Below are positions 1 to 64,000 of a stretch of 64,000 nucleotides of DNA, piece after piece (the first letter of the stretch is position 1; every line of letters starts with the position of its first letter). Where the stretch lies: IMG/VR virus record IMGVR_UViG_3300030104_005222, positions 1-64,000 of that record. The stretch is one strand, 5' to 3'. The position numbers were made by a program, and so were the translations under genes. Origin of the DNA: an uncultured virus (IMG/VR IMGVR_UViG_3300030104_005222) (Duplodnaviria; Heunggongvirae; Uroviricota; Caudoviricetes). The notes beneath the pieces are model-generated. The model saw only the letters and a list, made by a program, of their open reading frames with translations. It did no database searches and was not told the DNA's origin.

Positions 1-76
1 GTACATGATCAGATCCAGTGGTGTACCTTTCCAAAAGGGCCAGTCAGCTACGCGCACCTGGTTGTCGGTGTTGTGG

Positions 77-286
77 TCATTGATCATTGGCGGGCTCCGT
101 GTCGTCTACGATTCGTACGATGCGTACTGTTCTTTGGCCCCCAAGAAGTTGCTCGCGCCACGCATCGGGATAGCAAAGCTTGGCGATGTTGATGGCTTTT
201 TCGTGTGAATCGAATGTGTAATGGGAACCGCTTGTAGGTTTTAGAAAGCGCCATCCGTCGGTGGTTAGTACACTGATCTTGTACAT
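77..286 (-). CDS. hypothetical protein (69 aa)
   Basis: ATG-started ORF packed head-to-tail with the other minus-strand early genes; no recognisable motif. Confidence 0.5.
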   Translation of the reverse strand: MYKISVLTTDGWRFLKPTSGSHYTFDSHEKAINIAKLCYPDAWREQLLGGQRTVRIVRIVDDTEPANDQ

Positions 287-293
287 GGGTATC

Positions 294-500
294 TCAAAAA
301 GGTTTGGTTAGATCGGGAGGGGCGTCCGATGAATAGTTTTCAAGGAGTCCGATCATTGCTTGCATGTGTGCTATGTCAGAGTCGTATTGGTCGATGGCTT
401 CAGGTCCGTCGCTTGCATCGGGTGCCATAAGCATTGTTTGCGCCAGGTCAGCCTGGAATCGCTTGAGTAGTTCGTAGGCCTGTTCGGGTGTGATCAACAT
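294..500 (-). CDS. hypothetical protein (MLITPEQAYELL..., 68 aa)
   Basis: 3' part of track ORF 294..950; GGAG precedes the ATG at 500; the longer version would overlap the DUF3228 gene. Confidence 0.45.
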   Translation of the reverse strand: MLITPEQAYELLKRFQADLAQTMLMAPDASDGPEAIDQYDSDIAHMQAMIGLLENYSSDAPPDLTKPF

Positions 501-573
501 CAGTGACTCCAGAAAAGTGTTGAGAAAGCGATGAGGTAGATGGTGAATGTGAGTGAAGCTGCGATGTCCCAGA

Positions 574-1182
574 TCATAGTACGTTCGCCCAGTTAGCGTG
601 GTAGGCTGTTGCGTCAGCCATTTGTTGCTCGGTGTATTGAACGCCGTTGCCACCTGCCTCGATGCCTTCGGCGTTACGCAGCAGAGTGTTTGGGTGAGGG
701 GGTACAGTAGAGCTGTGTTGTTCTGCGTTGATGGTGACGATGCCCCACTCCATGCCAGGTGCCAGGGTGATGCCTTCATCCGCGAGTTGGTCTCGGCTAT
801 ACAGGATGATGTGTAGATAGCTGGCAGGTTCTGGATCGATATCGACAGAACTGAACCACTGACTGTAGTATGGCTTCTCGCCTTCCTGTCGGACACGCCA
901 TCCGGATTGAAGCTTGTCTTTGTTTTCGGGAGTGATTTCCGCAAGACCACTCATGCAGCCGGTGAAGTTTTCTACGATGAGAAGTCGTGCGAACGGGAAG
1001 TCGGTATCGTGGCTGACAAGGTAAGGCGTTTTGGTCAGGTCACCCATGAAGCGGTCAGCTTGCGTCCCTGTGAGATCGTTCTTGGAACGACGGTACTTTG
1101 TTATCTTTGTTCCGGCGAAGTCATCGGTGAAGTGACGAAGAGCGAATCGGATGAGTTGAATGGTTTGTGTATCTATTTGCAT
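574..1182 (-). CDS. DUF3228-like protein
   Basis: Motifs ENFT...ITPENKDKLQSGW.VR, YLHIILYSRDQL..E, WGIVTI.A, P.TLLRNA.G.EAGGNGV match the DUF3228 pattern as I recall it. Confidence 0.7.
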   Translation of the reverse strand: MQIDTQTIQLIRFALRHFTDDFAGTKITKYRRSKNDLTGTQADRFMGDLTKTPYLVSHDTDFPFARLLIVENFTGCMSGLAEITPENKDKLQSGWRVRQEGEKPYYSQWFSSVDIDPEPASYLHIILYSRDQLADEGITLAPGMEWGIVTINAEQHSSTVPPHPNTLLRNAEGIEAGGNGVQYTEQQMADATAYHANWANVL

Positions 1183-1190
1183 TTGGGTTC

Positions 1191-1565
1191 CTACCACCAG
1201 GAGGTGTAGTAAAGTTGGTGACCTTGTTCCAAGAGGGACGTGGCCAGGGGAATGAATTCCTCGGTTTGGTTGATGTGGTATGTGGAAGATGAGCCGAAGA
1301 AGAAACCTGTGTGGGTACGCAGTTTCTTGTGTTCCATCGCGAGGCGTGTGATGTCGACGAGTGTGAGTTCGACCTCGGTGCAGTTGAACTCAACTTCGGT
1401 GCCACCTTTTAAGCGGTAGAGACGTTCCATCCAACCCTCAAGGTCAGCGTGTTTGCGCCAGTAGAACAACTCTTTGTCGCATTCTTCGATGGGCGGTGCG
1501 ACGTCGGGTGGTCTGGATGGGTCTCGGTTGGGGTTTCGGATGAAGACATATTGATCAAGTCCCAT
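1191..1565 (-). CDS. conserved phage protein (MGLDQY...YWRKH...GFFFG family)
   Basis: Characteristic MGLDQY, YWRKH.DLEGWME, FNC, TGFFFGS and YYTSWW motifs; AAGGAG RBS. Confidence 0.7.
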   Translation of the reverse strand: MGLDQYVFIRNPNRDPSRPPDVAPPIEECDKELFYWRKHADLEGWMERLYRLKGGTEVEFNCTEVELTLVDITRLAMEHKKLRTHTGFFFGSSSTYHINQTEEFIPLATSLLEQGHQLYYTSWW

Positions 1566-1576
1566 TGGGATTCTCC

Positions 1577-1660
1577 TTAGAATGGTCGGGGGCGGTTACA
1601 GCGGCGACAAGAGAGGCGGTTGCCACTGTTTTGGGCACCACAAAAACATTTCCAATACAT
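1577..1660 (-). CDS. 27-aa RanBP2-type zinc-finger microprotein (MYWKCFCGAQNSGNRLSCRRCNRPRPF)
   Basis: Read manually (below the track cutoff); AAAGGAGAACTA-ATG RBS; W-x-C-x-C-x3-N-x6-C-x2-C; its stop overlaps the RBS of the next gene. Confidence 0.65.
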   Translation of the reverse strand: MYWKCFCGAQNSGNRLSCRRCNRPRPF

Positions 1661-1853
1661 TAGTTCTCCTTTAAAAGCGGCGGGCGTTTCACTCATGGAT
1701 CGGCGTAAACCTTTTGGGCGATGCGTTACTCAGAGATCATATATTCGGGAGTGCCCGGTCCTCCTTAGTGTCGCCAACGTTTGCAACCGTTGGTTTCCCA
1801 TGTGCACTGGGTTGGCATCGACACTTGCCTCAGTGACCAAGATGGCCATCTCC

Positions 1854-2030
1854 TTACCCGTCGACGGTACGGGATTTGTACGGCTCCGTGGGTGCTGGCG
1901 TAGTCTTTGACTGTGTTGTCTGACTATGCAGATGGTGTTGGTGTTCGCGTTCGATCCAAGGTTGGTCTTTACGAGCTTGAATGATAGCGTCGGCTTGACG
2001 ACGCAAGACATCAAAGATGTTTGAGTTCAT
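1854..2030 (-). CDS. small hypothetical protein (58 aa, MNSNIFDVLRRQAD...)
   Basis: Read manually; ATGA start/stop overlap with the upstream gene. Confidence 0.4.
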   Translation of the reverse strand: MNSNIFDVLRRQADAIIQARKDQPWIEREHQHHLHSQTTQSKTTPAPTEPYKSRTVDG

Positions 2031-2686
2031 GGACGCTCCCAGGTTGCGTGTGTTTGCAAGATTGGCAGGGTTGTAAACTTGAGAGTGGGACGTTCACAAT
2101 CTTCCAAAACGAATTCGAAGTTCAGTACGATCTCGTCGCTGTATCGATTGAGTTTGTACTCATACTCAGCCAGACATGATTGCCGCACGTATTCGCGTTC
2201 GATGTATTCATTTGTGAGGCAGTGTGGTGTAGAGTCACGACGGTGAATGCCGATGGATGGAATACGTACCGAGATATTTGCAGTCATGTTGGTTTGTTTG
2301 AACAACGTTGAGTCGTCGTATGGATGATAGGTATCGAACTCGATACCCCAACAGTCGACGTCCAGTTTCTTTTGAAGATAGGTTTGATTACTTTTTTCGT
2401 CGCGGGTGTGGAAGCTGTAGTTGTTACAGTTCTCCATGATCTTTTTGAACTGGTAGTAGACTTGTTCTTCGATCAGCACGGAGAGTTGACTGTCACGGGA
2501 GGACTTCATGTCAGTGCATGCGGTGATCACTGGTTGATAGATTGCGGCGAGTTCGGCGTTGAACTTTTCGTACAGGGCTTCGACTTTGGCATCGACGCTG
2601 GAATGGTGGGTGGCCATTTTTTTGGCGTACTTGTCGAAGTGTTTTGTGATGCTGGGGTAAAGCTCTGGGATGGTTGTCTCTTCCAT
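2027..2686 (-). CDS. hypothetical protein
   Basis: Long ORF in the early operon; GAGG before the ATG at 2686. Confidence 0.55.
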   Translation of the reverse strand: MEETTIPELYPSITKHFDKYAKKMATHHSSVDAKVEALYEKFNAELAAIYQPVITACTDMKSSRDSQLSVLIEEQVYYQFKKIMENCNNYSFHTRDEKSNQTYLQKKLDVDCWGIEFDTYHPYDDSTLFKQTNMTANISVRIPSIGIHRRDSTPHCLTNEYIEREYVRQSCLAEYEYKLNRYSDEIVLNFEFVLEDCERPTLKFTTLPILQTHATWERP

Positions 2687-2916
2687 GACTGCCTCAATAG
2701 CAAAAGATGTTGGCACCCCCTATAGATTTCTGCAACGTCACGGGGATGCCGGTTAGATGACGTTGTCTGGCTGTGTTTAAGGTTTAGTCGGAAACAGCAA
2801 TCCGGCTTGATGGTTGCAGTTGGACATACAACGTGTGTCGCTTTGATGCTTTGACGCACGACACATTCTTAGACCATCAAGTCTTTGAGACACTACGGGT
2901 AGTGTGTGATGTTGGT

Positions 2917-3197
2917 GTAACCACCAAGATGCATGTGGTTACGTGATAGTGTAGGAACAAACTACGATATGAAGATGTAACCACGTTACCACATTGTGAA
3001 GGGTACGCAGGGAAGCTGGTGAGTACTGCGTAGTTTGCATGTATAGACTTTAGGATACAAGATACAAAGGGAGATCGATACAGAGTATCTATGGTATCAA
3101 TTATGTGGTTACAGTGGTTACACTATTGAATAGTATAGTTAGTAACTGCGTTTAGGTGTAACCCACATGTGGTTACGTTAGTGGTAACTGGGTAACC
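2917..3197. repeat. array of GT(A/T)ACCAC octamers in both orientations; putative replication origin iterons
   Basis: Copies at 2917, 2935, 2977, 2985, 3105, 3114, 3169 and 3181, with variants at 3158 and 3191, in ORF-free sequence. Confidence 0.65.
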
Positions 3198-3355
3198 GGT
3201 GGAGAATATAAATGGAAAGTTGGTGGAGAATAAAAATGCCGGATAGTGTACCCAGTGAGCCTACGCTGAATGGGCCCACCGAGGATGGGAGAGCCACCCA
3301 ATGGAATAAAAGCGTGCGAGCGTAGCGAGCACTCGATTATGGGGGAACGGAAGAG

Positions 3356-3387
3356 AAAAAAACCCTGAGGTGACTTGCACCCCAGGG
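3356..3387 (-). terminator. Rho-independent terminator
   Basis: Minus strand CCCTGGGGTG-CAAGT-CACCTCAGGG followed by T7, just after the stop at 3403. Confidence 0.85.
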
Positions 3388-3402
3388 CGAGGAAGACGAC
3401 GA

Positions 3403-4311
3403 CTAACCAATGAGGTTAGTCAGAAGGCGCTTACGCTCCTTGTTCGTCTCGCGAGCCAACTGACGCTTGAGGTCACTGAGAGGCATAGCGCCGTCGAGTG
3501 CGTCATGGCTGGATTCTTCGACGAGGTCCCAGGTGCCGGTGGCCGCATTGAAGATACGACGTTCGTCTGCACCAACCTTCGACGCTTCGTTGGCTTCTTC
3601 GCTGGGGCGAACGGTGCGCGCCTCACGGATGCGCTTGGTGCCCTGCTTGGCGGCATCGAAGTTGGACGAGAAGTAACCAGCCTCCGACTTAGGGCTGATG
3701 CCATCGTTGCATGTCCAAGGCCAGAGGAAGTTCTCGCCGGTCTTGCCGTTGGTGCCCATGTCAGGGTAGAAGCTGATGGACTCGATGTCTTTCAACCAGT
3801 TCCACACCTTGACGGCGGCGTCGTATCGCTGCTCGATGGTGGCCTGACCACCTTGCCAGTGCTTACGCTGCTCGATGTTGTCGCAAGCGAGGATAAGTCC
3901 GATGGCTTCCTCGAAGCGAGCCGGAGAGAATCCGGTGTGAGCATGGTTAGGAGAACCACTACGACGAGTTACCGACGAATCACCAAGAAGGCTACCGAAG
4001 GCGTCATCGGAACCAAGCGCCGAAGCGTTCGGGTCGAAGGTCCACATGAAACGCAACAAGGTGTGACGAGAATGAACAGTCTCGCCGTCACGACCCTCGT
4101 ATGAGTAGTCACCGAAGACAACCGAGCCACCCTGGAAGTAAGACTCAACGGTCTGACGAAGGTCGCGGTGAGCATTACCCTCTGTCTGAAGCGGGATGGA
4201 CCGGAGATGCTTGACGATCATGCCGAGCAACTTGTTAGTAAGTTCGACGCGCTCTTCACGAGTGGCGACGAAACGAGCTTGAGTAGGGAACATTGTGATT
4301 GCTTTTGTCAT
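3403..4311 (-). CDS. hypothetical protein (about 302 aa), stand-alone transcription unit
   Basis: Long ORF with AAAGGA before the ATG at 4311 and its own terminator; no family recognised. Confidence 0.75.
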   Translation of the reverse strand: MTKAITMFPTQARFVATREERVELTNKLLGMIVKHLRSIPLQTEGNAHRDLRQTVESYFQGGSVVFGDYSYEGRDGETVHSRHTLLRFMWTFDPNASALGSDDAFGSLLGDSSVTRRSGSPNHAHTGFSPARFEEAIGLILACDNIEQRKHWQGGQATIEQRYDAAVKVWNWLKDIESISFYPDMGTNGKTGENFLWPWTCNDGISPKSEAGYFSSNFDAAKQGTKRIREARTVRPSEEANEASKVGADERRIFNAATGTWDLVEESSHDALDGAMPLSDLKRQLARETNKERKRLLTNLIG

Positions 4312-4503
4312 TGTACTTTCCTTTGTGTATGACATTTATGAATGAGTGTAATACTCACGTAAGTTATTAGAATAAAAGAGAAAAAGAGAAAAGAGAGAAA
4401 GAAAAAAAGAAAACTACACAGACACCTCCGGGTAAGAAAAAACATACTAAACCCAGGTGCATCACCACTTCAGCATTTGGAAGCTGGCATGTCATAAAGA
4501 AAC

Positions 4504-4947
4504 TCCTTGGTTCACCCAGAGTGACCAAGGATGTTTCTGGGATGCCCGAAAACATCTGCAGTAAATCAAAGATGAATAAAACAAAAGGTCACCGAGTCCG
4601 GTAGGACACCTTGAAATATAAATAAAAAAGGAGGTGACACCATGACCGGCAGGTCCGACCTAAACTTGGTTTAGGTCAAGTGGTCATCTTTGAACCGACA
4701 CATTCGTAGCAGCAACCGTAGACCGGATGACCAAACTTGTTTTGGTCACGAAGGGTTGACGTTCGCTGAGTGAATAATCAGGAAGGGACACCGAGCAGGT
4801 GTCCGAGGTTTCCGGATTATTTACCTTGGGCTTCTGGTTGACCAAGGGTCAAGCGGTCATGCGAGTGGCGCATATGACCGCAAGAAGTCTCAGCGGAAAG
4901 GAATGGAAGAGTTTATCCGGTCCAGAAAAAAGCTGACCGATAGGTCA
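4504..4947 (+). ncRNA. candidate large structured ncRNA (or structured ssDNA element), family unknown
   Basis: More than 10 nested or adjacent helices (see findings), A-rich linkers, G-U pairs favouring the plus strand, no long ORF. Confidence 0.5.
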
Positions 4948-5031
4948 ATCCGCCAAATGCAATCCACCCAATCCACCAATCGACCAACGAACCAATCCGC
5001 CCACCAAAGAAGCTGGTCAAACCAATCGGCC
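4946..5031 (+). repeat. degenerate CAATCCRCC-like short repeats
   Basis: Seven copies at about 4946, 4960, 4969, 4977, 4985, 4993 and 5023. Confidence 0.6.
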
Positions 5032-5273
5032 CAAGTGTTTTGTCGTCCGGATCCGCCCAGGGCGAGAAAAAGTTAAGTCCTACATGTAGTTAGACTTCCG
5101 GAGTCAACAGTGGGGGAGGGGGAGGTATACCCTATTCATCCGTAACCCCTATTGTTGTGGGGGCCTTTTCCGAACCGAGGTACTTTTCAAAACACCTTAC
5201 CGCTGTGGTATTACCACCTTGCCACGTTTAGCGTCCCGTGGTACGGTTTCATCGACTCAAACCTGGAACCACT

Positions 5274-5882
5274 ATGACAAAACAACGACCTAAGCCCATT
5301 CGTTTACACCTTGAACAAAATATGCTCGACCGATTGCAGGATTTAGTCCCAATGGTGGCCGAATCAGCCGCTGCGCGGGAGTTTGGGGTGGACGTGACGC
5401 TGAATACGGTGGCCAGGGTGGCGCTTTTGCGGGGTTTAACCTCTATGGAGGCCGCAATTTCTGGAAATGAGGCGCAATCTGCGCCCGAAACGGTGGTTGC
5501 GCCGCCTCCAGCCTTGGTTTTGCCCGCAATTCCCGCACCATCGGACTCCCCAACAGCAGATGCAGAGGATTTGCAGCCTTCTGTGGACGTAGAATTGGGC
5601 GATGACGGGTTTATTGTCGCGCCTGACGGCTGGAATCAGTGGTCTGCGTCGGAACGGGTACCTACTGAGCAGTCAAAAGTCGATGAATACTACAAATCGG
5701 GGGGTTTGCAGCGATATTGGGGTAGATCTGGGGAGGAAACCATTGTGTTTTACTGGTCACCGGACCCAACGAAGCACGATTTCCCCTCATACAAAGATTT
5801 AGACATGAATCGTAAAGAGATTAAAGTCCAAACCACACCATATGGACCTGGTCACCTGGTTCCTCACGGATGGGCACAATGA
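5274..5882 (+). CDS. hypothetical protein with possible N-terminal ribbon-helix-helix DNA-binding domain
   Basis: PKPIRLHLEQNMLDRLQDL...LNTVARVALLRGL pattern, then a Pro/Ala linker and a Trp/Tyr-rich domain. Confidence 0.5.
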   Translation: MTKQRPKPIRLHLEQNMLDRLQDLVPMVAESAAAREFGVDVTLNTVARVALLRGLTSMEAAISGNEAQSAPETVVAPPPALVLPAIPAPSDSPTADAEDLQPSVDVELGDDGFIVAPDGWNQWSASERVPTEQSKVDEYYKSGGLQRYWGRSGEETIVFYWSPDPTKHDFPSYKDLDMNRKEIKVQTTPYGPGHLVPHGWAQ

Positions 5883-6385
5883 CAATTCAGATTGCGGACC
5901 CTTCTGACGTGGTTCAGACTTTAGAAGAGTTGAATCCAGAAGCAATTTTGTATGACGGTTTAGACGACGCGCTTGTGGGAATTATCGCTCGGTGCGGTAC
6001 AGATGCTTTGGCTTTGTACGACCGAGAAAAGTGCATAAAGATATTTGTCGATAGTGGTATGAGTCACAAAGATGCGGAAGAGTACTTCTGTTTTAATGTT
6101 GAGGGCTGTTACGCTGGTCCTCACACACCATATATTGCGTCATTCGACTTGCACCCGGTAGGTATCCGGTACCCCGTAGACGACTTGAAGCTCAGTGCAG
6201 GCGACAGCGCAGAGACGGAAATACTCCTTGGGTTTGACGCCGACGGGAATGCTCATGTTGATTTTGCAAATGTCGGGTCTGGTATTGTAAATGTTGCAGC
6301 CGAAGCCGGGAGTCCCGTCGGGTCTGTCGATGGAGATGAGGTGCCCGCAGGAACCGTCGCTGTTGATCGGGACGTCGAAGTCTAA
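5879..6385 (+). CDS. conserved phage protein (DGLDDALVG...EEYFCFNVEG.Y.GPHTP family)
   Basis: Widespread phage motif set; ATGA coupling to the upstream gene. Confidence 0.65.
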   Translation: MTIQIADPSDVVQTLEELNPEAILYDGLDDALVGIIARCGTDALALYDREKCIKIFVDSGMSHKDAEEYFCFNVEGCYAGPHTPYIASFDLHPVGIRYPVDDLKLSAGDSAETEILLGFDADGNAHVDFANVGSGIVNVAAEAGSPVGSVDGDEVPAGTVAVDRDVEV

Positions 6386-6481
6386 ATCAATATTCTTTTC
6401 TTCGCACAAGAGCTTGAGTGTTTCGGCTTGTCTGCAACAAGCGCCACACATCGTACAGGGAAATTTTTCTTCGGAGTCCAC
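6140..6481 (-). CDS. YkgJ-family cysteine-cluster (CxxCxxCC) protein
   Basis: FPCTMCGACC...DGSCGHL...CNIYNTRPDIC. Confidence 0.8.
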   Translation of the reverse strand: MDSEEKFPCTMCGACCRQAETLKLLCEEKNIDLDFDVPINSDGSCGHLISIDRPDGTPGFGCNIYNTRPDICKINMSIPVGVKPKEYFRLCAVACTELQVVYGVPDTYRVQVE

Positions 6482-6482
6482 T

Positions 6483-6668
6483 ATGCCTCTATATGTATAT
6501 AAATGTGAGAAGTGTGAAAAGCGAGTCGAGATTCTTCAAGCCTTTGATGATCCTCATCCTCAATGCGATGATTGCTCTGTCGAAATGAAAAAGCAAGTAG
6601 CCCTAACGAGTTTTGCTCTTAAGGGTGGGGGTTGGGCAAAAGACAACTACGGACTGAAACAAGACTGA
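6483..6668 (+). CDS. FmdB-family zinc-ribbon protein
   Basis: MPLYVYKCEKC...CDDC...FALKGGGW. Confidence 0.85.
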   Translation: MPLYVYKCEKCEKRVEILQAFDDPHPQCDDCSVEMKKQVALTSFALKGGGWAKDNYGLKQD

Positions 6669-6747
6669 TTGTTGCCTCTTTCTGTTCTCGTGGTAGTATT
6701 TCTATGCGCAATTCCGCGCCTGGTATCCCGTTTAGGGACTGGAGAAT

Positions 6748-7206
6748 ATGATGGCTCGATTTAAGCAAACTCAAATTGCCCCTGGTGTAACCAAGCATCG
6801 CTCGAATGCGTTGGTCGTTCACGTCCATGAAAACATCAAAGAAGGTGATATTCTTTGTGTAAAGGGACTTTTCGACGACAACGTATTGTCGGTACAAATT
6901 GCTGACGGTGCTACTGCGGCAGAGCGTGTTGGCCCCATGTGGGTAGCCGACTTCGACGCGTCTGCGGGAGATGTTGTTGCGGTTGCTGTACCGATGAAGA
7001 TTATGGACATCACCACTGCAACCAGCGGTACAATCACAATCAACGACCCGATCTATTTGGATGATGGTGGCGTTGCTGGTGCCACAAACGATAAAGCTGC
7101 TGGTACCGGTACGGTTATCGTCGGTCGTTTCCTTGAGTCTCGTGGAAACAACAACAACGCAATCAAGGGCATTCTGTGGCCGACAGGTCAGACTAGCCTG
7201 GGCTAA
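6748..7206 (+). CDS. putative capsid decoration/cement-like protein
   Basis: GGAG RBS; Gly/Ala/Thr-rich beta protein with GD.L.V and DPIYL...IVGR patterns; followed by a terminator. Confidence 0.45.
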   Translation: MMARFKQTQIAPGVTKHRSNALVVHVHENIKEGDILCVKGLFDDNVLSVQIADGATAAERVGPMWVADFDASAGDVVAVAVPMKIMDITTATSGTITINDPIYLDDGGVAGATNDKAAGTGTVIVGRFLESRGNNNNAIKGILWPTGQTSLG

Positions 7207-7222
7207 TCAGATTAGGCAAAAT

Positions 7223-7258
7223 AAAACCCCCGGTAGCTTCGGCCATCGGGGGTTTTTT
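7223..7258. terminator. bidirectional Rho-independent terminator
   Basis: AAAA-CCCCCGGTAGC-TTCG-GCCATCGGGGG-TTTTTT between convergent genes. Confidence 0.9.
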
Positions 7259-7260
7259 AT

Positions 7261-8232
7261 TTAGTTACGTAGAAGTAATTCTTGTTCGATCATCGCAGTC
7301 TTTCTCAGACCGTCCATGATTTCGTCAAACGACCTGGGATCACCACCTTCCGTTGCTGCGGCTGTATCGGGCCCCATATTCATTAACTTCATGCCGTCAG
7401 GTACGGGCTCAGGTTCTAGTTCTGGTGCAGGCTCAGGTTCTGGTGCTGCGACTTCTTTAGGGTAGATACCGCGAAGCATTTGGATTGCACGTTCAGGTGG
7501 AATGTTTGCTCTCGCTAATTCACAGAACTCATCGAACGCTGTGTCGTTTTCGTAGATGTCGTTGTGTTCGCTGACGAGCCATTTTTCCAACGCGTCTACC
7601 TGTGACTCAGTTTGTTGGTTTTCAAACTGTTCCAGTTGCTGTTGTACTTGCGTGTACCGTTGTACTGCATCATCCCGATCTTTTGCGGCTTGCTCCATCG
7701 ATTCACCGTGCGAGCGTACAGCTTTTTCGTGGGCCGCTTCTGCTTCACGCCGTAAAGCACGCAAGGTAGCTTTATGAGCAATCTTTAATTCGTCGATCTC
7801 ACGTTGCTTCTCAACCATTGGGTTGATGTCGCCATTAAGCCAACGTTGAACACGAAGTTCTTGGTCACGAACCTCTTTAAGCATTTCATCGGCTTCACGT
7901 CGTTGTTTCGCTAACTCTTGGTATTTACCTGTGTAGCCGCGTTGCCAGTTTTGATACTTATCTTCGACACCCTTTAAGATTGCGTCTCGTTGAGTTTCAT
8001 TGAGACCATGAAGCCAATCGGCAGATCGAAGACTTTCAAACTCCCCGTTCCAGTCAAAGACTTCAGGGACGTCAACTTCTTCTTCAACTTCGACTGGAGT
8101 GACATCTTCAATTGTATCTGCGGCCACATCCACAGGCTCAGAGGCACTTGTTTCAACTTCAGCCTCGCTGCCCCCTTCGGGTGCAGCTTCGGCAGATACG
8201 GTCTCAACCGCCTCATTATCTTCGTTCCACAT
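7261..8232 (-). CDS. capsid scaffolding protein
   Basis: Acidic N-terminus, QRGYTGKYQELA motif (like DYTRKTQELA), coiled coil; last gene of the portal operon. Confidence 0.7.
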   Translation of the reverse strand: MWNEDNEAVETVSAEAAPEGGSEAEVETSASEPVDVAADTIEDVTPVEVEEEVDVPEVFDWNGEFESLRSADWLHGLNETQRDAILKGVEDKYQNWQRGYTGKYQELAKQRREADEMLKEVRDQELRVQRWLNGDINPMVEKQREIDELKIAHKATLRALRREAEAAHEKAVRSHGESMEQAAKDRDDAVQRYTQVQQQLEQFENQQTESQVDALEKWLVSEHNDIYENDTAFDEFCELARANIPPERAIQMLRGIYPKEVAAPEPEPAPELEPEPVPDGMKLMNMGPDTAAATEGGDPRSFDEIMDGLRKTAMIEQELLLRN

Positions 8233-8235
8233 TTA

Positions 8236-8709
8236 TTACATACCTCCTGGTGGCATCATTTCGGGTGCCATTCCTTCAGCCGCCATTCCTTCAGCCGCAC
8301 CCATCATAGGTGCTTCAGGTTCTGGCTGGTTTTCCATGCTTCGCGCCGCAATGACTTCGAGTTGCATTAGAATATCGAAATCTTCTGCGATCATCTTTGC
8401 CAAGTCGGCGGGTGTTTTGTTCTTAGTTGATTCTAATTCTTGCGCAGCAGCAAAAAGCATTTCAGCGCGTTCGGCGGTGACACCCAAAGTTTCCTCAAGG
8501 GGAGACAAATCTTGCTGTATACCTTGAGCTTCTTGTTCTCCCTCAGGCTGCGCGCCTTCACCTTCATTTATATCGCCAAGCGCTGAGTCCAACTGACCAA
8601 TCAGCTCGTCAACTCTTGCTTTATCGCCCTGCATTTGAGCCATGTTTTCGTCCTGCATCATGCCAGGTTCAGCCTCGGCAGGTTTTTTCATTTGATCTTC
8701 AGCGGCCAT
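8236..8709 (-). CDS. acidic Met/Glu-rich hypothetical protein
   Basis: GGAG RBS, in the portal operon. Confidence 0.65.
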   Translation of the reverse strand: MAAEDQMKKPAEAEPGMMQDENMAQMQGDKARVDELIGQLDSALGDINEGEGAQPEGEQEAQGIQQDLSPLEETLGVTAERAEMLFAAAQELESTKNKTPADLAKMIAEDFDILMQLEVIAARSMENQPEPEAPMMGAAEGMAAEGMAPEMMPPGGM

Positions 8710-8742
8710 GAGTGCTCCTACGCGGCATTGTACCGCTATGGT

Positions 8743-9000
8743 TTAGTGTAATTCAAGTGATTCTGCAACATCAAGGTCGGGGTCAGCTAGTTCAAACGCG
8801 GCGTCGACTCCAATCGCCCGAATAAACTTGTTTGGGAGTGACCGACGTTCCCCTGATGTCCGATCTTCATAAACAACTGAGTCTCTTATCGTGTCTTCTT
8901 TTACACGACGAAAGCTGCGCTCAGTTTTATTTGCTTTGTGTTGGGCGTACTCAACCGCTTCAATGTCAGACAATAAATTTTTAAGTGCTGCGCGTGGCAT
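8743..9000 (-). CDS. hypothetical protein
   Basis: ORF packed in the operon with AGGAG RBS. Confidence 0.6.
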   Translation of the reverse strand: MPRAALKNLLSDIEAVEYAQHKANKTERSFRRVKEDTIRDSVVYEDRTSGERRSLPNKFIRAIGVDAAFELADPDLDVAESLELH

Positions 9001-9001
9001 A

Positions 9002-9448
9002 CTATTTCTCCTGAGGTTTTGCGGGAAGACTACCTTCAGCTTTTTTCTGTTTGTATGCCGTGTTGATTTCTTTTAGCATTTGATCATCGCAACTACGAGC
9101 CTTCTTTCTCTTCCAACTGTTGTGTCGAATTGTATCAAGTCTATCAGCTTTTTGTGCGTGTGTTTCTTCTTGGATGTTTACTCGTTTACCTGGAAATCTT
9201 TTTTCTATGGTAGCGATGCAACGGTCGTAGTCTTCTTTGGTTTCTGCTTTGCCGAGTACGCCAAAGTCGACTGCGGCGAATGAACCTGGTCCTTGGCCGT
9301 GGATCGCAAAACTAAATCCGCGAAAACTCATCTTGCGTTCGCTGCCGCATTTCGGACAATCATCGGGTCCATCGGCTCGTTTGTACATGGCTTCGTGTTC
9401 AAAGTAATCGCAGCCCGTACACTCTACGTTGTTGATTATGTAACTCAT
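9002..9448 (-). CDS. FmdB-like zinc-ribbon protein
   Basis: ECTGC...CPKCGS. Confidence 0.65.
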   Translation of the reverse strand: MSYIINNVECTGCDYFEHEAMYKRADGPDDCPKCGSERKMSFRGFSFAIHGQGPGSFAAVDFGVLGKAETKEDYDRCIATIEKRFPGKRVNIQEETHAQKADRLDTIRHNSWKRKKARSCDDQMLKEINTAYKQKKAEGSLPAKPQEK

Positions 9449-9453
9449 TTACC

Positions 9454-9816
9454 CTACTTTTTGATTGTAGCTTCAACAGCCTTTTTGGCTCTTTTAGCGC
9501 GCCGCCGATTCCTAAATTTAGTAATCACTTCTCCGGTCGGGCTCACTTCTGCGCGCTTGTATTTCATGCCCCCACCAAATGTGCTGATACCCACACGACC
9601 TGACTTACCGCCATCATCATCACTAACTAACAGTACATCCTCAGACTGTTTGCCTCTACGACCACCGCCTGTTTGTTTGCGGTATGAGATGTCACGGCCA
9701 CCTGCTTCAGGTACGTTGGTTTGTGTTCCCTGTTGTGTGACTCGATTAACGGATCTTTTTTTGTTTCCCGTGCGTTGTTCGGTTGTGACTGTGTCATCTA
9801 TTTTTATTTTACTCAT
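9454..9816 (-). CDS. basic hypothetical protein
   Basis: Lys/Arg-rich ORF coupled to its neighbours. Confidence 0.55.
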   Translation of the reverse strand: MSKIKIDDTVTTEQRTGNKKRSVNRVTQQGTQTNVPEAGGRDISYRKQTGGGRRGKQSEDVLLVSDDDGGKSGRVGISTFGGGMKYKRAEVSPTGEVITKFRNRRRAKRAKKAVEATIKK

Positions 9817-10067
9817 GCCGTCCCTGACCTGTTTTTATCTTTGTGGAGTTCGTGTTTGGCGAATTGTTCACCCTTCGCCGTCGCTGCTCGCTTTTTGCGG
9901 TTGGCTTTCCTAAGTTTTTTCCGACCTTCGCGAGATGCTTTAAGAGCCTTAATCGTTTTTTCCGGTGCGTATACTTCGCCCGTTTCGCTGCTTTTCTTGC
10001 CTGAGGGGGTTCGCCATTTCTGCTTACCCCATGTTTTCAACGCTTTTTGAACTTTTTTAAGAGCCAT
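9813..10067 (-). CDS. small basic conserved phage protein (KQKWRT.SGK.S..TGE.Y.P family)
   Basis: Motif seen in many aquatic phages; TGATG overlap with the upstream gene. Confidence 0.65.
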   Translation of the reverse strand: MALKKVQKALKTWGKQKWRTPSGKKSSETGEVYAPEKTIKALKASREGRKKLRKANRKKRAATAKGEQFAKHELHKDKNRSGTA

Positions 10068-10300
10068 CACGTATATCCCCCGCCAGCAGCCTTGTACTGT
10101 TTGGCGAGCATCTGAGCTTTTCGTGCCGACCATTGCCCTGGTCTACCGCCCTTGTTTCCAGCTTTAATTTTGTTGAACAAACGTTTACGCATCGTAGGCT
10201 TGGTGTAGTTACCTGCCTCGTTTACGCGGCTCTTTCCTTTTTTACGTGCTTTGACGGCTTTGCGTAACTTCGAACGTTTTGCTTTTCGTTTATCGGCCAT
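10067..10300 (-). CDS. small basic protein, DUF5872-like
   Basis: NYTKPTMRKRLF..IKAG.KGG.PGQWSARKAQMLA..YK..GGGY. Confidence 0.7.
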   Translation of the reverse strand: MADKRKAKRSKLRKAVKARKKGKSRVNEAGNYTKPTMRKRLFNKIKAGNKGGRPGQWSARKAQMLAKQYKAAGGGYT

Positions 10301-10608
10301 TACCATTTCACCTTGTCAGCCCAGTAAGCGGCACTCATTTTACCCTTGGCAATGTTTTTTGCGTGGCGAGACTTAAAGCTTTTCCGCTTTTTCTTCATCC
10401 GGTCGCCTTCACCTTTCTTTGGCTTACCCGCTGTGCTTGCGCCCTGCTCGCCAAACCGAATCAACTTGAGTCGGCTACCCTCTTGGGCCAATACGATGTG
10501 ACTTTTCTTTGGGTGATCGGGTGTGCGCTTTGTTTTATTGACGCCACTCAAACGGTGTTTTTTTAGTAGTGCCGCTTTACGCAGTTTGTCTCGTTTTGAA
10601 AGTGCCAC
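10300..10608 (-). CDS. small basic conserved phage protein
   Basis: NK.KRTP.HP.KSH.VLA..G...KLIRFG.QG...SFKSRH.KNI.KGKMSAAYWA.KVKW. Confidence 0.7.
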   Translation of the reverse strand: MALSKRDKLRKAALLKKHRLSGVNKTKRTPDHPKKSHIVLAQEGSRLKLIRFGEQGASTAGKPKKGEGDRMKKKRKSFKSRHAKNIAKGKMSAAYWADKVKW

Positions 10609-10622
10609 GCCTCACTCCTACA

Positions 10623-12407
10623 CTACTCTCTAATTGGTGCGCCACCGCCACCAGGTAGGGCGTCTTCTGTTGGAGCCTCGCCCTGTTCACCGGCTTTCTG
10701 TTGTGCAATAGCCAAGACCATTTCTTCAGCCTCTTCAGGCGGTAACTGAGCCAGCACTTGCTGAAGTTGTGCGGCTTCCTGCGCCTCCATCGCGGGCCTA
10801 CCTGCTGCAGCACCACCAAGACTGGCCTGCTGTTGAGCCATCATCATCTGCTGTTCTTGCGCTGCTGCCGCTTGTTGTTGTGCCAACAACTCTGCTTCGG
10901 GTACAAGTATGCGGCTTGGTAGTCCAAGGTTTCCGAGGATTTCTTCCGTCAGCCGCCGCACATCGACGTTCTGGTTCTGAGACAGGAATGGCAACATTTG
11001 AATCAATGTTTCGGCCATCATTCCAGGGTTACGTCTAATTGGGTTGTGTCCTACCATTCTGAAATCGACATCAATTTCAATCAGATCTTTATGACTCAAC
11101 TCTTCCCACTTACTGCTACCTGAAATGCGAATAAGACGTGAGTCTTTCATGTATTTCTTGCACAGATAGAAAACTTTCTTTGCGACATCTTCGAGGGCGT
11201 CGTTCAAGTGCCCTTCGCGAGTGGCAAGTCGGGTGCGCAGTTGAGCATCGATGATTGCCATTTCAGTTGCCGTCCGTGCTCCAGCAACCTGACCCCGAGC
11301 AGCCTCAGCCAAGGCAGAGATAAATGCGGCATCGTCTTCTTGGCGCGCAATAAATTCTTTGACTCCAGCAGGACTGCTTGGAATGGGCATTTCATAGAAC
11401 AATGTCGCAAGACTTCGAAGCGCGTCACTATTCGAAGGATTGATACCTACGTATGACCCGGCTGCAGCCTCAACAGCTTTGTTCAGGTTTTCCTCTGTGA
11501 TTCGACCTGAGTCATACATGACGCGGGGGATCTGCAGATATGTAATCTGCTTCATGTGCGTAAGTAAATCGTTGATGGTCTCTTGCTGTTTCAACACCAA
11601 TTGAACTTCGCTTAGTCCGGTGCAATCAATCCCAGATTGATTGAGTGTGAACATCGAATACGGCACGTAGTCAATCTTGTCTTCAAAGACGATTGAGTCA
11701 GCCTGTTTGATGTAGTGTTGTGTCAGACCTCGTTCACGATCGTAGTATTCGTAGACAGTGACCCAACGGAACGCATCGCGTACGTGGTTCGTTTTATCGC
11801 GTTGGTTCTCGTCCAGTAACCACTTCGGGTACCTGTCGGGCTTGACCTCTTTAGCCAACTCCGATTTATACTGACCTGACTTTACGCGAGACTTAAATTC
11901 GTCGAATGAAATAACTGTGGCTTCAATCCAGTATCTAATATCGTCTGGATCTCTAACAGTGAGATCGAAGAATATGCTTGATGGATTAATCGCACGAATG
12001 ATTGGGATGTCTTTCTTGGCGTCCCAACCCGTTTTGAAGATTCCGCGCTTACACAGAACCGCATCAATCAGTGTTGTTGCAGCTTTACGTCTGAATCGAT
12101 TGCTTTCGAAAACGTACTCAATCAATCCTGTGACTGCGGGTGCTGCGTTCTCTGATACGGGCGTTCGCGCTACAGCACCCACGGATGGGTTTGGTCCGAG
12201 CAGTGCACTGACGGCTGTGTCTGCGATAGCGTAAATTAAATTCTTTGAGCAAAGATAAGAAGAGTCACTAAGACCTTGAATATCGCTATCACTACTGGAA
12301 TAGAAGTTACCTCGATAAAAGCGCCTCGCTTTATCGAAGTCCTTCTTTTCGGCGCGCTTGTAGTAATCCAGGTGCCGATCGATCAATTTTGACAGCTTCG
12401 AGGCCAT
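10623..12407 (-). CDS. portal protein
   Basis: 594 aa, downstream of the terminase, RTATE motif, Gln-rich C-terminal tail typical of podovirus-type portals. Confidence 0.8.
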   Translation of the reverse strand: MASKLSKLIDRHLDYYKRAEKKDFDKARRFYRGNFYSSSDSDIQGLSDSSYLCSKNLIYAIADTAVSALLGPNPSVGAVARTPVSENAAPAVTGLIEYVFESNRFRRKAATTLIDAVLCKRGIFKTGWDAKKDIPIIRAINPSSIFFDLTVRDPDDIRYWIEATVISFDEFKSRVKSGQYKSELAKEVKPDRYPKWLLDENQRDKTNHVRDAFRWVTVYEYYDRERGLTQHYIKQADSIVFEDKIDYVPYSMFTLNQSGIDCTGLSEVQLVLKQQETINDLLTHMKQITYLQIPRVMYDSGRITEENLNKAVEAAAGSYVGINPSNSDALRSLATLFYEMPIPSSPAGVKEFIARQEDDAAFISALAEAARGQVAGARTATEMAIIDAQLRTRLATREGHLNDALEDVAKKVFYLCKKYMKDSRLIRISGSSKWEELSHKDLIEIDVDFRMVGHNPIRRNPGMMAETLIQMLPFLSQNQNVDVRRLTEEILGNLGLPSRILVPEAELLAQQQAAAAQEQQMMMAQQQASLGGAAAGRPAMEAQEAAQLQQVLAQLPPEEAEEMVLAIAQQKAGEQGEAPTEDALPGGGGAPIRE

Positions 12408-12422
12408 AATCAGTTCTTACTC

Positions 12423-12695
12423 TTATCCAGTTACTGGCGGCATATCGAATTTAGGCTTGGTCAATTCCTTCAATTTCTTTCGGTCTTCTGCTTCTTTTTC
12501 TTTGTCGACAGCAGACACTTCTTTTTTCTCGGTAGCAGGCACTTCTTTTTTCTCGGTCTCTTTGCCCGACTCAAGCTCTTTTTTCTGCTCTTCTGGGCTT
12601 AAAGCTTTCTTGCGCTCGGCTTCAGCCTTGTCTTTTTTTGCGGCTGCTTTTTTTGCCGTGTCCATTGCTTGCTTAAAATCTGCGGGTTCAGCCAT
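12423..12695 (-). CDS. charged low-complexity protein
   Basis: Lys/Glu-rich ORF between terminase and portal with a repeated TEKKEV. Confidence 0.6.
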   Translation of the reverse strand: MAEPADFKQAMDTAKKAAAKKDKAEAERKKALSPEEQKKELESGKETEKKEVPATEKKEVSAVDKEKEAEDRKKLKELTKPKFDMPPVTG

Positions 12696-12696
12696 G

Positions 12697-14358
12697 TTAT
12701 TTCCATATTTGTGATGCGGGTTTGAAGGGAGTTTTAGAGGCTCTTATTTTTTGCGACTTAATTCTGTCGAGTTGTTTGATAGTAACCTGTCCCGGTAAGT
12801 ACTCGGATTCTACAACAGATCGTTGCTGTGTGAAATGTCTCTTTGCTAAAATATCTGCAGCCATAACCGCTGTTCTTGCGCGGTCAAAGTGGTGTACAGT
12901 TCCGTCCTCTCCACGAACACGCTTTTTACGTGTGCCGTCATAGTTGAGTAGTTGGTGTAACATACCACGACTTCGGATGCTTAAATCCCTTTCGCGGAGC
13001 ATTTGCACGAGTCTTGCTTCAGCTTCTTGTAGTCGTTTCTGTGTGGCGTACCATCCTGGGTGGTTGCTATCGGTCCACAAAAGGTTTCGTGTTCCTTGGT
13101 CTTTTAGTATTGCGATACATGCTGTTGCATTTGATTCCACCGCCAGGAGGGCTCCCAAGTATCGCTTTTGTACGGTCTTCAGTCGTTGCGCAAACTTATC
13201 TGGAGCTTCGCGATCCTCCCAGAATGCGATCTCTTTCCATTCTAAGGCATCCCACACAGTAAGCGCCGACTTGTCACCAGTACTTCCGAAGCCTGCCGGG
13301 TCGGCTGTGACTATGTATTTATGGCCGGGTTTTGGTGGTTCAAATTCATGGCATCCATATGAACCTAACGATGGTTCCTGGTCGGCTACGTCGAGTAGTG
13401 GTTTCAGAATCTCTGCGGGCATGACGGGGTTTGTGCTACCAAGCCAGCCATCGTATGCATCAGATGGATACTTACAGGAAAACAGACGTGTATCACCGAC
13501 AAATTCTGTGTTTAATCCTCGTCGTCTGAATGCAAGATTGTGCGCGTTCATTCCTGGATGACGACTCAGGTACTCCAATTCACTTGACGTGGGCTTAAAT
13601 GTTTCATCTTTTTCTTGGCAACTTTCATCCTCCCACCACTCCAAAAACAGTGGGTGAAATCGACTGTTGCCCTCCAAGGCTGAGCGCCACATTTGTTCGT
13701 GATGTGATCCGGCTCGACCAGGGGTAGACTCTAAAATAACTTTTGCGTTTGGTCGTTTGTTTACCGTCGGGAAAATATTGATCGCAGCCTTTCGCTGCCA
13801 TTGAGCCTCACCGAATTCCGTAATGACCAGACGGTCAATTGACCGACCAATGGCAGGGCTACGACCACCGGCAGTAAGAACTTTAATCCCTCCGCCGTGA
13901 ATGAATTGCATTTGCGTTGCTCCTGCTTTTCGGCCAGGAGCCAAAGGCATCCGCACGTCGTCAGGTAGACGCTGATAGGCAAAGAGAATCCTTTCGAAGA
14001 TGTCTTCTGCCGTGTCTTGTCTTTCCGCAATTAGCAGCCCCTTTACGCCACTGAGATACATACAATCTCTAAGAAGCAGCATAACAGAAACAGTAGTAAT
14101 CTTTGCTTGTCGGAATTTGTTTACCATCAACCAACGGTTTTCATCGTAAGCGCGCAAAAGTTTTTTCTGAGTGTGTGTCGGGTTCATATACCCTGTAGAC
14201 TCGTCTTCTCTGACGATCTGACACATCGAAACAAATGACTCAGGCGTTGAAAACAAAGCACGTACTTTGCCGTCATGTATTCCAGGTGCGGTCGCGTAAT
14301 CAGCACCAGAAGATTTAGATTTTTTGCGCTTTTTATTTCGTGCGGTATTTGTTGCCAT
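12697..14358 (-). CDS. terL: terminase large subunit
   Basis: KFRQAKITT Walker A-like, LVITEF Walker B-like, ESTP motif III, nuclease residues in ADPAG..GD.SA and VESN. Confidence 0.9.
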   Translation of the reverse strand: MATNTARNKKRKKSKSSGADYATAPGIHDGKVRALFSTPESFVSMCQIVREDESTGYMNPTHTQKKLLRAYDENRWLMVNKFRQAKITTVSVMLLLRDCMYLSGVKGLLIAERQDTAEDIFERILFAYQRLPDDVRMPLAPGRKAGATQMQFIHGGGIKVLTAGGRSPAIGRSIDRLVITEFGEAQWQRKAAINIFPTVNKRPNAKVILESTPGRAGSHHEQMWRSALEGNSRFHPLFLEWWEDESCQEKDETFKPTSSELEYLSRHPGMNAHNLAFRRRGLNTEFVGDTRLFSCKYPSDAYDGWLGSTNPVMPAEILKPLLDVADQEPSLGSYGCHEFEPPKPGHKYIVTADPAGFGSTGDKSALTVWDALEWKEIAFWEDREAPDKFAQRLKTVQKRYLGALLAVESNATACIAILKDQGTRNLLWTDSNHPGWYATQKRLQEAEARLVQMLRERDLSIRSRGMLHQLLNYDGTRKKRVRGEDGTVHHFDRARTAVMAADILAKRHFTQQRSVVESEYLPGQVTIKQLDRIKSQKIRASKTPFKPASQIWK

Positions 14359-14438
14359 ATCGGTATTGTATCATGCACCGTCAAATCTGCCGAGGTTGCA
14401 CGGTTAGGATAAAAGTTTACAAATATAAAATCCGTACC

Positions 14439-14467
14439 TTGCAACACTTTATTGTGTGTTGTATACA
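14439..14467 (+). promoter_or_regulatory. sigma70-like promoter upstream of the capsid gene
   Basis: TTGCAA-N17-TATACA in the divergent intergenic region. Confidence 0.45.
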
Positions 14468-14573
14468 GAAAGAGCACCCAAGTTAGATGTGTCGGGTAGC
14501 CTTTGGGTCCGACTTAAGCATCACGGGCAGGCGAAAAGTGTTTTTATTCTAATTATTTCTAAGCGAGAACAAA

Positions 14574-15638
14574 ATGACTATCAGTACTGAATTGCTGAAT
14601 ACTACGTTCGCGGATCTCCGTGGGCCTCTGGTAAATTCGTTTGTTCGTAGCAATGAGCTGTTCGAAGCACTTAACTCGAAAGCACGTATGCCCATGGAAG
14701 GCGGAACAAAGATTGAACGTTCCTTTTCCGGTGGTGCACCTGCTCGTGGTGTTGGTGTCTACGTCGGTGACGAGCTACTGAACATGACCCGTCGTCAACA
14801 AATCCGTAAGTTCGAAGTTGAGCCCCATCGTATCGTTATGGCAATCAACATTCCCAAGCGGGAACTGAACCAAAACAGCGGAAAGTTGGCGGTTATCCGA
14901 CTCATCGAAGAGTATCCTCAAACCGCAATGGAAGCTGCTAAGGCTGACTTGAACAAATTCCTTCTCACTGGTGTGAGTCGTGGACTTGCTTTCAACACGT
15001 CTGAACTTCTGGGTATGTTGACACTCAACGGTCGTCATACCTCTGGTATTGGCGCTGGTGTAAGCGACGGTCTTCTTGACTTTATTGCACCCGCTTCTCA
15101 GACTGACACTGTTCAATCGGTGGCCAAGAGCAGCAGCTACTTCCACTTCAACCAGTACAACGACATTGGTCTTTTTAGTTCCGATGGAATGACGCAACTT
15201 CGCAAGACCTACCGTCAGTGTTCGCACTATGCCGGTGGCGTTGGTAAGGGTCCAGACATGATTATCATGGATGATGACACCTACACAAACTTCGAAGACG
15301 AGCGCAGCCAAAATGTCCGCGTGACACTTGTTGATGACAAGGTTGACAAGAGCAACACCCTGGGTCTTAACCTTGGTCTTGCTTCTGTTACTTCGTCAAT
15401 CGACTTGGATCGCACAGACACGACTGCTTTCGGTTCCCTGACTCCTGAGTCAGGTGGCGTCACCTACATGCTCAACACGGACTACATCGAGTTCCCAATG
15501 CTTGAAGCCCCGAACATCTCGGAATTCAAGGAGCGGGTTGGCGATCAAGACGTGGTAACTGCTATCTTCGCAATGCAAGGCAACATGATCTGCACTAAGC
15601 TTCCGGCTCAGGGTTGTGTGTCTGGCGGTGCGGCTTAA
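14574..15638 (+). CDS. major capsid protein
   Basis: 354 aa; LNTTF.DL...L.NS...SN.LF..L...A...EGG..I N-terminus, PDMIIMD and YMLNTDYI; first gene of the structural operon. Confidence 0.85.
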   Translation: MTISTELLNTTFADLRGPLVNSFVRSNELFEALNSKARMPMEGGTKIERSFSGGAPARGVGVYVGDELLNMTRRQQIRKFEVEPHRIVMAINIPKRELNQNSGKLAVIRLIEEYPQTAMEAAKADLNKFLLTGVSRGLAFNTSELLGMLTLNGRHTSGIGAGVSDGLLDFIAPASQTDTVQSVAKSSSYFHFNQYNDIGLFSSDGMTQLRKTYRQCSHYAGGVGKGPDMIIMDDDTYTNFEDERSQNVRVTLVDDKVDKSNTLGLNLGLASVTSSIDLDRTDTTAFGSLTPESGGVTYMLNTDYIEFPMLEAPNISEFKERVGDQDVVTAIFAMQGNMICTKLPAQGCVSGGAA

Positions 15639-15649
15639 GGAGGTACATT

Positions 15650-16144
15650 ATGGCATATGGAAATCAATTCAAGGCTACGCCTATCAGCAGCATTACGACT
15701 GCGGATACCGCTCAACTTTATCCACTGGGTTCAACTTATCTTGAGCCAGCGGATGAGGTAGTTGCGAACGACAGCTCTCATGAGGGTGATCGTTTGTGGG
15801 TATACGTTAAGGGTGGTTCTGGTGGCATCACCACACAATCAGTAGTTGCTCGCGCTACGGGCACTTCTCCGTTTACGGGGATTATTGGTGTCGCAGCTAA
15901 CACTGCAGTTGAGGTTATTGGCGTCTCAACGTATGCGATTGCTGCTGACTCTTATGGTTGGGTTATTCGTCGCGGCTGTGCCGAGGCTGATGGTAATTCT
16001 GTTACTCAAGGAGTAGACATTGTACCTGCGGCTGATGGCGAGGTTAACGACACTGGCGGTGCCGGTGCTGAAGACCACATTATCGGTACAGCGTTGGATG
16101 CTGCGTCTGGGGCTGTTGGGACGGTGTTTCTAACACTCGCGTAG
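15650..16144 (+). CDS. capsid cement/decoration protein
   Basis: TAAGGAGG RBS directly after the MCP; YPLGS...WVYVK...AIAADSYGWV..RG pattern. Confidence 0.65.
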   Translation: MAYGNQFKATPISSITTADTAQLYPLGSTYLEPADEVVANDSSHEGDRLWVYVKGGSGGITTQSVVARATGTSPFTGIIGVAANTAVEVIGVSTYAIAADSYGWVIRRGCAEADGNSVTQGVDIVPAADGEVNDTGGAGAEDHIIGTALDAASGAVGTVFLTLA

Positions 16145-16165
16145 TACCTACTTCGTGATACACTT

Positions 16166-16204
16166 AGGGGGCGTGGCTTTCGGGCTCCGCCCCCTTCGTC
16201 TTTT
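16166..16204 (+). terminator. terminator after the capsid genes
   Basis: GGGGGCG...TTCG...CGCCCCC stem followed by TTCGTCTTTT. Confidence 0.7.
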
Positions 16205-16213
16205 GGAGGCTCT

Positions 16214-18202
16214 GTGGACACTTCGTTAAAGTCACTACGCGAAAAACTATATGCTCTACGCGCGTGGGATTCATCCGGCAGAACACAGGATGACCGTATT
16301 CGACAAGCCTTGAATATTGCGCTTGACCGTTTAGCTGGAGAGGTTCCTGAGGCGTTGGTTCCCGACGAGGAACATGTCGTCTTGATGCCTGATATTGTCA
16401 GCACTGATGCTTCGGTCGCGGCTATTGCAAAAATGGCTGGTAGTTTAGACATTGGCGCGACTACAAGCTTTGCGCGCAGCTCGGCTGATTTCTACGACAC
16501 TCGTGTGATTGAGTTTTTTGATACTGCTGGAGTGCCGATTAAAGCGACGACAAGCGCGACGACGTGGACGCCTCACACTACAGGTGAGTTCGACGGCATG
16601 ATGCATATTGAGTTGACGAACAAATTAACGGGTTCAATTCAAAGACGTCAGTGCGTAGAGTTTTGGACTACAAATGTGGGTCACGATTATGGTGACGGTA
16701 ATCCAGTAGATGTTTTGCGGTACCGAGTAACGTTAGATCGGCCGTTAAATTTACCTATTGCGGGTAGTACACTTGAGTCGTACGACTTTCGGATTTATCA
16801 ACCTGAATTTTTTGTCCGAGATGACGTGATGGAGGTTTTAGAGCCCGCAGTGGTTTACGACGGTAGTCGTCAGCAGGTGTGGAAAATTGATACTGCTGGG
16901 GCCAGCCGTCAAGACATGATCGATTATCAAGGCAATTCTAAAGGTCGGCCCTACAGATGCTTTAGGGGTAGGCATTTTCAGCTTCAAGCGCCGACTGAGG
17001 CACCTAAAGCTACTGTGGCACGTGCGACGACTTTTGTTGATATTAATCGAGGTGACGGTGTGTACGATCCTAATACGGGTGTAGTTTCGTTTCCCGATAA
17101 GCCCGACACCGAAACTACCGTACCTAATATTGCTAAGTGGTCAGATAGGCACGCTTTGCCGAGGGGTAAGTTTGCGATCTGCTACACCTATGTTTGGGGC
17201 CGAAGAGAGTTTGAGTGGCAGAAAGCTCCTGGCGTAACGCCCGGTTCGTATGAAAATCTTATGGATTTTGGGGGTACGACATCATCTGATGGTGACGCGG
17301 ATTTAATCTGGTCTTACGCGCAAGAGTTAGATCATAAAGCTTACGACCCGACTGATTCGACTGAGCATGCACCGGATGATAACCTTCGCTATTCTGGCAT
17401 ACCTGATCCTCAGTTTGAGAGTGCACCGTCACCGATTACAATCGTAGACAATACGATCAATTCAAACGAAATAGGTGCGGGGATCTTACTGGAGGCAACA
17501 AATATTGATGCCATGTTAGGTTTTGGTGACGACAAGTATCATCGGTTTAAGCACAGCGGTATCCGCATTCGGTACTATGTGGCTCAATTAGACAACGAAA
17601 CGTCGGATGGTCTTGTTCCTGGTGGTACGAGGTACTCAAATGTTGAAACAAACAACCGATTTTATCTGTTGTGTGAAGTGGAGCCTAATTACAATTTTTG
17701 GATTGACGACCCTCGTGCTGGAGCTGGTGAGCCCGTAATAACGGAAGGTTATTTTAGTGATAGCCAGATAAAGTATTGGCAGACTACGGTGGGTGGTGCT
17801 CGGGTTATGTGGAACGGCCATCAGTTGTATGATTACTATCGCCCCCTGCGCCACAGTACGGGGTACTATGCGTGGAAAGTTTTTCCGCATCAAGACACGC
17901 GCTATGAATTAGACCTTCGAGTTTTGCGTCTACCAGAAAAATTTATCGACGATCAAGATACGGCACCTATTCAACGCGACGTAGTTTCAGCCTTGATCGA
18001 GTTAGCTCTGTACTACATTAGCTTGAACGATGGTAACGATCAGACAAGTGCTCAGGCGCATTTGAATCGTTACCAAGAGTTGGTAAAGGTATTCCGTGAA
18101 CGGTATGCTAATCCTGGCGGAATTGTCGAACCTGTTCCATTTACGGGTTACCGTGCACGTAACCGCTATGGTACATTTGGCTCGACGCCACTAGATGATT
18201 AA
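16214..18202 (+). CDS. putative head-tail adaptor / tail tubular protein with large insertion
   Basis: Adaptor-like helical termini (LKSLREKL...IRQALNIAL; DDQDTAPI....SALIELALYY...AQAHLNRYQEL); position after the capsid genes. Confidence 0.55.
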   Translation: MDTSLKSLREKLYALRAWDSSGRTQDDRIRQALNIALDRLAGEVPEALVPDEEHVVLMPDIVSTDASVAAIAKMAGSLDIGATTSFARSSADFYDTRVIEFFDTAGVPIKATTSATTWTPHTTGEFDGMMHIELTNKLTGSIQRRQCVEFWTTNVGHDYGDGNPVDVLRYRVTLDRPLNLPIAGSTLESYDFRIYQPEFFVRDDVMEVLEPAVVYDGSRQQVWKIDTAGASRQDMIDYQGNSKGRPYRCFRGRHFQLQAPTEAPKATVARATTFVDINRGDGVYDPNTGVVSFPDKPDTETTVPNIAKWSDRHALPRGKFAICYTYVWGRREFEWQKAPGVTPGSYENLMDFGGTTSSDGDADLIWSYAQELDHKAYDPTDSTEHAPDDNLRYSGIPDPQFESAPSPITIVDNTINSNEIGAGILLEATNIDAMLGFGDDKYHRFKHSGIRIRYYVAQLDNETSDGLVPGGTRYSNVETNNRFYLLCEVEPNYNFWIDDPRAGAGEPVITEGYFSDSQIKYWQTTVGGARVMWNGHQLYDYYRPLRHSTGYYAWKVFPHQDTRYELDLRVLRLPEKFIDDQDTAPIQRDVVSALIELALYYISLNDGNDQTSAQAHLNRYQELVKVFRERYANPGGIVEPVPFTGYRARNRYGTFGSTPLDD

Positions 18203-18247
18203 TCAATGGCTTGGCTCCCGTAAGGGAAGAACAACAAAGAGGAAACT

Positions 18248-18754
18248 ATGTCCGAAGATAACAAATTTTATTCAACCCTTTCAGCCCTCCCACGATGTGC
18301 GGTTGGTACTCGTGTGTACCGTAAGAACCTTGTGGGTCAGTACGAAGAGGCGATGATCGTCTCGATCTTGTCGTCCTCAGCAACATCTGATGACTGGTCG
18401 GGTACGATCATGACCAAAAACGGTATTGAATTTATCAGTGGTCATGTGGAGCATCGTACAGTTTATGATTGGATGCCTGTGGGTTGGACCTACGACGAGG
18501 ATCGTGTCGGTTGGGTTCCGCCGAAATCTATTCTTCGTGACGACTCGAAAGATGCAGTTATCGAAGATCCGGCGCAAGCGGTCATTGATGCTAAGTCTAC
18601 CGTTTTTGTTATTCCTGCTCCTTGGGAGAACGAAAAATACATGTCTTGGCAATCGCGGGTTCTTAAGTCTGTCCCTGCGCTGAAAGACGTTGGTTCGATT
18701 AAGAGTAAGTTGTCGAATTCTTGGAAGAGTAAAGAATACGAAATCACTGTATAA
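18248..18754 (+). CDS. hypothetical protein
   Basis: GAGG RBS, 168 aa. Confidence 0.65.
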   Translation: MSEDNKFYSTLSALPRCAVGTRVYRKNLVGQYEEAMIVSILSSSATSDDWSGTIMTKNGIEFISGHVEHRTVYDWMPVGWTYDEDRVGWVPPKSILRDDSKDAVIEDPAQAVIDAKSTVFVIPAPWENEKYMSWQSRVLKSVPALKDVGSIKSKLSNSWKSKEYEITV

Positions 18755-18767
18755 CTGAGAGGTCGCG

Positions 18768-21203
18768 GTGTCTGGACCCGCAGAACAAACAACAAACGCC
18801 GTGATCATCCCCCCAGGTGAGGGGCGCAGGATATTTTCTCCTGTTCCCCTTGCTTGGTCAGTCGAGAATCTTGAGACTGATAATGACGATTCCCTAAAAA
18901 GTGTCGTAGGGCCTTCGATTGTTCGAATAAAAACTACGTATGAGAACCAAGGAAGTTTTGGTGCGACTGCAGCCCCTGTAGATGGTGTCGTTGCAACAGA
19001 TCGTGAAGTTGTAAACCGCTTTTTTAAAACTTCCCGACCTCATAGTGTGTTTTACGCGAATCTACACAGTGGTTCTGTCGAGACCTTGCTGTTTCGGTTT
19101 GGTGGAAATTTGTATCGTTTTTTGGGCGAACCCCAAAAAGAAGACGAGATTATAGAGACTGGCTTGTCATCCGTATCGTCTCCGAGATTTCCGGATCAAT
19201 ATTTGGTGATGAACAACCAGATTATTTTTACTAATGGTGTAGATCGCGCACGAGTTATTTCATACGACGGTTCCGTGGATTTACTGGGTTATTCTGAGCG
19301 ACCATCGACGCCAATGGTAAACGGTCCATCTCAACCAGAAGCAAGCGATGCACCGTACTATTTCCCTAACTCAATGGGGTATTCGTTTCCCGGTCGAATT
19401 GGAACGCCCGGCGACACATTGACCGGACGTGAAGGCTCACTGTTAGCAGGTCAGTGGTATTACTATTTTCAGTTCGAGGATCGTCACGGTAACCTGTCAC
19501 CGTTTTCGTACAGTAGTGAATCAGTCTCAACGAAAGCGGCTCAAGCTCAACCATTTACAGCAACGTCTCTTGAGTCTGCGGTACCTTTTGCTCTCGGTGT
19601 CTCTGGTGACAAAGATAATCGGCGTAAGCGAATCAACAATGATGGGTCCGAATTAGACGATTTAACGCGTAGGTTTTTGGTCTCGATGAGCGGTGACGCG
19701 CCAAAAACAACCGCAGCGGTCAGGATTTATAGGACACCAGACACTCAACACGTTGACAACATGCCACGTTTTTTGGCTCGTGTACCTGGTTCAGTGCCGT
19801 TTACGTTTGATGATAACTATGCCGATAGTGAGCTAAGTTTTCCGTGGCAAGAGACCGTAGCTACGCCCGTATTTAAGACGATGTGCATTCATCAGGGTCG
19901 GCTGATTGTGGCTAACATTGTAGGTGAGCCCGGCTTAGTTCGTCGCTCTGAGCCTGGATTTGCGGGCACTTTTTTGAAAGACGATTTTATTTACCCTGAT
20001 GCTGGTGGGGCTGAAATTACTGGGTTGGCGTCACACAATGGTGTCTTATTAGCCTTCACAGAAACCAGCATTTACGCTATTGGCGACGACTTTAATACAC
20101 CGCAGCCAATTTCGATGGGTGTTGGTTGCATCGCTCCCCGTTCAATTGTTGCGCGGCGGGATGGCACGTTGATGTGGCTTAGTCGTGAAGGCTTTTACGG
20201 TATGCGGGAGATGGGCAGCATCGTACGTATGAGCGGTCCTATCGATAAAATTTTCAAAGAGTCGGTAAACGTTGGTCAGTTAAACATGGCAGTTGCCGTC
20301 TTTGACACAGAGTCTGGTGAGTATCGATGTGCATTAGCCCCTAAGGGTACGCGTAGGAATGAACTAATGTTTTGTTTTGACGGCAAATATTGGCGTCGTC
20401 AGACTTTAGGGATTCACTTAGCGGATATGTCTGTCAGCCCTAATACTTTTCGGTATACCTATGCGATTGGTAATGACTCCAGAGAATTTGATGTATCTCT
20501 TAGTATTCCTACTGGTGTGGCTTCAGGTGATTTAAATCGTTTGTTTGTTTTAAACCGGCAAACCTCAGACTGGTTTGCGGGTCCAAGGCGTATTCGGTAC
20601 CGATCGAATTGGATATATTCGTCCGACTACGGCTTGACTCCGACAAATGTGCGTACGCTATACATTGGTTTGTTAGATGCGTTTGATGGATTTGCTACGG
20701 TTCGAATCTATAAAAATGGTTCGTGGGATCCCGTACATGTAATGCGTGATTTAAGAACCGTTGGTGTAGACGACGAATCTAATTTGGTGAATGACATTGC
20801 TGAGTCCGCTATTTTCGACAAGTCTAAGTTTCACGCACCCAGGCTTCACTGGAGGCAGGTGCCAGTTGATTTGCAAAACGTAAATTCATGGGCGTTTGAG
20901 ATCGAAATGATTGGATTTCCAGCACCTTTTCGAGGTGCGGATTTACTGGGTGGCATTGATCGGGGTGGTTCATGGCCAAGCGCTCATCTAAAGAAAGACC
21001 TCACCGCGCTGCGCGAGCTTACTAATACATTTAAAGAAAGTAACTTTGTATCTGACGAGGTTACTCAATTTGGTAAGATTAACAAATCGGGTAGTCCTTG
21101 GCCTGAGTTGGGTCGAATTCGTATTGTAGCTTTTGCGTTTGATGCTAGCATTGCAACTAAGGGTAATGCTAAGGGTCGGGTACCGCGTAGGAAGGATAGA
21201 TAA
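18768..21203 (+). CDS. putative tail nozzle / tubular protein B-like (beta-propeller)
   Basis: 811 aa; IIFTNGVD, HQGRLIVA, ITGLAS..GVLLAFTETSIY, GVGCIAPRSI, WLSREGFY. Confidence 0.7.
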   Translation: MSGPAEQTTNAVIIPPGEGRRIFSPVPLAWSVENLETDNDDSLKSVVGPSIVRIKTTYENQGSFGATAAPVDGVVATDREVVNRFFKTSRPHSVFYANLHSGSVETLLFRFGGNLYRFLGEPQKEDEIIETGLSSVSSPRFPDQYLVMNNQIIFTNGVDRARVISYDGSVDLLGYSERPSTPMVNGPSQPEASDAPYYFPNSMGYSFPGRIGTPGDTLTGREGSLLAGQWYYYFQFEDRHGNLSPFSYSSESVSTKAAQAQPFTATSLESAVPFALGVSGDKDNRRKRINNDGSELDDLTRRFLVSMSGDAPKTTAAVRIYRTPDTQHVDNMPRFLARVPGSVPFTFDDNYADSELSFPWQETVATPVFKTMCIHQGRLIVANIVGEPGLVRRSEPGFAGTFLKDDFIYPDAGGAEITGLASHNGVLLAFTETSIYAIGDDFNTPQPISMGVGCIAPRSIVARRDGTLMWLSREGFYGMREMGSIVRMSGPIDKIFKESVNVGQLNMAVAVFDTESGEYRCALAPKGTRRNELMFCFDGKYWRRQTLGIHLADMSVSPNTFRYTYAIGNDSREFDVSLSIPTGVASGDLNRLFVLNRQTSDWFAGPRRIRYRSNWIYSSDYGLTPTNVRTLYIGLLDAFDGFATVRIYKNGSWDPVHVMRDLRTVGVDDESNLVNDIAESAIFDKSKFHAPRLHWRQVPVDLQNVNSWAFEIEMIGFPAPFRGADLLGGIDRGGSWPSAHLKKDLTALRELTNTFKESNFVSDEVTQFGKINKSGSPWPELGRIRIVAFAFDASIATKGNAKGRVPRRKDR

Positions 21204-21205
21204 TC

Positions 21206-23686
21206 GTGCCGTACATTTACCCGAAAAGATTTTTGCGTTCGAAAGATTTATTAGACCCTGATTCGTTTCAGTCTGACGTGGACGAAGCCAAAGCTCTATT
21301 GGATGAGGGGCTTGATCGGCACAATGTAAAATCTGTGGCGTTCAAAGCTTTAGAGTCTGATGCGACGGTAGGGGTGGCCGAAAATAAGGCACATGTAACA
21401 AAAGACGCGTACCATACCTTTCATCATGAACGAGTCGAATGCCGTACTCGGATGGAATATGACGCAGATGTTTTCCGTAACGCACAGACAAACGCGGGAA
21501 GAAGAACGCCAAATTTTGTGCGGCCAGATGGATTGACTTTTCGTGATGAAGGTATTGATGAGGGATCAAATCAAGGTAAACCCTACGTCGTACCTCACAC
21601 AGGTGAGTGGTCAGTCGTTCAAAATAAAGACTTGAGCGGCCCAATGCAGATTACGTTTGAGTCGAAACACAAAGCTAATCTTTGGTTATGCGCTTATCTT
21701 CAGTATGTATGGCAAGGATTCTTTGAGTATAAGCCGCCTTGGATTACTGACGATTATGAAGGTTGGCAGCATCAATATGCTTATACCACAGGTGGTGCTA
21801 CTGATCGAGGGTGGTCTAAGGAGTTTGATCCTGAGGGAGAGCTTTGTGGTGAGGAAGCTGCGGTTTTAAATCGATTTGGCCCATCCGAGGCATGGAAGCA
21901 TTACCCAAGTGCGACAGCTAGAGGCAGTAGTTTTGCGACAACTAAGCATCCTTACTCGTTTCAATTGAGTGAGATGAACGCTAACGTCGAAGCTGCTTTC
22001 CCTAATTTAGGCGGTTACCACCATATTTCGCGTGGTTTTTATCCATGTTTAGTTCAGTTTGCGTTGCGTATTGATGGCGAGATTATTGACGAGACGATTA
22101 CCGGAAAGCAATTTTCGTACGAAGAATCAGCCCATGGTTTGAAGGTCCAAGACGGCCCGATTTATAATATTGATGACGATGAAGATACTCATGACTTTAG
22201 AGGTCAGCGATCTCATTCACGCGACACCCATTACGGAAATACAATAGCTACCAGTACTGCGGGACAAAAGCTTCGGCGGTCTCGGGCAGTAGCTATGGGT
22301 CCTGAATGTTTGCCTGTGCGTTTGGGTGCTGTGGTTCCCATTGATCCTGGCAGTCACACAGTAGAGATTGTTGCTCGTCGGTTGTCCAGAAAGAAACACG
22401 ATTTCCAGACGGGTGATTTTGTCGGTGTGTTTTCTCGTAGGCTTCTGGCTGTTGAGTTACCAACATCAGGTACGGGGTCTCAAAAGACGCAAGATCAAGA
22501 AAAACTTGGAATACCGCCGTTTGAGACTGAGCAAATTTTAGACTCGTCTGGATTGAATAGCATCAAAGTCAAGCAAGATCTTTTAGGTTCTTTTTATAAC
22601 AACATAGAAGCTAGTTCGATTCGACGCAATTCACTGCCAAACACGCACTTACCCAGTAAAATTGTAGTTGCGCGAAGAAAAGCAATTACAACACACCGAG
22701 CCAGTACAACTAATCCACTTGTACGTGACAGATCGAGTGCCGTTTTAACGCCACCGTCAAATTTTCAATCTGACGCAAGATTTCCTGGCTTTCTTCGAGG
22801 TGATTCGGCCCTGAATAAACTTACTCACCGTGCTGGGGGTACGTTTCCTGATGGGTATTCTAACTCTGGTACTTGGCACGATCGCGAAAACAACACTGCT
22901 GGCTGGGATTTTGTTAGAAGTGCATCGGAAAACTTATCTATTTCGGGGTCTCGACTTGATGTGACCCGAGGCAAAAATGGACTACTAATTATGGCAGATA
23001 TTGAGTTACTTCAACTTAATGGTTCTAAAAGCTATAAAGCGACGAACGCTGAAATTTTTGCTTCTGAAAGTTTGAAGCAAATTAGAGAGTATGTTTCAAA
23101 TATTCATAATGATAAGTACTTAGATTTATTCGCGTACTTTGCAATCGGGTATCGAACCGGTGACACACCTGAGGACTGGGTAATTGCCTCTGCGCCTGGA
23201 TTTCGTCCGGCGTTAGTTAATTCTTTTAACTGGGTCAATCGATCCAAAAACTTTTGTGCCGAAGTCGGTAATAATTTATCTATTAGTAAATTTATTTCTG
23301 CTGATGAAACGTATGGAACTGGTGCAAGCGACCAAGGCTTTATAATTCATAAGGGAGACGGTGAGGTTGATCGACGGGGCGGTAACAGTAAGGCCAGCGG
23401 TTACGGAATCAATATCCCTTTGATGGCTTTTATCGACGAGACAACGACGATTAAAGAAATCGCAGTTTTTGCTTGTACGACATTTCCTACAATTTGGGAT
23501 TCGCATCATGCTAAGTATGGTGACGATACAAGTACAAGCACGAGAGAAGTTAGAATTGCAGGTTCTGCTACTTCTAAGCACACGACTGAAACATGGAAGT
23601 CTCCCGTAGGTGGTCGAGGTATTCTCGATGGTGTGAAAGTTATGTGGGGCGACTGCAGTTTATCCGTAATGAAATTTAATTTGTGA
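21206..23686 (+). CDS. putative virion structural protein
   Basis: 826 aa ORF in the tail module. Confidence 0.55.
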   Translation: MPYIYPKRFLRSKDLLDPDSFQSDVDEAKALLDEGLDRHNVKSVAFKALESDATVGVAENKAHVTKDAYHTFHHERVECRTRMEYDADVFRNAQTNAGRRTPNFVRPDGLTFRDEGIDEGSNQGKPYVVPHTGEWSVVQNKDLSGPMQITFESKHKANLWLCAYLQYVWQGFFEYKPPWITDDYEGWQHQYAYTTGGATDRGWSKEFDPEGELCGEEAAVLNRFGPSEAWKHYPSATARGSSFATTKHPYSFQLSEMNANVEAAFPNLGGYHHISRGFYPCLVQFALRIDGEIIDETITGKQFSYEESAHGLKVQDGPIYNIDDDEDTHDFRGQRSHSRDTHYGNTIATSTAGQKLRRSRAVAMGPECLPVRLGAVVPIDPGSHTVEIVARRLSRKKHDFQTGDFVGVFSRRLLAVELPTSGTGSQKTQDQEKLGIPPFETEQILDSSGLNSIKVKQDLLGSFYNNIEASSIRRNSLPNTHLPSKIVVARRKAITTHRASTTNPLVRDRSSAVLTPPSNFQSDARFPGFLRGDSALNKLTHRAGGTFPDGYSNSGTWHDRENNTAGWDFVRSASENLSISGSRLDVTRGKNGLLIMADIELLQLNGSKSYKATNAEIFASESLKQIREYVSNIHNDKYLDLFAYFAIGYRTGDTPEDWVIASAPGFRPALVNSFNWVNRSKNFCAEVGNNLSISKFISADETYGTGASDQGFIIHKGDGEVDRRGGNSKASGYGINIPLMAFIDETTTIKEIAVFACTTFPTIWDSHHAKYGDDTSTSTREVRIAGSATSKHTTETWKSPVGGRGILDGVKVMWGDCSLSVMKFNL

Positions 23687-23693
23687 GTCTGTT

Positions 23694-24656
23694 GTGCCGT
23701 ACATTAATATTTTTGACTACCCTGGACCTAAGTTTTTAAGTCGACCAATCAGTCATCCGAAAGAGCAATATAACAGAAACGTACATTCTCATTGGTCAGA
23801 AAGGAATGCGGGCAATGGGATCTATAGCTCAGCAAACGGTGAGTTAGACAAAACAAATTTAAGAAGCAGTTTTAAGCTGACTCAAAATGAAGTAATGCTT
23901 GAGCAGGCTGCATTGGCTCGAATGGAGCATATGCGTAAGAGCAACACTATTTATAGCCGTAATGCAGGTAATACAACGACTGTGGATCCGTATGGTCCGT
24001 CAGATGCTGGAGACTACTTTAATGTGCCTGGGCTATCTTTGCGCTGGTATCAGCCGTACGATGCTAGCTGCGGCATTGGTCAGTGGAGTTTCTTTCTCAG
24101 TTGGAATAACTGGATGGGTCGATTTAGGGACATGCTCTACAATAATTGGACTCAGGGAGTATTTACTGAGATTAGCCTTCGATGCGTTATGGACGGAGAA
24201 GTTATTGTCGGCACAAATCGAAGGTTAGGCGAAAACTTTTTTCACCCTGTCTCGCCTGGAGGGCCGTCACCTTTCACGTATTACGACGGTCCTGGTATGG
24301 TTGTGTATGATGTGACTTCTGGTGCAGACTATACCGACACGGCAAAAGATACCGCCGCAGGTAATCCTAAGTACGCGTTTCCTGAGGCTCATTCAGCCTG
24401 TCATTTTGACATGCACTACTTGATGGACTCATCTGTGTTAACTCGTGGGTATCACGAGATTTCCGTTCAGTGCGCTATTCGAGCGTGTCGTGATGAGAAC
24501 GGGGAAAAACCGGCACCTGTTTTTTTGCAGAATGTCGGGAAAGAAATAAAAATTAAAGACACAGGCAGTAAACGTTACAAGCAGCGGGGGCATTTTACTT
24601 TGATGGGTAAGGTGTCGTTTGGTGTGCGTAATGCTCGCGTAGTGTCTTTTCTTTAA
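23694..24656 (+). CDS. putative virion structural protein
   Basis: 320 aa ORF; MPYI start like the previous gene. Confidence 0.55.
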   Translation: MPYINIFDYPGPKFLSRPISHPKEQYNRNVHSHWSERNAGNGIYSSANGELDKTNLRSSFKLTQNEVMLEQAALARMEHMRKSNTIYSRNAGNTTTVDPYGPSDAGDYFNVPGLSLRWYQPYDASCGIGQWSFFLSWNNWMGRFRDMLYNNWTQGVFTEISLRCVMDGEVIVGTNRRLGENFFHPVSPGGPSPFTYYDGPGMVVYDVTSGADYTDTAKDTAAGNPKYAFPEAHSACHFDMHYLMDSSVLTRGYHEISVQCAIRACRDENGEKPAPVFLQNVGKEIKIKDTGSKRYKQRGHFTLMGKVSFGVRNARVVSFL

Positions 24657-24686
24657 TTTCGCGCTATACTTTCACCGGAGATTTCC

Positions 24687-25478
24687 ATGCATTTGTTAAT
24701 TCCTAAATTGACACCGATGCAGTTGGTTTCGTACTTTAGTGCTTTGATCATCTGCTGGGTTTACGGTGACGGTACTACGTCTGAAGTACTCTACGCGATT
24801 GATCCAGTTACAGCGGGTATATTACTGTTTGGGTCTGCGGCTGCTAGCGCGGCCCCTAAAATTATTGAGGGCATTCAAGCTAAGCGGGCGCTGAAAAGGG
24901 CAGAAGACAGTCCGGAAGCAAAGGCGCTGCGTAGAGTAGAAAGGCAGGCACGTAGAAGACTCAAGAAGGGTCAGTATGGCTTAACCGAGGCAGAAAAACG
25001 CAGTCAGGGCCTTGAGGGTGCTTTAGAGTTTACCGGTCAGTTGGGTAAGTTAGAAGCTGATGCTAAGCGCGGTGGTGGTGGGCAATCCGCGAAGGATAAA
25101 CGTAATCTTCTGAAGACAATCGTTAGCGGCACCAAAGACTTTATGACAAAACGCCGAGGTGGCGTTGAGCAACTTTCGGCAAACATTGCTGCGGGTGAGA
25201 AGGCTAAGGACGAAGCTACAGTGGCCAGCGCCGCCGCAAACAAGTATGCACGCGAGCAGGGATTAGCCGCAGCGAACACGGCGCTTCAATCGGGTATTGC
25301 AACTGGAGTTGGTACAGGTATTTCTATGGGTTCGCAAGCCGCAGGTGCGGGGTTGTTCCAGAAACCGGATACAACGGCTCAAGTGGATGCAATCGCGCAG
25401 AATATTAACAACAGATCTCAACCGACGGCAGTAGGCACACCGCAGCCGGCAGGTCAAGCGACCAACCAACCTACATAG
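24687..25478 (+). CDS. putative internal virion (ejection) protein
   Basis: IDPVTAGILLFGSAAASA-type hydrophobic segment, Ala/Gly/Gln-rich. Confidence 0.55.
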   Translation: MHLLIPKLTPMQLVSYFSALIICWVYGDGTTSEVLYAIDPVTAGILLFGSAAASAAPKIIEGIQAKRALKRAEDSPEAKALRRVERQARRRLKKGQYGLTEAEKRSQGLEGALEFTGQLGKLEADAKRGGGGQSAKDKRNLLKTIVSGTKDFMTKRRGGVEQLSANIAAGEKAKDEATVASAAANKYAREQGLAAANTALQSGIATGVGTGISMGSQAAGAGLFQKPDTTAQVDAIAQNINNRSQPTAVGTPQPAGQATNQPT

Positions 25479-25486
25479 GATTCACG

Positions 25487-28400
25487 ATGTCAAATGGACT
25501 TGCGTCAGGTACTCTGGAAGGATTGAAAGCTGCCAGGGCTCGGTATCAAACCGCTACAATGGGTGGTGGTACGAAGTCGTCGTTTAATATTGAACTTGGT
25601 GAATTAGAAAAAGAAGTCATCGAACTTATCGACAAGATCGAAAAGGGTATTGCGACTGAGGCAGATAAACGTCGGGCTGAAAGCGTAAAGAATCAGCTTG
25701 AGTATCGATCTCAAGAGTTAGATTTTACCGCTAAGATGTACGAATCTCGCAGTAAGAATGTCAGGGCACAACTTGACGCGAGAACAAAGATTTTGGTCGC
25801 ACGAGAAACTGCTGAGCGTCGATACAACGAAAAGGTTCGGACTACCGACTCGAAACTCTTGGTCCAGGTCGAAACAAAATTGGGGGGTATGAAAGGCCAG
25901 GACGCCGTTGTAGCCGTGTTCGACTCACTGATTGAGCCTGCAGTCCTGGCGGGTGAAGTTGATAAACCAAAGATTGCGCCCGATGATCCTAAGTATGGTG
26001 CTACTTTGGCGTCGATTATGTCGTCTCTAAACAGGCATAATAAAGCAAATATCTTTGTTATCGACCCCCGCACAAAACTTGTGGACATCACCAAGACAAA
26101 AAACAATCTGTCTAGCCCGAAACTAAAGATTACGAGTGACGAAGAGGTCGGTAAGATTGAGCGATGGCTTCAGTATTACAACGCAAGTCGTAGACGTCGA
26201 AACCTTCACGAAGGCGACATGGCGAGGCTCATTCAAGAATCTCAACGAAAGGTCAACGCGGCTGGAGCCTTGCTTGATGCGGGCGATGAAGACAAGGCGA
26301 AGATTCTTCTGAACGAGTTTGATGAACTGGATCAACAGCGTGCGGCACTGTACTCAGGGTTCCATTCAATCAAAGCGAAATCGGATCTTGATGAGATCGT
26401 AGCCGAGAGTCGTAAGCGTTCTGGATCTTTGCAGTCCGCGAAAGACTTATTGACTGCGATTCAAACCGAGCGCGGTGCTGGCGGTCTGGCGTCGTACAAG
26501 CGTAATATTGCGAAGGCTATTGCAAATCCCAACTTTCGTGCGTGGGCGGCTGACTATGGTTGGGATCGATTGGGCCAGGTGCAGCGTGACGCTGACGGCA
26601 ATCTTGACCTGACTACTTATGTTCAGGGCGGTGATGACTATGCAGCCTTGCTTGCGTGGGGCAAACAATCCGGTCGTCGGGCAGGTAACTACGGTACAAA
26701 GCGTATACGAACCGGGGAAGTACTTCGAGTTGAGTTGCGTGATGGTACCATCGTTACTGGTGCACGTTTGAAGCGGCACTCGGCAGATCCTTTGGGTGCT
26801 ATCCGCATTGTTCAGCCCGATGGCGCACGTTTGCTTTTGCCTGAAGAGGTAAGTCAGGCGATTTATTTGCAGCGACCGACACCGGACCCGACTCGAATTG
26901 ATCGTAGAGCGCAACGCATTTATGAGAAAGAAAAAGATCAATACATGTCGTTGGAGGTGGATGCTCTTCGTCGAGGTGATTTTGAAGACCGAGCCGATTT
27001 GTATCAGAATGAAGAGGGTCAGTTTGCGGTCAATGAAGCGGGCGAGTACTTAAATCGTACTCAGGTGTCCGAGTTGCGATCTGCGACCTACAATGCATCT
27101 GGGTATCATGTGCTTCGGGACGATGAGTCTAAAGCCATGTTTGTCGTCGCTGCGGAAGGAAACGTATTTCCGATGGCCGACGATCTTAGTTTGGGTGAGC
27201 AGCTTACTGCTGAGCAAGCCAAAGTAGTGCTCGAAAAGTTACCAACGTCAGATACGAGTAGACTTCTTGTACCGACGGATCGTGGCGGGTATCGCTCGTT
27301 TACAGCGGCAGAAATGGCCAGTGCAATCCAAGCAGGCAAAATGCCAAAAGAACTGCAGGTCTTCGGTTATATGGAGCCGGAACAAAAGACTACGGCCGCT
27401 GCGAATATGCAGTTAGAGTCTGAGGCGTTGACCGACAGTGATCTTGGCTTAGGGTTTGGTGATGGACCAACAGGCATTGATCCCACAGTCTTGGGTAAGG
27501 GTCAGGGCGAAACCGGTATCTTTTTCCGCGACCTGGTCGAGGGTGAAGACTTCCCACTTCCCGACGAGGATCCTCCTGAGACGCCTGTTGAGCAGGCTGT
27601 TCGGGAGACTGTCGAGGAAACATTAGAACTGAAGGGTTCCGATAAACGTGTGATGGATCGATTCGTTACATTCTCTGCGGCAGACCGCGCAACATTTCCT
27701 GATCTTGAGGCGGCGCTCGATGCTCAAATTGCGGCAGGTACACGGGAACCACCAGCCGACTATGTTGCTCCTAGAGAAAGGCTGCCTCCATTGCAGCCGG
27801 GTAATCGATGGCAAGTTGATTGGAGGGGTGCGCAGAGAACGGCTGTTTTGTTGCCTGATGGTAAGATTGCTATTTATTCTGCGGCTGATTACGAAGGCGA
27901 TCATGCCGCTGCCTTTGAAGATATGCAACGGTCACCTAACGAAAGAAGAGTTACTGGTGGTGAGATGGCGCTGACCTCCCCTGAGTTTCCCTCTGGTCAG
28001 GGTTTAATCGAACAAAGTGGTCGACGTTACGAAGCACCAGAGTCTACACCGAAAGATGAGCGCAAAGAGAAACGCGAGAAAAAGAAAGAAGAGGCCAAGA
28101 CCAAGCAGGCGGCTGATGTAGCGGCAGAGGTCACAGGTGATGCACCACCACCAAAAACTGATGACATCGCAGGCAGCATGTCATTCGTCACGCAGGGCTT
28201 GGACGCCTTCATACCTGGAACGACGGTAGATTCAAGTCCGAGGCGCGGACAAGACCAGAGCAAACCGGGTGATCTTGATGTCGGTGAGGTCAATGTTGAT
28301 TTAGACAAAACCATTGAGGCTGTGCAGGGTGTTGTCCGTCCGAAGACGGCTCAGCCAATGTCGGATGACGCTTTAGACGATCTCGCTGCGGATCAAGCAC

Positions 28401-28687
28401 CAGAACCTGCGGCTCAACCGGCGTCTGCTTCGAGAGGTATGAACGTCGATGCGGGTGCGATGAAAGGCCTGGATAAAGCAGGTAAAATTTTGCGTGGGTT
28501 GTTTAAGAGGCGAAAGAAAAAGAAAACTGATGAACCAGAAGAAACGCCTGACACAACGAATGATGCTGCGTCGGACTCAACTGTGTCGATGGGTCAGACA
28601 CCGACGGGCAACGCAAAAATTTATGAGGCTCCTGATACTGACCCACTGAAGGATAAAGAAGATGACGACACAACCGAAATCGCTTGA
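25487..28687 (+). CDS. large putative internal virion protein (1066 aa)
   Basis: Helical, charged, located between the tail genes and the giant protein. Confidence 0.6.
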   Translation: MSNGLASGTLEGLKAARARYQTATMGGGTKSSFNIELGELEKEVIELIDKIEKGIATEADKRRAESVKNQLEYRSQELDFTAKMYESRSKNVRAQLDARTKILVARETAERRYNEKVRTTDSKLLVQVETKLGGMKGQDAVVAVFDSLIEPAVLAGEVDKPKIAPDDPKYGATLASIMSSLNRHNKANIFVIDPRTKLVDITKTKNNLSSPKLKITSDEEVGKIERWLQYYNASRRRRNLHEGDMARLIQESQRKVNAAGALLDAGDEDKAKILLNEFDELDQQRAALYSGFHSIKAKSDLDEIVAESRKRSGSLQSAKDLLTAIQTERGAGGLASYKRNIAKAIANPNFRAWAADYGWDRLGQVQRDADGNLDLTTYVQGGDDYAALLAWGKQSGRRAGNYGTKRIRTGEVLRVELRDGTIVTGARLKRHSADPLGAIRIVQPDGARLLLPEEVSQAIYLQRPTPDPTRIDRRAQRIYEKEKDQYMSLEVDALRRGDFEDRADLYQNEEGQFAVNEAGEYLNRTQVSELRSATYNASGYHVLRDDESKAMFVVAAEGNVFPMADDLSLGEQLTAEQAKVVLEKLPTSDTSRLLVPTDRGGYRSFTAAEMASAIQAGKMPKELQVFGYMEPEQKTTAAANMQLESEALTDSDLGLGFGDGPTGIDPTVLGKGQGETGIFFRDLVEGEDFPLPDEDPPETPVEQAVRETVEETLELKGSDKRVMDRFVTFSAADRATFPDLEAALDAQIAAGTREPPADYVAPRERLPPLQPGNRWQVDWRGAQRTAVLLPDGKIAIYSAADYEGDHAAAFEDMQRSPNERRVTGGEMALTSPEFPSGQGLIEQSGRRYEAPESTPKDERKEKREKKKEEAKTKQAADVAAEVTGDAPPPKTDDIAGSMSFVTQGLDAFIPGTTVDSSPRRGQDQSKPGDLDVGEVNVDLDKTIEAVQGVVRPKTAQPMSDDALDDLAADQAPEPAAQPASASRGMNVDAGAMKGLDKAGKILRGLFKRRKKKKTDEPEETPDTTNDAASDSTVSMGQTPTGNAKIYEAPDTDPLKDKEDDDTTEIA

Positions 28688-29174
28688 TGTCAAAAAAGGT
28701 CTGAACGACCAAGATGATGAAGTTCGTAATATTAAACCGGCGAAAGCTAAGGTTAAGCCAGACCAAAAAGATTTTGTGCAGCCCGAAGAGGCTAAAGCTA
28801 AAAATGCCTTGTCGCCTGAGGAAGCCAAAGCTGAGGACGCGGAGGCCCGAGCGGATTTGGTTGGTGAAGATCAAAAGAAAAAACGTAGTAAGCTGTCAAA
28901 ATTGTTTCGACCTAAAACGTCTGACGCTGAGTACACCAAAAAGGTCGCGGCTCGCAAGACACGAAAAACAAATAAACAAGTAGAAAGACAGAAGAAGTTT
29001 GTGAAGAACCAGCCACGTCTGAAGTCGATGGGAAAAATCTTAGCTCCACCATCATCAGACGGCTCAACTCAAGGTACTTCAGGTACTCGCTATTCTCCAG
29101 AGGGTGGTGCGACTGATCGTGCGTTTCAAAACATTATAAACACGCTGACAATGCGTAGATCGTCGGGGGGTTAA
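28662..29174 (+). CDS. Lys-rich hypothetical protein
   Basis: ORF filling the operon, short overlap with the previous gene. Confidence 0.5.
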   Translation: MTTQPKSLDVKKGLNDQDDEVRNIKPAKAKVKPDQKDFVQPEEAKAKNALSPEEAKAEDAEARADLVGEDQKKKRSKLSKLFRPKTSDAEYTKKVAARKTRKTNKQVERQKKFVKNQPRLKSMGKILAPPSSDGSTQGTSGTRYSPEGGATDRAFQNIINTLTMRRSSGG

Positions 29175-29175
29175 A

Positions 29176-29961
29176 ATGTCAATAGGTGCTGTAGCTTCGG
29201 GGGCCAAAGCAACCGCTGAAGTTCTTACGCAAGGTTCAACCCCGGCTGCTGGTTCAACCCCGGCTGCTGGTTCAACCCCGGCTGCTGGTTCAACCCCGGC
29301 TGCTGGTTCAACCCCGGCTGCTGATTCAACCTCGGTTAAAAAAGCTGGGACTAAATCATCGGGTCGCCCTAAAAGACAACCTGCGTCGGTTAGAAAACGT
29401 GACAGTTTAAGAGAGTTACCCTCGTTCCCTAAATTTGTTGAAGGTACGAGAGAGTCAGGTGGTCCAGTTGTTTTGGGTGATAGATTAGATCAAATCTTAC
29501 GACCCGTGAAAAGTTTTGCTTCTGATGCGAATGAAATATATAAACGTGGGGTTGAGTTTAATGTCGATTTGTATACGCCACTTGATTCGGGTCAACCTGG
29601 TTTTCCTGAACCGTTTTCTGCTTTTGATGAGTCAGGTAGACGTAAGTCAGAATCCAATACGGGTGTGTTTTTTGCGCCTGGTGTTACAGGCAAAGAATTT
29701 GAGGGTCAGGGTCCGCTTACAGATCAAGGACAAATTGATAAGATTAACGACGCGTTGGCTCGTGCGTCAGAGGATAGACAAGAGGCGGAAGATCGACTTT
29801 CAAACATGGAAAGAACGGGTGCTGACGCGGATAGAATTGCTCAGGGTCGTCGAGATTTGATTCAAGCCCAACAAGTGTATACTCAGTTAGTTAATATCAG
29901 AGACAAGACGCTACCGAAGCGACAACGATTGTTGGATCTGTACGGAAAGATGTCGCAGTAA
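29176..29961 (+). CDS. hypothetical protein with GSTPAA repeats
   Basis: 261 aa, in the operon. Confidence 0.6.
29233..29322 (+). repeat. 5 perfect tandem copies of the 18-bp unit GGTTCAACCCCGGCTGCT
   Basis: Read directly; a degenerate sixth copy follows. Confidence 0.95.
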
Positions 29962-29972
29962 CTGGAGTACCC

Positions 29973-32900
29973 GTGGCCGAAACTACCCCGCAACCTGAAT
30001 CAACTGAGCCACCTCAACCGTTTGAAGAAACGGAAGAGCAGAAAAAGAAGTTTGATAAGTTAAACACACAGTTAAACCTTACTTCTATTGGAATGATTTT
30101 TGCGGCTGAGCGTGATGCAGCATTGTCTATGGACGCTGATCAGGCTGAAGCAAAAATTAATCGCGGTGAGGCAATTGTTGATTTTGACGCGGCACTTAAG
30201 ATTGCGGAAAGAAAGACAGGTTTGACCCCGACTGAAACCGTTGAGGCTGCGACGTTTCAAAACATTCCGATTCAAGAAATGTTTGTGCGGATCACACAGG
30301 CGGGTGAGCCTGTTAGCGACGTCGTTAAGTCATATGAGGCCAAACGCGCGGAAGTTGGTCTGACACCTCAGCAACGTAGAGTAAAAAAACGTCAGTTTAG
30401 TATTGCGACACGTGGTATTCAGCGCATCGAGGCTGGCGAAAAAGAACTCGATCCGCAGATAAAAGAGCAAACCTTGACTCGTTTGCGTGGGATGTTTGAT
30501 CCTGAAAAGCAACCACCAAAAATTTATACTGGTGACGCCGCACTTGGCGAGGCTGAAGATGCTGTAATTAAAATGGGTCAGCCTGGGTACAATCGGATCG
30601 AAAAACTTGCGAATCGTATTACTGACCCCGAGATTGCAGACGACCCTGAAAGGGCTCAAATGCTGCGAGACATGTTGGCTGACCTGGGGCCACCTACTAC
30701 GGGTGCGATGGTCCGAGAAGCGGTCTCTGATAATGCGCTAAACGAAATGTTAGGCAAGCTATCCACGTATGATCTAAACAAGCAATCGACCGATAGGAAC
30801 ATCAAGCGGGGAACTAAAGAATACGAAGACCTTAAAAAGACGGTCTACAAGAACGCTTTATACGAAGCGACACTGCTGAAGACGGCGAATAAGTTTTTCC
30901 CTCCCATGTTTGTTTCGTACGACATGATTGACCCCTTGGGTAAGTTTTCTGACCCTGCGTCAGACAGGGACACATCGTGGATTAAAAAGATGGTCGATGC
31001 TGCCAGTGAGGTTCGTGTCGAGGTTGTCGGTCTTGATCGCAAGGGTAGCCCTATTTATCGGTTGACCCACCCCACGTGGCACGTTTTTGAGATGGCTGAT
31101 TCTGCGCAAGCTGCTGTTGCTGGTGTGGTTGAGCGTTTGGCTCGTGGTCCTGAAGATGAGCGCCTGGTGGATGCTTTTGCTGAGGGCGCTTTAGAGGGTG
31201 TTCGTAATCGACGGGATTTCCTCAAGGCCGCGATGTCGACTGAGATGGCCTCCAATAGCAAATTGGGTGCTGCGGCTGCTGGTTTTGGTGGATTTGCTGC
31301 GGCTATTCTTACTCCTGATCTTTTTATGGGTGCGGCAGCAGTTGCTCGGGCGACGAAAAAAGTTGCTGTTGCCGCAAAAAATGTACGTGCATTTAAGGCG
31401 ATGGCACCGGCATTGATTGATGAGCTTGGTGATGGCGCTGAGACGTTGGCAAAAGCTGAGCAGATCATTGGTGATGGTGTCGCCGACGCATTGAGTGCGG
31501 GGAACTATGACGAAGCGTTGAGACTTTTAGACGAAGCCAAAAAGTTTGCGTCTGATTCAGACAGGTTGATTAGTCAAGCACGTAATACCAGCGAAGATAT
31601 GGTTCGTGTTGTGGATCAACTAGACCAAGATATTGCTCGTAGACTAACGGACGAAATACCTGAAATGGGTATTGTTGAAGGTCGACGATTGGCGGCTAAG
31701 ATTCCAGGTGCTTTTGGGGCTACGGCGGAAAATTTGCACCCCAGTGTCCGTCGGGTTGAGTTGCGTGGATCTACGTTGGATCAACCTGTACCGTTTCCTG
31801 AGTTGTTCAACACACGGATGTCGATTGAGCACCTGCAGGATTCGATTCGATTACTGAAAAAGGGTGACATTAACGAGCAGTTTCTTATCGCCTACGTAGA
31901 TGAAGCCAATAAATTTAGCTCTTCGTTAGCGTCACTTATGTCCGACGCAAAAGTTGGTACGCAGACCGCAGGGTTGTCTGCTACTCAAAGACAAGCCTCA
32001 GTGGACTTGATTAATTACCTGACACGATACGAATCAACGCGTTTACTAAGAGACGATCCGAATGCGTGGGCGAGTAAAGTAAAACGCCTCGCTGCAAATT
32101 TACCGTTTGATCCAGATGATTTAGCGGCAAATCGTAAATTTTTATCCGGGTTAGACAAAGCGATTACGGAAACGTTAGCGTCAACGAAATCATTGAAGTC
32201 TAAGTTGAAGACTACGGTCACGATAGCTGACGCAACTGAGGCTACAGCAAAGGCGACTAAAGCCTTGCGGGGTCAGTTCGAGTCTCGTGCCGCTGCTATG
32301 GCGTTTGTACGAGAGAAAGTAGCTAAGCAGGCAAACATTGAGGTCGATCCTTTGCTTGTTCCGTTGACCGAAAAGCATAAAGCGATTGGTCGAGAGGGTT
32401 TATCTCCCGAGGGGCTTAGCTTTTTACGTCAGATTGAAATCGCCGTTCCTGGCCTTAAGGGTGATGACGCATTGCGCATCATTAAAATCGAGGATCAGAA
32501 AGCTCGTAAGTGGGCCAAGACAAATAACAGCACTGTAGGTAAGTACTATGAAGAGCAGTTTCGACTCTCAAATGTGGTCGAGGGTCCTACTACGGCTACT
32601 AAGCCACCCCCAACACCGACTACACCAACTCCTTCTCCTGCACCAACTCCAGCACCAAAACCACCACCAACGGCAGGACCGAAGCCTACCGCCCCTACGC
32701 CGACGCCTAAGCCTTCAACACCTGCGCCGAAGCCTGCTCCACCTGAACCACCAACGCAGGTACCTTTACCTACTACTTCTGTTTCTCAGGGTTCCAATAA
32801 AGCGGCGTTAGGCTTAGTTGACGACATCATAAAAACGGCGCAAAGAATTGATAGCCCCGGTGCTTCGGAACTTGCCTTTCGTTTAGGTCGTGAGAAAAAA

Positions 32901-35900
32901 CGACTGAGTAGTTTGCCGATAAATGAAATTGGTCCTGCTGTTGCTGGTTTGGTACAAAAACGACTTGTGGGTCAATATGGTAAGGGTGATTCAGTCGAAG
33001 TTGTTTTAGGCAGTCTTGACGACACAGGTGAGTTGGTAAGTAAACTTCGTCAGCTTCAGGACCTTGGAACACAACGAGCACCAACAAGTACTCGCGGCGC
33101 GTTTGAAGGTCCTGTAGGTAGTGCGCCGAAGCGCGTTGAGTTGGATGGTGTTGCTCCCAAGGATTCGATAATCGATGGGAAGACGCCTCTTGAGCGACGA
33201 CTCGAACCGAATGAAGTGCACAGATACGACATAATCAGATCACAACCACCGGAACCAGGTCTTAGCTCTGAAGTCTTATTTAACCATCTTATTGGAGTTG
33301 ATGACGGAATTGAGGTTCTTGAATTTTTGTTGCGTCATGGTGAGTTAGATTCAACACGCGCAATCGCGAAAAGAATTTTACCTGTTTTGAAGCGTGAGTT
33401 TAAAGACGAAAAACTCAACTTCAAAATTGTTCACGGGTCTAATTTTCGTCGTGGTGTACGCGGAGATTATACAGATGCTACAGGCTCAGTAAGAATTCGC
33501 GGCGAAAATATTTTTAGTCGTACAGATGATCGATTCCCTGATCTAACTGACACTGGTTTGAATGAGGGGACGATTTTACATGAACTAATTCATGCGGCGA
33601 CGGTACGTTACATTCGAGGAAATCCTAGTTCAAAAGAAGTTAAAGCACTAAAAAGTTTAAGTGGTGAAATCAAAGCTGGACTACAAAAGCTCCTGGATGA
33701 CACACCCGATTTACCTTTAGACGGTAGTGCTGAAAGAGCTTTACTTGCTGAACAACGAAAAGATCTTGTCCATCGATTAGGTAAGTGGGACAGTTACTTC
33801 GGTACGCCAGTTGAAATGGTGACCTTTACACTGACGAACCCTAAATTCCAAGAAATGTTGCGGACCATTAAGGTTACACCGAAACAAAGTTTGTGGAACA
33901 AGTTTACTCGAAAAATTGCTAACATTTTTGGTATCAAAGCAGGTGACGAAGAGTCTGCTTTTGCTCAAGCAATTGTTGCGACGGAAGACATTATTCGTGC
34001 GTCTTCTAAGCAATTTGATCGCCCCCTAAGAGAGTCTTTATTCGAACTAACAGCAACTCAAAAGCTTAGAAACACCAACATATTCCGTTATGGTGCGTCA
34101 ACCGAAGGTTTAAACAACGGTAACTTTATCGAGGTAGAGATAGTCACCCCAACACGAGGGGCGTCCTACCGGAGTAGACTTGGCCCCAGAGAAATGCGCG
34201 TCAGGAGTATTGAGCTTTCAGATGATGTTAAAAATACTGGTTTGGGTACGGAAATATATATTCGGGCTTTGCGCAAGGCTCAAAATGAGGGTGCGGCTTT
34301 TGTCAGCGATGTAGGTCCGAGCCCTGATGCTTTACGGGTTTACGGTACGCTTGAAAGGTACGGGATTAAATTCCGTCGTCGTGGCGTTCCTTCGGGAATG
34401 ACGGCTGAAATTTCAGACCAGTTGTTTATTACTGCTGACGATCTGAAACGGATTGACCTTCAAGATGTGTTGAATCAACATGTCGCACGAAAGACTCCAT
34501 CGGATGCAGTGTTTTCTATGGTGCCGAATGTGGCATCTAATCGAGTCGTAGTTGAGCGATTAGACGACGGTCGAATCTTTTTGCGGGCACTGACAGATAC
34601 TGCAACTGCTGATGACTTTATTCGTGCCCTTGGCTCCGCTTCTCGCCGTAATCTTGATGAGTCCGACATGAAAGCTCTCGTAGCTTGGTTGGGCACTAAG
34701 GGCGTTAAGGTCAGTCACAATGGTGCCGTGTTTACCGCCAAAGATCCAGCGACCATTGAGCGTGCGGAAGACGAGTTTGCAAGTGCGTATTTAACTTACG
34801 TTCGATCTGGCCGGGCGGATAAACCAGAAATTAAAGGCGCGCTGAACAAAGCCTCTGAGTGGTTGAAGGATACATATGCGGCTGCGACGGGTCGAAGTGT
34901 TGGTGGCCCACCTCCTGGTATGGATCCTACATTGACGAAAACGCTCGACAAGATGCTACGTCGTCCGTCAGATCAAGTTTCGTTACCCAACATTTTTAAA
35001 ATTACGAAAGACGCTTTGTTTTCTACCAGCGTCAAGGGTACTGAAATCGACGTCGGTCAAGAGATTCTGCGCGTGACATATCGTCTGGGCTATCCAATGG
35101 CAGAAGACGACCTTTCAAAGCAGATGACTAAAGCGGCAAAACTGTACTCTGAAGGCAAAAAAGATCAGGCAGTAATCAAACTCCCTGGCCCAGTTTCATT
35201 CGGCGGTCGGTCAGCAAAAGATGAGTATTCGTTAGACGAGATCATTAAGATTCAAAGTGAGCTTGAGTCAGCAAAACTTTTGGACATGTCAGACACTTCT
35301 TTGTTGCCGCTGGGCGGGGCTCATCGAGGTGTGGGTGAGAGGAACGCGTCGGAAATTGTGGAGCAGATCGTTCACGGTAGTCGGGCTGGTGGCGTATTCA
35401 AAAGCCTTTACTTGGGTGGCGATGCGTATGCCGACATGAGAAGTTTGCCCTTGATTGTTCGTGAAGCAATTCAGGGTGGTGCTCGAAAGGTGCAGCAGGC
35501 TGTGGGTGAGACGATCACGTTGGTTACAGAGAAAGACGTCACCAACCTCATGCACTACCTGACGGGTAAGGCAGCTATTCAGTTTGCTAAGGGTGGTCGG
35601 TCGGCTGTGAGTGCTGGTCATGACTCTATGGGTGATGTTGTCGATAGTTTACGTAAGTACTTTGAAGCGGTGGCAAGCACCCCTGAAGGTGAGCGTAAGT
35701 TAGAAATCGTTTCGGACTTTTGTCAATTGGTGCGTGAGCGGGGTAGCAGCGCCAAAGCTATTACTGAGATTAAAAACCGTGGATATGACCAAGAAGAATT
35801 AATGGCCGCGTTTAGTGAGATTGTGCGTGGCAAGAAAGCAAATCGGTTTTTGCGCGAGACATTCCAGGCCGCAGGATTCAAAGCTGACGATGAGGCCCGC

Positions 35901-38585
35901 TTGTTACCGGAGTACTTTACTCAAGCGCGGTATGGTTCGTCCGGAACACAAGATGCTGGTGGTCTGCTCGAAACGATGCTGTACTACGCAGATCGTGTAC
36001 CACGAGAATACAAAGGTAAGGGTCAACTGTTCTCTGAGCGATTGGCCGCAGAGGGTATGGATGCCCAGCGATCTGAAGCAACATTCTTGCGATTGTACGA
36101 AGATCTGAACACAGTATTTAAAGACGACTCAAACGTTTCTAACCGCGTGGCTATTTTGATCGCGGCTCATGGTCACGCAAACAAGGCTAAAATGGAATGG
36201 GTCGGCATGGGTATCGCTGCCGACGAAAAGCTCAACAAGAGTATCAACCGATATTTCTTAGGTGAGTTTGTTGCCGATGAAGACATTGCTCAGGTAAAAC
36301 GATTCTTCGAAAACATGGGTTACAACCCGAATATGGTTGAAGCTTTTGACCTTTACGGACAAAAGATGTTTATTCCTGCCCAAGCTCGTAAGCGTTTGTC
36401 GATGGCGTTGGATCAAGCAATGGACCCTGCAATTCGTAAGCAGGTGGGTGGAGACTTGTGGGACGCGTTAGCCGAGCCAGAAAACATTATACGCGCTGGT
36501 GTATCTGGTAAGAATGAGTCGGCAAAAATGACTGCGGCGTTGTTTTACCGCTACCTTAAAACACGAATGGTTCGGGGTCACTACATCCTTAAGGCCAAGT
36601 ATTTTTGGATGAACACATTCGATCACTTTAATCAAACTGCACTACGTTGCGGGTACAGCACAGCGTTGGTATCTACGACACGCATGGTTTCTCAGAACCT
36701 GTTGTCTAACAATATCGGTCAAGCGTTTGTTGCTGCCGCACGCATGATGGGCCGTGGTCAGAGTGTTGAGGATGTTCGTCGGGTACTTCAAAGCTTTGGT
36801 GACGAGGGCGCAAAATGGGCGGGCAAACTGACCCGATCGTCGAAATGGCACATTAGCGTCAACGATGTTTTGCGGGGTGGCGACACGATTATTATGGTCG
36901 GTGGTCGACCCTACAAAGCAAACGATTTGCGTCAGCAGTTTTTGGAAGCTGGTATTTTTGCCTCGTTTGATACGAGTCAATTGGGTACGAAAATTCAAAA
37001 CGTCGGCAACTTGTTCCTGGACGAGGTTGCGAAAAGCACTTCAGGTAAGACCCGCAAGATGTTTAAAGACATCAAAGATGACATTAAAGGGGCATCAGAA
37101 GATATTGCTGAGGCGTGGTCGGAGCGCGAGCGTTTGGGATTGGCGATAACCTTAATGGAGAAAGGTCTCGATCCTCGTACAGCGGCTCGGCTTACGATTG
37201 ATGCGCTTTACGATTACGCAGGTAGCATGTCTAAGGGGGATCGAAACTTCCTCTTGAACCTCTTCTTCCCTTTCTGGGCTTTCCAGAAGAACGCAAACCG
37301 CCATATTTTCGATACGATTTTTAGTCCTGAAGGAGCGTACCGTTTAGGCGTAATGCGCAGGTTCCATGACAAGGGGTCGGATGTAGCAAGTGAGTTGGCG
37401 TACTTAGCTTCGGTAGATGAAAACGGTGTCGATGTTGATGCATTGCCTCCTGATCTCAGGCAAAGCTACTTTGCACTTAAAAAGCAAGTGTACGAAAGAC
37501 TAAGTGTCGACGGTCAGGTGCCGCCATTAGTGCGCCATGAGCTTCGTATGTTTATTTCAGGTTCGCTTTATGGCTACCATGGCGGTCAATTATTGGAGTC
37601 AACAACACCATTAAGTGACGAGATTTCGGCCATAGCGGACGATCTACGGGACGAAAAGACTGGCGAGAGAATGCCGATTGATCGTCGCGCTCTTGCGTCT
37701 TACTACGTACCAAGAACAGATCGATCATCTTTGCCCGGTTACTATCGCGACCGCATATCGTTGCGGTTCCCGTACACGCCGTCAGACTACGAAGAGACTG
37801 TTCGCGATCCTGCTGTGCCAGGAGAGTTTAACGACACGATGAAAACGTGGTTGGATCTATACCGCGCGAGGAATGTCGATGCCCCATACGTGGGTCTGTT
37901 TATACCTGAGGCAACTTATGTCGCGGCGTTCAACCACATGACCTATTTGACGTCTTCGATGATTATGACAATGCAAAAAATCGAAGACATGGGTGACAGT
38001 TGGTGGTCCGATGAAGATGATGGCTCAGACGCGATCAATCCGTACACAGGTTTGTTGGCCTTGGCTACACCAGAACGAGCGCCAATTTTGTCTGACCTCC
38101 AAGCTGAATTAGGTCTCGGCGGTAATCAAGTGCCGCGAAAAATGGCGTTCGCAATGGTTTACACGGCTCAAATGTTCAACATGGATATTCTTGAGATCGA
38201 TGAAAAAGACGATCCTTTTGACGTATTGAATAAAATGCAGCGAGCCAAAGACGAGGGTGAGGAATTTGAGTTGCCGCTTTTGGGTACCGACAAGAAGATC
38301 AAACCCGGTATGCGGTATTACTTAATGCCGGGTGTGGCTCAAGCGGCTTTCGTTAACAGTCCGTTTGGTGAAATGAACGATCTTTTGTTAAAGTTAGAAA
38401 GAACTGCACCGGAAAAAGCTGCGGGCTTACAGGGTCGATTGCAGCAAGTTGCTCGTGGACTTACTGGACTTGAGATTAAGGATGTCTCAAGAAGTAAGAG
38501 TGCGGCACAAGAAATGTTCCGCGCCAGAAAGGAAACCCCACAAAAAGTAATCAAGAAAGCACAATCGAGGGAAAAACTCAAATAG
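29973..38585 (+). CDS. giant internal virion / polyvalent protein (2870 aa) with zincin metallopeptidase and GNAT-like domains
   Basis: ILHELIHAAT (HExxH), KNTGLGTEIY GNAT motif A, C-terminal YDY...FFPFW. Confidence 0.75.
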   Translation: MAETTPQPESTEPPQPFEETEEQKKKFDKLNTQLNLTSIGMIFAAERDAALSMDADQAEAKINRGEAIVDFDAALKIAERKTGLTPTETVEAATFQNIPIQEMFVRITQAGEPVSDVVKSYEAKRAEVGLTPQQRRVKKRQFSIATRGIQRIEAGEKELDPQIKEQTLTRLRGMFDPEKQPPKIYTGDAALGEAEDAVIKMGQPGYNRIEKLANRITDPEIADDPERAQMLRDMLADLGPPTTGAMVREAVSDNALNEMLGKLSTYDLNKQSTDRNIKRGTKEYEDLKKTVYKNALYEATLLKTANKFFPPMFVSYDMIDPLGKFSDPASDRDTSWIKKMVDAASEVRVEVVGLDRKGSPIYRLTHPTWHVFEMADSAQAAVAGVVERLARGPEDERLVDAFAEGALEGVRNRRDFLKAAMSTEMASNSKLGAAAAGFGGFAAAILTPDLFMGAAAVARATKKVAVAAKNVRAFKAMAPALIDELGDGAETLAKAEQIIGDGVADALSAGNYDEALRLLDEAKKFASDSDRLISQARNTSEDMVRVVDQLDQDIARRLTDEIPEMGIVEGRRLAAKIPGAFGATAENLHPSVRRVELRGSTLDQPVPFPELFNTRMSIEHLQDSIRLLKKGDINEQFLIAYVDEANKFSSSLASLMSDAKVGTQTAGLSATQRQASVDLINYLTRYESTRLLRDDPNAWASKVKRLAANLPFDPDDLAANRKFLSGLDKAITETLASTKSLKSKLKTTVTIADATEATAKATKALRGQFESRAAAMAFVREKVAKQANIEVDPLLVPLTEKHKAIGREGLSPEGLSFLRQIEIAVPGLKGDDALRIIKIEDQKARKWAKTNNSTVGKYYEEQFRLSNVVEGPTTATKPPPTPTTPTPSPAPTPAPKPPPTAGPKPTAPTPTPKPSTPAPKPAPPEPPTQVPLPTTSVSQGSNKAALGLVDDIIKTAQRIDSPGASELAFRLGREKKRLSSLPINEIGPAVAGLVQKRLVGQYGKGDSVEVVLGSLDDTGELVSKLRQLQDLGTQRAPTSTRGAFEGPVGSAPKRVELDGVAPKDSIIDGKTPLERRLEPNEVHRYDIIRSQPPEPGLSSEVLFNHLIGVDDGIEVLEFLLRHGELDSTRAIAKRILPVLKREFKDEKLNFKIVHGSNFRRGVRGDYTDATGSVRIRGENIFSRTDDRFPDLTDTGLNEGTILHELIHAATVRYIRGNPSSKEVKALKSLSGEIKAGLQKLLDDTPDLPLDGSAERALLAEQRKDLVHRLGKWDSYFGTPVEMVTFTLTNPKFQEMLRTIKVTPKQSLWNKFTRKIANIFGIKAGDEESAFAQAIVATEDIIRASSKQFDRPLRESLFELTATQKLRNTNIFRYGASTEGLNNGNFIEVEIVTPTRGASYRSRLGPREMRVRSIELSDDVKNTGLGTEIYIRALRKAQNEGAAFVSDVGPSPDALRVYGTLERYGIKFRRRGVPSGMTAEISDQLFITADDLKRIDLQDVLNQHVARKTPSDAVFSMVPNVASNRVVVERLDDGRIFLRALTDTATADDFIRALGSASRRNLDESDMKALVAWLGTKGVKVSHNGAVFTAKDPATIERAEDEFASAYLTYVRSGRADKPEIKGALNKASEWLKDTYAAATGRSVGGPPPGMDPTLTKTLDKMLRRPSDQVSLPNIFKITKDALFSTSVKGTEIDVGQEILRVTYRLGYPMAEDDLSKQMTKAAKLYSEGKKDQAVIKLPGPVSFGGRSAKDEYSLDEIIKIQSELESAKLLDMSDTSLLPLGGAHRGVGERNASEIVEQIVHGSRAGGVFKSLYLGGDAYADMRSLPLIVREAIQGGARKVQQAVGETITLVTEKDVTNLMHYLTGKAAIQFAKGGRSAVSAGHDSMGDVVDSLRKYFEAVASTPEGERKLEIVSDFCQLVRERGSSAKAITEIKNRGYDQEELMAAFSEIVRGKKANRFLRETFQAAGFKADDEARLLPEYFTQARYGSSGTQDAGGLLETMLYYADRVPREYKGKGQLFSERLAAEGMDAQRSEATFLRLYEDLNTVFKDDSNVSNRVAILIAAHGHANKAKMEWVGMGIAADEKLNKSINRYFLGEFVADEDIAQVKRFFENMGYNPNMVEAFDLYGQKMFIPAQARKRLSMALDQAMDPAIRKQVGGDLWDALAEPENIIRAGVSGKNESAKMTAALFYRYLKTRMVRGHYILKAKYFWMNTFDHFNQTALRCGYSTALVSTTRMVSQNLLSNNIGQAFVAAARMMGRGQSVEDVRRVLQSFGDEGAKWAGKLTRSSKWHISVNDVLRGGDTIIMVGGRPYKANDLRQQFLEAGIFASFDTSQLGTKIQNVGNLFLDEVAKSTSGKTRKMFKDIKDDIKGASEDIAEAWSERERLGLAITLMEKGLDPRTAARLTIDALYDYAGSMSKGDRNFLLNLFFPFWAFQKNANRHIFDTIFSPEGAYRLGVMRRFHDKGSDVASELAYLASVDENGVDVDALPPDLRQSYFALKKQVYERLSVDGQVPPLVRHELRMFISGSLYGYHGGQLLESTTPLSDEISAIADDLRDEKTGERMPIDRRALASYYVPRTDRSSLPGYYRDRISLRFPYTPSDYEETVRDPAVPGEFNDTMKTWLDLYRARNVDAPYVGLFIPEATYVAAFNHMTYLTSSMIMTMQKIEDMGDSWWSDEDDGSDAINPYTGLLALATPERAPILSDLQAELGLGGNQVPRKMAFAMVYTAQMFNMDILEIDEKDDPFDVLNKMQRAKDEGEEFELPLLGTDKKIKPGMRYYLMPGVAQAAFVNSPFGEMNDLLLKLERTAPEKAAGLQGRLQQVARGLTGLEIKDVSRSKSAAQEMFRARKETPQKVIKKAQSREKLK

Positions 38586-38663
38586 CTTTAATTCAGGTAC
38601 ATATACTATGTGTTACCGTTTTAATGTTACAATAGCCGCAGATTTTGCGTCAGGAGCTTTAGG

Positions 38664-39116
38664 ATGAGCATAAATCAATTTACTCGCTATGGTTTTGCTG
38701 CGGCAGACGACCGTTCAATTTCTGGTTCGTCGTTTACTACGCATGAATTGACCGTTGATTCGGACATACAGTTTAGCTCGAAGGTACCCTCGTCAGCGTT
38801 TTTGGGCTCAATTGAATTTCAACTTACCGGTATTTCTGACGGAGATGAGCTTACTATTTTTCTGTGTCGGGACTCAACAGGTAATGTTCCGTTGACTTCG
38901 CAGCATTTAGAGGGCGCGACACAAAGAGTCACGACAGGAATTGGTTCTGCTACTTCTGGTGGCTGTAGCTTTACGATTAACAAAGACTTTCATTTCGACG
39001 ATATTGTAACTGGTGCAACGCAGGGTAGCCTATATGTTGCTGCTAAGTGTTTATCGAGTGCTGGTTCTGCGGCACCATGTACGGCAACTGCAATTCGCCT
39101 TAACTGGAGAGGATAA
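38664..39116 (+). CDS. putative tail-associated beta-sandwich protein
   Basis: AGGAG RBS; coupled to the tail fibre gene. Confidence 0.55.
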   Translation: MSINQFTRYGFAAADDRSISGSSFTTHELTVDSDIQFSSKVPSSAFLGSIEFQLTGISDGDELTIFLCRDSTGNVPLTSQHLEGATQRVTTGIGSATSGGCSFTINKDFHFDDIVTGATQGSLYVAAKCLSSAGSAAPCTATAIRLNWRG

Positions 39117-41593
39117 TGAGTAACCTGGTCGGTAATGTATTTGACGCTTCGGTTAAAGCTGATGCATCTGGGAATGTGGAAATTAGTGGTGATTTGACGG
39201 TAAGTGGAACTACCACAACCGTTTCAACTACGAATACCGTCATATCCGACAAGCTTATTGAATTGGCGAACGGGACTTCAGGTTCACCAAGCGGTGATTC
39301 TGGCTTGGTCATTGAGCGTGGTAGCTCCAACAACGTGTTTATTGGGTGGGATGAAAGCCTGGACACAGTCACAGTCGCTACCGGCTCTTTCACAGGTGCC
39401 AGTACTGGTGATCTTTCACTAACGGATGCCGCACTAAAAACTGCGGCTATCACAGCATCCGGCGACATCTCCACAACCGGAGAGGTGAAGACCGCCAAGG
39501 TTTCATTCACCGATGGCGACGACGCAATCACAATCGCTGATGGTGGCGGCATCACAGCCAACACCAGTCTGACGCTCGCGAGCGGTGCCACGGTTTCTTC
39601 GATTAAAGACGAAGACGCAATGGGGTCAAACAGTGCAACTGCACTGGCAACTCAACAAAGCATCAAGGCGTATGTTGATTCGCAAGTTGGTGGTTCAGGG
39701 AACATGGACAACTGGATTCTGGAGGACGACGACGGCACCGAAGTCATAGTGTCCAACGGCAAGGAAGTAAAGTTCATTGGATCGGGCCTTACAACCAACT
39801 TTACAGATACCTCTGATGGTAGTAATCTTGATCCGTTTGATCTTACGTTTACTGTGAACGCAGCACAGACCGGCATCACATCGGTACTAAACAACAGTCT
39901 TGTGGTCGGCTACGGTTCATCTGATGCAAACATTAACTTTGCTACTGACAATGAGATTAACTTTGACATTGATGGTACGGCACAGATTGTTCTAAAAGAC
40001 GGTGTGCTTGAGCCTGTAACGGATGCAGATATTGATCTTGGGTCATCCAGCAAGCAGTTCAAAGACGGCTTTTTTCACGGTACGCTGGAAGCAGATGCTA
40101 TCACTGTTAACGGATCAGCACTGGCCTCATCAGCGACGACCGATACGACTAATGCATCAAACATCGGGTCTGGAACTTTGAACGCTGCTCGCATGGCGGC
40201 GGCTCAAACAGCTATCACGTCAGTCGTGAACACCAGCCTTGAGATTGGTCGGGATGAAGACAACCGCATCAAGTTTGGTACAGATAACCAGATTATTTTT
40301 GAGGTTGATGGTGGCGACAACGTCATCTTTAAAACTAGCGGTGAGATTGAAGCCACGTCACTTGATATTAGTGGTGATGCTGACATCGACGGAACGCTTG
40401 AAGCGGATGCGATTACGGTCGGCGGAACTGCTCTCAACACAGTCATCGCAGGTGTAACCGTAACAAACGCCACCACGGCTGCGGTAGCCACAACGGTAAC
40501 CATCAGTGACAACGAATCTACGAACGAAGAGAACGCCGTAATCTTTACTGCGGGCGGTGACGTTGATGGTGGCAACATCGGCCTTGAGTCTGATGGAGAC
40601 TTGACGTACAACCCGAGTACTGGAACTTTGTCGGCCACGATCTTCAAAGGAAACGTTGATGCGGTTGACGGAGACTTTGACGGCACACTCGAAGCTGATG
40701 CAATCACAGTTGGTGGAACGAACCTACTGACGGGCGGAGTTGTCACCTCTCTTGGAACCATCACCCAAGACACGGTGACGTTTACATCGGCCAACGCAAA
40801 CGACCCGTTGGTCCAAATCAAAAATACCACCAACGACGCCAACGGTCCAATCCTCGTTTTGGAAAACGATCGAGGCTCAAACAACGGCGCTGACAACGAT
40901 GTCTGCGGAATAATCGAGTTCAAAGGCACTGACGACGCCTCGGTTCAAACTACCTTTGCTATGGTATCCACAATCGTAAAGGATGCAAGCAATAACGCTG
41001 AAGGTGGGGAGTTTGGGATTGAGGTTGCGAGTCACGATGGAGGCATGCACTTTGGCCTTAAAATTACTGACGGTGACGCTGATGGTGAACTGGACGTTGA
41101 GATCGGTAGCGGCATCAACTCAGTAGTTACCGCAAACGGCTACTCAAAGGCACTAAACGGTTTTCTTGTACCAGAGCAAAAGTCTGTACACATCGAAACT
41201 CCGATGCTGGCTACAGCCGATCACACAGCAACAGGTATCACAACATTGATGACCGCCAGCGAAAACATTGCTCAAGGTGATTTAGTGTACGTGTCAGGCA
41301 ATGGAACGATTGGTAAGGCCGATGCAGATGCTGTTGCTAAGATGCCCGCGATTGGATTGGCAGTAGCGGCTATCAATCAAAACCAACCAGGTGCGATTCT
41401 CCTTCAGGGGATGTTCCGTGATGATTCATACAACTTCACCGCAGGAAATCGATTGTTTGTCCACACAGATGGGACGGTAACAGCGACTGCCCCAAGCGGA
41501 AACAATGATGTTGCCCAGGCTGTGGGTGTAGCCCTTAGTGATGACGTTATCTACTTTAGTCCTGACATGACTCTGGTGGAGATCACTGCTTAA
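39116..41593 (+). CDS. tail fibre protein
   Basis: GDLTVSGTTTTV...DKLIEL, three GTLEADAITV repeats, Gly/Thr/Asp-rich. Confidence 0.8.
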   Translation: MSNLVGNVFDASVKADASGNVEISGDLTVSGTTTTVSTTNTVISDKLIELANGTSGSPSGDSGLVIERGSSNNVFIGWDESLDTVTVATGSFTGASTGDLSLTDAALKTAAITASGDISTTGEVKTAKVSFTDGDDAITIADGGGITANTSLTLASGATVSSIKDEDAMGSNSATALATQQSIKAYVDSQVGGSGNMDNWILEDDDGTEVIVSNGKEVKFIGSGLTTNFTDTSDGSNLDPFDLTFTVNAAQTGITSVLNNSLVVGYGSSDANINFATDNEINFDIDGTAQIVLKDGVLEPVTDADIDLGSSSKQFKDGFFHGTLEADAITVNGSALASSATTDTTNASNIGSGTLNAARMAAAQTAITSVVNTSLEIGRDEDNRIKFGTDNQIIFEVDGGDNVIFKTSGEIEATSLDISGDADIDGTLEADAITVGGTALNTVIAGVTVTNATTAAVATTVTISDNESTNEENAVIFTAGGDVDGGNIGLESDGDLTYNPSTGTLSATIFKGNVDAVDGDFDGTLEADAITVGGTNLLTGGVVTSLGTITQDTVTFTSANANDPLVQIKNTTNDANGPILVLENDRGSNNGADNDVCGIIEFKGTDDASVQTTFAMVSTIVKDASNNAEGGEFGIEVASHDGGMHFGLKITDGDADGELDVEIGSGINSVVTANGYSKALNGFLVPEQKSVHIETPMLATADHTATGITTLMTASENIAQGDLVYVSGNGTIGKADADAVAKMPAIGLAVAAINQNQPGAILLQGMFRDDSYNFTAGNRLFVHTDGTVTATAPSGNNDVAQAVGVALSDDVIYFSPDMTLVEITA

Positions 41594-42798
41594 TGGGTGA
41601 CATCAACCAAATAAATGATGTCGCTGCGGCGAATATCAACCAAGTCAACGATGTCGCTAAGGCAAACATTAGCGAGATAAACGATCAGGGTGTTCCCGCT
41701 TCTGGAGCTACGGCAGCGACTCGTTGGGTTGTCGGCATGACCAGTGACAGGATTGGTTATGCGGCAAATAGTAATCGAACAGCTTGGACGTTTGTTGATT
41801 CGGTACAAAGCTCTGGTGAGCCGGACGCAATTGATCTTGGGTATGGAAAAGATAATAGCGGTAACGGCATTTATGTTATCGCTCGAATCTCAACGAATAA
41901 AGAACTTCACGTCAGCGGAACAGACATCACAAGCGATGGTGAGTGGACTGCTATTGACCTTGGTGACGACACTAGCAGTCCAGATTCTAACAACGATATT
42001 GTAAGTGTTCGTTGGCGAGCAGCATCTAATGGTGCGACCGCAGGAATCTGGATGGTGGTTGGCCGTCAAACAAACCGACGAATCTACCGAAGTACCGATG
42101 GCGGTGCAAACTGGTCAGCTATTGACATTAGCGGCTTAACTGGTCACGCAACTACCCCAAGAATCATGGGTATCGACGGTGATGGCACGGGAAAATGGAT
42201 GTTCGGTCAAGCGGGTCGCATCTATTATTCTACCGATGACGGGGCTTCTTGGGCTGTATCTACCCCGTTTAGCGGAGAATCAGGCGCAGATGAAGTAGCT
42301 ACAATTACCGGCATTAAATACACCAACAGTTCTTGGGTCATTGCATACGAAAACAACACAAATCCGTTTGATAACAATACCTATATACGCTCTTGTGCGG
42401 CTTCAGATATTACAGACTGGAGTGACGCTGTAGATACTGGTGCCCCCGCAATGGTGTCAGGTAACAACCCAAGCAGAACATCGATTGCGTCTTATCAAGG
42501 ACGCATTTGCGTTGTGCCGCACAAAACTTCTGTAATCGGTATTGCTGACATTAGCGGAAAAACAATAAGTAACGTGGCGTCGGTTAGCATGACCATGAGT
42601 AACGACGACTGCCGAGATGTAGCAACTGACGGCGTTACCTGGATGATTGTCACCGTCGATGGTGATGTGTGGGAAAGCACAGATAATGCCGCTTCATGGT
42701 CGAAGACACTCGACAATATGGGCGCTACCAATGATACCAACGGTATTTCTGGTGATGATTCAATCACAGTAACACCCAATGTTTATGGCCCACTCTAA
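41593..42798 (+). CDS. BNR/Asp-box (sialidase-like propeller) protein, putative receptor-binding
   Basis: STDGGANWS, STDDGASWA and STDNAASWS Asp-boxes; N-terminal IN.VNDVA repeats. Confidence 0.7.
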   Translation: MGDINQINDVAAANINQVNDVAKANISEINDQGVPASGATAATRWVVGMTSDRIGYAANSNRTAWTFVDSVQSSGEPDAIDLGYGKDNSGNGIYVIARISTNKELHVSGTDITSDGEWTAIDLGDDTSSPDSNNDIVSVRWRAASNGATAGIWMVVGRQTNRRIYRSTDGGANWSAIDISGLTGHATTPRIMGIDGDGTGKWMFGQAGRIYYSTDDGASWAVSTPFSGESGADEVATITGIKYTNSSWVIAYENNTNPFDNNTYIRSCAASDITDWSDAVDTGAPAMVSGNNPSRTSIASYQGRICVVPHKTSVIGIADISGKTISNVASVSMTMSNDDCRDVATDGVTWMIVTVDGDVWESTDNAASWSKTLDNMGATNDTNGISGDDSITVTPNVYGPL

Positions 42799-42836
42799 TA
42801 TTTATCACTTGAAACCAAATCAGTTAGGACTTTTCC

Positions 42837-43238
42837 GTGGCACTTAAACTTGCAAATCTTCCCGCCGACACGTTGCCGTACAAAATTGTATCTGAAAACG
42901 ACTTCACCGGTTTATTAACTGACATTACTGCTGGTAGTGGTACGCTTCATTACATCAAATTTAAAAGCACCGCAGTTACCGCAAACAATCAAGTAGGTCA
43001 AAGCTACTATGTGAAAATCTCATTTAGTTCTTCTGCGATTACAGTTGGCACGTCAACACCTGACATGATGTTTCAGATTACTGGGTCTACGGCAGGGGTC
43101 GACGTAGCCATACCGTTACCTGGCGGGATTCCTTTTAGTGCTTTGAGTCTTTGGGTGGTAGACTCTAATGCAGACAACGCTACGACACGGACGGCACCAA
43201 ATGCGGGTGTCGTATCTTTTACCGCAGTCACTTCTTAG
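42837..43238 (+). CDS. small beta-sandwich protein, paralog A
   Basis: Similar to 43823..44224. Confidence 0.65.
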   Translation: MALKLANLPADTLPYKIVSENDFTGLLTDITAGSGTLHYIKFKSTAVTANNQVGQSYYVKISFSSSAITVGTSTPDMMFQITGSTAGVDVAIPLPGGIPFSALSLWVVDSNADNATTRTAPNAGVVSFTAVTS

Positions 43239-43247
43239 GAGTTTGAA

Positions 43248-43628
43248 ATGGCCGTCAATACAACAACCATTGCAGCACGATTAGCTGAAACACTTATCGT
43301 CGATTTAGTCGCGGACTCAAGTAACGGTGAAGAGAATATTTTTTCGGGTACAACTTTGGCTAACAAACTGTACGAAGTTGAATTAGACAACTCACAGAAT
43401 GGTTTGCCCGCGTATTTAAAGATTCAGTTTGCCACAAGTTTTAACGCAAACAACGCACCTAACTTACAGTTCTATGCACCTGCTGGTGATAAGGCTTGCT
43501 ACACTTTTCCCGATGGGCTTCCTTTTACTACGGGGATTAGCTTTGTCGGCTCAACAACCGGTGCGGCTACGGGCGCTCAAACAGATCCAATTGAACCACT
43601 CAAAGTAAAACTTCTTGGGGGTACCTGA
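43248..43628 (+). CDS. small beta-sandwich protein, paralog B
   Basis: Similar to 44232..44612. Confidence 0.65.
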   Translation: MAVNTTTIAARLAETLIVDLVADSSNGEENIFSGTTLANKLYEVELDNSQNGLPAYLKIQFATSFNANNAPNLQFYAPAGDKACYTFPDGLPFTTGISFVGSTTGAATGAQTDPIEPLKVKLLGGT

Positions 43629-43819
43629 TGCAAGCTTTTATCGACAAACTTTTTTGCTCTCAAAAACGAGTATCTTGGCGACGACTGGCCGTGCTTACTC
43701 TCGGAACCGGATTGTTGGCCGCTGGTCTTATTGATTCTGAACAATGGCTTTATCTTAGTCTTGCTTATATCGCTGGTGATTCTGCCGAGAAAGCAATGAG
43801 CGCAATCTCAAAGAAGTAA
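43628..43819 (+). CDS. putative holin
   Basis: 63 aa, two hydrophobic segments, basic ends. Confidence 0.55.
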   Translation: MQAFIDKLFCSQKRVSWRRLAVLTLGTGLLAAGLIDSEQWLYLSLAYIAGDSAEKAMSAISKK

Positions 43820-43822
43820 TGG

Positions 43823-44224
43823 ATGGCAGTTACACTTACTAGTACAGGGTTTCAGGATGCTCTTGATTACAAGATCATTCAGTGCACCGGTATTGAAGAC
43901 GCTACGGTACAAACCAACGTAGCCGTATCTTCAGGATCTCTGTACAGCGTAAGTATTGATTCATCCAATACTACAGAGAATGTTTTCGTTCACATCTATG
44001 ACACGAAAAACACTGCGGCCAGCGAGATTATCTTTCGTGGCGAAACACTAAAAACTAAAACGCTTCAAATTCCTACCGGGTATGCATTTGATGAGTTGAG
44101 TTTTCGAGTTTCTGCTGGAAACACTGAGACCGATACTACAGATTTTTCTGGTACGGTTAGCGTCACTTTGGTCTGTTCTATGCGACTTAGAACGCTGACT
44201 TTGGTGAACGTCAATAACGTTTGA
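43823..44224 (+). CDS. small beta-sandwich protein, paralog A'
   Basis: LDYKII, SGSLY, IPTGYAF..LS. Confidence 0.65.
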   Translation: MAVTLTSTGFQDALDYKIIQCTGIEDATVQTNVAVSSGSLYSVSIDSSNTTENVFVHIYDTKNTAASEIIFRGETLKTKTLQIPTGYAFDELSFRVSAGNTETDTTDFSGTVSVTLVCSMRLRTLTLVNVNNV

Positions 44225-44231
44225 GGTTGTT

Positions 44232-44612
44232 ATGGCTGCGACAAAAACAACTGCGATTTCAAATTTAGGTGGAATTTTAGTCGTTGACTTTGACTCAGAC
44301 ATTTCTGTCGCGTCAAACGTGACGGGGAACACATCGGGTTCTTTGTTTTTGGTTGATGTTGATAATACTGCGAATGATTCGACATCTGCTTACGTCAGAA
44401 TCAAAGATGCTGCGTCAGCAAATTCAAGCTCGGCTGGAACTTTGACACCGCATTTTATGTTTGTTGCACCGCCTGGTACTAAGACATCATACGCCATGCC
44501 TGAGGGTCAGACTTACAGTGCCGGGCTTTCTATGTGGTGCACAACCTCAAACAATGCACAGAACATTACACCACCGTCAAATGCTGTGATTGTTCGGCTT
44601 GTAGCATCGTAG
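44232..44612 (+). CDS. small beta-sandwich protein, paralog B'
   Basis: L.VD...D, DN..N...AY..I, F.AP.G.K..Y..P.G. Confidence 0.65.
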   Translation: MAATKTTAISNLGGILVVDFDSDISVASNVTGNTSGSLFLVDVDNTANDSTSAYVRIKDAASANSSSAGTLTPHFMFVAPPGTKTSYAMPEGQTYSAGLSMWCTTSNNAQNITPPSNAVIVRLVAS

Positions 44613-44619
44613 GGGAAGG

Positions 44620-45015
44620 ATGTTTAATATGGAGCCAGTTACATTAATCTCTGTCGCGGTTTTAGCTTCGTTGGGTGTCGGGTTCGGTGCTGGATGGGGA
44701 TTGAAGCCTGACGCAAGTGTCAAAGCCTTGGAAGCACAGACCGAGGCAATCAAAGAAATGAATAACGGTAACCAGGCGCTCGTCGACAAGGTACAAGAAG
44801 TTGCTGTTGAAGAGGCTAAAAGAGAGTCTGAGATTGCGGGTAAACTGACGGACTTGCCGCCCCCCTGTATTAAAGAAGTCGGGGGAGATCCTATGTCATT
44901 GCAATGTATGTGGGCGTTGTGTATTCGAACGGGTGAAACAGACAAGCAACGATGTGAGCCGTCTAAGTTGACGGATAAGCTACTCGGGTCTTATAGTTGT
45001 ACTGAGAATAATTGA
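44620..45015 (+). CDS. membrane-anchored protein, possible spanin-like
   Basis: N-terminal TM segment, coiled coil, Cys-containing C-terminus, in the lysis region. Confidence 0.4.
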   Translation: MFNMEPVTLISVAVLASLGVGFGAGWGLKPDASVKALEAQTEAIKEMNNGNQALVDKVQEVAVEEAKRESEIAGKLTDLPPPCIKEVGGDPMSLQCMWALCIRTGETDKQRCEPSKLTDKLLGSYSCTENN

Positions 45016-45026
45016 TTGGAGTTGTC

Positions 45027-45317
45027 ATGGAACTCAAAGATATGGTGGTACCGGGGCTCACTATCGTGTTTGCTGCAGGTATTTCGTTTGCGTCTTTTGA
45101 GTCTGCGGCTCAAGATGTAGAGGATGTTGAAAAACGTGTCACTATCCTTGAATCTAAGTCAGGCAAACAAGAAGTGGTTGATGTCAAGATTGAGGGCATT
45201 GAAACCCGTCTTGACAAGATGGAAGATATTGTTCAGAAAATGCTGGAGAATCAACAAAAGCAAGCCATCAATATCGCGCAAATCTGCCAAGCCACCAACG
45301 CCGATTGTAGTTCATAA
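45027..45317 (+). CDS. TM plus coiled-coil protein (lysis cassette)
   Basis: N-terminal hydrophobic helix, heptad pattern, directly upstream of the endolysin candidate. Confidence 0.5.
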   Translation: MELKDMVVPGLTIVFAAGISFASFESAAQDVEDVEKRVTILESKSGKQEVVDVKIEGIETRLDKMEDIVQKMLENQQKQAINIAQICQATNADCSS

Positions 45318-45318
45318 A

Positions 45319-45894
45319 ATGCGTCCGATTATTTTAGACTATGTTGAATCGCTGGGTCATGCTGTATTTGAATCAGGTGAGTACAACCTGAACATTATTG
45401 GTGTTCGAAGTAAGAACCACCAAGCAAATAGTTTTGATGACCGTATTTGTGTTGTGTTTCGTGATGAGCAGGGGTGGATTACCCGTACCTGGGAATGCAC
45501 TACTGAGCCAGGTAAATACTGGTTGGAAAATCCTACGAATGTGAATGGTACAGCTATCTTGGTACCCGGCCAGTATCGAGGTGTCTGGAAGATTGACAAG
45601 CATCAGGGTAAATACGATGCTTTGTGTCAACGAAACGGTACCGTCAAGACGTATCGAGATGACAACAAAGACGACATTATTGATTTAGATTCTGCGTCAA
45701 TTACTGAAGGCTACTACGGTATTAATATCCACAAAGCTGGATCGGCATCTACTCAAGTAGACAAGTGGTCTGCTGGTTGCCAAGTATTTAGCCATAGTAA
45801 AGACTTCGAAGAATTCATGTCTATTTGCTACGCCGCACGAGAAAAGTGGGGCAACTCGTTTAGTTATACTCTGATTAACGAACCGGAGTTTTGA
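45319..45894 (+). CDS. putative endolysin, L,D-transpeptidase (YkuD)-like catalytic motif
   Basis: GINIH-x(12)-SAGCQV His/Cys motif; flanked by membrane proteins. Confidence 0.6.
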   Translation: MRPIILDYVESLGHAVFESGEYNLNIIGVRSKNHQANSFDDRICVVFRDEQGWITRTWECTTEPGKYWLENPTNVNGTAILVPGQYRGVWKIDKHQGKYDALCQRNGTVKTYRDDNKDDIIDLDSASITEGYYGINIHKAGSASTQVDKWSAGCQVFSHSKDFEEFMSICYAAREKWGNSFSYTLINEPEF

Positions 45895-46202
45895 TGGAAG
45901 CCCTGGTAGATACATTACTATCAGGGGGTCACTTAGGCGTTTTCGCGGCTTTTTTGGTTTATCAATTTATGGCGATGCAAAAACGTCTCGATAAGTTGGT
46001 CGAAGGCTTCCAGGAGCAGCTTGATGAAATTCGTAAAGAGTATGAGGGTCGGTCTGAAAAGATGCGGGAGCGGTACGATCGCGTGATCAAAGAGTACCGA
46101 GACACGGCTGACAATCAGTCTAAAGATTTCTTGATTACTCGAACTAAGGTACACAATGACATAGTTGCAAAGTTGGACCGTATATTAGACCGGAACAAGT
46201 AG
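45891..46202 (+). CDS. holin-like protein (single TM plus coiled coil, BhlA/UviB-like)
   Basis: GHLGVFAAFLVYQF followed by a charged helix. Confidence 0.5.
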   Translation: MMEALVDTLLSGGHLGVFAAFLVYQFMAMQKRLDKLVEGFQEQLDEIRKEYEGRSEKMRERYDRVIKEYRDTADNQSKDFLITRTKVHNDIVAKLDRILDRNK

Positions 46203-46208
46203 GCTTGT

Positions 46209-46862
46209 ATGAAGTGTGTCGTAAAAGAAGGTTCTGATTGTAAACTTGAGTTAGGCTCGACGATACGAATCTACGATAAGAAACCGGCTAAAAAGGAGAC
46301 AAAGCCCGTGGCACAAGAAACAAAAGTAGAAGACGCTGCCCCTGCACCGGAGCCCGCACCTGCACCTGAACCCGCGCCAGCACCAGCACCTGCACCTGCA
46401 CCTGCACCTGTTGAGACTGTTGCAGCACCGGCTAATGTTAATGAGTTGGTAGAATCGGTGGGCGTATCACAAGACATCACAGCAGCAGCAGACGCAGCCA
46501 AGTCACTGGGCGGAGACTACGCACCTATGGTGGCTCTTGCTCTTGCGGGCATGGCTGTTGCTGGTGGTTCAAAAGCCTGGAGCTACTACCGTGATCGTGC
46601 AGAGCAAAAGCACGAACAGGAAATGCAAAAGCTTAAGATAGAAGCACAGTCACAAGGAATGGAGGGAGAACAACCACCACCTTGTAAGGCTGCAAGCACA
46701 AAGATGCAGGCTGAACTGGACGAGCTTAAGTCTAAGCTGAGTGCGGTACAGAAAAAGACTTCGATGATTTCTGCCGACTTTGACGGCGAAGACGTTGAGC
46801 GTCAGATTAAACGCATGAAAAAGCGTATTGATGAATTGTTTGAGATTACTGAGCAAAAATGA
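46209..46862 (+). CDS. Pro/Ala-rich membrane protein with coiled coil
   Basis: PAPEPAPAP linker, TM segment VALALAGMAVAG. Confidence 0.6.
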   Translation: MKCVVKEGSDCKLELGSTIRIYDKKPAKKETKPVAQETKVEDAAPAPEPAPAPEPAPAPAPAPAPAPVETVAAPANVNELVESVGVSQDITAAADAAKSLGGDYAPMVALALAGMAVAGGSKAWSYYRDRAEQKHEQEMQKLKIEAQSQGMEGEQPPPCKAASTKMQAELDELKSKLSAVQKKTSMISADFDGEDVERQIKRMKKRIDELFEITEQK

Positions 46863-47236
46863 TTGAACTTGCTCTGTTCTTTTTTGGTACGTTCGTTGTC
46901 TTACCGGCAGGACTTAGTTTTGTTGTAGATGGTGAAGTGAAGACGAAAAAGAAAAAACCAGAGCCAGTTGAGCAAGTGGTTGAAGAACCTATACCGGAAC
47001 CGGAACCTGTTTTAGTCGCGAGACTAAAAGCAACCAAAAAGACTGTAGTAACTATTGTGCCTGTATGTTCTGATGAAGGATCAGAAGATCGGTTACGAAC
47101 TGCCAGTATAGACTTTTTAGAAAACGTTGATGGTTTGCCGGATGAAATCGTATTCGAGGTACAAGATTGTGCTGACGAAGGTGTGGTAGACATCCAGATT
47201 GTTGAAACGATAGAGCGTAACCCACCCGAGATTTGA
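46859..47236 (+). CDS. hypothetical membrane protein
   Basis: N-terminal hydrophobic segment; ATGA coupling. Confidence 0.5.
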   Translation: MIELALFFFGTFVVLPAGLSFVVDGEVKTKKKKPEPVEQVVEEPIPEPEPVLVARLKATKKTVVTIVPVCSDEGSEDRLRTASIDFLENVDGLPDEIVFEVQDCADEGVVDIQIVETIERNPPEI

Positions 47237-47263
47237 TACCTGGGCGGTCAGATTACTCTCTGA

Positions 47264-49649
47264 CTACTCAGTTTTTTTCGGTTTAGGTCGTTCACGCGGA
47301 GTGCCCTGACGCTCTGCACGAGACGTACCCTCAGTCGATCGGCTAAACTCACCAGGAGTACCAGGAGTACGAGAACGTCGAATGTTACTGCGTGCAATCT
47401 GGCCCTTCTGCTCCGCTTCGGCTATACGGCGAAGATTTTCTTTCAGCATCTCTAACTGGTATGGGTCACCAAACTGACTCTGCGAGACCATTTGCTGAAT
47501 CTCAGACTCAGATGGTCCCTCAAAATCGTCATAGTCAACCATCTCATCAGAATCGGCCCCACGGCTGACAATCGGGTTAGTCCTATTGGGTAGTTCGTTT
47601 TTGACAAGTCGGTTACCTACAAGCTCGTATTTAGCATAATATTGATTCTGAAATACCTGCATAAATCGCTTATGATTATGACCATAACTCATGCCGTCCA
47701 TCAACAATTGTTTCGACAGGACGAGATCGTCTTTATAATCATCGAACATATCTTCTAATGCCAAATATTGTGCGCGCATGGTTACGTGGTCAGTCGACTC
47801 TTTTGACATCCGATCGAAGCCCTCTTTTATTTTCTGGACTACCGGATTCTTGTAAAAATCGGGTCTCGTTATCTCATCCATCAAAGCTCTCTCAAGCTTT
47901 AGACCAAAATTCTCAGTCTTAACATCCAAGCCCATTACCTTGTCAATCGAAGTAAAATCGACACGATTCTTTTCTGCCTCATTCGCAAACCTAATAAGTT
48001 GGTCTCCGACTATTGAGTTCCTTGACTCATCATAAAATCGCCCACCATCGCCTGTAAAGAACGGACTTTCAAGCTCAAGCCTTAGTTCGTCGGCTCTCTC
48101 AAGAGCAAATGTGTTGATTTCATTTGGATAATTGGAATACGCCGATTGCAAATAATCATCGTACTCTTTTTTAAGTGTGTTTCTTTTGGTCGTCAGATAC
48201 GAATTTAACTGATTTAAAAAATCCGTATCAAGCCCGCGACTTTCGATCATATTAACGAAACCCGGATTGTCGAACTCCTTAGGCGTACCCACCGGACGAT
48301 CTAAAAGTTCTTTACCCGACGCGCCTCGAAGGTGACGAGGAATCTTAAAACCTGATTTTTGGGCTTTGTCCAAGAGGTTTTTATGCGGGAAAAGATCCTC
48401 AACTTCACCGCCGCCTGGGGTGCCGCCGCCTGGGGTGCCGCGTGGGACATATGACCCTTCATGCCTAAGTTCCGCTTCTCGTTCTGCCTTTGCGACATAA
48501 TACTCATTGGCGAGACTCTGTCTCTCCTTCGACAACTTTTCATACTCATTAGAAATTTCTATGTCGTCAAGTTGACGGCCCCCCGCATCTTTACCTGTAG
48601 AGCGCAATAGATCTTCGCGCTTATCGATACTTTCGAGATCGTCATAAAATCTGCTTGATAACTCACCAAAGTTGGTGTCTTCTGCCATGTCTGTTCGAAG
48701 TTCGTCTATGAACCTCTCATGACCTTCAGAAAACCTCGACATTGGTTGGTTAGATCGGGACATATGCATGTAGCCCGGTGGCTCCATAGAACCCCTACGA
48801 TCGAACTCGGCTGCGGCCTCTAGATCGACGTTGGGGTCCGGCCTTGACATGCCTTGCTGCATCGGATCTTCTATGGGGCGACTCTTTGCATATTCAACCA
48901 TATGATCATCTTCGATCATCGCGATCTCACGCCGGACCTGCATGTCGTCTGTGACCTTTACTTCATCTACACGCTTCGCAAGGTCTTCCAACTTCTTAGC
49001 GGCTTCGTCAGGGATCTCTTCTCCTGCTTCAGCGGCACTCTTCAACCAACCCTTGGACATGGATTTACCCAACGTCTGTAGGACTGCAGGCGCAAGGATC
49101 AGACCGCCATACAGAGCGGCAGNNNNNNNNNNACAAGGCAGCATCACCAATGGTGGAAAACGGCTCTGCCATGCCCTCAGAAGCCTCTGTAGCCGCCGTC
49201 CGGATTGCTTCCCGGTCTCCAGACATTACCTTTTTAGCAAACTCAAGAGACCCCTTAGGGTCCGCCTGAATCGCCGCTTTAGTTCGTGGGACCACCGTAG
49301 CGGCGTCAATCAAAGCACCACCAACCGTCTTACCTAACTCAGGTAAAACTTCGGCTTCTTTAAACATCTCTTTCGCCGTATCCTTAACTGATTTTTTAAC
49401 GCCCCTATAAGTGTCTCCGATAACGTCGTCCGCATAGCGAGGGAACTTCCGCTGAAATGACGGAGCAAAATCTTCACGCTCATCAATTGCTTTCTTAAAG
49501 GCTCGCCGTTGCGGCAAACTCATACCACGAGGCATCTTGTAGCCACGGTAATCTTCACGAGACTCAAACTCTTTTCGTGCATCAGGATCGGGAGCCGCAA
49601 TCTCGTCGTCAGGCTTAGGGGGAAGATCGCTGCGGATTTCGTCGGACAT
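47264..49649 (-). CDS. large hypothetical protein interrupted by an assembly gap (N run 49123-49132)
   Basis: ORF 49649->gap (...IGDAAL) and ORF gap->47264 (AALYGGLILAP...) are each open right up to the Ns. Confidence 0.6.
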
Positions 49650-49657
49650 GACTACCC

Positions 49658-50254
49658 CTACTTTGTAGGTGCGGCTGGTGTAGGTGCGATTGCATCATTC
49701 AGCATATCGAGAACCTTCATAAGCCCTTCTGGTGGGCCGTCATCACGAGCTACTACCTTTACGTCGTACTTGGCACTGTTGTCTGATGCGCGGGTATTCT
49801 CGCTGTGATTGGCTACAGATCCGTGCACCGTCACTTCACAACTAAACAGCCCAGCATTGTACTTGGCTTTAGCTGTGAGGTCAGCCTTGCTGTCTGAAGT
49901 GGTCTTGGTTGAAGTAGAAGACTTCACTTCCATGGTGAAGTTGACATCTACTTCTTTCACAGACAAAGCGGGTGGATTCAACAGCGCAAGTGACGGAACC
50001 TTGAGGTTTGTCTTTTGCATTGTTGTGTTGCCCGCAGCATCCTGTACCGGCTTCTCAAAGCTGAAGTCTACGGTGCGTGCCGTAAGGTTGCCCTTACCAT
50101 CATCGTTCATTCCGACGTCGTTAATGAAGTCGGCTGATGCCTTAGCAAGAAGCACTTGAGCGTTACACGCAGCTTTGAGTGGTCCACCAATGAGTTGTTC
50201 CATCGGAAGGCCACCAAACTGTGATGACATTTGTACAAGGCCGGAATCCGCCAT
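49658..50254 (-). CDS. DUF2589-like protein
   Basis: F.GLPME.LIGGPL.AA..AQ..LA....FI..VG; VP.LALL..P.L.V..VDVNF.MEV; R.SDNSAKY.V.V.A....PEGL.KVLD.L. Confidence 0.8.
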   Translation of the reverse strand: MADSGLVQMSSQFGGLPMEQLIGGPLKAACNAQVLLAKASADFINDVGMNDDGKGNLTARTVDFSFEKPVQDAAGNTTMQKTNLKVPSLALLNPPALSVKEVDVNFTMEVKSSTSTKTTSDSKADLTAKAKYNAGLFSCEVTVHGSVANHSENTRASDNSAKYDVKVVARDDGPPEGLMKVLDMLNDAIAPTPAAPTK

Positions 50255-50273
50255 GATGTTCTCCTAAGCGTAT

Positions 50274-50525
50274 TTAAGCTTGATTAGGTTTTATTGAGCC
50301 TTTTTGTATGTTGTCTTCTTGCGCAGCTTTCGCGGCATCTTTCGCGGCCTCACGCTTCTTTTTTGTAGAAATGCCTTTGTCTTGAGGGCGGGCTTTACGT
50401 TGTAATTGACGTTTTTTACGTGCGATTACTTTTTCTGCCGTCTCACCCTTGGGTGGCACAGCTTGACCTGCGGCCATAATAGTGCTGATGGTTTCTCCAG
50501 CCGTTTTTTTCGGGGGGTAAGCCAT
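50274..50525 (-). CDS. small basic protein
   Basis: AGGAG RBS, Lys/Ala-rich. Confidence 0.55.
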   Translation of the reverse strand: MAYPPKKTAGETISTIMAAGQAVPPKGETAEKVIARKKRQLQRKARPQDKGISTKKKREAAKDAAKAAQEDNIQKGSIKPNQA

Positions 50526-50534
50526 GATGCACTC

Positions 50535-51029
50535 CTATGGAAGCAGTTTGATTAGTTGATCGTCGATTCTTGCATAACCTTCTGGGGGCTCGCTGCCTTT
50601 GAAGATCAGCTTTAGTTTAGCAGCATTGTTTTCTTTTTTGAACCATGATGGTGTATTAGCGCATGGCCTCACCATTAACTTACCTTTTTTCTTGTCCGCA
50701 GTGAGGCCAGAAATCTCAACAGACATTTCAACTTCAAGTGTATCAACACGCAAACTTTGACCCGTCGTAAGCGACTGGAGCGGGACCTGAATTCTTTTTT
50801 GTACCAGTACTCCATCTTCCCATGTTGGGAGTTCCATGACGACCATACGAGGTGCATATATGTGTCTTCCGTCGTCATCTGTAATCGGGTCACCTTTTTC
50901 ATCGACCTTTAGCTCCCAAAACTCTTGACTCGTAATTGAGTCAAGCTCATGCCTTTCAGCGATATCGGTCGCAGCTATAACCGCTGATTGTATGGAATGA
51001 ACGATGTCGTCTAAAGAATGATCCGCCAT
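50535..51029 (-). CDS. DUF2589-like protein (second, shorter type)
   Basis: L.DIV..IQ.AV..A...; VPL.SL....SL.VD.LEVEM; ..KL.FKGSEPPEG..RI.D. Confidence 0.7.
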   Translation of the reverse strand: MADHSLDDIVHSIQSAVIAATDIAERHELDSITSQEFWELKVDEKGDPITDDDGRHIYAPRMVVMELPTWEDGVLVQKRIQVPLQSLTTGQSLRVDTLEVEMSVEISGLTADKKKGKLMVRPCANTPSWFKKENNAAKLKLIFKGSEPPEGYARIDDQLIKLLP

Positions 51030-51302
51030 CTAAGCCTCAGGTGTTTCGGCAAAGAATAAATCAGCGGCTCTATCGAGTAATTCATTCGCAGCTTCAAACT
51101 CGTCATCACCTACGCCGATTGCAATTCGGGCATTCATTAACCAAAGAGACATGACAACATCAGACTCGCATTCGATCTTTTCTATTTGAATATCGTCTTC
51201 TACAAAGCCAATTTCCATCAACCCCTCAAATAGTTTATCGAGGTAGATTTCGGCAGCTTCATCTGAAGTAATTCCAAATCCCATGTCCAAAGCGTAACTC
51301 AT
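51030..51302 (-). CDS. small highly acidic protein
   Basis: 90 aa; about 23 D/E versus 4 K/R; ATGA coupling to the HTH gene. Confidence 0.6.
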   Translation of the reverse strand: MSYALDMGFGITSDEAAEIYLDKLFEGLMEIGFVEDDIQIEKIECESDVVMSLWLMNARIAIGVGDDEFEAANELLDRAADLFFAETPEA

Positions 51303-51598
51303 CGTTTTGACCACCGTCCTGGCCCACTGCGCGCATCGATTCGAGCACGCTCACCGAGGTCAACTAAATGCGCCACCCAACTTTCGTATCGGACAGGCTC
51401 AGGTGTACCGACTTTAGGTGACGACGAAAATGCTTCAGCTAAACCCTTGACGTGACGCATCGTGGGTAGTCGAGAACCTGACTCGATTCGACTTACTTCA
51501 GACTGACTTAGGCCCGACGACCGCGCCAAATCAGCCAAAGTCCATCGCCGACTTTCTCTCGCCTGCCGCATAAATCTTGAGAATGCACTTGAACTCAT
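51299..51598 (-). CDS. XRE-family helix-turn-helix regulator
   Basis: MRQARESRRWTLADLARSSGLSQSEVSRIESGSRLP. Confidence 0.9.
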   Translation of the reverse strand: MSSSAFSRFMRQARESRRWTLADLARSSGLSQSEVSRIESGSRLPTMRHVKGLAEAFSSSPKVGTPEPVRYESWVAHLVDLGERARIDARSGPGRWSKR

Positions 51599-51654
51599 AC
51601 CAACTCCTTGACCGCAACGGTAACGTAAAAATAACTATACGTCAAATAATGTCC

Positions 51655-51683
51655 TTGACACGGTGTCATGGTGTCATTAAGCT
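51655..51683 (+). promoter_or_regulatory. sigma70-like promoter of the replication operon
   Basis: TTGACA-N17-TAAGCT, with an ATG 7 nt downstream. Confidence 0.6.
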
Positions 51684-51690
51684 GCGTGAC

Positions 51691-53613
51691 ATGACCCCAC
51701 AACCACACATTAGATTTTTTGTCGTACCTGAAGACAACTTTGATTTTCTCATCTCAATCGAGACGTTGGTTCCTGGTACGCTTGTCTACGGAAAGAAAAG
51801 TCACGGACGAAAGGCACGACTAAAAAACGTAGCGTTTGACGTCCGAGAGGAATTAGTGTCATGCGAAATTTACGTGCCTCTGCACGCGGGGTGGCTCGTC
51901 GAGTCTTTGTTCATACACAACTCGGTGCGCTACACATTGTCTCCATCGGGCATCGATGGCATCAACGGATGGTCGAACGAAACAAGCGTAAGAAAGTCAC
52001 TCGAAGAAAGCGGAAAACTTATCGCACAAAGTCTCGTACAAAGAGGTGAGTTGAGAGAGCACGTGATGGACCTGGCTACTCCCTATCAGTTTATGGGTAT
52101 CGAATGGGCTCGAACACGCCCTTGGGTAATGAACGTATGGGCTTGTGGGTCAGGTAAAACGCTCGGTGCAATTATGTCTTCTATGACACGTTCCGGTGCG
52201 ATACTTGTCGTTTGCCCCGCTAAAGCACGTCATGTATGGTGGAGCCAAGTACAGGAGTACACAAACCTGAAGCCTTACCGGGTGAAGCCCGTATCCGAAG
52301 TCAGGAAAAAAGATCAGTCATTCTCAGATTACTTAGAGGAATGCGGTCAAAATCGACAACGTCCGTTTGTCGTTATCGGGTCAGAGTCATTGGCCGACAA
52401 CATTCAAATTGCTCGCCAGCTTCAGCCCAAGGTCATCATCTTAGACGAGATTCATACTCACGGAAGTCGCAAACGTTGGACTGCTATTCAGGAGGCTGAC
52501 GGTTCTGTGTCGTTCGAAAAACGCAAAACTGCGGCAAGCAGTCGCTCTAACTCTGCAATCAATCGCGAGAATCGGGCGGTGGCTGCGATGGACCTGAGTC
52601 GTATGAGTAGTGTTGAGTTGCGAATCGGGCTGACAGCCACGCCATTGGATGACGGCAGGCCCCGAAGGTTGTGGTCCCAGCTTGACTTGCTGGCTCCTGG
52701 CGGCTTCTCCCACAGCTATTCTAATTTTGCGCATCGTTATTGTGCGGCACGGCCCGGCACATTTGGTGGGCTCGATGACACTGGCTCCAGCAACATTGAC
52801 GAATTGAAGGCGCGATGTTCTTTTCTGGTGCACGAAGTACCGTATTCGGAGTCACATGCAGAGTTGCCTGACACTCGTGTGCAGGTTGCCTACCTTAGCT
52901 CAACAGAACTGAACCGACCTGAGCGTTGGAGTGACGACGAAACATTTGGTCAAGCCATGAGAGGTTTTGTTCGTGAGGCACGAGTGAATCCTCTGGCACG
53001 AGAAAGGGTTGTTGAGGCCCGGTTATCCGAGGCGTGTAGTCGGAAACGTAAGTATGTAGTTGGAGAGGCGATAGAAGGTTTGAAGGGCGGGGGTAAGGTA
53101 GTAATCTTTACGTCGCGTCGACGTGAGACAGAGTTGTGGGAGCATGACTTGCGTCGGGCGTTGAAACGTGGGGATGAAGCCTTAGGCGAGGTCTCAGTTT
53201 GGATGGCACACGGGGGTGTTCCCGAATCCGAGCGGGATGCAATGGTCGATGCGTTTAGGGACTCGAACGGTCCCTGCTGTCTTATCGCAACAGGACAGAG
53301 CGTCGGCACAGGTGTGGATGGTATGCAGACTGCGGACCTCGCCATTTTCGCTATGTTGCCCTGGAAACCTGGAGACTTTGTCCAGTGGAAGGGTAGGTTT
53401 GACCGACTTGGTGGTAGCCCTACGCTACTAAAAGTCGTGGTTGCTCAGGGTACATACGACGAAAGGGTCGTTGAGATTTTAGTCGAGAAGTTTGGTCCCA
53501 TTGAGACGTTCTTAAAGGCGGATGAGCTTGAAGGTTTGGGCGACAAATTGCTTGGTATGGAAGATGAACAAGCTCTTGTAAGCAGCATTATCAGCAAATT
53601 GGAGGTCGCGTAA
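51691..53613 (+). CDS. SNF2-like superfamily 2 helicase
   Basis: GSGKT, VVCP, ILDEIH, GLTATP, GTGVDG, QWKGRFDRLG. Confidence 0.9.
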   Translation: MTPQPHIRFFVVPEDNFDFLISIETLVPGTLVYGKKSHGRKARLKNVAFDVREELVSCEIYVPLHAGWLVESLFIHNSVRYTLSPSGIDGINGWSNETSVRKSLEESGKLIAQSLVQRGELREHVMDLATPYQFMGIEWARTRPWVMNVWACGSGKTLGAIMSSMTRSGAILVVCPAKARHVWWSQVQEYTNLKPYRVKPVSEVRKKDQSFSDYLEECGQNRQRPFVVIGSESLADNIQIARQLQPKVIILDEIHTHGSRKRWTAIQEADGSVSFEKRKTAASSRSNSAINRENRAVAAMDLSRMSSVELRIGLTATPLDDGRPRRLWSQLDLLAPGGFSHSYSNFAHRYCAARPGTFGGLDDTGSSNIDELKARCSFLVHEVPYSESHAELPDTRVQVAYLSSTELNRPERWSDDETFGQAMRGFVREARVNPLARERVVEARLSEACSRKRKYVVGEAIEGLKGGGKVVIFTSRRRETELWEHDLRRALKRGDEALGEVSVWMAHGGVPESERDAMVDAFRDSNGPCCLIATGQSVGTGVDGMQTADLAIFAMLPWKPGDFVQWKGRFDRLGGSPTLLKVVVAQGTYDERVVEILVEKFGPIETFLKADELEGLGDKLLGMEDEQALVSSIISKLEVA

Positions 53614-53786
53614 TGGATTTAAGTGACGAAAGGTTTCACCGTAAACGTGTACCGTGGAAAGCCTTGACCCGAGAGGGTGTTCAACCGCGAGAAGTTTTAG
53701 TCGAAGCGCAGAAGAAGGGTTTGTGGAAACTGGCAATAAGTGCCAAGCAAAGGCTCGACAATGAAAAGCGAGGCTCCAGCCTGTGA
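53613..53786 (+). CDS. small hypothetical protein (57 aa, MDLSDERFHRKRVPW...)
   Basis: Read manually; GGAGG RBS; start and stop overlap both neighbours. Confidence 0.55.
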   Translation: MDLSDERFHRKRVPWKALTREGVQPREVLVEAQKKGLWKLAISAKQRLDNEKRGSSL

Positions 53787-54769
53787 AAAAGTTACTTATT
53801 GATGCGGGGCGAAGTAGTCGAGGGTGGTCGCGGATTGGTTCATTCTTCCGTTGTCCTCAGTTGTTTGCCTATCAAAACAGGCTCGACATGAGTTTGATTC
53901 CTGCCGATGCCTTGACTCGTGGAAGCATGGGTCACGTTATCCAAGCGCATCAGCATGCAATCTGGGGAGCCTCTACCTCTTCCGGTGTGTGGGTCGATGA
54001 GACATGGCACGATGATCCCAGCGTCTTTTTGGAACCTGAAGAGGCCATACAAATGTGGTGCGACACCAATGGTGGGCATCAGCACCTTGATAGAATGATT
54101 GAAACGTTTCATCAGTACATGGAAAGGTACCCAGAGTGTCCAGGTGATGTGATTGCCGTAGAGTACCCAATCACAGCCGTGCTGGGTGAGCGTGACAATC
54201 AATGGGGTTTGTGGGTTGTACACCCAGAAGAGCAAGACTTCAACCGTAAAGCGTACACTGTGAAGGCGTGGGATGGGTCTGTGATAAAACCATCGCCTCT
54301 CAACTGTCCTGGTCATCCTAACGCAGGTGAGGCTGTTGTGCTGACTCGAAGGCTCGACATGGTGATTCGTGACCGAGGCGGCAAGATTTTTATCTGGGAT
54401 CATAAACATCAGGCTCGTGTTCAAGCCAACAAAAGTGTCGACGGGTACGCAATCGACGGTGGTTTTGCCGCGTTTAGAATCATGGGTAAACAACTTTACG
54501 GTAGTGACTTTGGTGGAGTTGCGTTGAATCTGATTCAAACTCAAGCGCCGTGGACTGTGGCTCGACCTATCGTACCGTCAACACCACACCGAGACAGTCA
54601 CTTTGCTGACATGCTTTGGCGAGCCGAGCACTCACTTGCTCGATTAGATTTAGAGCTTCCAAACTTTTGGGACTGGCCAAAGGTTCAACACGAGACAATG
54701 TGTGTCGGTAGATACGGCACATGCCCCGCGATCAAAATGTGCTTTTACGGTGAAGCAGCCAAAAATTGA
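53783..54769 (+). CDS. PD-(D/E)XK exonuclease, Cas4/AddB-like with probable Fe-S cysteines
   Basis: RCPQ, RG..GH, RLDMV...IWDHK, C-terminal C....CP....C. Confidence 0.8.
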   Translation: MKKLLIDAGRSSRGWSRIGSFFRCPQLFAYQNRLDMSLIPADALTRGSMGHVIQAHQHAIWGASTSSGVWVDETWHDDPSVFLEPEEAIQMWCDTNGGHQHLDRMIETFHQYMERYPECPGDVIAVEYPITAVLGERDNQWGLWVVHPEEQDFNRKAYTVKAWDGSVIKPSPLNCPGHPNAGEAVVLTRRLDMVIRDRGGKIFIWDHKHQARVQANKSVDGYAIDGGFAAFRIMGKQLYGSDFGGVALNLIQTQAPWTVARPIVPSTPHRDSHFADMLWRAEHSLARLDLELPNFWDWPKVQHETMCVGRYGTCPAIKMCFYGEAAKN

Positions 54770-54833
54770 CCGACAAATCGAATCACTTTTTGTTACCCTT
54801 CTTTACCCAAAGCCAAATCAACCTGGAGAATCC

Positions 54834-55814
54834 ATGACATCTAAGAATGTTTTGCCGACCGTAATGGTTACGGTTTACGGCAAACCGAAACAAAAGAAAA
54901 CGAGTGACGCACTGGCAGCGTTTCCTACTGCATTGTTTTGCGGTGTACCTTCTGCGATCACGTTGGTCGCACAAAACGAGTTGGGATTTACCCCAACGGT
55001 TCATCCTGATTCACCGAGAAACTTGGGTCAGCTTTCTGCAATGCTCCGCGCTCTTGGTCAGTCGGATAAAGCTAAACAGTACGGCGCTGTCGTTATCGAC
55101 GACTTTAGCCATCTCTGCCAGCAGTCAATGTCTGAATGGACTGAAGAGGCTCCGACGGGCCGTAGTGGTAAGAAGGACCGTTTCTACCCCTATCAGCAAC
55201 TTAATCAGCACTTATTAGAAATTGCGCAGGCTTCCCGTCATTTGGGTGTACACCTTTTGATGAACTTTCATGAACGCACGCCAGGCACAAATGCTGACGG
55301 TCGGTTCTGTCCTGGTGGTCCTGACGTGCCGTCACGTAATCAGGTAGAAACATTACCTTCATGGTGCGACATAAATGTACGCGCAATGATTGATCCTAAT
55401 TATCCAGACCCTTGGTTCCCCAGTATTTACTACTGCGATCCAACTGACCCTGAATGGGTAACGGGTGATCGTACCGGCGTGTGTACCAAGAAAACACCTG
55501 GAAACATTAGAGAGATCTTGCGCGCTAGCGAAAGCAACTATCAGCTTGAACGACTGCCAGGACTTGAATGGCAAGATGATGTTGCAGAGTCTGTGGCACA
55601 AGATATGTTGAACGGCGTTGCTGTTCAGGATGCAATCCAATCAGCAATTTCAGGTCGGACTGAACACCAATTACATTTACGTTGGGCGTGCCAAGATGGC
55701 ATTGCTCGTGGTGTTTTGTTGCAGCAAGCAAAGCGTTCGTTGTTTGAGTTCCAAGAAAAGGAACAGAACACAAGCAACTCGCCAAGTCTTCCTCCACCGC
55801 CCCCATCAAAGTAG
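54834..55814 (+). CDS. Sak4/AAA_24-like P-loop recombination ATPase
   Basis: VYGKPKQKKTS, VVIDDFS, FHE; lies between the nuclease and the SSB-like gene. Confidence 0.7.
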   Translation: MTSKNVLPTVMVTVYGKPKQKKTSDALAAFPTALFCGVPSAITLVAQNELGFTPTVHPDSPRNLGQLSAMLRALGQSDKAKQYGAVVIDDFSHLCQQSMSEWTEEAPTGRSGKKDRFYPYQQLNQHLLEIAQASRHLGVHLLMNFHERTPGTNADGRFCPGGPDVPSRNQVETLPSWCDINVRAMIDPNYPDPWFPSIYYCDPTDPEWVTGDRTGVCTKKTPGNIREILRASESNYQLERLPGLEWQDDVAESVAQDMLNGVAVQDAIQSAISGRTEHQLHLRWACQDGIARGVLLQQAKRSLFEFQEKEQNTSNSPSLPPPPPSK

Positions 55815-55863
55815 ATTCAACCCCCGGTCATACTGACCATCAACACAAAAAACGGAGCCAATA

Positions 55864-56457
55864 ATGGGCATCAAAATTTCAGGTAACGCATTTCAAGGTA
55901 TTAGTTCTTTGGGGTCATCGGTCCCAGAGCCGGGCGTTTACCCTGTATCAATCGTAAAGATTGAGACTGGCGCAAATGACAAGCCAGGTACTCGTCGTAT
56001 CCACGTACAATTTGAGGGTGGTTTCAAGATGTTTACCTTCTTGAGTATTCCTTACGACGACAACGGAAACATTCTTCCTGGTCTTACTGACAAGCAAGTG
56101 CGTGGTCGCATGGCGGCTTTGCGCACAATCCTTGAGTCGCTTGGTTACACCAAGGAGAACATTGAGACTGCCACTGAGATCAATGACTCATGGTTCCTTT
56201 CGAGCATGAACAATGGTCGCGTTGCTTATGTCGAGTTTGAGCCAGGCCAAAAAGGTGTGCCCGGTTCATACAACGAGATTCGACGATTCCTCAACAAGTC
56301 TCAGTTTGATCACCTCAATGAGGTTCTGGAGTCTGAAGCTCCAGCGCCCGCCAAGGTTGAAACTGCACAAGCGGCACCGACTAACGGCGCACCAGTACCT
56401 CCCGCAGGTGTTGCTCTGCCCCCTCCTGTTAGCTCAGCACAAGGTATCGTAAGCTAA
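55864..56457 (+). CDS. putative single-stranded DNA-binding protein
   Basis: VPEPGVYPVSIVK start, YNEI..F, flexible Pro/Ala tail; typical synteny after a Sak4-like gene. Confidence 0.6.
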   Translation: MGIKISGNAFQGISSLGSSVPEPGVYPVSIVKIETGANDKPGTRRIHVQFEGGFKMFTFLSIPYDDNGNILPGLTDKQVRGRMAALRTILESLGYTKENIETATEINDSWFLSSMNNGRVAYVEFEPGQKGVPGSYNEIRRFLNKSQFDHLNEVLESEAPAPAKVETAQAAPTNGAPVPPAGVALPPPVSSAQGIVS

Positions 56458-56459
56458 AG

Positions 56460-59237
56460 ATGGCGGCTTTTAACCCCAAGAGTTGTGGCGCTCAGTGCGA
56501 CATTTGTCCCTTGGGGCCAGAAGGTCCGTTGCGTAAGGATGAGTGGAAGCCCGTCGGTGGAGAGTTTCATCGGGGGGCTTCCGTCATCGCAATAGCAGAG
56601 GCTCCTGGCGCTGATGAAACACGTCATGGTAGGCCTTTAGTGGGTCGTGCCGGTGGTGAGTGGGTCACCGCACTGACCGGAGCCGGTAAGCGTCGAGTGG
56701 ACGTTGACTTAGACCATGTCATATCGTGCAGGCCATCGGGACAAGACTCAGGTGCTTGGCGTCGAATGGACAAAGAACTTGACCGACTCAACAGAAAGCG
56801 TGTCAAGAATGGTGACGACCCGTATCCACATCCAGCCACCTGTTGTCGTCCACGACTGCTCGACGTTGTGTCAAAGTATCAAAGTGTCATTACACTGGGT
56901 AAAACTGCAACGTCGGCCATAACGGGTCAATCATCGAGCATTCAATCGATGCGTGGTGGGCCGATGTTGGTGAACGACGATTGGGACTGGGTGCCCGACA
57001 ATGGCGTTCGCAAAGTACTCGCGACCCTACACCCCTCGTTTATTTTACGATCACCAAGTTGGCGGCACGTACTTCACTCGGACATTGCAAAGGCATTTCG
57101 TTGGTTCAACGGATGCCTACGTTGGGCTCAGCCAGACTCAATAATTAATCCAACACCAGATGAGCTTAGGGCATGGCTATCGCAGCCTGCACCATTCTGG
57201 GCATATGATGTCGAGACTGATGGCATTGAACCGTTAGAATGCAACCTACGCACAATCGCGATTGCGATTCCGGACTTGGATGAAAACAATCGTGCGGCCA
57301 CAACTGTTGTATCTCAGAACGCAAGAGCCATTGGTGTCGGGTTGCTATCCACTGACGGAATGACCCGACTGTATCCGCCGCACCAGGAGCAAGAGATCCT
57401 GGATATTTTGAGGGCTGCTTTTACGGATGGTCGTGTGTGGGTGGGTCACAATGCCGGATACTACGACAGGATGGTGATTGAGACTCAGCTTGGAGTCACA
57501 CCTAAGCCGTTGGTTGACACGCTGTTTCATGCACGATTCCGTGCACCAGACTTACCTAAAGGTCTCAAAACGATTGGCTCCGTCCTTACCGACGTTGAGC
57601 GTTGGGAGACAACAGAGAAGGGTACAAAGATTTCGACGGGTAGCCAGGATGACTTGGAGTTGCTGAAGTACAACATCGTGGACTCTACAGTCAATGCGCG
57701 TATCGTCGTGCCCCTGATTCATGCATCAACAGAAGTTGGTGCGTTTGAGCCCGCAAACGAACACCTTAGACCAAACGGTTGGGACGAAACCCGTCCATGG
57801 AATTTGAATGAAGTCGATCACGCAACGCAAGAAATGTGCGTGGGTATGCACAAGTCAGGTGTATGGGTTGACCAAAAGCTTAGGAGCGAGCTTGAATTTG
57901 AGTACGACATCTCAGTACGTAAGCGGTACAAAAACCTGCAGAAGTTGGCTCAAGATGTAGGGGTTAAAACTCTGGACCCTGACTCTGTGAACGAACTGAA
58001 CCCCGGTAGCGCCGACCAAATACGGAACCTTTTATACGAGAAGTGGGGTTTAGGGATTCCAGCTTCGATGGATGCCCGTGAGTTTTATACGGAGACGGGT
58101 GCGCCTGGGACCGGTGATGCGGTGATTCGCGCTCATCTTGCGTCAGGTAGATTGGACCAAAATCAAGAGTCATTTTTAAAAGAGCTTCGTTTATATCGGA
58201 GAGAGAAAAATAAAATATTGGGCACAGTCCTGATCCCTTTGAGGCGTAGGGACATGGACGAAAAGAAAGGGTTGGTCCATGAAGATGGTCGAGTCCGATC
58301 TACATGGAACGCTCATGTAACCAGTGTGGGTAGGCTATCAAGCAGTGGTCCAAACCTACAGAACATTGGTAATCGAAAAGGGCAGGGGCGACTCAAAAAG
58401 ATATTTGCAGCACCGCCCGGCAGAATTTTAGTTGGCGCTGACTTAGACCAAGCTCACCTTCGAATCACAGCCTGCTACTGGCAGATACCCCGGCTTCTCG
58501 AATGCTTCGATACCGGCAAAGATCCGCACAATCTCTTGGCTTATGACGTATTTGGTAACGACTTTAAGAATGCGTCGGGGTGGGGTCCTGACGGATTCAG
58601 CCTCGACCGTAAGCCAGGTGGCGGCGAGGCCAAGGCGATGCGTGACGTCATGAAAACATTTCGCTACGCTTCGATCTATTGGGCCGACCCCACAACGGTT
58701 TGGCAAGTGTTGACCAGTACCGAGACTGATGACGGACGTATGCCTTACCTGAAGTTTGAAACCCGAGAGGTCCGTCACTTCCACAACAAATGGTTGGAGG
58801 CGGAGCCTGAGTGGGAGGTTGCCTGGAAAAACATGATGCAGATGTATGACCATCAAGGATTCATGGTAGAGCCTGTGCTGGGTCGAAGGTCCGGCCCCCT
58901 ATCTGATGGCAAGAAAAACGAGGTGGTCAACTTCCCTATCCTTGCAGCAGAGTCATCGATCATGAGGTTGGCAGAGCAAGCAATCATCAATGAGTTTCCA
59001 TTTCATTATGCGGGCAAGGGTACGGGAATGATCCATCAATGCCACGATTCAATTGCGGTTGAAGTACCGCTGCCCGATGGCGTCGACCCCAATTGGGCTC
59101 CTGGTGATGGCGAAATGCACCCTGAGATTAAACGAATTCAAGAAACTGTAGAAGAATGTATGACCGTAACTATTCCCGGTTGGGAAGTAACCATGACTGC
59201 TGAAGCCGATGTTGGTCGCAGTCTAAAGGATGTGTAG
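56460..59237 (+). CDS. family A DNA polymerase with N-terminal uracil-DNA-glycosylase-like domain and 3'-5' exonuclease
   Basis: AEAPG..E...GRPLVG.AG, CRP, LHPS (UDG); YDVET, GHNAGYYD, YN..D (exo); GRLSS..PNLQNI, motif A D, K...Y...Y, HDS (pol). Confidence 0.92.
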   Translation: MAAFNPKSCGAQCDICPLGPEGPLRKDEWKPVGGEFHRGASVIAIAEAPGADETRHGRPLVGRAGGEWVTALTGAGKRRVDVDLDHVISCRPSGQDSGAWRRMDKELDRLNRKRVKNGDDPYPHPATCCRPRLLDVVSKYQSVITLGKTATSAITGQSSSIQSMRGGPMLVNDDWDWVPDNGVRKVLATLHPSFILRSPSWRHVLHSDIAKAFRWFNGCLRWAQPDSIINPTPDELRAWLSQPAPFWAYDVETDGIEPLECNLRTIAIAIPDLDENNRAATTVVSQNARAIGVGLLSTDGMTRLYPPHQEQEILDILRAAFTDGRVWVGHNAGYYDRMVIETQLGVTPKPLVDTLFHARFRAPDLPKGLKTIGSVLTDVERWETTEKGTKISTGSQDDLELLKYNIVDSTVNARIVVPLIHASTEVGAFEPANEHLRPNGWDETRPWNLNEVDHATQEMCVGMHKSGVWVDQKLRSELEFEYDISVRKRYKNLQKLAQDVGVKTLDPDSVNELNPGSADQIRNLLYEKWGLGIPASMDAREFYTETGAPGTGDAVIRAHLASGRLDQNQESFLKELRLYRREKNKILGTVLIPLRRRDMDEKKGLVHEDGRVRSTWNAHVTSVGRLSSSGPNLQNIGNRKGQGRLKKIFAAPPGRILVGADLDQAHLRITACYWQIPRLLECFDTGKDPHNLLAYDVFGNDFKNASGWGPDGFSLDRKPGGGEAKAMRDVMKTFRYASIYWADPTTVWQVLTSTETDDGRMPYLKFETREVRHFHNKWLEAEPEWEVAWKNMMQMYDHQGFMVEPVLGRRSGPLSDGKKNEVVNFPILAAESSIMRLAEQAIINEFPFHYAGKGTGMIHQCHDSIAVEVPLPDGVDPNWAPGDGEMHPEIKRIQETVEECMTVTIPGWEVTMTAEADVGRSLKDV

Positions 59238-59239
59238 GA

Positions 59240-59671
59240 ATGAATAGAGCACAATGGTTTTTAGCGCACTCGAAACAAGATGAACCAACGGACATCGAAA
59301 CGTGGTGCAGTCAACTCGGTGAGAAGTTGAGTGATGACGAATGGGATGCGACCGTGATCGCTGGTCGAGACGACTATGAGAACAGGTCGGCTGCATTGGG
59401 TGGGTGGAAAGCCTGGTGTCGAGATATCCCCTGTGGTGTAGACTATACAGGAGCACCACTATACCACGGTGTCATCGTTCCTATAGATTCTTTACTTGAC
59501 GCTCCAACGGTGGGTAAGGCTACGGCTCAGATACTCCAAGGATTTTTGTCAGAAAGCAAACACGTCTTTGCATGGTGCCCAGATTCAAAGGCGTTTAGAC
59601 AAGTCTCAGAAGTCACACAATTACCTGAGGACGACTGGACTTCATGGGCACGGTTAGAGTTTAGCGATTGA
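59240..59671 (+). CDS. hypothetical protein
   Basis: 143 aa directly after the polymerase. Confidence 0.65.
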   Translation: MNRAQWFLAHSKQDEPTDIETWCSQLGEKLSDDEWDATVIAGRDDYENRSAALGGWKAWCRDIPCGVDYTGAPLYHGVIVPIDSLLDAPTVGKATAQILQGFLSESKHVFAWCPDSKAFRQVSEVTQLPEDDWTSWARLEFSD

Positions 59672-59696
59672 CAGTGTGGTAACTAACCGATACATT
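59668..59696 (+). promoter_or_regulatory. sigma70-like promoter
   Basis: TTGACA-N17-TACATT; the spacer contains the GTGGTAAC octamer. Confidence 0.55.
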
Positions 59697-59733
59697 TTTA
59701 AGCCAACCCAAAGCACGAACGCATGGAGGATTT

Positions 59734-61734
59734 ATGCGACCGTATGTGAATAGTATTTTTAGTAATCTTAAGACGCCCAGAGCCAACGGAGAAGCATGGA
59801 ATGTTGAGTTAGGTCAACACACTTTGCTCGTGGGCTCGAACACCAGTCACAAAAGCAGCGTCATTCAATCAGTAGAACTTGCGATTGCAGGATCTGCAGA
59901 CGACATCTTTGGTCGTAGTGCTGTATCGGATGCAGCGCTGTTGCTGACGTTAGCCCCTGGAGATGAACTTGGGATTACCGCAAACCTGAACGACAGTAAG
60001 GGGAACACTACATCTAGTTTTAACCTGCGTCGTGAAGACGGAAAGTTGAAGCGCCCTACGATGGACGTTCCTGGTGCCGAGTGCTTAGTTCATCGATCGG
60101 TCAAGGCCGCACTCTCAGGCTCATCAACTACGGCACGCAAGGCTTTCCTGGGATGGTCAAGCGGCAACACAGGATTAGATGATGTGCTTGAGTACATTCC
60201 AGATGATCTGCAGTCGAAGTACACCGACATCGTGAAGTTTAAGGGTCGTGGAAAGTCAGCGGTTGAGGGACTGTTAGAGGTGACAAACTATGCAGGACAG
60301 CGTCAACGCGAAGCATCGAAAGAAGCGAAGGGTGCTGAGATCATCATGGAAAACCTTGGCGACAAGGTAGATGCTCGGCCTACAGATGCGGAAATGGATA
60401 AGATGCGGTTTGCTGTGGCTGAAGCAAAGAATGTTCTTGATAAGTCTATTAGGAACCCGACTAATCGAAAGACTCAGGCAGAATTAGATCAAGAGATCCA
60501 GGCGGAAGTAAACAAGATTAATCATTACGAAAGCCAGAAACTTGGTTTGCAGAAGGAGATCGAATCGCTCAAAGCTACGATGCCCCATCTGGGTGACAAC
60601 GTATCGCTCGCGGCGCAGATCATTGACGTCGCTGTAAGTCATAATCTTGACGCATGCCCCGTGTGCAGTAGTCAAGTTGGTCTTGATCACCTGAAAAACT
60701 GCCAGTCTTTTTATCTCAAACAAGAGAGTGACTGGAAGGTACAGGTAAAATCTACGCTGGATCTTGTGAACAAGAAGACAGGTGAGATTGAATTTTTTGA
60801 TCGCCAAATCGCAGATAGCAACTTCACATTAGAGAAGTTGAAGCAAATGCCTGTTCAGGTTTCCAACTCTGATGCTATCCCCCTGGCCGACGCACAATCA
60901 CGATTCGAGGCAGCGATGGCTGCACTGACAAAGCTTGACCAGATTCGAGACGAGTGGGATCGATTGGCATCGGCTCGTGACAAGATGATGTCGATGAAGC
61001 AAGACGTTGAGACCTACAAGCGGTTGAAGGTTTCTTGTGAGATTGCAGTCGGCAAGCTTCTCGAAACTCGTGCGATTGAGTTTTCTGCGCGGGTGCAGAA
61101 GTATTTGCCTGATGACTGGACGTTCAACATTCAACTCATGGATGGCAACAAGGAGGTCTTTCGCATGGGCATCATGCGTAACGGTAGACTTCACTCGGCT
61201 TTGTCAGGCGCAGAATGGACGTCAGTTGTAACTTCAATTGCTATGGCAGTAGCTGAAGGTCTCGATGATCGTCTGCCCGCCGTATTGATTCCTGACGATC
61301 GTGCGTGGGATGGGAAGACTCTTAGCTCTGTCATGCGTGGCTTCTCTCAGTTTGATGGTCAAGTCATTATGGCGAGCACCATTCGACCCACGGGGCGTCC
61401 ACCAAAAGGTTGGACTATTATTGACATGGACGAAACGAGTGCGTCTTGGGACTCAGTCGACGTTGTAGAAACACCAAAAGTCGAGGAAGGCACAGTCAAG
61501 AAGACCAGTATTAATCATGCAAGTGGTGGCTTTCGGGTGACCACTCGTAGTGCTTTGATTCTGGAAGAGGCTGGGTTTGATGCTACGGTGATTCAATCTA
61601 TGTCGAGAGAGACGGTGGCATCAATCATCAAAGATGGTCTTGCACCGGAAAACATTTCAGTGAACGAAGACGGCAGTTATCAGATTATACGTAGCGCAAA
61701 GGTGTTGCCTATGCCGCCCGCACCAAAAGTGTAG
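59734..61734 (+). CDS. Rad50/SbcC-like ABC ATPase with zinc hook
   Basis: LLVGSNTSHKSS, coiled coils around CPVC, LSGAE signature, VLIPDD. Confidence 0.8.
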   Translation: MRPYVNSIFSNLKTPRANGEAWNVELGQHTLLVGSNTSHKSSVIQSVELAIAGSADDIFGRSAVSDAALLLTLAPGDELGITANLNDSKGNTTSSFNLRREDGKLKRPTMDVPGAECLVHRSVKAALSGSSTTARKAFLGWSSGNTGLDDVLEYIPDDLQSKYTDIVKFKGRGKSAVEGLLEVTNYAGQRQREASKEAKGAEIIMENLGDKVDARPTDAEMDKMRFAVAEAKNVLDKSIRNPTNRKTQAELDQEIQAEVNKINHYESQKLGLQKEIESLKATMPHLGDNVSLAAQIIDVAVSHNLDACPVCSSQVGLDHLKNCQSFYLKQESDWKVQVKSTLDLVNKKTGEIEFFDRQIADSNFTLEKLKQMPVQVSNSDAIPLADAQSRFEAAMAALTKLDQIRDEWDRLASARDKMMSMKQDVETYKRLKVSCEIAVGKLLETRAIEFSARVQKYLPDDWTFNIQLMDGNKEVFRMGIMRNGRLHSALSGAEWTSVVTSIAMAVAEGLDDRLPAVLIPDDRAWDGKTLSSVMRGFSQFDGQVIMASTIRPTGRPPKGWTIIDMDETSASWDSVDVVETPKVEEGTVKKTSINHASGGFRVTTRSALILEEAGFDATVIQSMSRETVASIIKDGLAPENISVNEDGSYQIIRSAKVLPMPPAPKV

Positions 61735-61741
61735 GCAGCGA

Positions 61742-61972
61742 ATGAACTGCCCTAAGTGTGGAAAGAAAACGAAAGTCGTGGACTCGAGAACCAGCGACTC
61801 TCAAACCAACTTCGGTGGCCAGAAGCGGATACACGAATCCGTCTCCTGGTACACCGGAGATTGGGTGTGTCGCAAGAGACGGTGTCGTGCGTGCCAAGAG
61901 TTTTATCTTACGGTTGAAATTTTACTGGACGACCTCGAAGAGGGATGGAGTCCGAAAGATCACAACTCGTAA
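61742..61972 (+). CDS. NrdR-like zinc-ribbon protein (no ATP cone)
   Basis: MNCPKC...TKVVDSR...RKRRC..C...Y.TVE. Confidence 0.75.
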   Translation: MNCPKCGKKTKVVDSRTSDSQTNFGGQKRIHESVSWYTGDWVCRKRRCRACQEFYLTVEILLDDLEEGWSPKDHNS

Positions 61973-62310
61973 GTAGAAACAATATGCACACAACGGAAAA
62001 CAATCTCAGCACCATAATCGTTTGAGATCTTATACATGGTCGGTGAACGCTGACCTCTGACCGATGACGGAGCCGATTGAACAATTTTCAAAGCTGCGTC
62101 GTAGTTATCTTTATCCCGAAAAGGAATTTGATAATTACCGAAGTCAGTACTTAAGTTGATCACGTACGTTTTTGGTTGAGGTTCAGGTGCCTTTGGTGCC
62201 TCTTTTTTAGGTGCAGCTTTCTTAGGTGCAGCTTTTTTCGGTGCAGCTTTTTTTGGTGCTGACGTTTTTGCTGGTGTCTTCTTTGTTGTTGGTTTTTTTG
62301 CCGTAGGCAT
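61960..62310 (-). CDS. histone H1-like (PKKAA repeat) protein with C-terminal domain
   Basis: APKKAAPKKAAPKKAAPKKEAPK; AAGGAG RBS. Confidence 0.7.
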   Translation of the reverse strand: MPTAKKPTTKKTPAKTSAPKKAAPKKAAPKKAAPKKEAPKAPEPQPKTYVINLSTDFGNYQIPFRDKDNYDAALKIVQSAPSSVRGQRSPTMYKISNDYGAEIVFRCVHIVSTYEL

Positions 62311-62503
62311 GGAAGCTCCTTACTTCAATAAAATTACTATAACAGAATGTAGGTTTTGGTGGTTTGACAGATCGGTCGTAGTGCCGATAGAGTTGTCGGG
62401 TCTGATTCAAAACTCCCCAGGTAATGGTTCAGGCTTTGGGTTGCATCGTCCAGATTTGTCATCTGGGCGGTGCGTTCCCGTGGAACGGACTTTAATATAA
62501 CGG

Positions 62504-64000
62504 ATGGTGAAAATGGAAAGTGATGGCTCAGCGACGGTAGAAGAACCTCGCAGTGCAGAACAGGCTGAGCCCAGTCGAACAGCAGGAGAACAGGCTGAAG
62601 AGATTATTCAGTCTTTATTGTCTTCGTTGCAAGAGGGTAATCGAGTAGAACAACGTGCTGCTTGGGCAGAGTTGCATGACCCAGACATCATGGCCACGTT
62701 GGCCGATGGGTGGAGACAATCGGAAGGCACGTTGAGTGCGGCGCTTTCGATCATTGAAACAATACCAGGACAGGTGCAAAGGTCTCGTACGTTTCGATCT
62801 GCGGTTAGGCGCTTGGCAGAAGAGCGTAGTCGTCGAGACGCCGAGGCTATGCTGGATCAACTTGAGGAAGAGTTGGGTCAACCACAAACGTTGGCTTTGG
62901 CGTTTGGTCCTGGTGCACCACCACCCTCTGTTGTTGAGCACCAAACGTTGGAGACGCTTCATGTCCCAAGGGGATACGAGATTGATCTGACTGGTGTGTA
63001 TCGTTTAGCCGCATCAGTAGACGGAACGATCAACAGAACAAAGATTGCTGCCGCACCGATTTTTATCGGGGGCCGGACGATTGATGTGTACACGGGCGAG
63101 GCAAAGCGTCAGGTCATCTGGCGTGGTCCAAGCGGCTGGTGCTCACGTGTTATAGAGAGACGAACAATTTTAGACGCTTCAAAGATCGTCGCATTGACGA
63201 ACCTGGAAGCACCAATCAATTCAAACACAGCCGGTCAGATGGTTTCGTACCTGTCTGATTTCGAAGCTGAGAACAGTCATAGGTTTCCTGTGGTACGTTC
63301 TGCGGCTCGGATGGGTTGGCAACCTGACGGTGGGTTTTTATTACCCGATGTGTTTTACGCTGCGAATGATGAGGCAAGTTCCAATTTTGCTTTGACTCCA
63401 CCAAGCGGGCTAGAAACTTTATCATCTGGGTGGACTACCGCTGGATCCTGGGACGACTGGATCGAAGCGATGGAGCTTGTCTCATCATTCCCTTACATGT
63501 ACATCGCTACATACGCGGGTGCTGCTGCACCATTGCTTTCGATACTGAAGATCCCTGGCTTTGTTGTGGACTTTAGTGGAGAGACAAGTGGTGGTAAGAC
63601 TACTGCGTTGCGATTTGCTGCTTCTGTTTGGGGTCGTCCCGCTGAGTCATATCCAACAGCCATGTATTCCTGGGACGCTACGAAGGTTTGGATTGAACGA
63701 ACCAGTGGGTTCCTCAGTAATCTACCGTTGATTCTCGACGAGACGAAACGTGCGCGTCATCCTCGTATTGTGCGTGATGTGATCTATGACTTTTGTCAGG
63801 GGCAGGGTCGTGGTCGTGGATCGGTCGAAGGTACACGGCACACTGAGTCGTGGCGTTCTGTGTTGATCAGTAGTGGTGAGGGTGCAGCGACATCGTTTTC
63901 TCAAGATGCAGGGACACGGGCACGCGTGTTGAGCCTGAAGGGTAAACCTTTGGGATCAGATGTAACCATCGGTTCACGAGTCAGTGAGGAAGCGCAGGTA
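62504..64000 (+). CDS. DUF927-containing replicative helicase (Cch-like), truncated by the window end
   Basis: Translated manually (absent from the track because there is no stop): VPRGYEID..GVY, RMGW, GSWDDW, SGETSGGKTT, LPLILDE, GQGRGR, W.SVLISSGE. Confidence 0.85.
   Translation, partial: MVKMESDGSATVEEPRSAEQAEPSRTAGEQAEEIIQSLLSSLQEGNRVEQRAAWAELHDPDIMATLADGWRQSEGTLSAALSIIETIPGQVQRSRTFRSAVRRLAEERSRRDAEAMLDQLEEELGQPQTLALAFGPGAPPPSVVEHQTLETLHVPRGYEIDLTGVYRLAASVDGTINRTKIAAAPIFIGGRTIDVYTGEAKRQVIWRGPSGWCSRVIERRTILDASKIVALTNLEAPINSNTAGQMVSYLSDFEAENSHRFPVVRSAARMGWQPDGGFLLPDVFYAANDEASSNFALTPPSGLETLSSGWTTAGSWDDWIEAMELVSSFPYMYIATYAGAAAPLLSILKIPGFVVDFSGETSGGKTTALRFAASVWGRPAESYPTAMYSWDATKVWIERTSGFLSNLPLILDETKRARHPRIVRDVIYDFCQGQGRGRGSVEGTRHTESWRSVLISSGEGAATSFSQDAGTRARVLSLKGKPLGSDVTIGSRVSEEAQV

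Follow-up and report, generated by a model that had tools for sequence, protein, structure and literature searches.

A candidate family of modular structured RNAs between the divergent gene blocks of an uncultured marine phage

A densely base-paired, non-coding element between two divergent gene blocks of an uncultured marine phage is probably an RNA structure of the plus strand that is functional and belongs to a new family, to judge from its folding, its relatives and its wobble pairs. It occupies positions 4486 (or 4504) to 4947 of the window, i.e., the whole 64,000-nt stretch that was analyzed (positions 1 to 64,000 of IMG/VR record IMGVR_UViG_3300030104_005222), and lies in a long divergent control region. 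We propose that this element would be a compact member of an uncatalogued, modular family of structured RNAs read from the plus strand. It may be transcribed rightward, from near the leftward promoter, and may fold as two domains (4504-4715 and 4716-4947).

The original prediction had put forward a novel structured RNA at this place. Conserved non-coding structure, the absence of an Rfam match, compensatory changes in the 3' half and a plus-strand bias uphold this reading in part: the element is a candidate RNA, and its packaging, scaffold or decoy roles are proposals. The record carries its first 98 nt again at its end, and it is therefore a circular assembly with an arbitrary start. The proposed location near the genome end was thus mistaken, and a reading as folded single-stranded DNA at a genome end loses its positional argument.

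Folding and architecture of the element

Folded as RNA, the plus strand of 4504-4947 reaches -167.4 kcal/mol (z = -7.06), and the minus strand gives z = -7.69; in both cases 0 of 100 shuffles were as good, in agreement with the dense pairing claimed previously. Each half also folds well alone, 4504-4715 with z = -4.82 and 4716-4947 with z = -6.23 (0 of 200 shuffles as good for either), and the MFE structure of the latter is the consensus junction described below. Folding with DNA parameters gave z = -8.96. That the minus strand and DNA parameters yield equally strong z-scores counts against our preferred explanation. The next 326 nt (4948-5273) are unstructured (z = +1.49, 94 of 100 shuffles folding equally well), and therefore the element ends near 4947, the end of its last hairpin. 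Its 5' limit, 4486, is the point where contigs of near relatives resume aligning. The following features were recognized:

4486-4947, plus strand: whole structured element, delimited by alignments of near-relative contigs and by folding z-scores
4504-4556, plus strand: two 5' hairpins, 4504-15/4521-31 and 4530-41/4545-56, overlapping by 2 nt (inverted repeats I1, I6 and I11)
4566-4693, plus strand: domain 1, multibranch, closed by the perfect 10-bp helix 4566-75/4684-93
4588-4638, plus strand: domain 1 arm with GTCACC/GGTGAC, GTCC-GGTA-GGAC and an A-rich loop
4628-4674, plus strand: Shine-Dalgarno-like word AAGGAGGTGA (4628-37) and short frame
4642-4687, plus strand: domain 1 arm with ATGACC/GGTCAT, GACC-GGCA-GGTC and the 9-bp hairpin 4657-77
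4721-28/4915-22, plus strand: P1, candidate closing helix of domain 2, core CCGG (inverted repeat I14)
4728-4748, plus strand: P2, hairpin TGACCAAA-CTTGT-TTTGGTCA
4762-4897, plus strand: domain 2 core, a three-way junction, with P3 at 4762-69/4890-97
4770-84/4810-24, plus strand: P4, with its tip at 4786-92/4798-4804
4825-28, plus strand: linker CTTG
4829-35/4883-89, plus strand: P7, enclosing P5 (4838-43/4847-52) and P6 (4853-60/4874-81)
4934-4947, plus strand: terminal tetraloop hairpin TGACC-GATA-GGTCA, preceded by an A-run

All 15 helices listed in the original prediction exist where it placed them, as seen in the sequence itself and in inverted repeats I6, I7, I8, I11, I12, I14, I16, I18, I22 and I2. 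Their consistent nesting stood only in part: four pairs of helices share bases (4530-31, 4728, 4770 and 4889) and cannot all form in full. Coding is excluded by indels of 1 and 2 nt in close relatives, which also have swapped arms, so that the region is indeed non-coding. Frames of 45-62 aa, the longer ones in the gap, were rejected on account of near-relative indels that shift the frame.

The 5' half (4504-4715) is covered in near relatives only, and domain 1 has no counterpart beyond them. None of the 11 listed near-relative substitutions between 4557 and 4720 falls inside a helix of the original prediction. In the second 5' hairpin, near relatives convert a C.A mismatch to C-G (4549 A>G), but they have lost the three outer pairs of this hairpin (4530-56). 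Within the first domain 1 arm, AAGGAGGTGA is a perfect 10-nt complement to the 3' end of 16S rRNA and lies 7 nt upstream of an ATG (4642) that opens a frame of 10 codons (stop 4672-74). This word is lineage-specific and sequestered by the predicted helix 4588-93/4633-38. The longest complementarity to E. coli rRNA is 10 nt, a length equaled in 76 of 200 (16S) and 107 of 200 (23S) shuffles; of these matches, the Shine-Dalgarno-like word alone stands out, by where it lies. A conserved leader peptide was rejected, as other classes do not keep the 10-codon frame.

Conservation and exchange of helices among relatives

The three-way junction (4762-4897) is kept at the loci of eight other viral or metagenome contigs, with one copy each, and MFE folds of nine homolog segments recovered the same helices independently. 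A sequence-only nhmmer profile of the junction found nothing in other loci among 160 records (535,805 nt). Scanning metagenomes for the pattern gave 119 stretches, mostly chance matches, which were kept only with a longer conserved motif; in viral contigs the exact hairpin word had no match, and a module word found only three contigs that were already known.

RNAalifold on MAFFT alignment A5 yielded 27 pairs, eight of them changed on both sides. With P4 added, the core comprises 34 pairs (215 cells, seven sequences), in which 95.8% of the cells are paired compared to 90.6% in shuffles, nine pairs are changed on both sides compared to 2.8, and the covariation score is 0.182 compared to 0.087. 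For each of these measures 0 of 500 shuffles reached the observed value, a fraction that is not a probability, since the homologs number seven to nine and several are closely related. Slid controls gave 25-48% paired cells and 0-3 pairs changed on both sides. We set the bounds of A5 and of a block-anchored alignment manually and included the P4 pairs ourselves; the whole-segment MAFFT alignments A3 and A4, in which a CTTCTGG block is misaligned in three rows, were left out of the counts.

The compensatory changes among the seven sequences, and the covariation evidence as a whole, come from helices of the 3' half other than P1. This candidate helix is formable in relatives and part of the MFE structure in three, but its core is invariant and thus gives no covariation signal. 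The junction of P3, P4 and P7, with P5 and P6, is kept with compensatory changes, and on this basis we propose that its members form a new family.

No helix is kept by every homolog: L002 and L131 are without P5-P7, L005 is without P4, and L007 has another hairpin there. P2 has the same sequence in L005 and L009 and a G.U variant in L007, and its position is taken by unrelated stems in L003 and L016/L057. At the site of the terminal hairpin, relatives carry GGTCGC-GCAA-GCGAC, and one near relative still has the GATA loop, but on another stem. Across relatives, entire arms have been exchanged, inserted or lost, and hairpins remain. The close relatives are about 90% identical DNA contigs from four marine runs. 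In one of them the P4 arm is 52/54 identical to that of L009, compared to 36/58 for the arm in the window, and both fold as hairpins; in a close relative, 4841 A>G turns an A-U into a G.U pair. In one near relative, 426 nt of the region hold 48 differences plus 20 gap positions, versus 8 differences in 454 nt downstream. The size of the element ranges from about 450 nt to about 1 kb.

The stems are also related to each other. The reuse of TGACC/GGTCA noted previously is real: the best 450-nt segment (start 4501) holds 13 copies, against an expectation of about 0.85 and no more than 5 anywhere else in the 73-kb genome. Four of the five TGACC-(loop <=11 nt)-GGTCA hairpins of the genome lie in 4728-4947 or 4643-4678, the fifth being inside the terminase gene, and the loops of TGACC/GGTCA pairs vary in length (3, 4, 5 and 13 nt). 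The shared AAACTTG core was found at 4662 and 4733, in hairpin 4657-77 and in P2, and GGTCAAG(T/C)GGTCAT occurs twice. Relative G001 has a hairpin family of its own, GGTCGC-NNAA-GCGAC, in three exact copies confined to the same gap. The reuse of TGACC/GGTCA in the window appears best explained by internal duplication of hairpins. A sequence-specific binder is a less likely cause, because near relatives have other stems at the same places.

Recurrence of hairpin modules within one genome, exchange of a module between lineages, the coming and going of whole domains and an evolution faster than that of the flanks could also mean that the element is functionless in itself. The space separating the divergent operons would then be a sink that accumulates, duplicates and recombines small palindromic modules, and the structure a by-product. 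We consider this very unlikely. Accumulating palindromes leave unexplained the compensatory changes between paired strands that are separated by 60-135 nt, the conserved unpaired sequences of the junction, the domain 1 helices free of listed substitutions, and the plus-strand G.U bias described below. Moreover, unlike mobile palindromic repeats, the modules are found nowhere else in either 72-73-kb genome, which speaks against a dispersed palindromic repeat or intrinsic terminator.

Strand preference and DNA-level readings

As noted in the original prediction, several wobbles are G-U on the plus strand (4772.4822, 4830.4888, 4538.4548 and 4763.4896). The plus-strand MFE was below the minus-strand MFE in 9/9 homolog segments. 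The 34-pair core contains nine G.U/U.G cells and no A.C cell, and a wider 54-pair consensus contains 32 G.U-type versus 5 A.C-type cells; the local composition (A > T, slight G > C) would by chance favor A.C. Wobble pairs and homolog folding energies thus favor a plus-strand structure.

DNA tolerates G.T wobbles as well, and together with the strong DNA-parameter fold this would suit a signal at the DNA level. Folded single-stranded DNA or extruded hairpins could be an accessory of a replication origin (priming or helicase loading) beside the iteron-like AATCCGCC repeats, or could be N4-like virion-polymerase promoters. Direct octamer repeats do adjoin the element, and the phage (genome ~73 kb) encodes a DUF927 primase/helicase and a family-A DNA polymerase. 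We nevertheless regard a DNA signal as quite unlikely, as a multi-way junction and conserved helices that span 60-135 nt with compensatory changes (P3 and P7) would call for single strands that persist in a dsDNA phage, and loops of such different lengths in the TGACC/GGTCA pairs misfit a dimeric protein on duplex DNA.

The comparison with N4 was drawn from the available part of PMC4496689, which describes the early promoters as short hairpins extruded from supercoiled DNA, with a conserved block from -17 to +1, a GC-rich heptamer centered at -11, flanking inverted repeats, specified contact bases, a start site that precedes genes, and several sites ahead of early genes. Measured against that description, the window resembles N4 in its short hairpins, which contain GC, have 3-nt loops and lie on one strand, and in a ~73 kb phage with a giant protein weakly matching the virion-polymerase family. 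Its hairpins differ in being nested in helices that span 60-190 nt and clustered in 4643-4947, within 450 nt instead of spread over early genes, with none before a gene. The hairpins share neither a -17 to +1 block nor any other common block around a start site, and their loops and flanks differ.

The giant protein (2870 aa) matches PHROG phrog_2206 (N4-type virion RNA polymerases; E = 6.8e-10) only in part, over residues 1188-1369. Pfam found no RNA-polymerase domain in the 47 proteins scanned (this one and 46 others) and no family at all in the giant protein, which also had no match among solved structures. A language-model look-up gave only weak leads (0.80-0.81), to polyvalent-protein domains. 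Its identity as an N4-type polymerase is therefore not established.

Flanks, known RNA families and possible roles

The sequence around the element contains the following features:

4366-4415, no strand assigned: polypurine tract (D3), which the leftward operon has as a pyrimidine tract in its 5' leader; L003, L016 and L131 retain this feature
4947-5060, plus strand: unstructured, C-rich, G-poor zone (C 38%, G 16%) of direct repeats AATCC(G/A)CC(A/C)(A/C) in one orientation (D1, D2 and D4)
5111-5124, plus strand: G-run GGGGGAGGGGGAGG followed by palindrome GGTATACC, kept in relatives
5198-5243, no strand assigned: operator-like element of abutting 7-bp units TACCGCT / GTGGTAT / TACCACC, with a fourth, GTGGTA, at 5238-43
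5274-5882, plus strand: downstream gene (202 aa), with weak evidence for a ribbon-helix-helix-like N-terminus

The ribbon-helix-helix assignment draws on RHH_1, found in one of seven members (E = 0.18), and on a predicted structure (mean pLDDT 63) in which the TraM N-domain 4qpo_A reaches a TM-score on target of 0.81 but only E = 1.5 and rank 31; Foldseek gave no match at E 0.001 or better. The downstream protein had no match in a phage protein database and no relative among the genomes of 185,579 bacterial and archaeal species, and because of the latter neither a host nor a prophage copy is known. At the nucleotide level, 50,697 phage records gave no match to the gap by blastn or to 20 kb by megablast, and the leftward neighbor (310 aa) had no relatives among viral contigs. 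The terminase is only about 23-26% identical to those of cultured phages in the phage protein database.

No Rfam 15 family matched anywhere in the window at gathering thresholds, which supports the claimed novelty. The families covered include GOLLD, ROOL, OLE, pRNA, C4/CI, group I/II introns, RNase P, tmRNA and 6S. At E up to 10, region 4300-5300 gave five matches, all with E of 0.79 or worse and 14-19 bits versus thresholds of 37-90, and the loci of four relatives gave none at E up to 1. That no tRNA, tmRNA, RNase P or intron motif is recognizable was likewise borne out, with nothing found by ARAGORN in 4300-5300; its sole call in the whole window, a "tRNA-Stop" at 63305-63399, lies inside a protein-coding frame. 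Word searches of the literature, which cannot be searched by sequence, found no description of this element.

GOLLD and ROOL are associated with tRNA genes. They count among the large ornate RNAs that accompany phages and prophages, a subject of the available part of "Naturally ornate RNA-only complexes revealed by cryo-EM". The element is like them in its several hundred nucleotides, many helices, multi-way junctions, variable peripheral arms, carriage by a phage and a function not evident from sequence. It differs in its lack of an Rfam match even at the most permissive cutoff, in a less constant core with sub-domains missing in some lineages, and in its place in a divergent control region instead of beside tRNA genes; multimerization of the element has no support.

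As a mechanism, we propose that the element could be a long regulatory leader. It would act on a transcript that continues through the unstructured AATCCGCC repeats (4947-5060) toward the ribbon-helix-helix-led operon, and its fold would decide the loading of a factor, for termination or other single-strand binding, on the C-rich tract. The repeat zone is present in all relatives that have the element. Known nut/put elements are about 30-70 nt long, are transcribed immediately after an early promoter and make RNA polymerase resistant to termination; in lambda tR1, a hairpin is combined with a C-rich Rho-loading sequence. Lambda nut (boxA/boxB) and HK022 put RNA, both antitermination leaders, are named in the available part of PMC4496689. 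The element resembles the nut/put-type leaders of lambdoid phages as a folded RNA in an early control region, with short hairpins of 4-5-nt loops, and tR1 in its hairpins and C-rich tract. It differs in the size of its family (450-1000 nt), and no boxA-like word, upstream promoter or N-like protein was identified here. We hold the leader mechanism to be possible, if on the doubtful side. It is weakened because the downstream gene probably has its own promoter, the operator-like heptads lying 30-75 nt before its ATG; such heptads are widespread in other marine contigs, many of them without this RNA.

Scans for promoters and terminators stayed at chance level, with one promoter site versus a shuffle mean of 0.9, and no convincing plus-strand terminator was found after 4947; on the minus strand, the terminal hairpin (4934-4947) followed by T6 reads like a weak terminator. 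No RNA sequencing run is listed as containing the element. The lack of a convincing promoter and plus-strand terminator counts against our preferred explanation, as does the finding that distant relatives retain the downstream gene and have no element.

The same structural evidence would fit a stand-alone RNA gene acting in trans, as a scaffold, decoy, packaging or assembly RNA comparable to other large RNAs of phages. Such a gene would start and end independently between the divergent promoters and have no effect in cis on the downstream operon. With operator-like heptads of its own, this operon needs no upstream leader, and the element behaves as if inserted into a gap that ancestrally measured about 500 nt, and varies freely in size. 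A separate gene nevertheless seems rather unlikely to us: no promoter, plus-strand terminator or partner protein was identified, and some lineages have lost entire sub-domains, which speaks against a single precise three-dimensional machine. As a further analogy, ColE1 RNA II is a structured pre-primer RNA of several hundred nucleotides that is read toward a replication-control region. The element shares with it structure and length, a G-rich run downstream (5111-5124) and a family-A DNA polymerase in the genome, but lacks a partner like antisense RNA I and is not similar in sequence, which makes the comparison pure analogy.

Returning to a plus-strand RNA, it is a real, if still tentative, possibility that the element represents a class of modular structured RNA that is both new and large (about 0.45-1 kb). 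A three-way-junction core that tolerates arm swaps would serve as an RNA-level switch of a divergent early control region, via factor loading on the C-rich repeat tract, or would prime or organize replication beside iteron-like repeats. Bacteria and phages have few known classes of large structured non-coding RNA, and every one of these has led to new biology; if true, this reading would be a rare addition to the few ornate RNAs of more than 400 nt in bacteria and phages. The candidate recurs in marine metagenomes, in a phage lineage without a cultured relative, and is located at the decision point between the two divergent gene blocks of the phage. Its evolution is unusual, with entire arms exchanged among close relatives and the junction retained. 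A single-stranded DNA fold would instead mark an origin-type signal in this lineage. If transcribed, the element would be a tractable target, 136-460 nt long, for probing, for cryo-EM and for in vitro termination or priming assays.

Genomic setting and distribution of the element

The structured stretch at 4504-4947 (outer limit 4486) sits in a 938-nt gap between small genes that run leftward as a block from at or near 4311-4335, past the record start, to about 66 kb, and a rightward gene whose real start is the ATG at 5274. The record is 73,173 nt long (bases 1-64000 form the window), is labelled linear and is rated complete by CheckV. Its start (1-98) recurs exactly at its end (73073-73170), indicating a circular assembly with an arbitrary start. 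Therefore, the proposed position near a genome end is meaningless, and the alternative reading of a signal at that end is wrong in this part.

The genome encodes a portal, a large terminase, a major head protein, a family-A DNA polymerase fused to a uracil-DNA-glycosylase domain, an SNF2-type helicase and a DUF927 primase/helicase. At the nucleotide level it matched none of 50,697 phage records, and cultured phages have terminases that share no more than about 26% identity with its own. Two DUF2589 paralogues lie on the minus strand (49658-50254, E 6e-45; 50535-51029, E 2e-15). A 'tRNA-Stop' call by ARAGORN (anticodon tta, 63305-63399) falls within the DUF927 primase/helicase frame and is probably a false positive.

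Open frames of 45-62 aa within the gap were ruled out as genes by indels of 1 and 2 nt and replaced segments in near relatives, which come from DNA contigs of four marine runs and share about 90% identity with the window over 4486-4911; the stretch is non-coding, as predicted. Rfam 15 yielded no match in the whole window at gathering thresholds or in the loci of four relatives, and only chance-level rows for 4300-5300 in E-value mode. ARAGORN found no tRNA or tmRNA at the element, a promoter and terminator scan of the region remained at chance level, and word searches of the literature found no description of this element. No RNA sequencing runs containing the stretch were found.

Related loci were identified via the downstream protein and via a conserved word that immediately precedes its start. 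In eight other contigs (L002, L131, L003, L016, L057, L005, L007 and L009) the locus has a long structured gap of 0.9-1.3 kb that contains recognisable pieces of the element, and two more carry partial copies (L010, L040). In more distant relatives of the protein (L136-L152), the gap is shorter and such pieces are absent. A sequence profile of the core domain gave one match per genome in element-bearing relatives and no further match in 160 records (535,805 nt), including about 100 unrelated metagenome loci; no relative was found in a bacterial and archaeal genome collection.

Folding strength and the three-way junction

All 15 helices of the original prediction are present in the sequence, with one or two bases shared in four helix pairs (at 4530-31, 4728, 4770 and 4889). 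Folding was compared with dinucleotide shuffles, and the whole stretch folded far better than these on both strands. The positive score downstream indicates that the structured element ends at 4947.

Folding z-scores against dinucleotide shuffles
4504-4947, RNA parameters, plus strand: -7.06
4504-4947, RNA parameters, minus strand: -7.69
4504-4947, DNA parameters, plus strand: -8.96
4504-4715 (domain 1), RNA parameters, plus strand: -4.82
4716-4947 (domain 2), RNA parameters, plus strand: -6.23
4948-5273, RNA parameters, plus strand: +1.49

The 3' half of the element can be aligned across lineages, and its centre (4762-4897) is a three-way junction built from the predicted helices, with P3 and P7 one base shorter each:

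4762-69/4890-97, plus strand, P3, junction helix
4770-84/4810-24, plus strand, P4, with a tip hairpin at 4786-92/4798-4804
4825-28, plus strand, four-base linker CTTG
4829-35/4883-89, plus strand, P7, enclosing P5 and P6
4838-43/4847-52, plus strand, P5 hairpin
4853-60/4874-81, plus strand, P6 hairpin

Separate MFE folds of nine homolog segments recovered the same layout, as did MFE folds of whole gaps and of 4716-4947 alone. RNAalifold, applied to a MAFFT alignment of seven sequences, predicted P3, P7, P5 and P6 (27 consensus pairs, 8 with changes on both sides). The pairs of P4, whose 3' strand had been split by MAFFT, were added by hand.

Pairing in the 34-pair core (215 cells; few and partly related sequences, hand-chosen alignment bounds; shuffle counts are not probabilities)
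Cells paired: 95.8%; shuffled mean 90.6%; reached by 0/500 shuffles
Pairs changed on both sides: 9; shuffled mean 2.8; reached by 0/500 shuffles
Covariation score: 0.182; shuffled mean 0.087; reached by 0/500 shuffles

Sliding the 3' partners by 1-3 columns left 25-48% of cells paired and 0-3 pairs changed on both sides. Our second, block-anchored alignment gave 54 consensus pairs (90.1% canonical, 17 changed on both sides), with slid controls at 33-43%. Compensatory changes are visible in P3, where most sequences have GCTGA/TCAGC, L002 and L131 have GGTGA/TCACC and L005 has ACTGG/TCAGT, and in P5, which reads GGTTGAC/GTCAATC in L005 and GGTTAGCC/GGCTAATC in L007. P4 is missing from L005, where P3 runs on into P7 as a single 12-bp helix.

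The plus-strand fold is more stable than the minus-strand fold in all nine homolog segments (by 0.1 to 12.8 kcal/mol). Additionally, the 34-pair core holds nine G.U or U.G cells and no A.C cell, and the wider consensus 32 versus 5, although chance would favour A.C given that A locally exceeds T while G only slightly exceeds C. Judged by these energies and this bias, the structure belongs to the plus strand, which fits both RNA and plus-strand single-stranded DNA. A functionless accumulation of palindromes would leave both the long-range covariation and the strand bias unexplained, and we regard it as very improbable.

Modular arms and the 5' half

Between lineages, the arms are exchanged as whole hairpins. 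P2 (4728-4748) is identical in the window, L005 and L009; L007 has a G.U variant of it, and in L003 and in L016/L057 unrelated stems take its place. P6 is GCGGTCAT.../...ATGACCGC in the window and TCGATC/GATCGA elsewhere. The P5 loop has three bases in the window; its position holds an insert of about 100 nt in L003 and L016, and a shorter form of that insert in L057. L002 and L131 are without P5-P7, and in L007 a different 11-bp hairpin replaces P4. The P4 arm of one near relative, reconstructed from listed differences, is identical to that of L009 at 52/54 positions; the window's own arm is identical to it at 36/58, and both the window's and the near relative's versions fold as hairpins. Among substitutions in near relatives, an A-U pair becomes G.U through 4841 A>G, and a C.A mismatch is repaired to C-G by 4549 A>G. 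Their terminal hairpin retains the GATA loop on another stem, and one contig has 136 other letters in place of 4912-4946. As counter-evidence, near relatives lose the three outer pairs of hairpin 4530-56.

The predicted reuse of TGACC/GGTCA is pronounced (13 in 450 nt versus about 0.85 expected; genome maximum elsewhere 5), with short-loop hairpins of this kind almost exclusively in this stretch. GGTCAAG(T/C)GGTCAT occurs twice. The 9-bp hairpin 4657-77 and P2 share the AAACTTG core noted before and look like duplicates. The genome of one relative (G001) has its own hairpin family, GGTCGC-NNAA-GCGAC, with three exact copies in the same gap on the same strand and no copy outside that gap in its 71.7 kb, and near relatives have other stems at the positions of the TGACC/GGTCA stems. 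Therefore, the reuse reads as internal hairpin duplication rather than as the site of a sequence-specific binder.

Beyond near relatives, domain 1 has no clear counterpart except its A-rich loop; other lineages have a similar A-rich loop module at another place in their elements. None of the 11 substituted sites listed for near relatives in 4557-4720 hits the predicted helices, which occupy 58 of its 164 positions (the count covers listed substitutions only); two fall in a small CCTT/AAGG helix predicted by MFE only. Domain 1 is consistent with a structure, weakly tested. Domain 2 would be closed by P1 (4721-28/4915-22), a helix that relatives can also form, with an invariant CCGG core.

Within 4628-4674, AAGGAGGTGA is perfectly complementary over 10 nt to the 3' end of 16S rRNA; it lies 7 nt ahead of an ATG opening a 10-codon frame and is paired within helix 4588-93/4633-38. 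The sole substitution seen in this frame in near relatives (4650 C>T) is synonymous, and other lineages are without the feature. Further, some relatives (L002 3400-3660, L005/L009/L040) have an additional domain between the junction domain and the downstream repeats, about 350 nt long and with a CGCGAGGA word at either end; the window is without it, and L131 resembles a deletion between the two words. Two compensatory pair changes are seen in the hairpin GGCAATCACG-YAT-CGTGATTGGGG when L002/L131, L016 and L040 are compared.

Surroundings and possible roles

All element-bearing relatives carry the unstructured tract that follows the element (4947-5060; 38% C and 16% G) and, within it, 4-7 direct repeats per genome of AATCC(G/A)CC(A/C)(A/C) in a single orientation. 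These could serve as primase/helicase iterons, as an array for protein binding or, on RNA, as a tract where Rho loads. The conserved G-run at 5111-5124 (G5-A-G5-A-G2 in the window, G7-A-G3 in relatives), followed by a short palindrome, might allow a G-quadruplex or an R-loop on the plus strand. On the other side of the element lies a polypurine tract of about 50 nt (4366-4415), made of pyrimidines when read within the leftward operon's leader; three relatives keep this feature, and read mapping skipped it as a repeat.

Some ribbon-helix-helix repressors bind tandem heptads. Three abutting 7-bp units (TACCGCT, GTGGTAT, TACCACC; 5198-5218) and a fourth half-site (GTGGTA, 5238-43) lie 30-75 nt ahead of the downstream gene, whose product has an N-terminus that, on weak evidence, resembles a ribbon-helix-helix domain (RHH_1 matches 1/7 members, E 0.18; TM-score to the TraM N-domain 0.81 on target, but E 1.5). 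By analogy, the heptads look like the gene's own putative operator. Many other marine contigs, whose flanks are unrelated, contain the 5184-5243 element at high depth, which makes it a widespread operator- or promoter-like signal. The P4 base with its 3' linker (GTG..TAATC ... GATTA..CAC-CTTGG; 4770-4830) resembles the operator palindrome and flank (GTGGTATTACCAC-CTTGCC; 5205-5223), and the arm may have arisen from operator duplication with central insertion.

The element is a conserved, modular, plus-strand fold that occurs once per genome and has a fixed position within the control region. It is probably a functional plus-strand RNA of a new family. We infer RNA because covarying helices with strands 60-135 nt apart form a junction, which a double-stranded DNA phage would rarely expose as single strands, and because linkers are A-rich and several four-base loops are of the G-N-N-A kind. 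A DNA-level signal, either an origin accessory lying beside iteron-like repeats or hairpin promoters of the N4 type, is unlikely. N4 promoters are defined by a conserved -17 to +1 block, at three sites spread ahead of early genes (PMC4496689), a definition that the element's hairpins do not match. The polymerase nature of the giant protein (2870 aa, window 29973-38585, without Pfam family) is not established, as it matches the PHROG family of N4-type virion RNA polymerases only partially; language-model leads to polyvalent-protein domains are weak.

For the RNA itself, a long regulatory leader transcribed rightward is a possible, tentative role. Its fold would determine whether a termination factor or other single-strand binder can reach the C-rich tract downstream, an arrangement of hairpin plus C-rich sequence that resembles lambdoid early leaders. 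The operator-like element near the downstream gene weakens this role and favours a stand-alone, trans-acting RNA, which we consider slightly less likely. The terminal hairpin (4934-4947) is followed by T6 when read on the minus strand. The claim of a novel structured RNA is the best-supported reading, though not proven; the element would be a large structured phage RNA or leader, and it is absent from Rfam.
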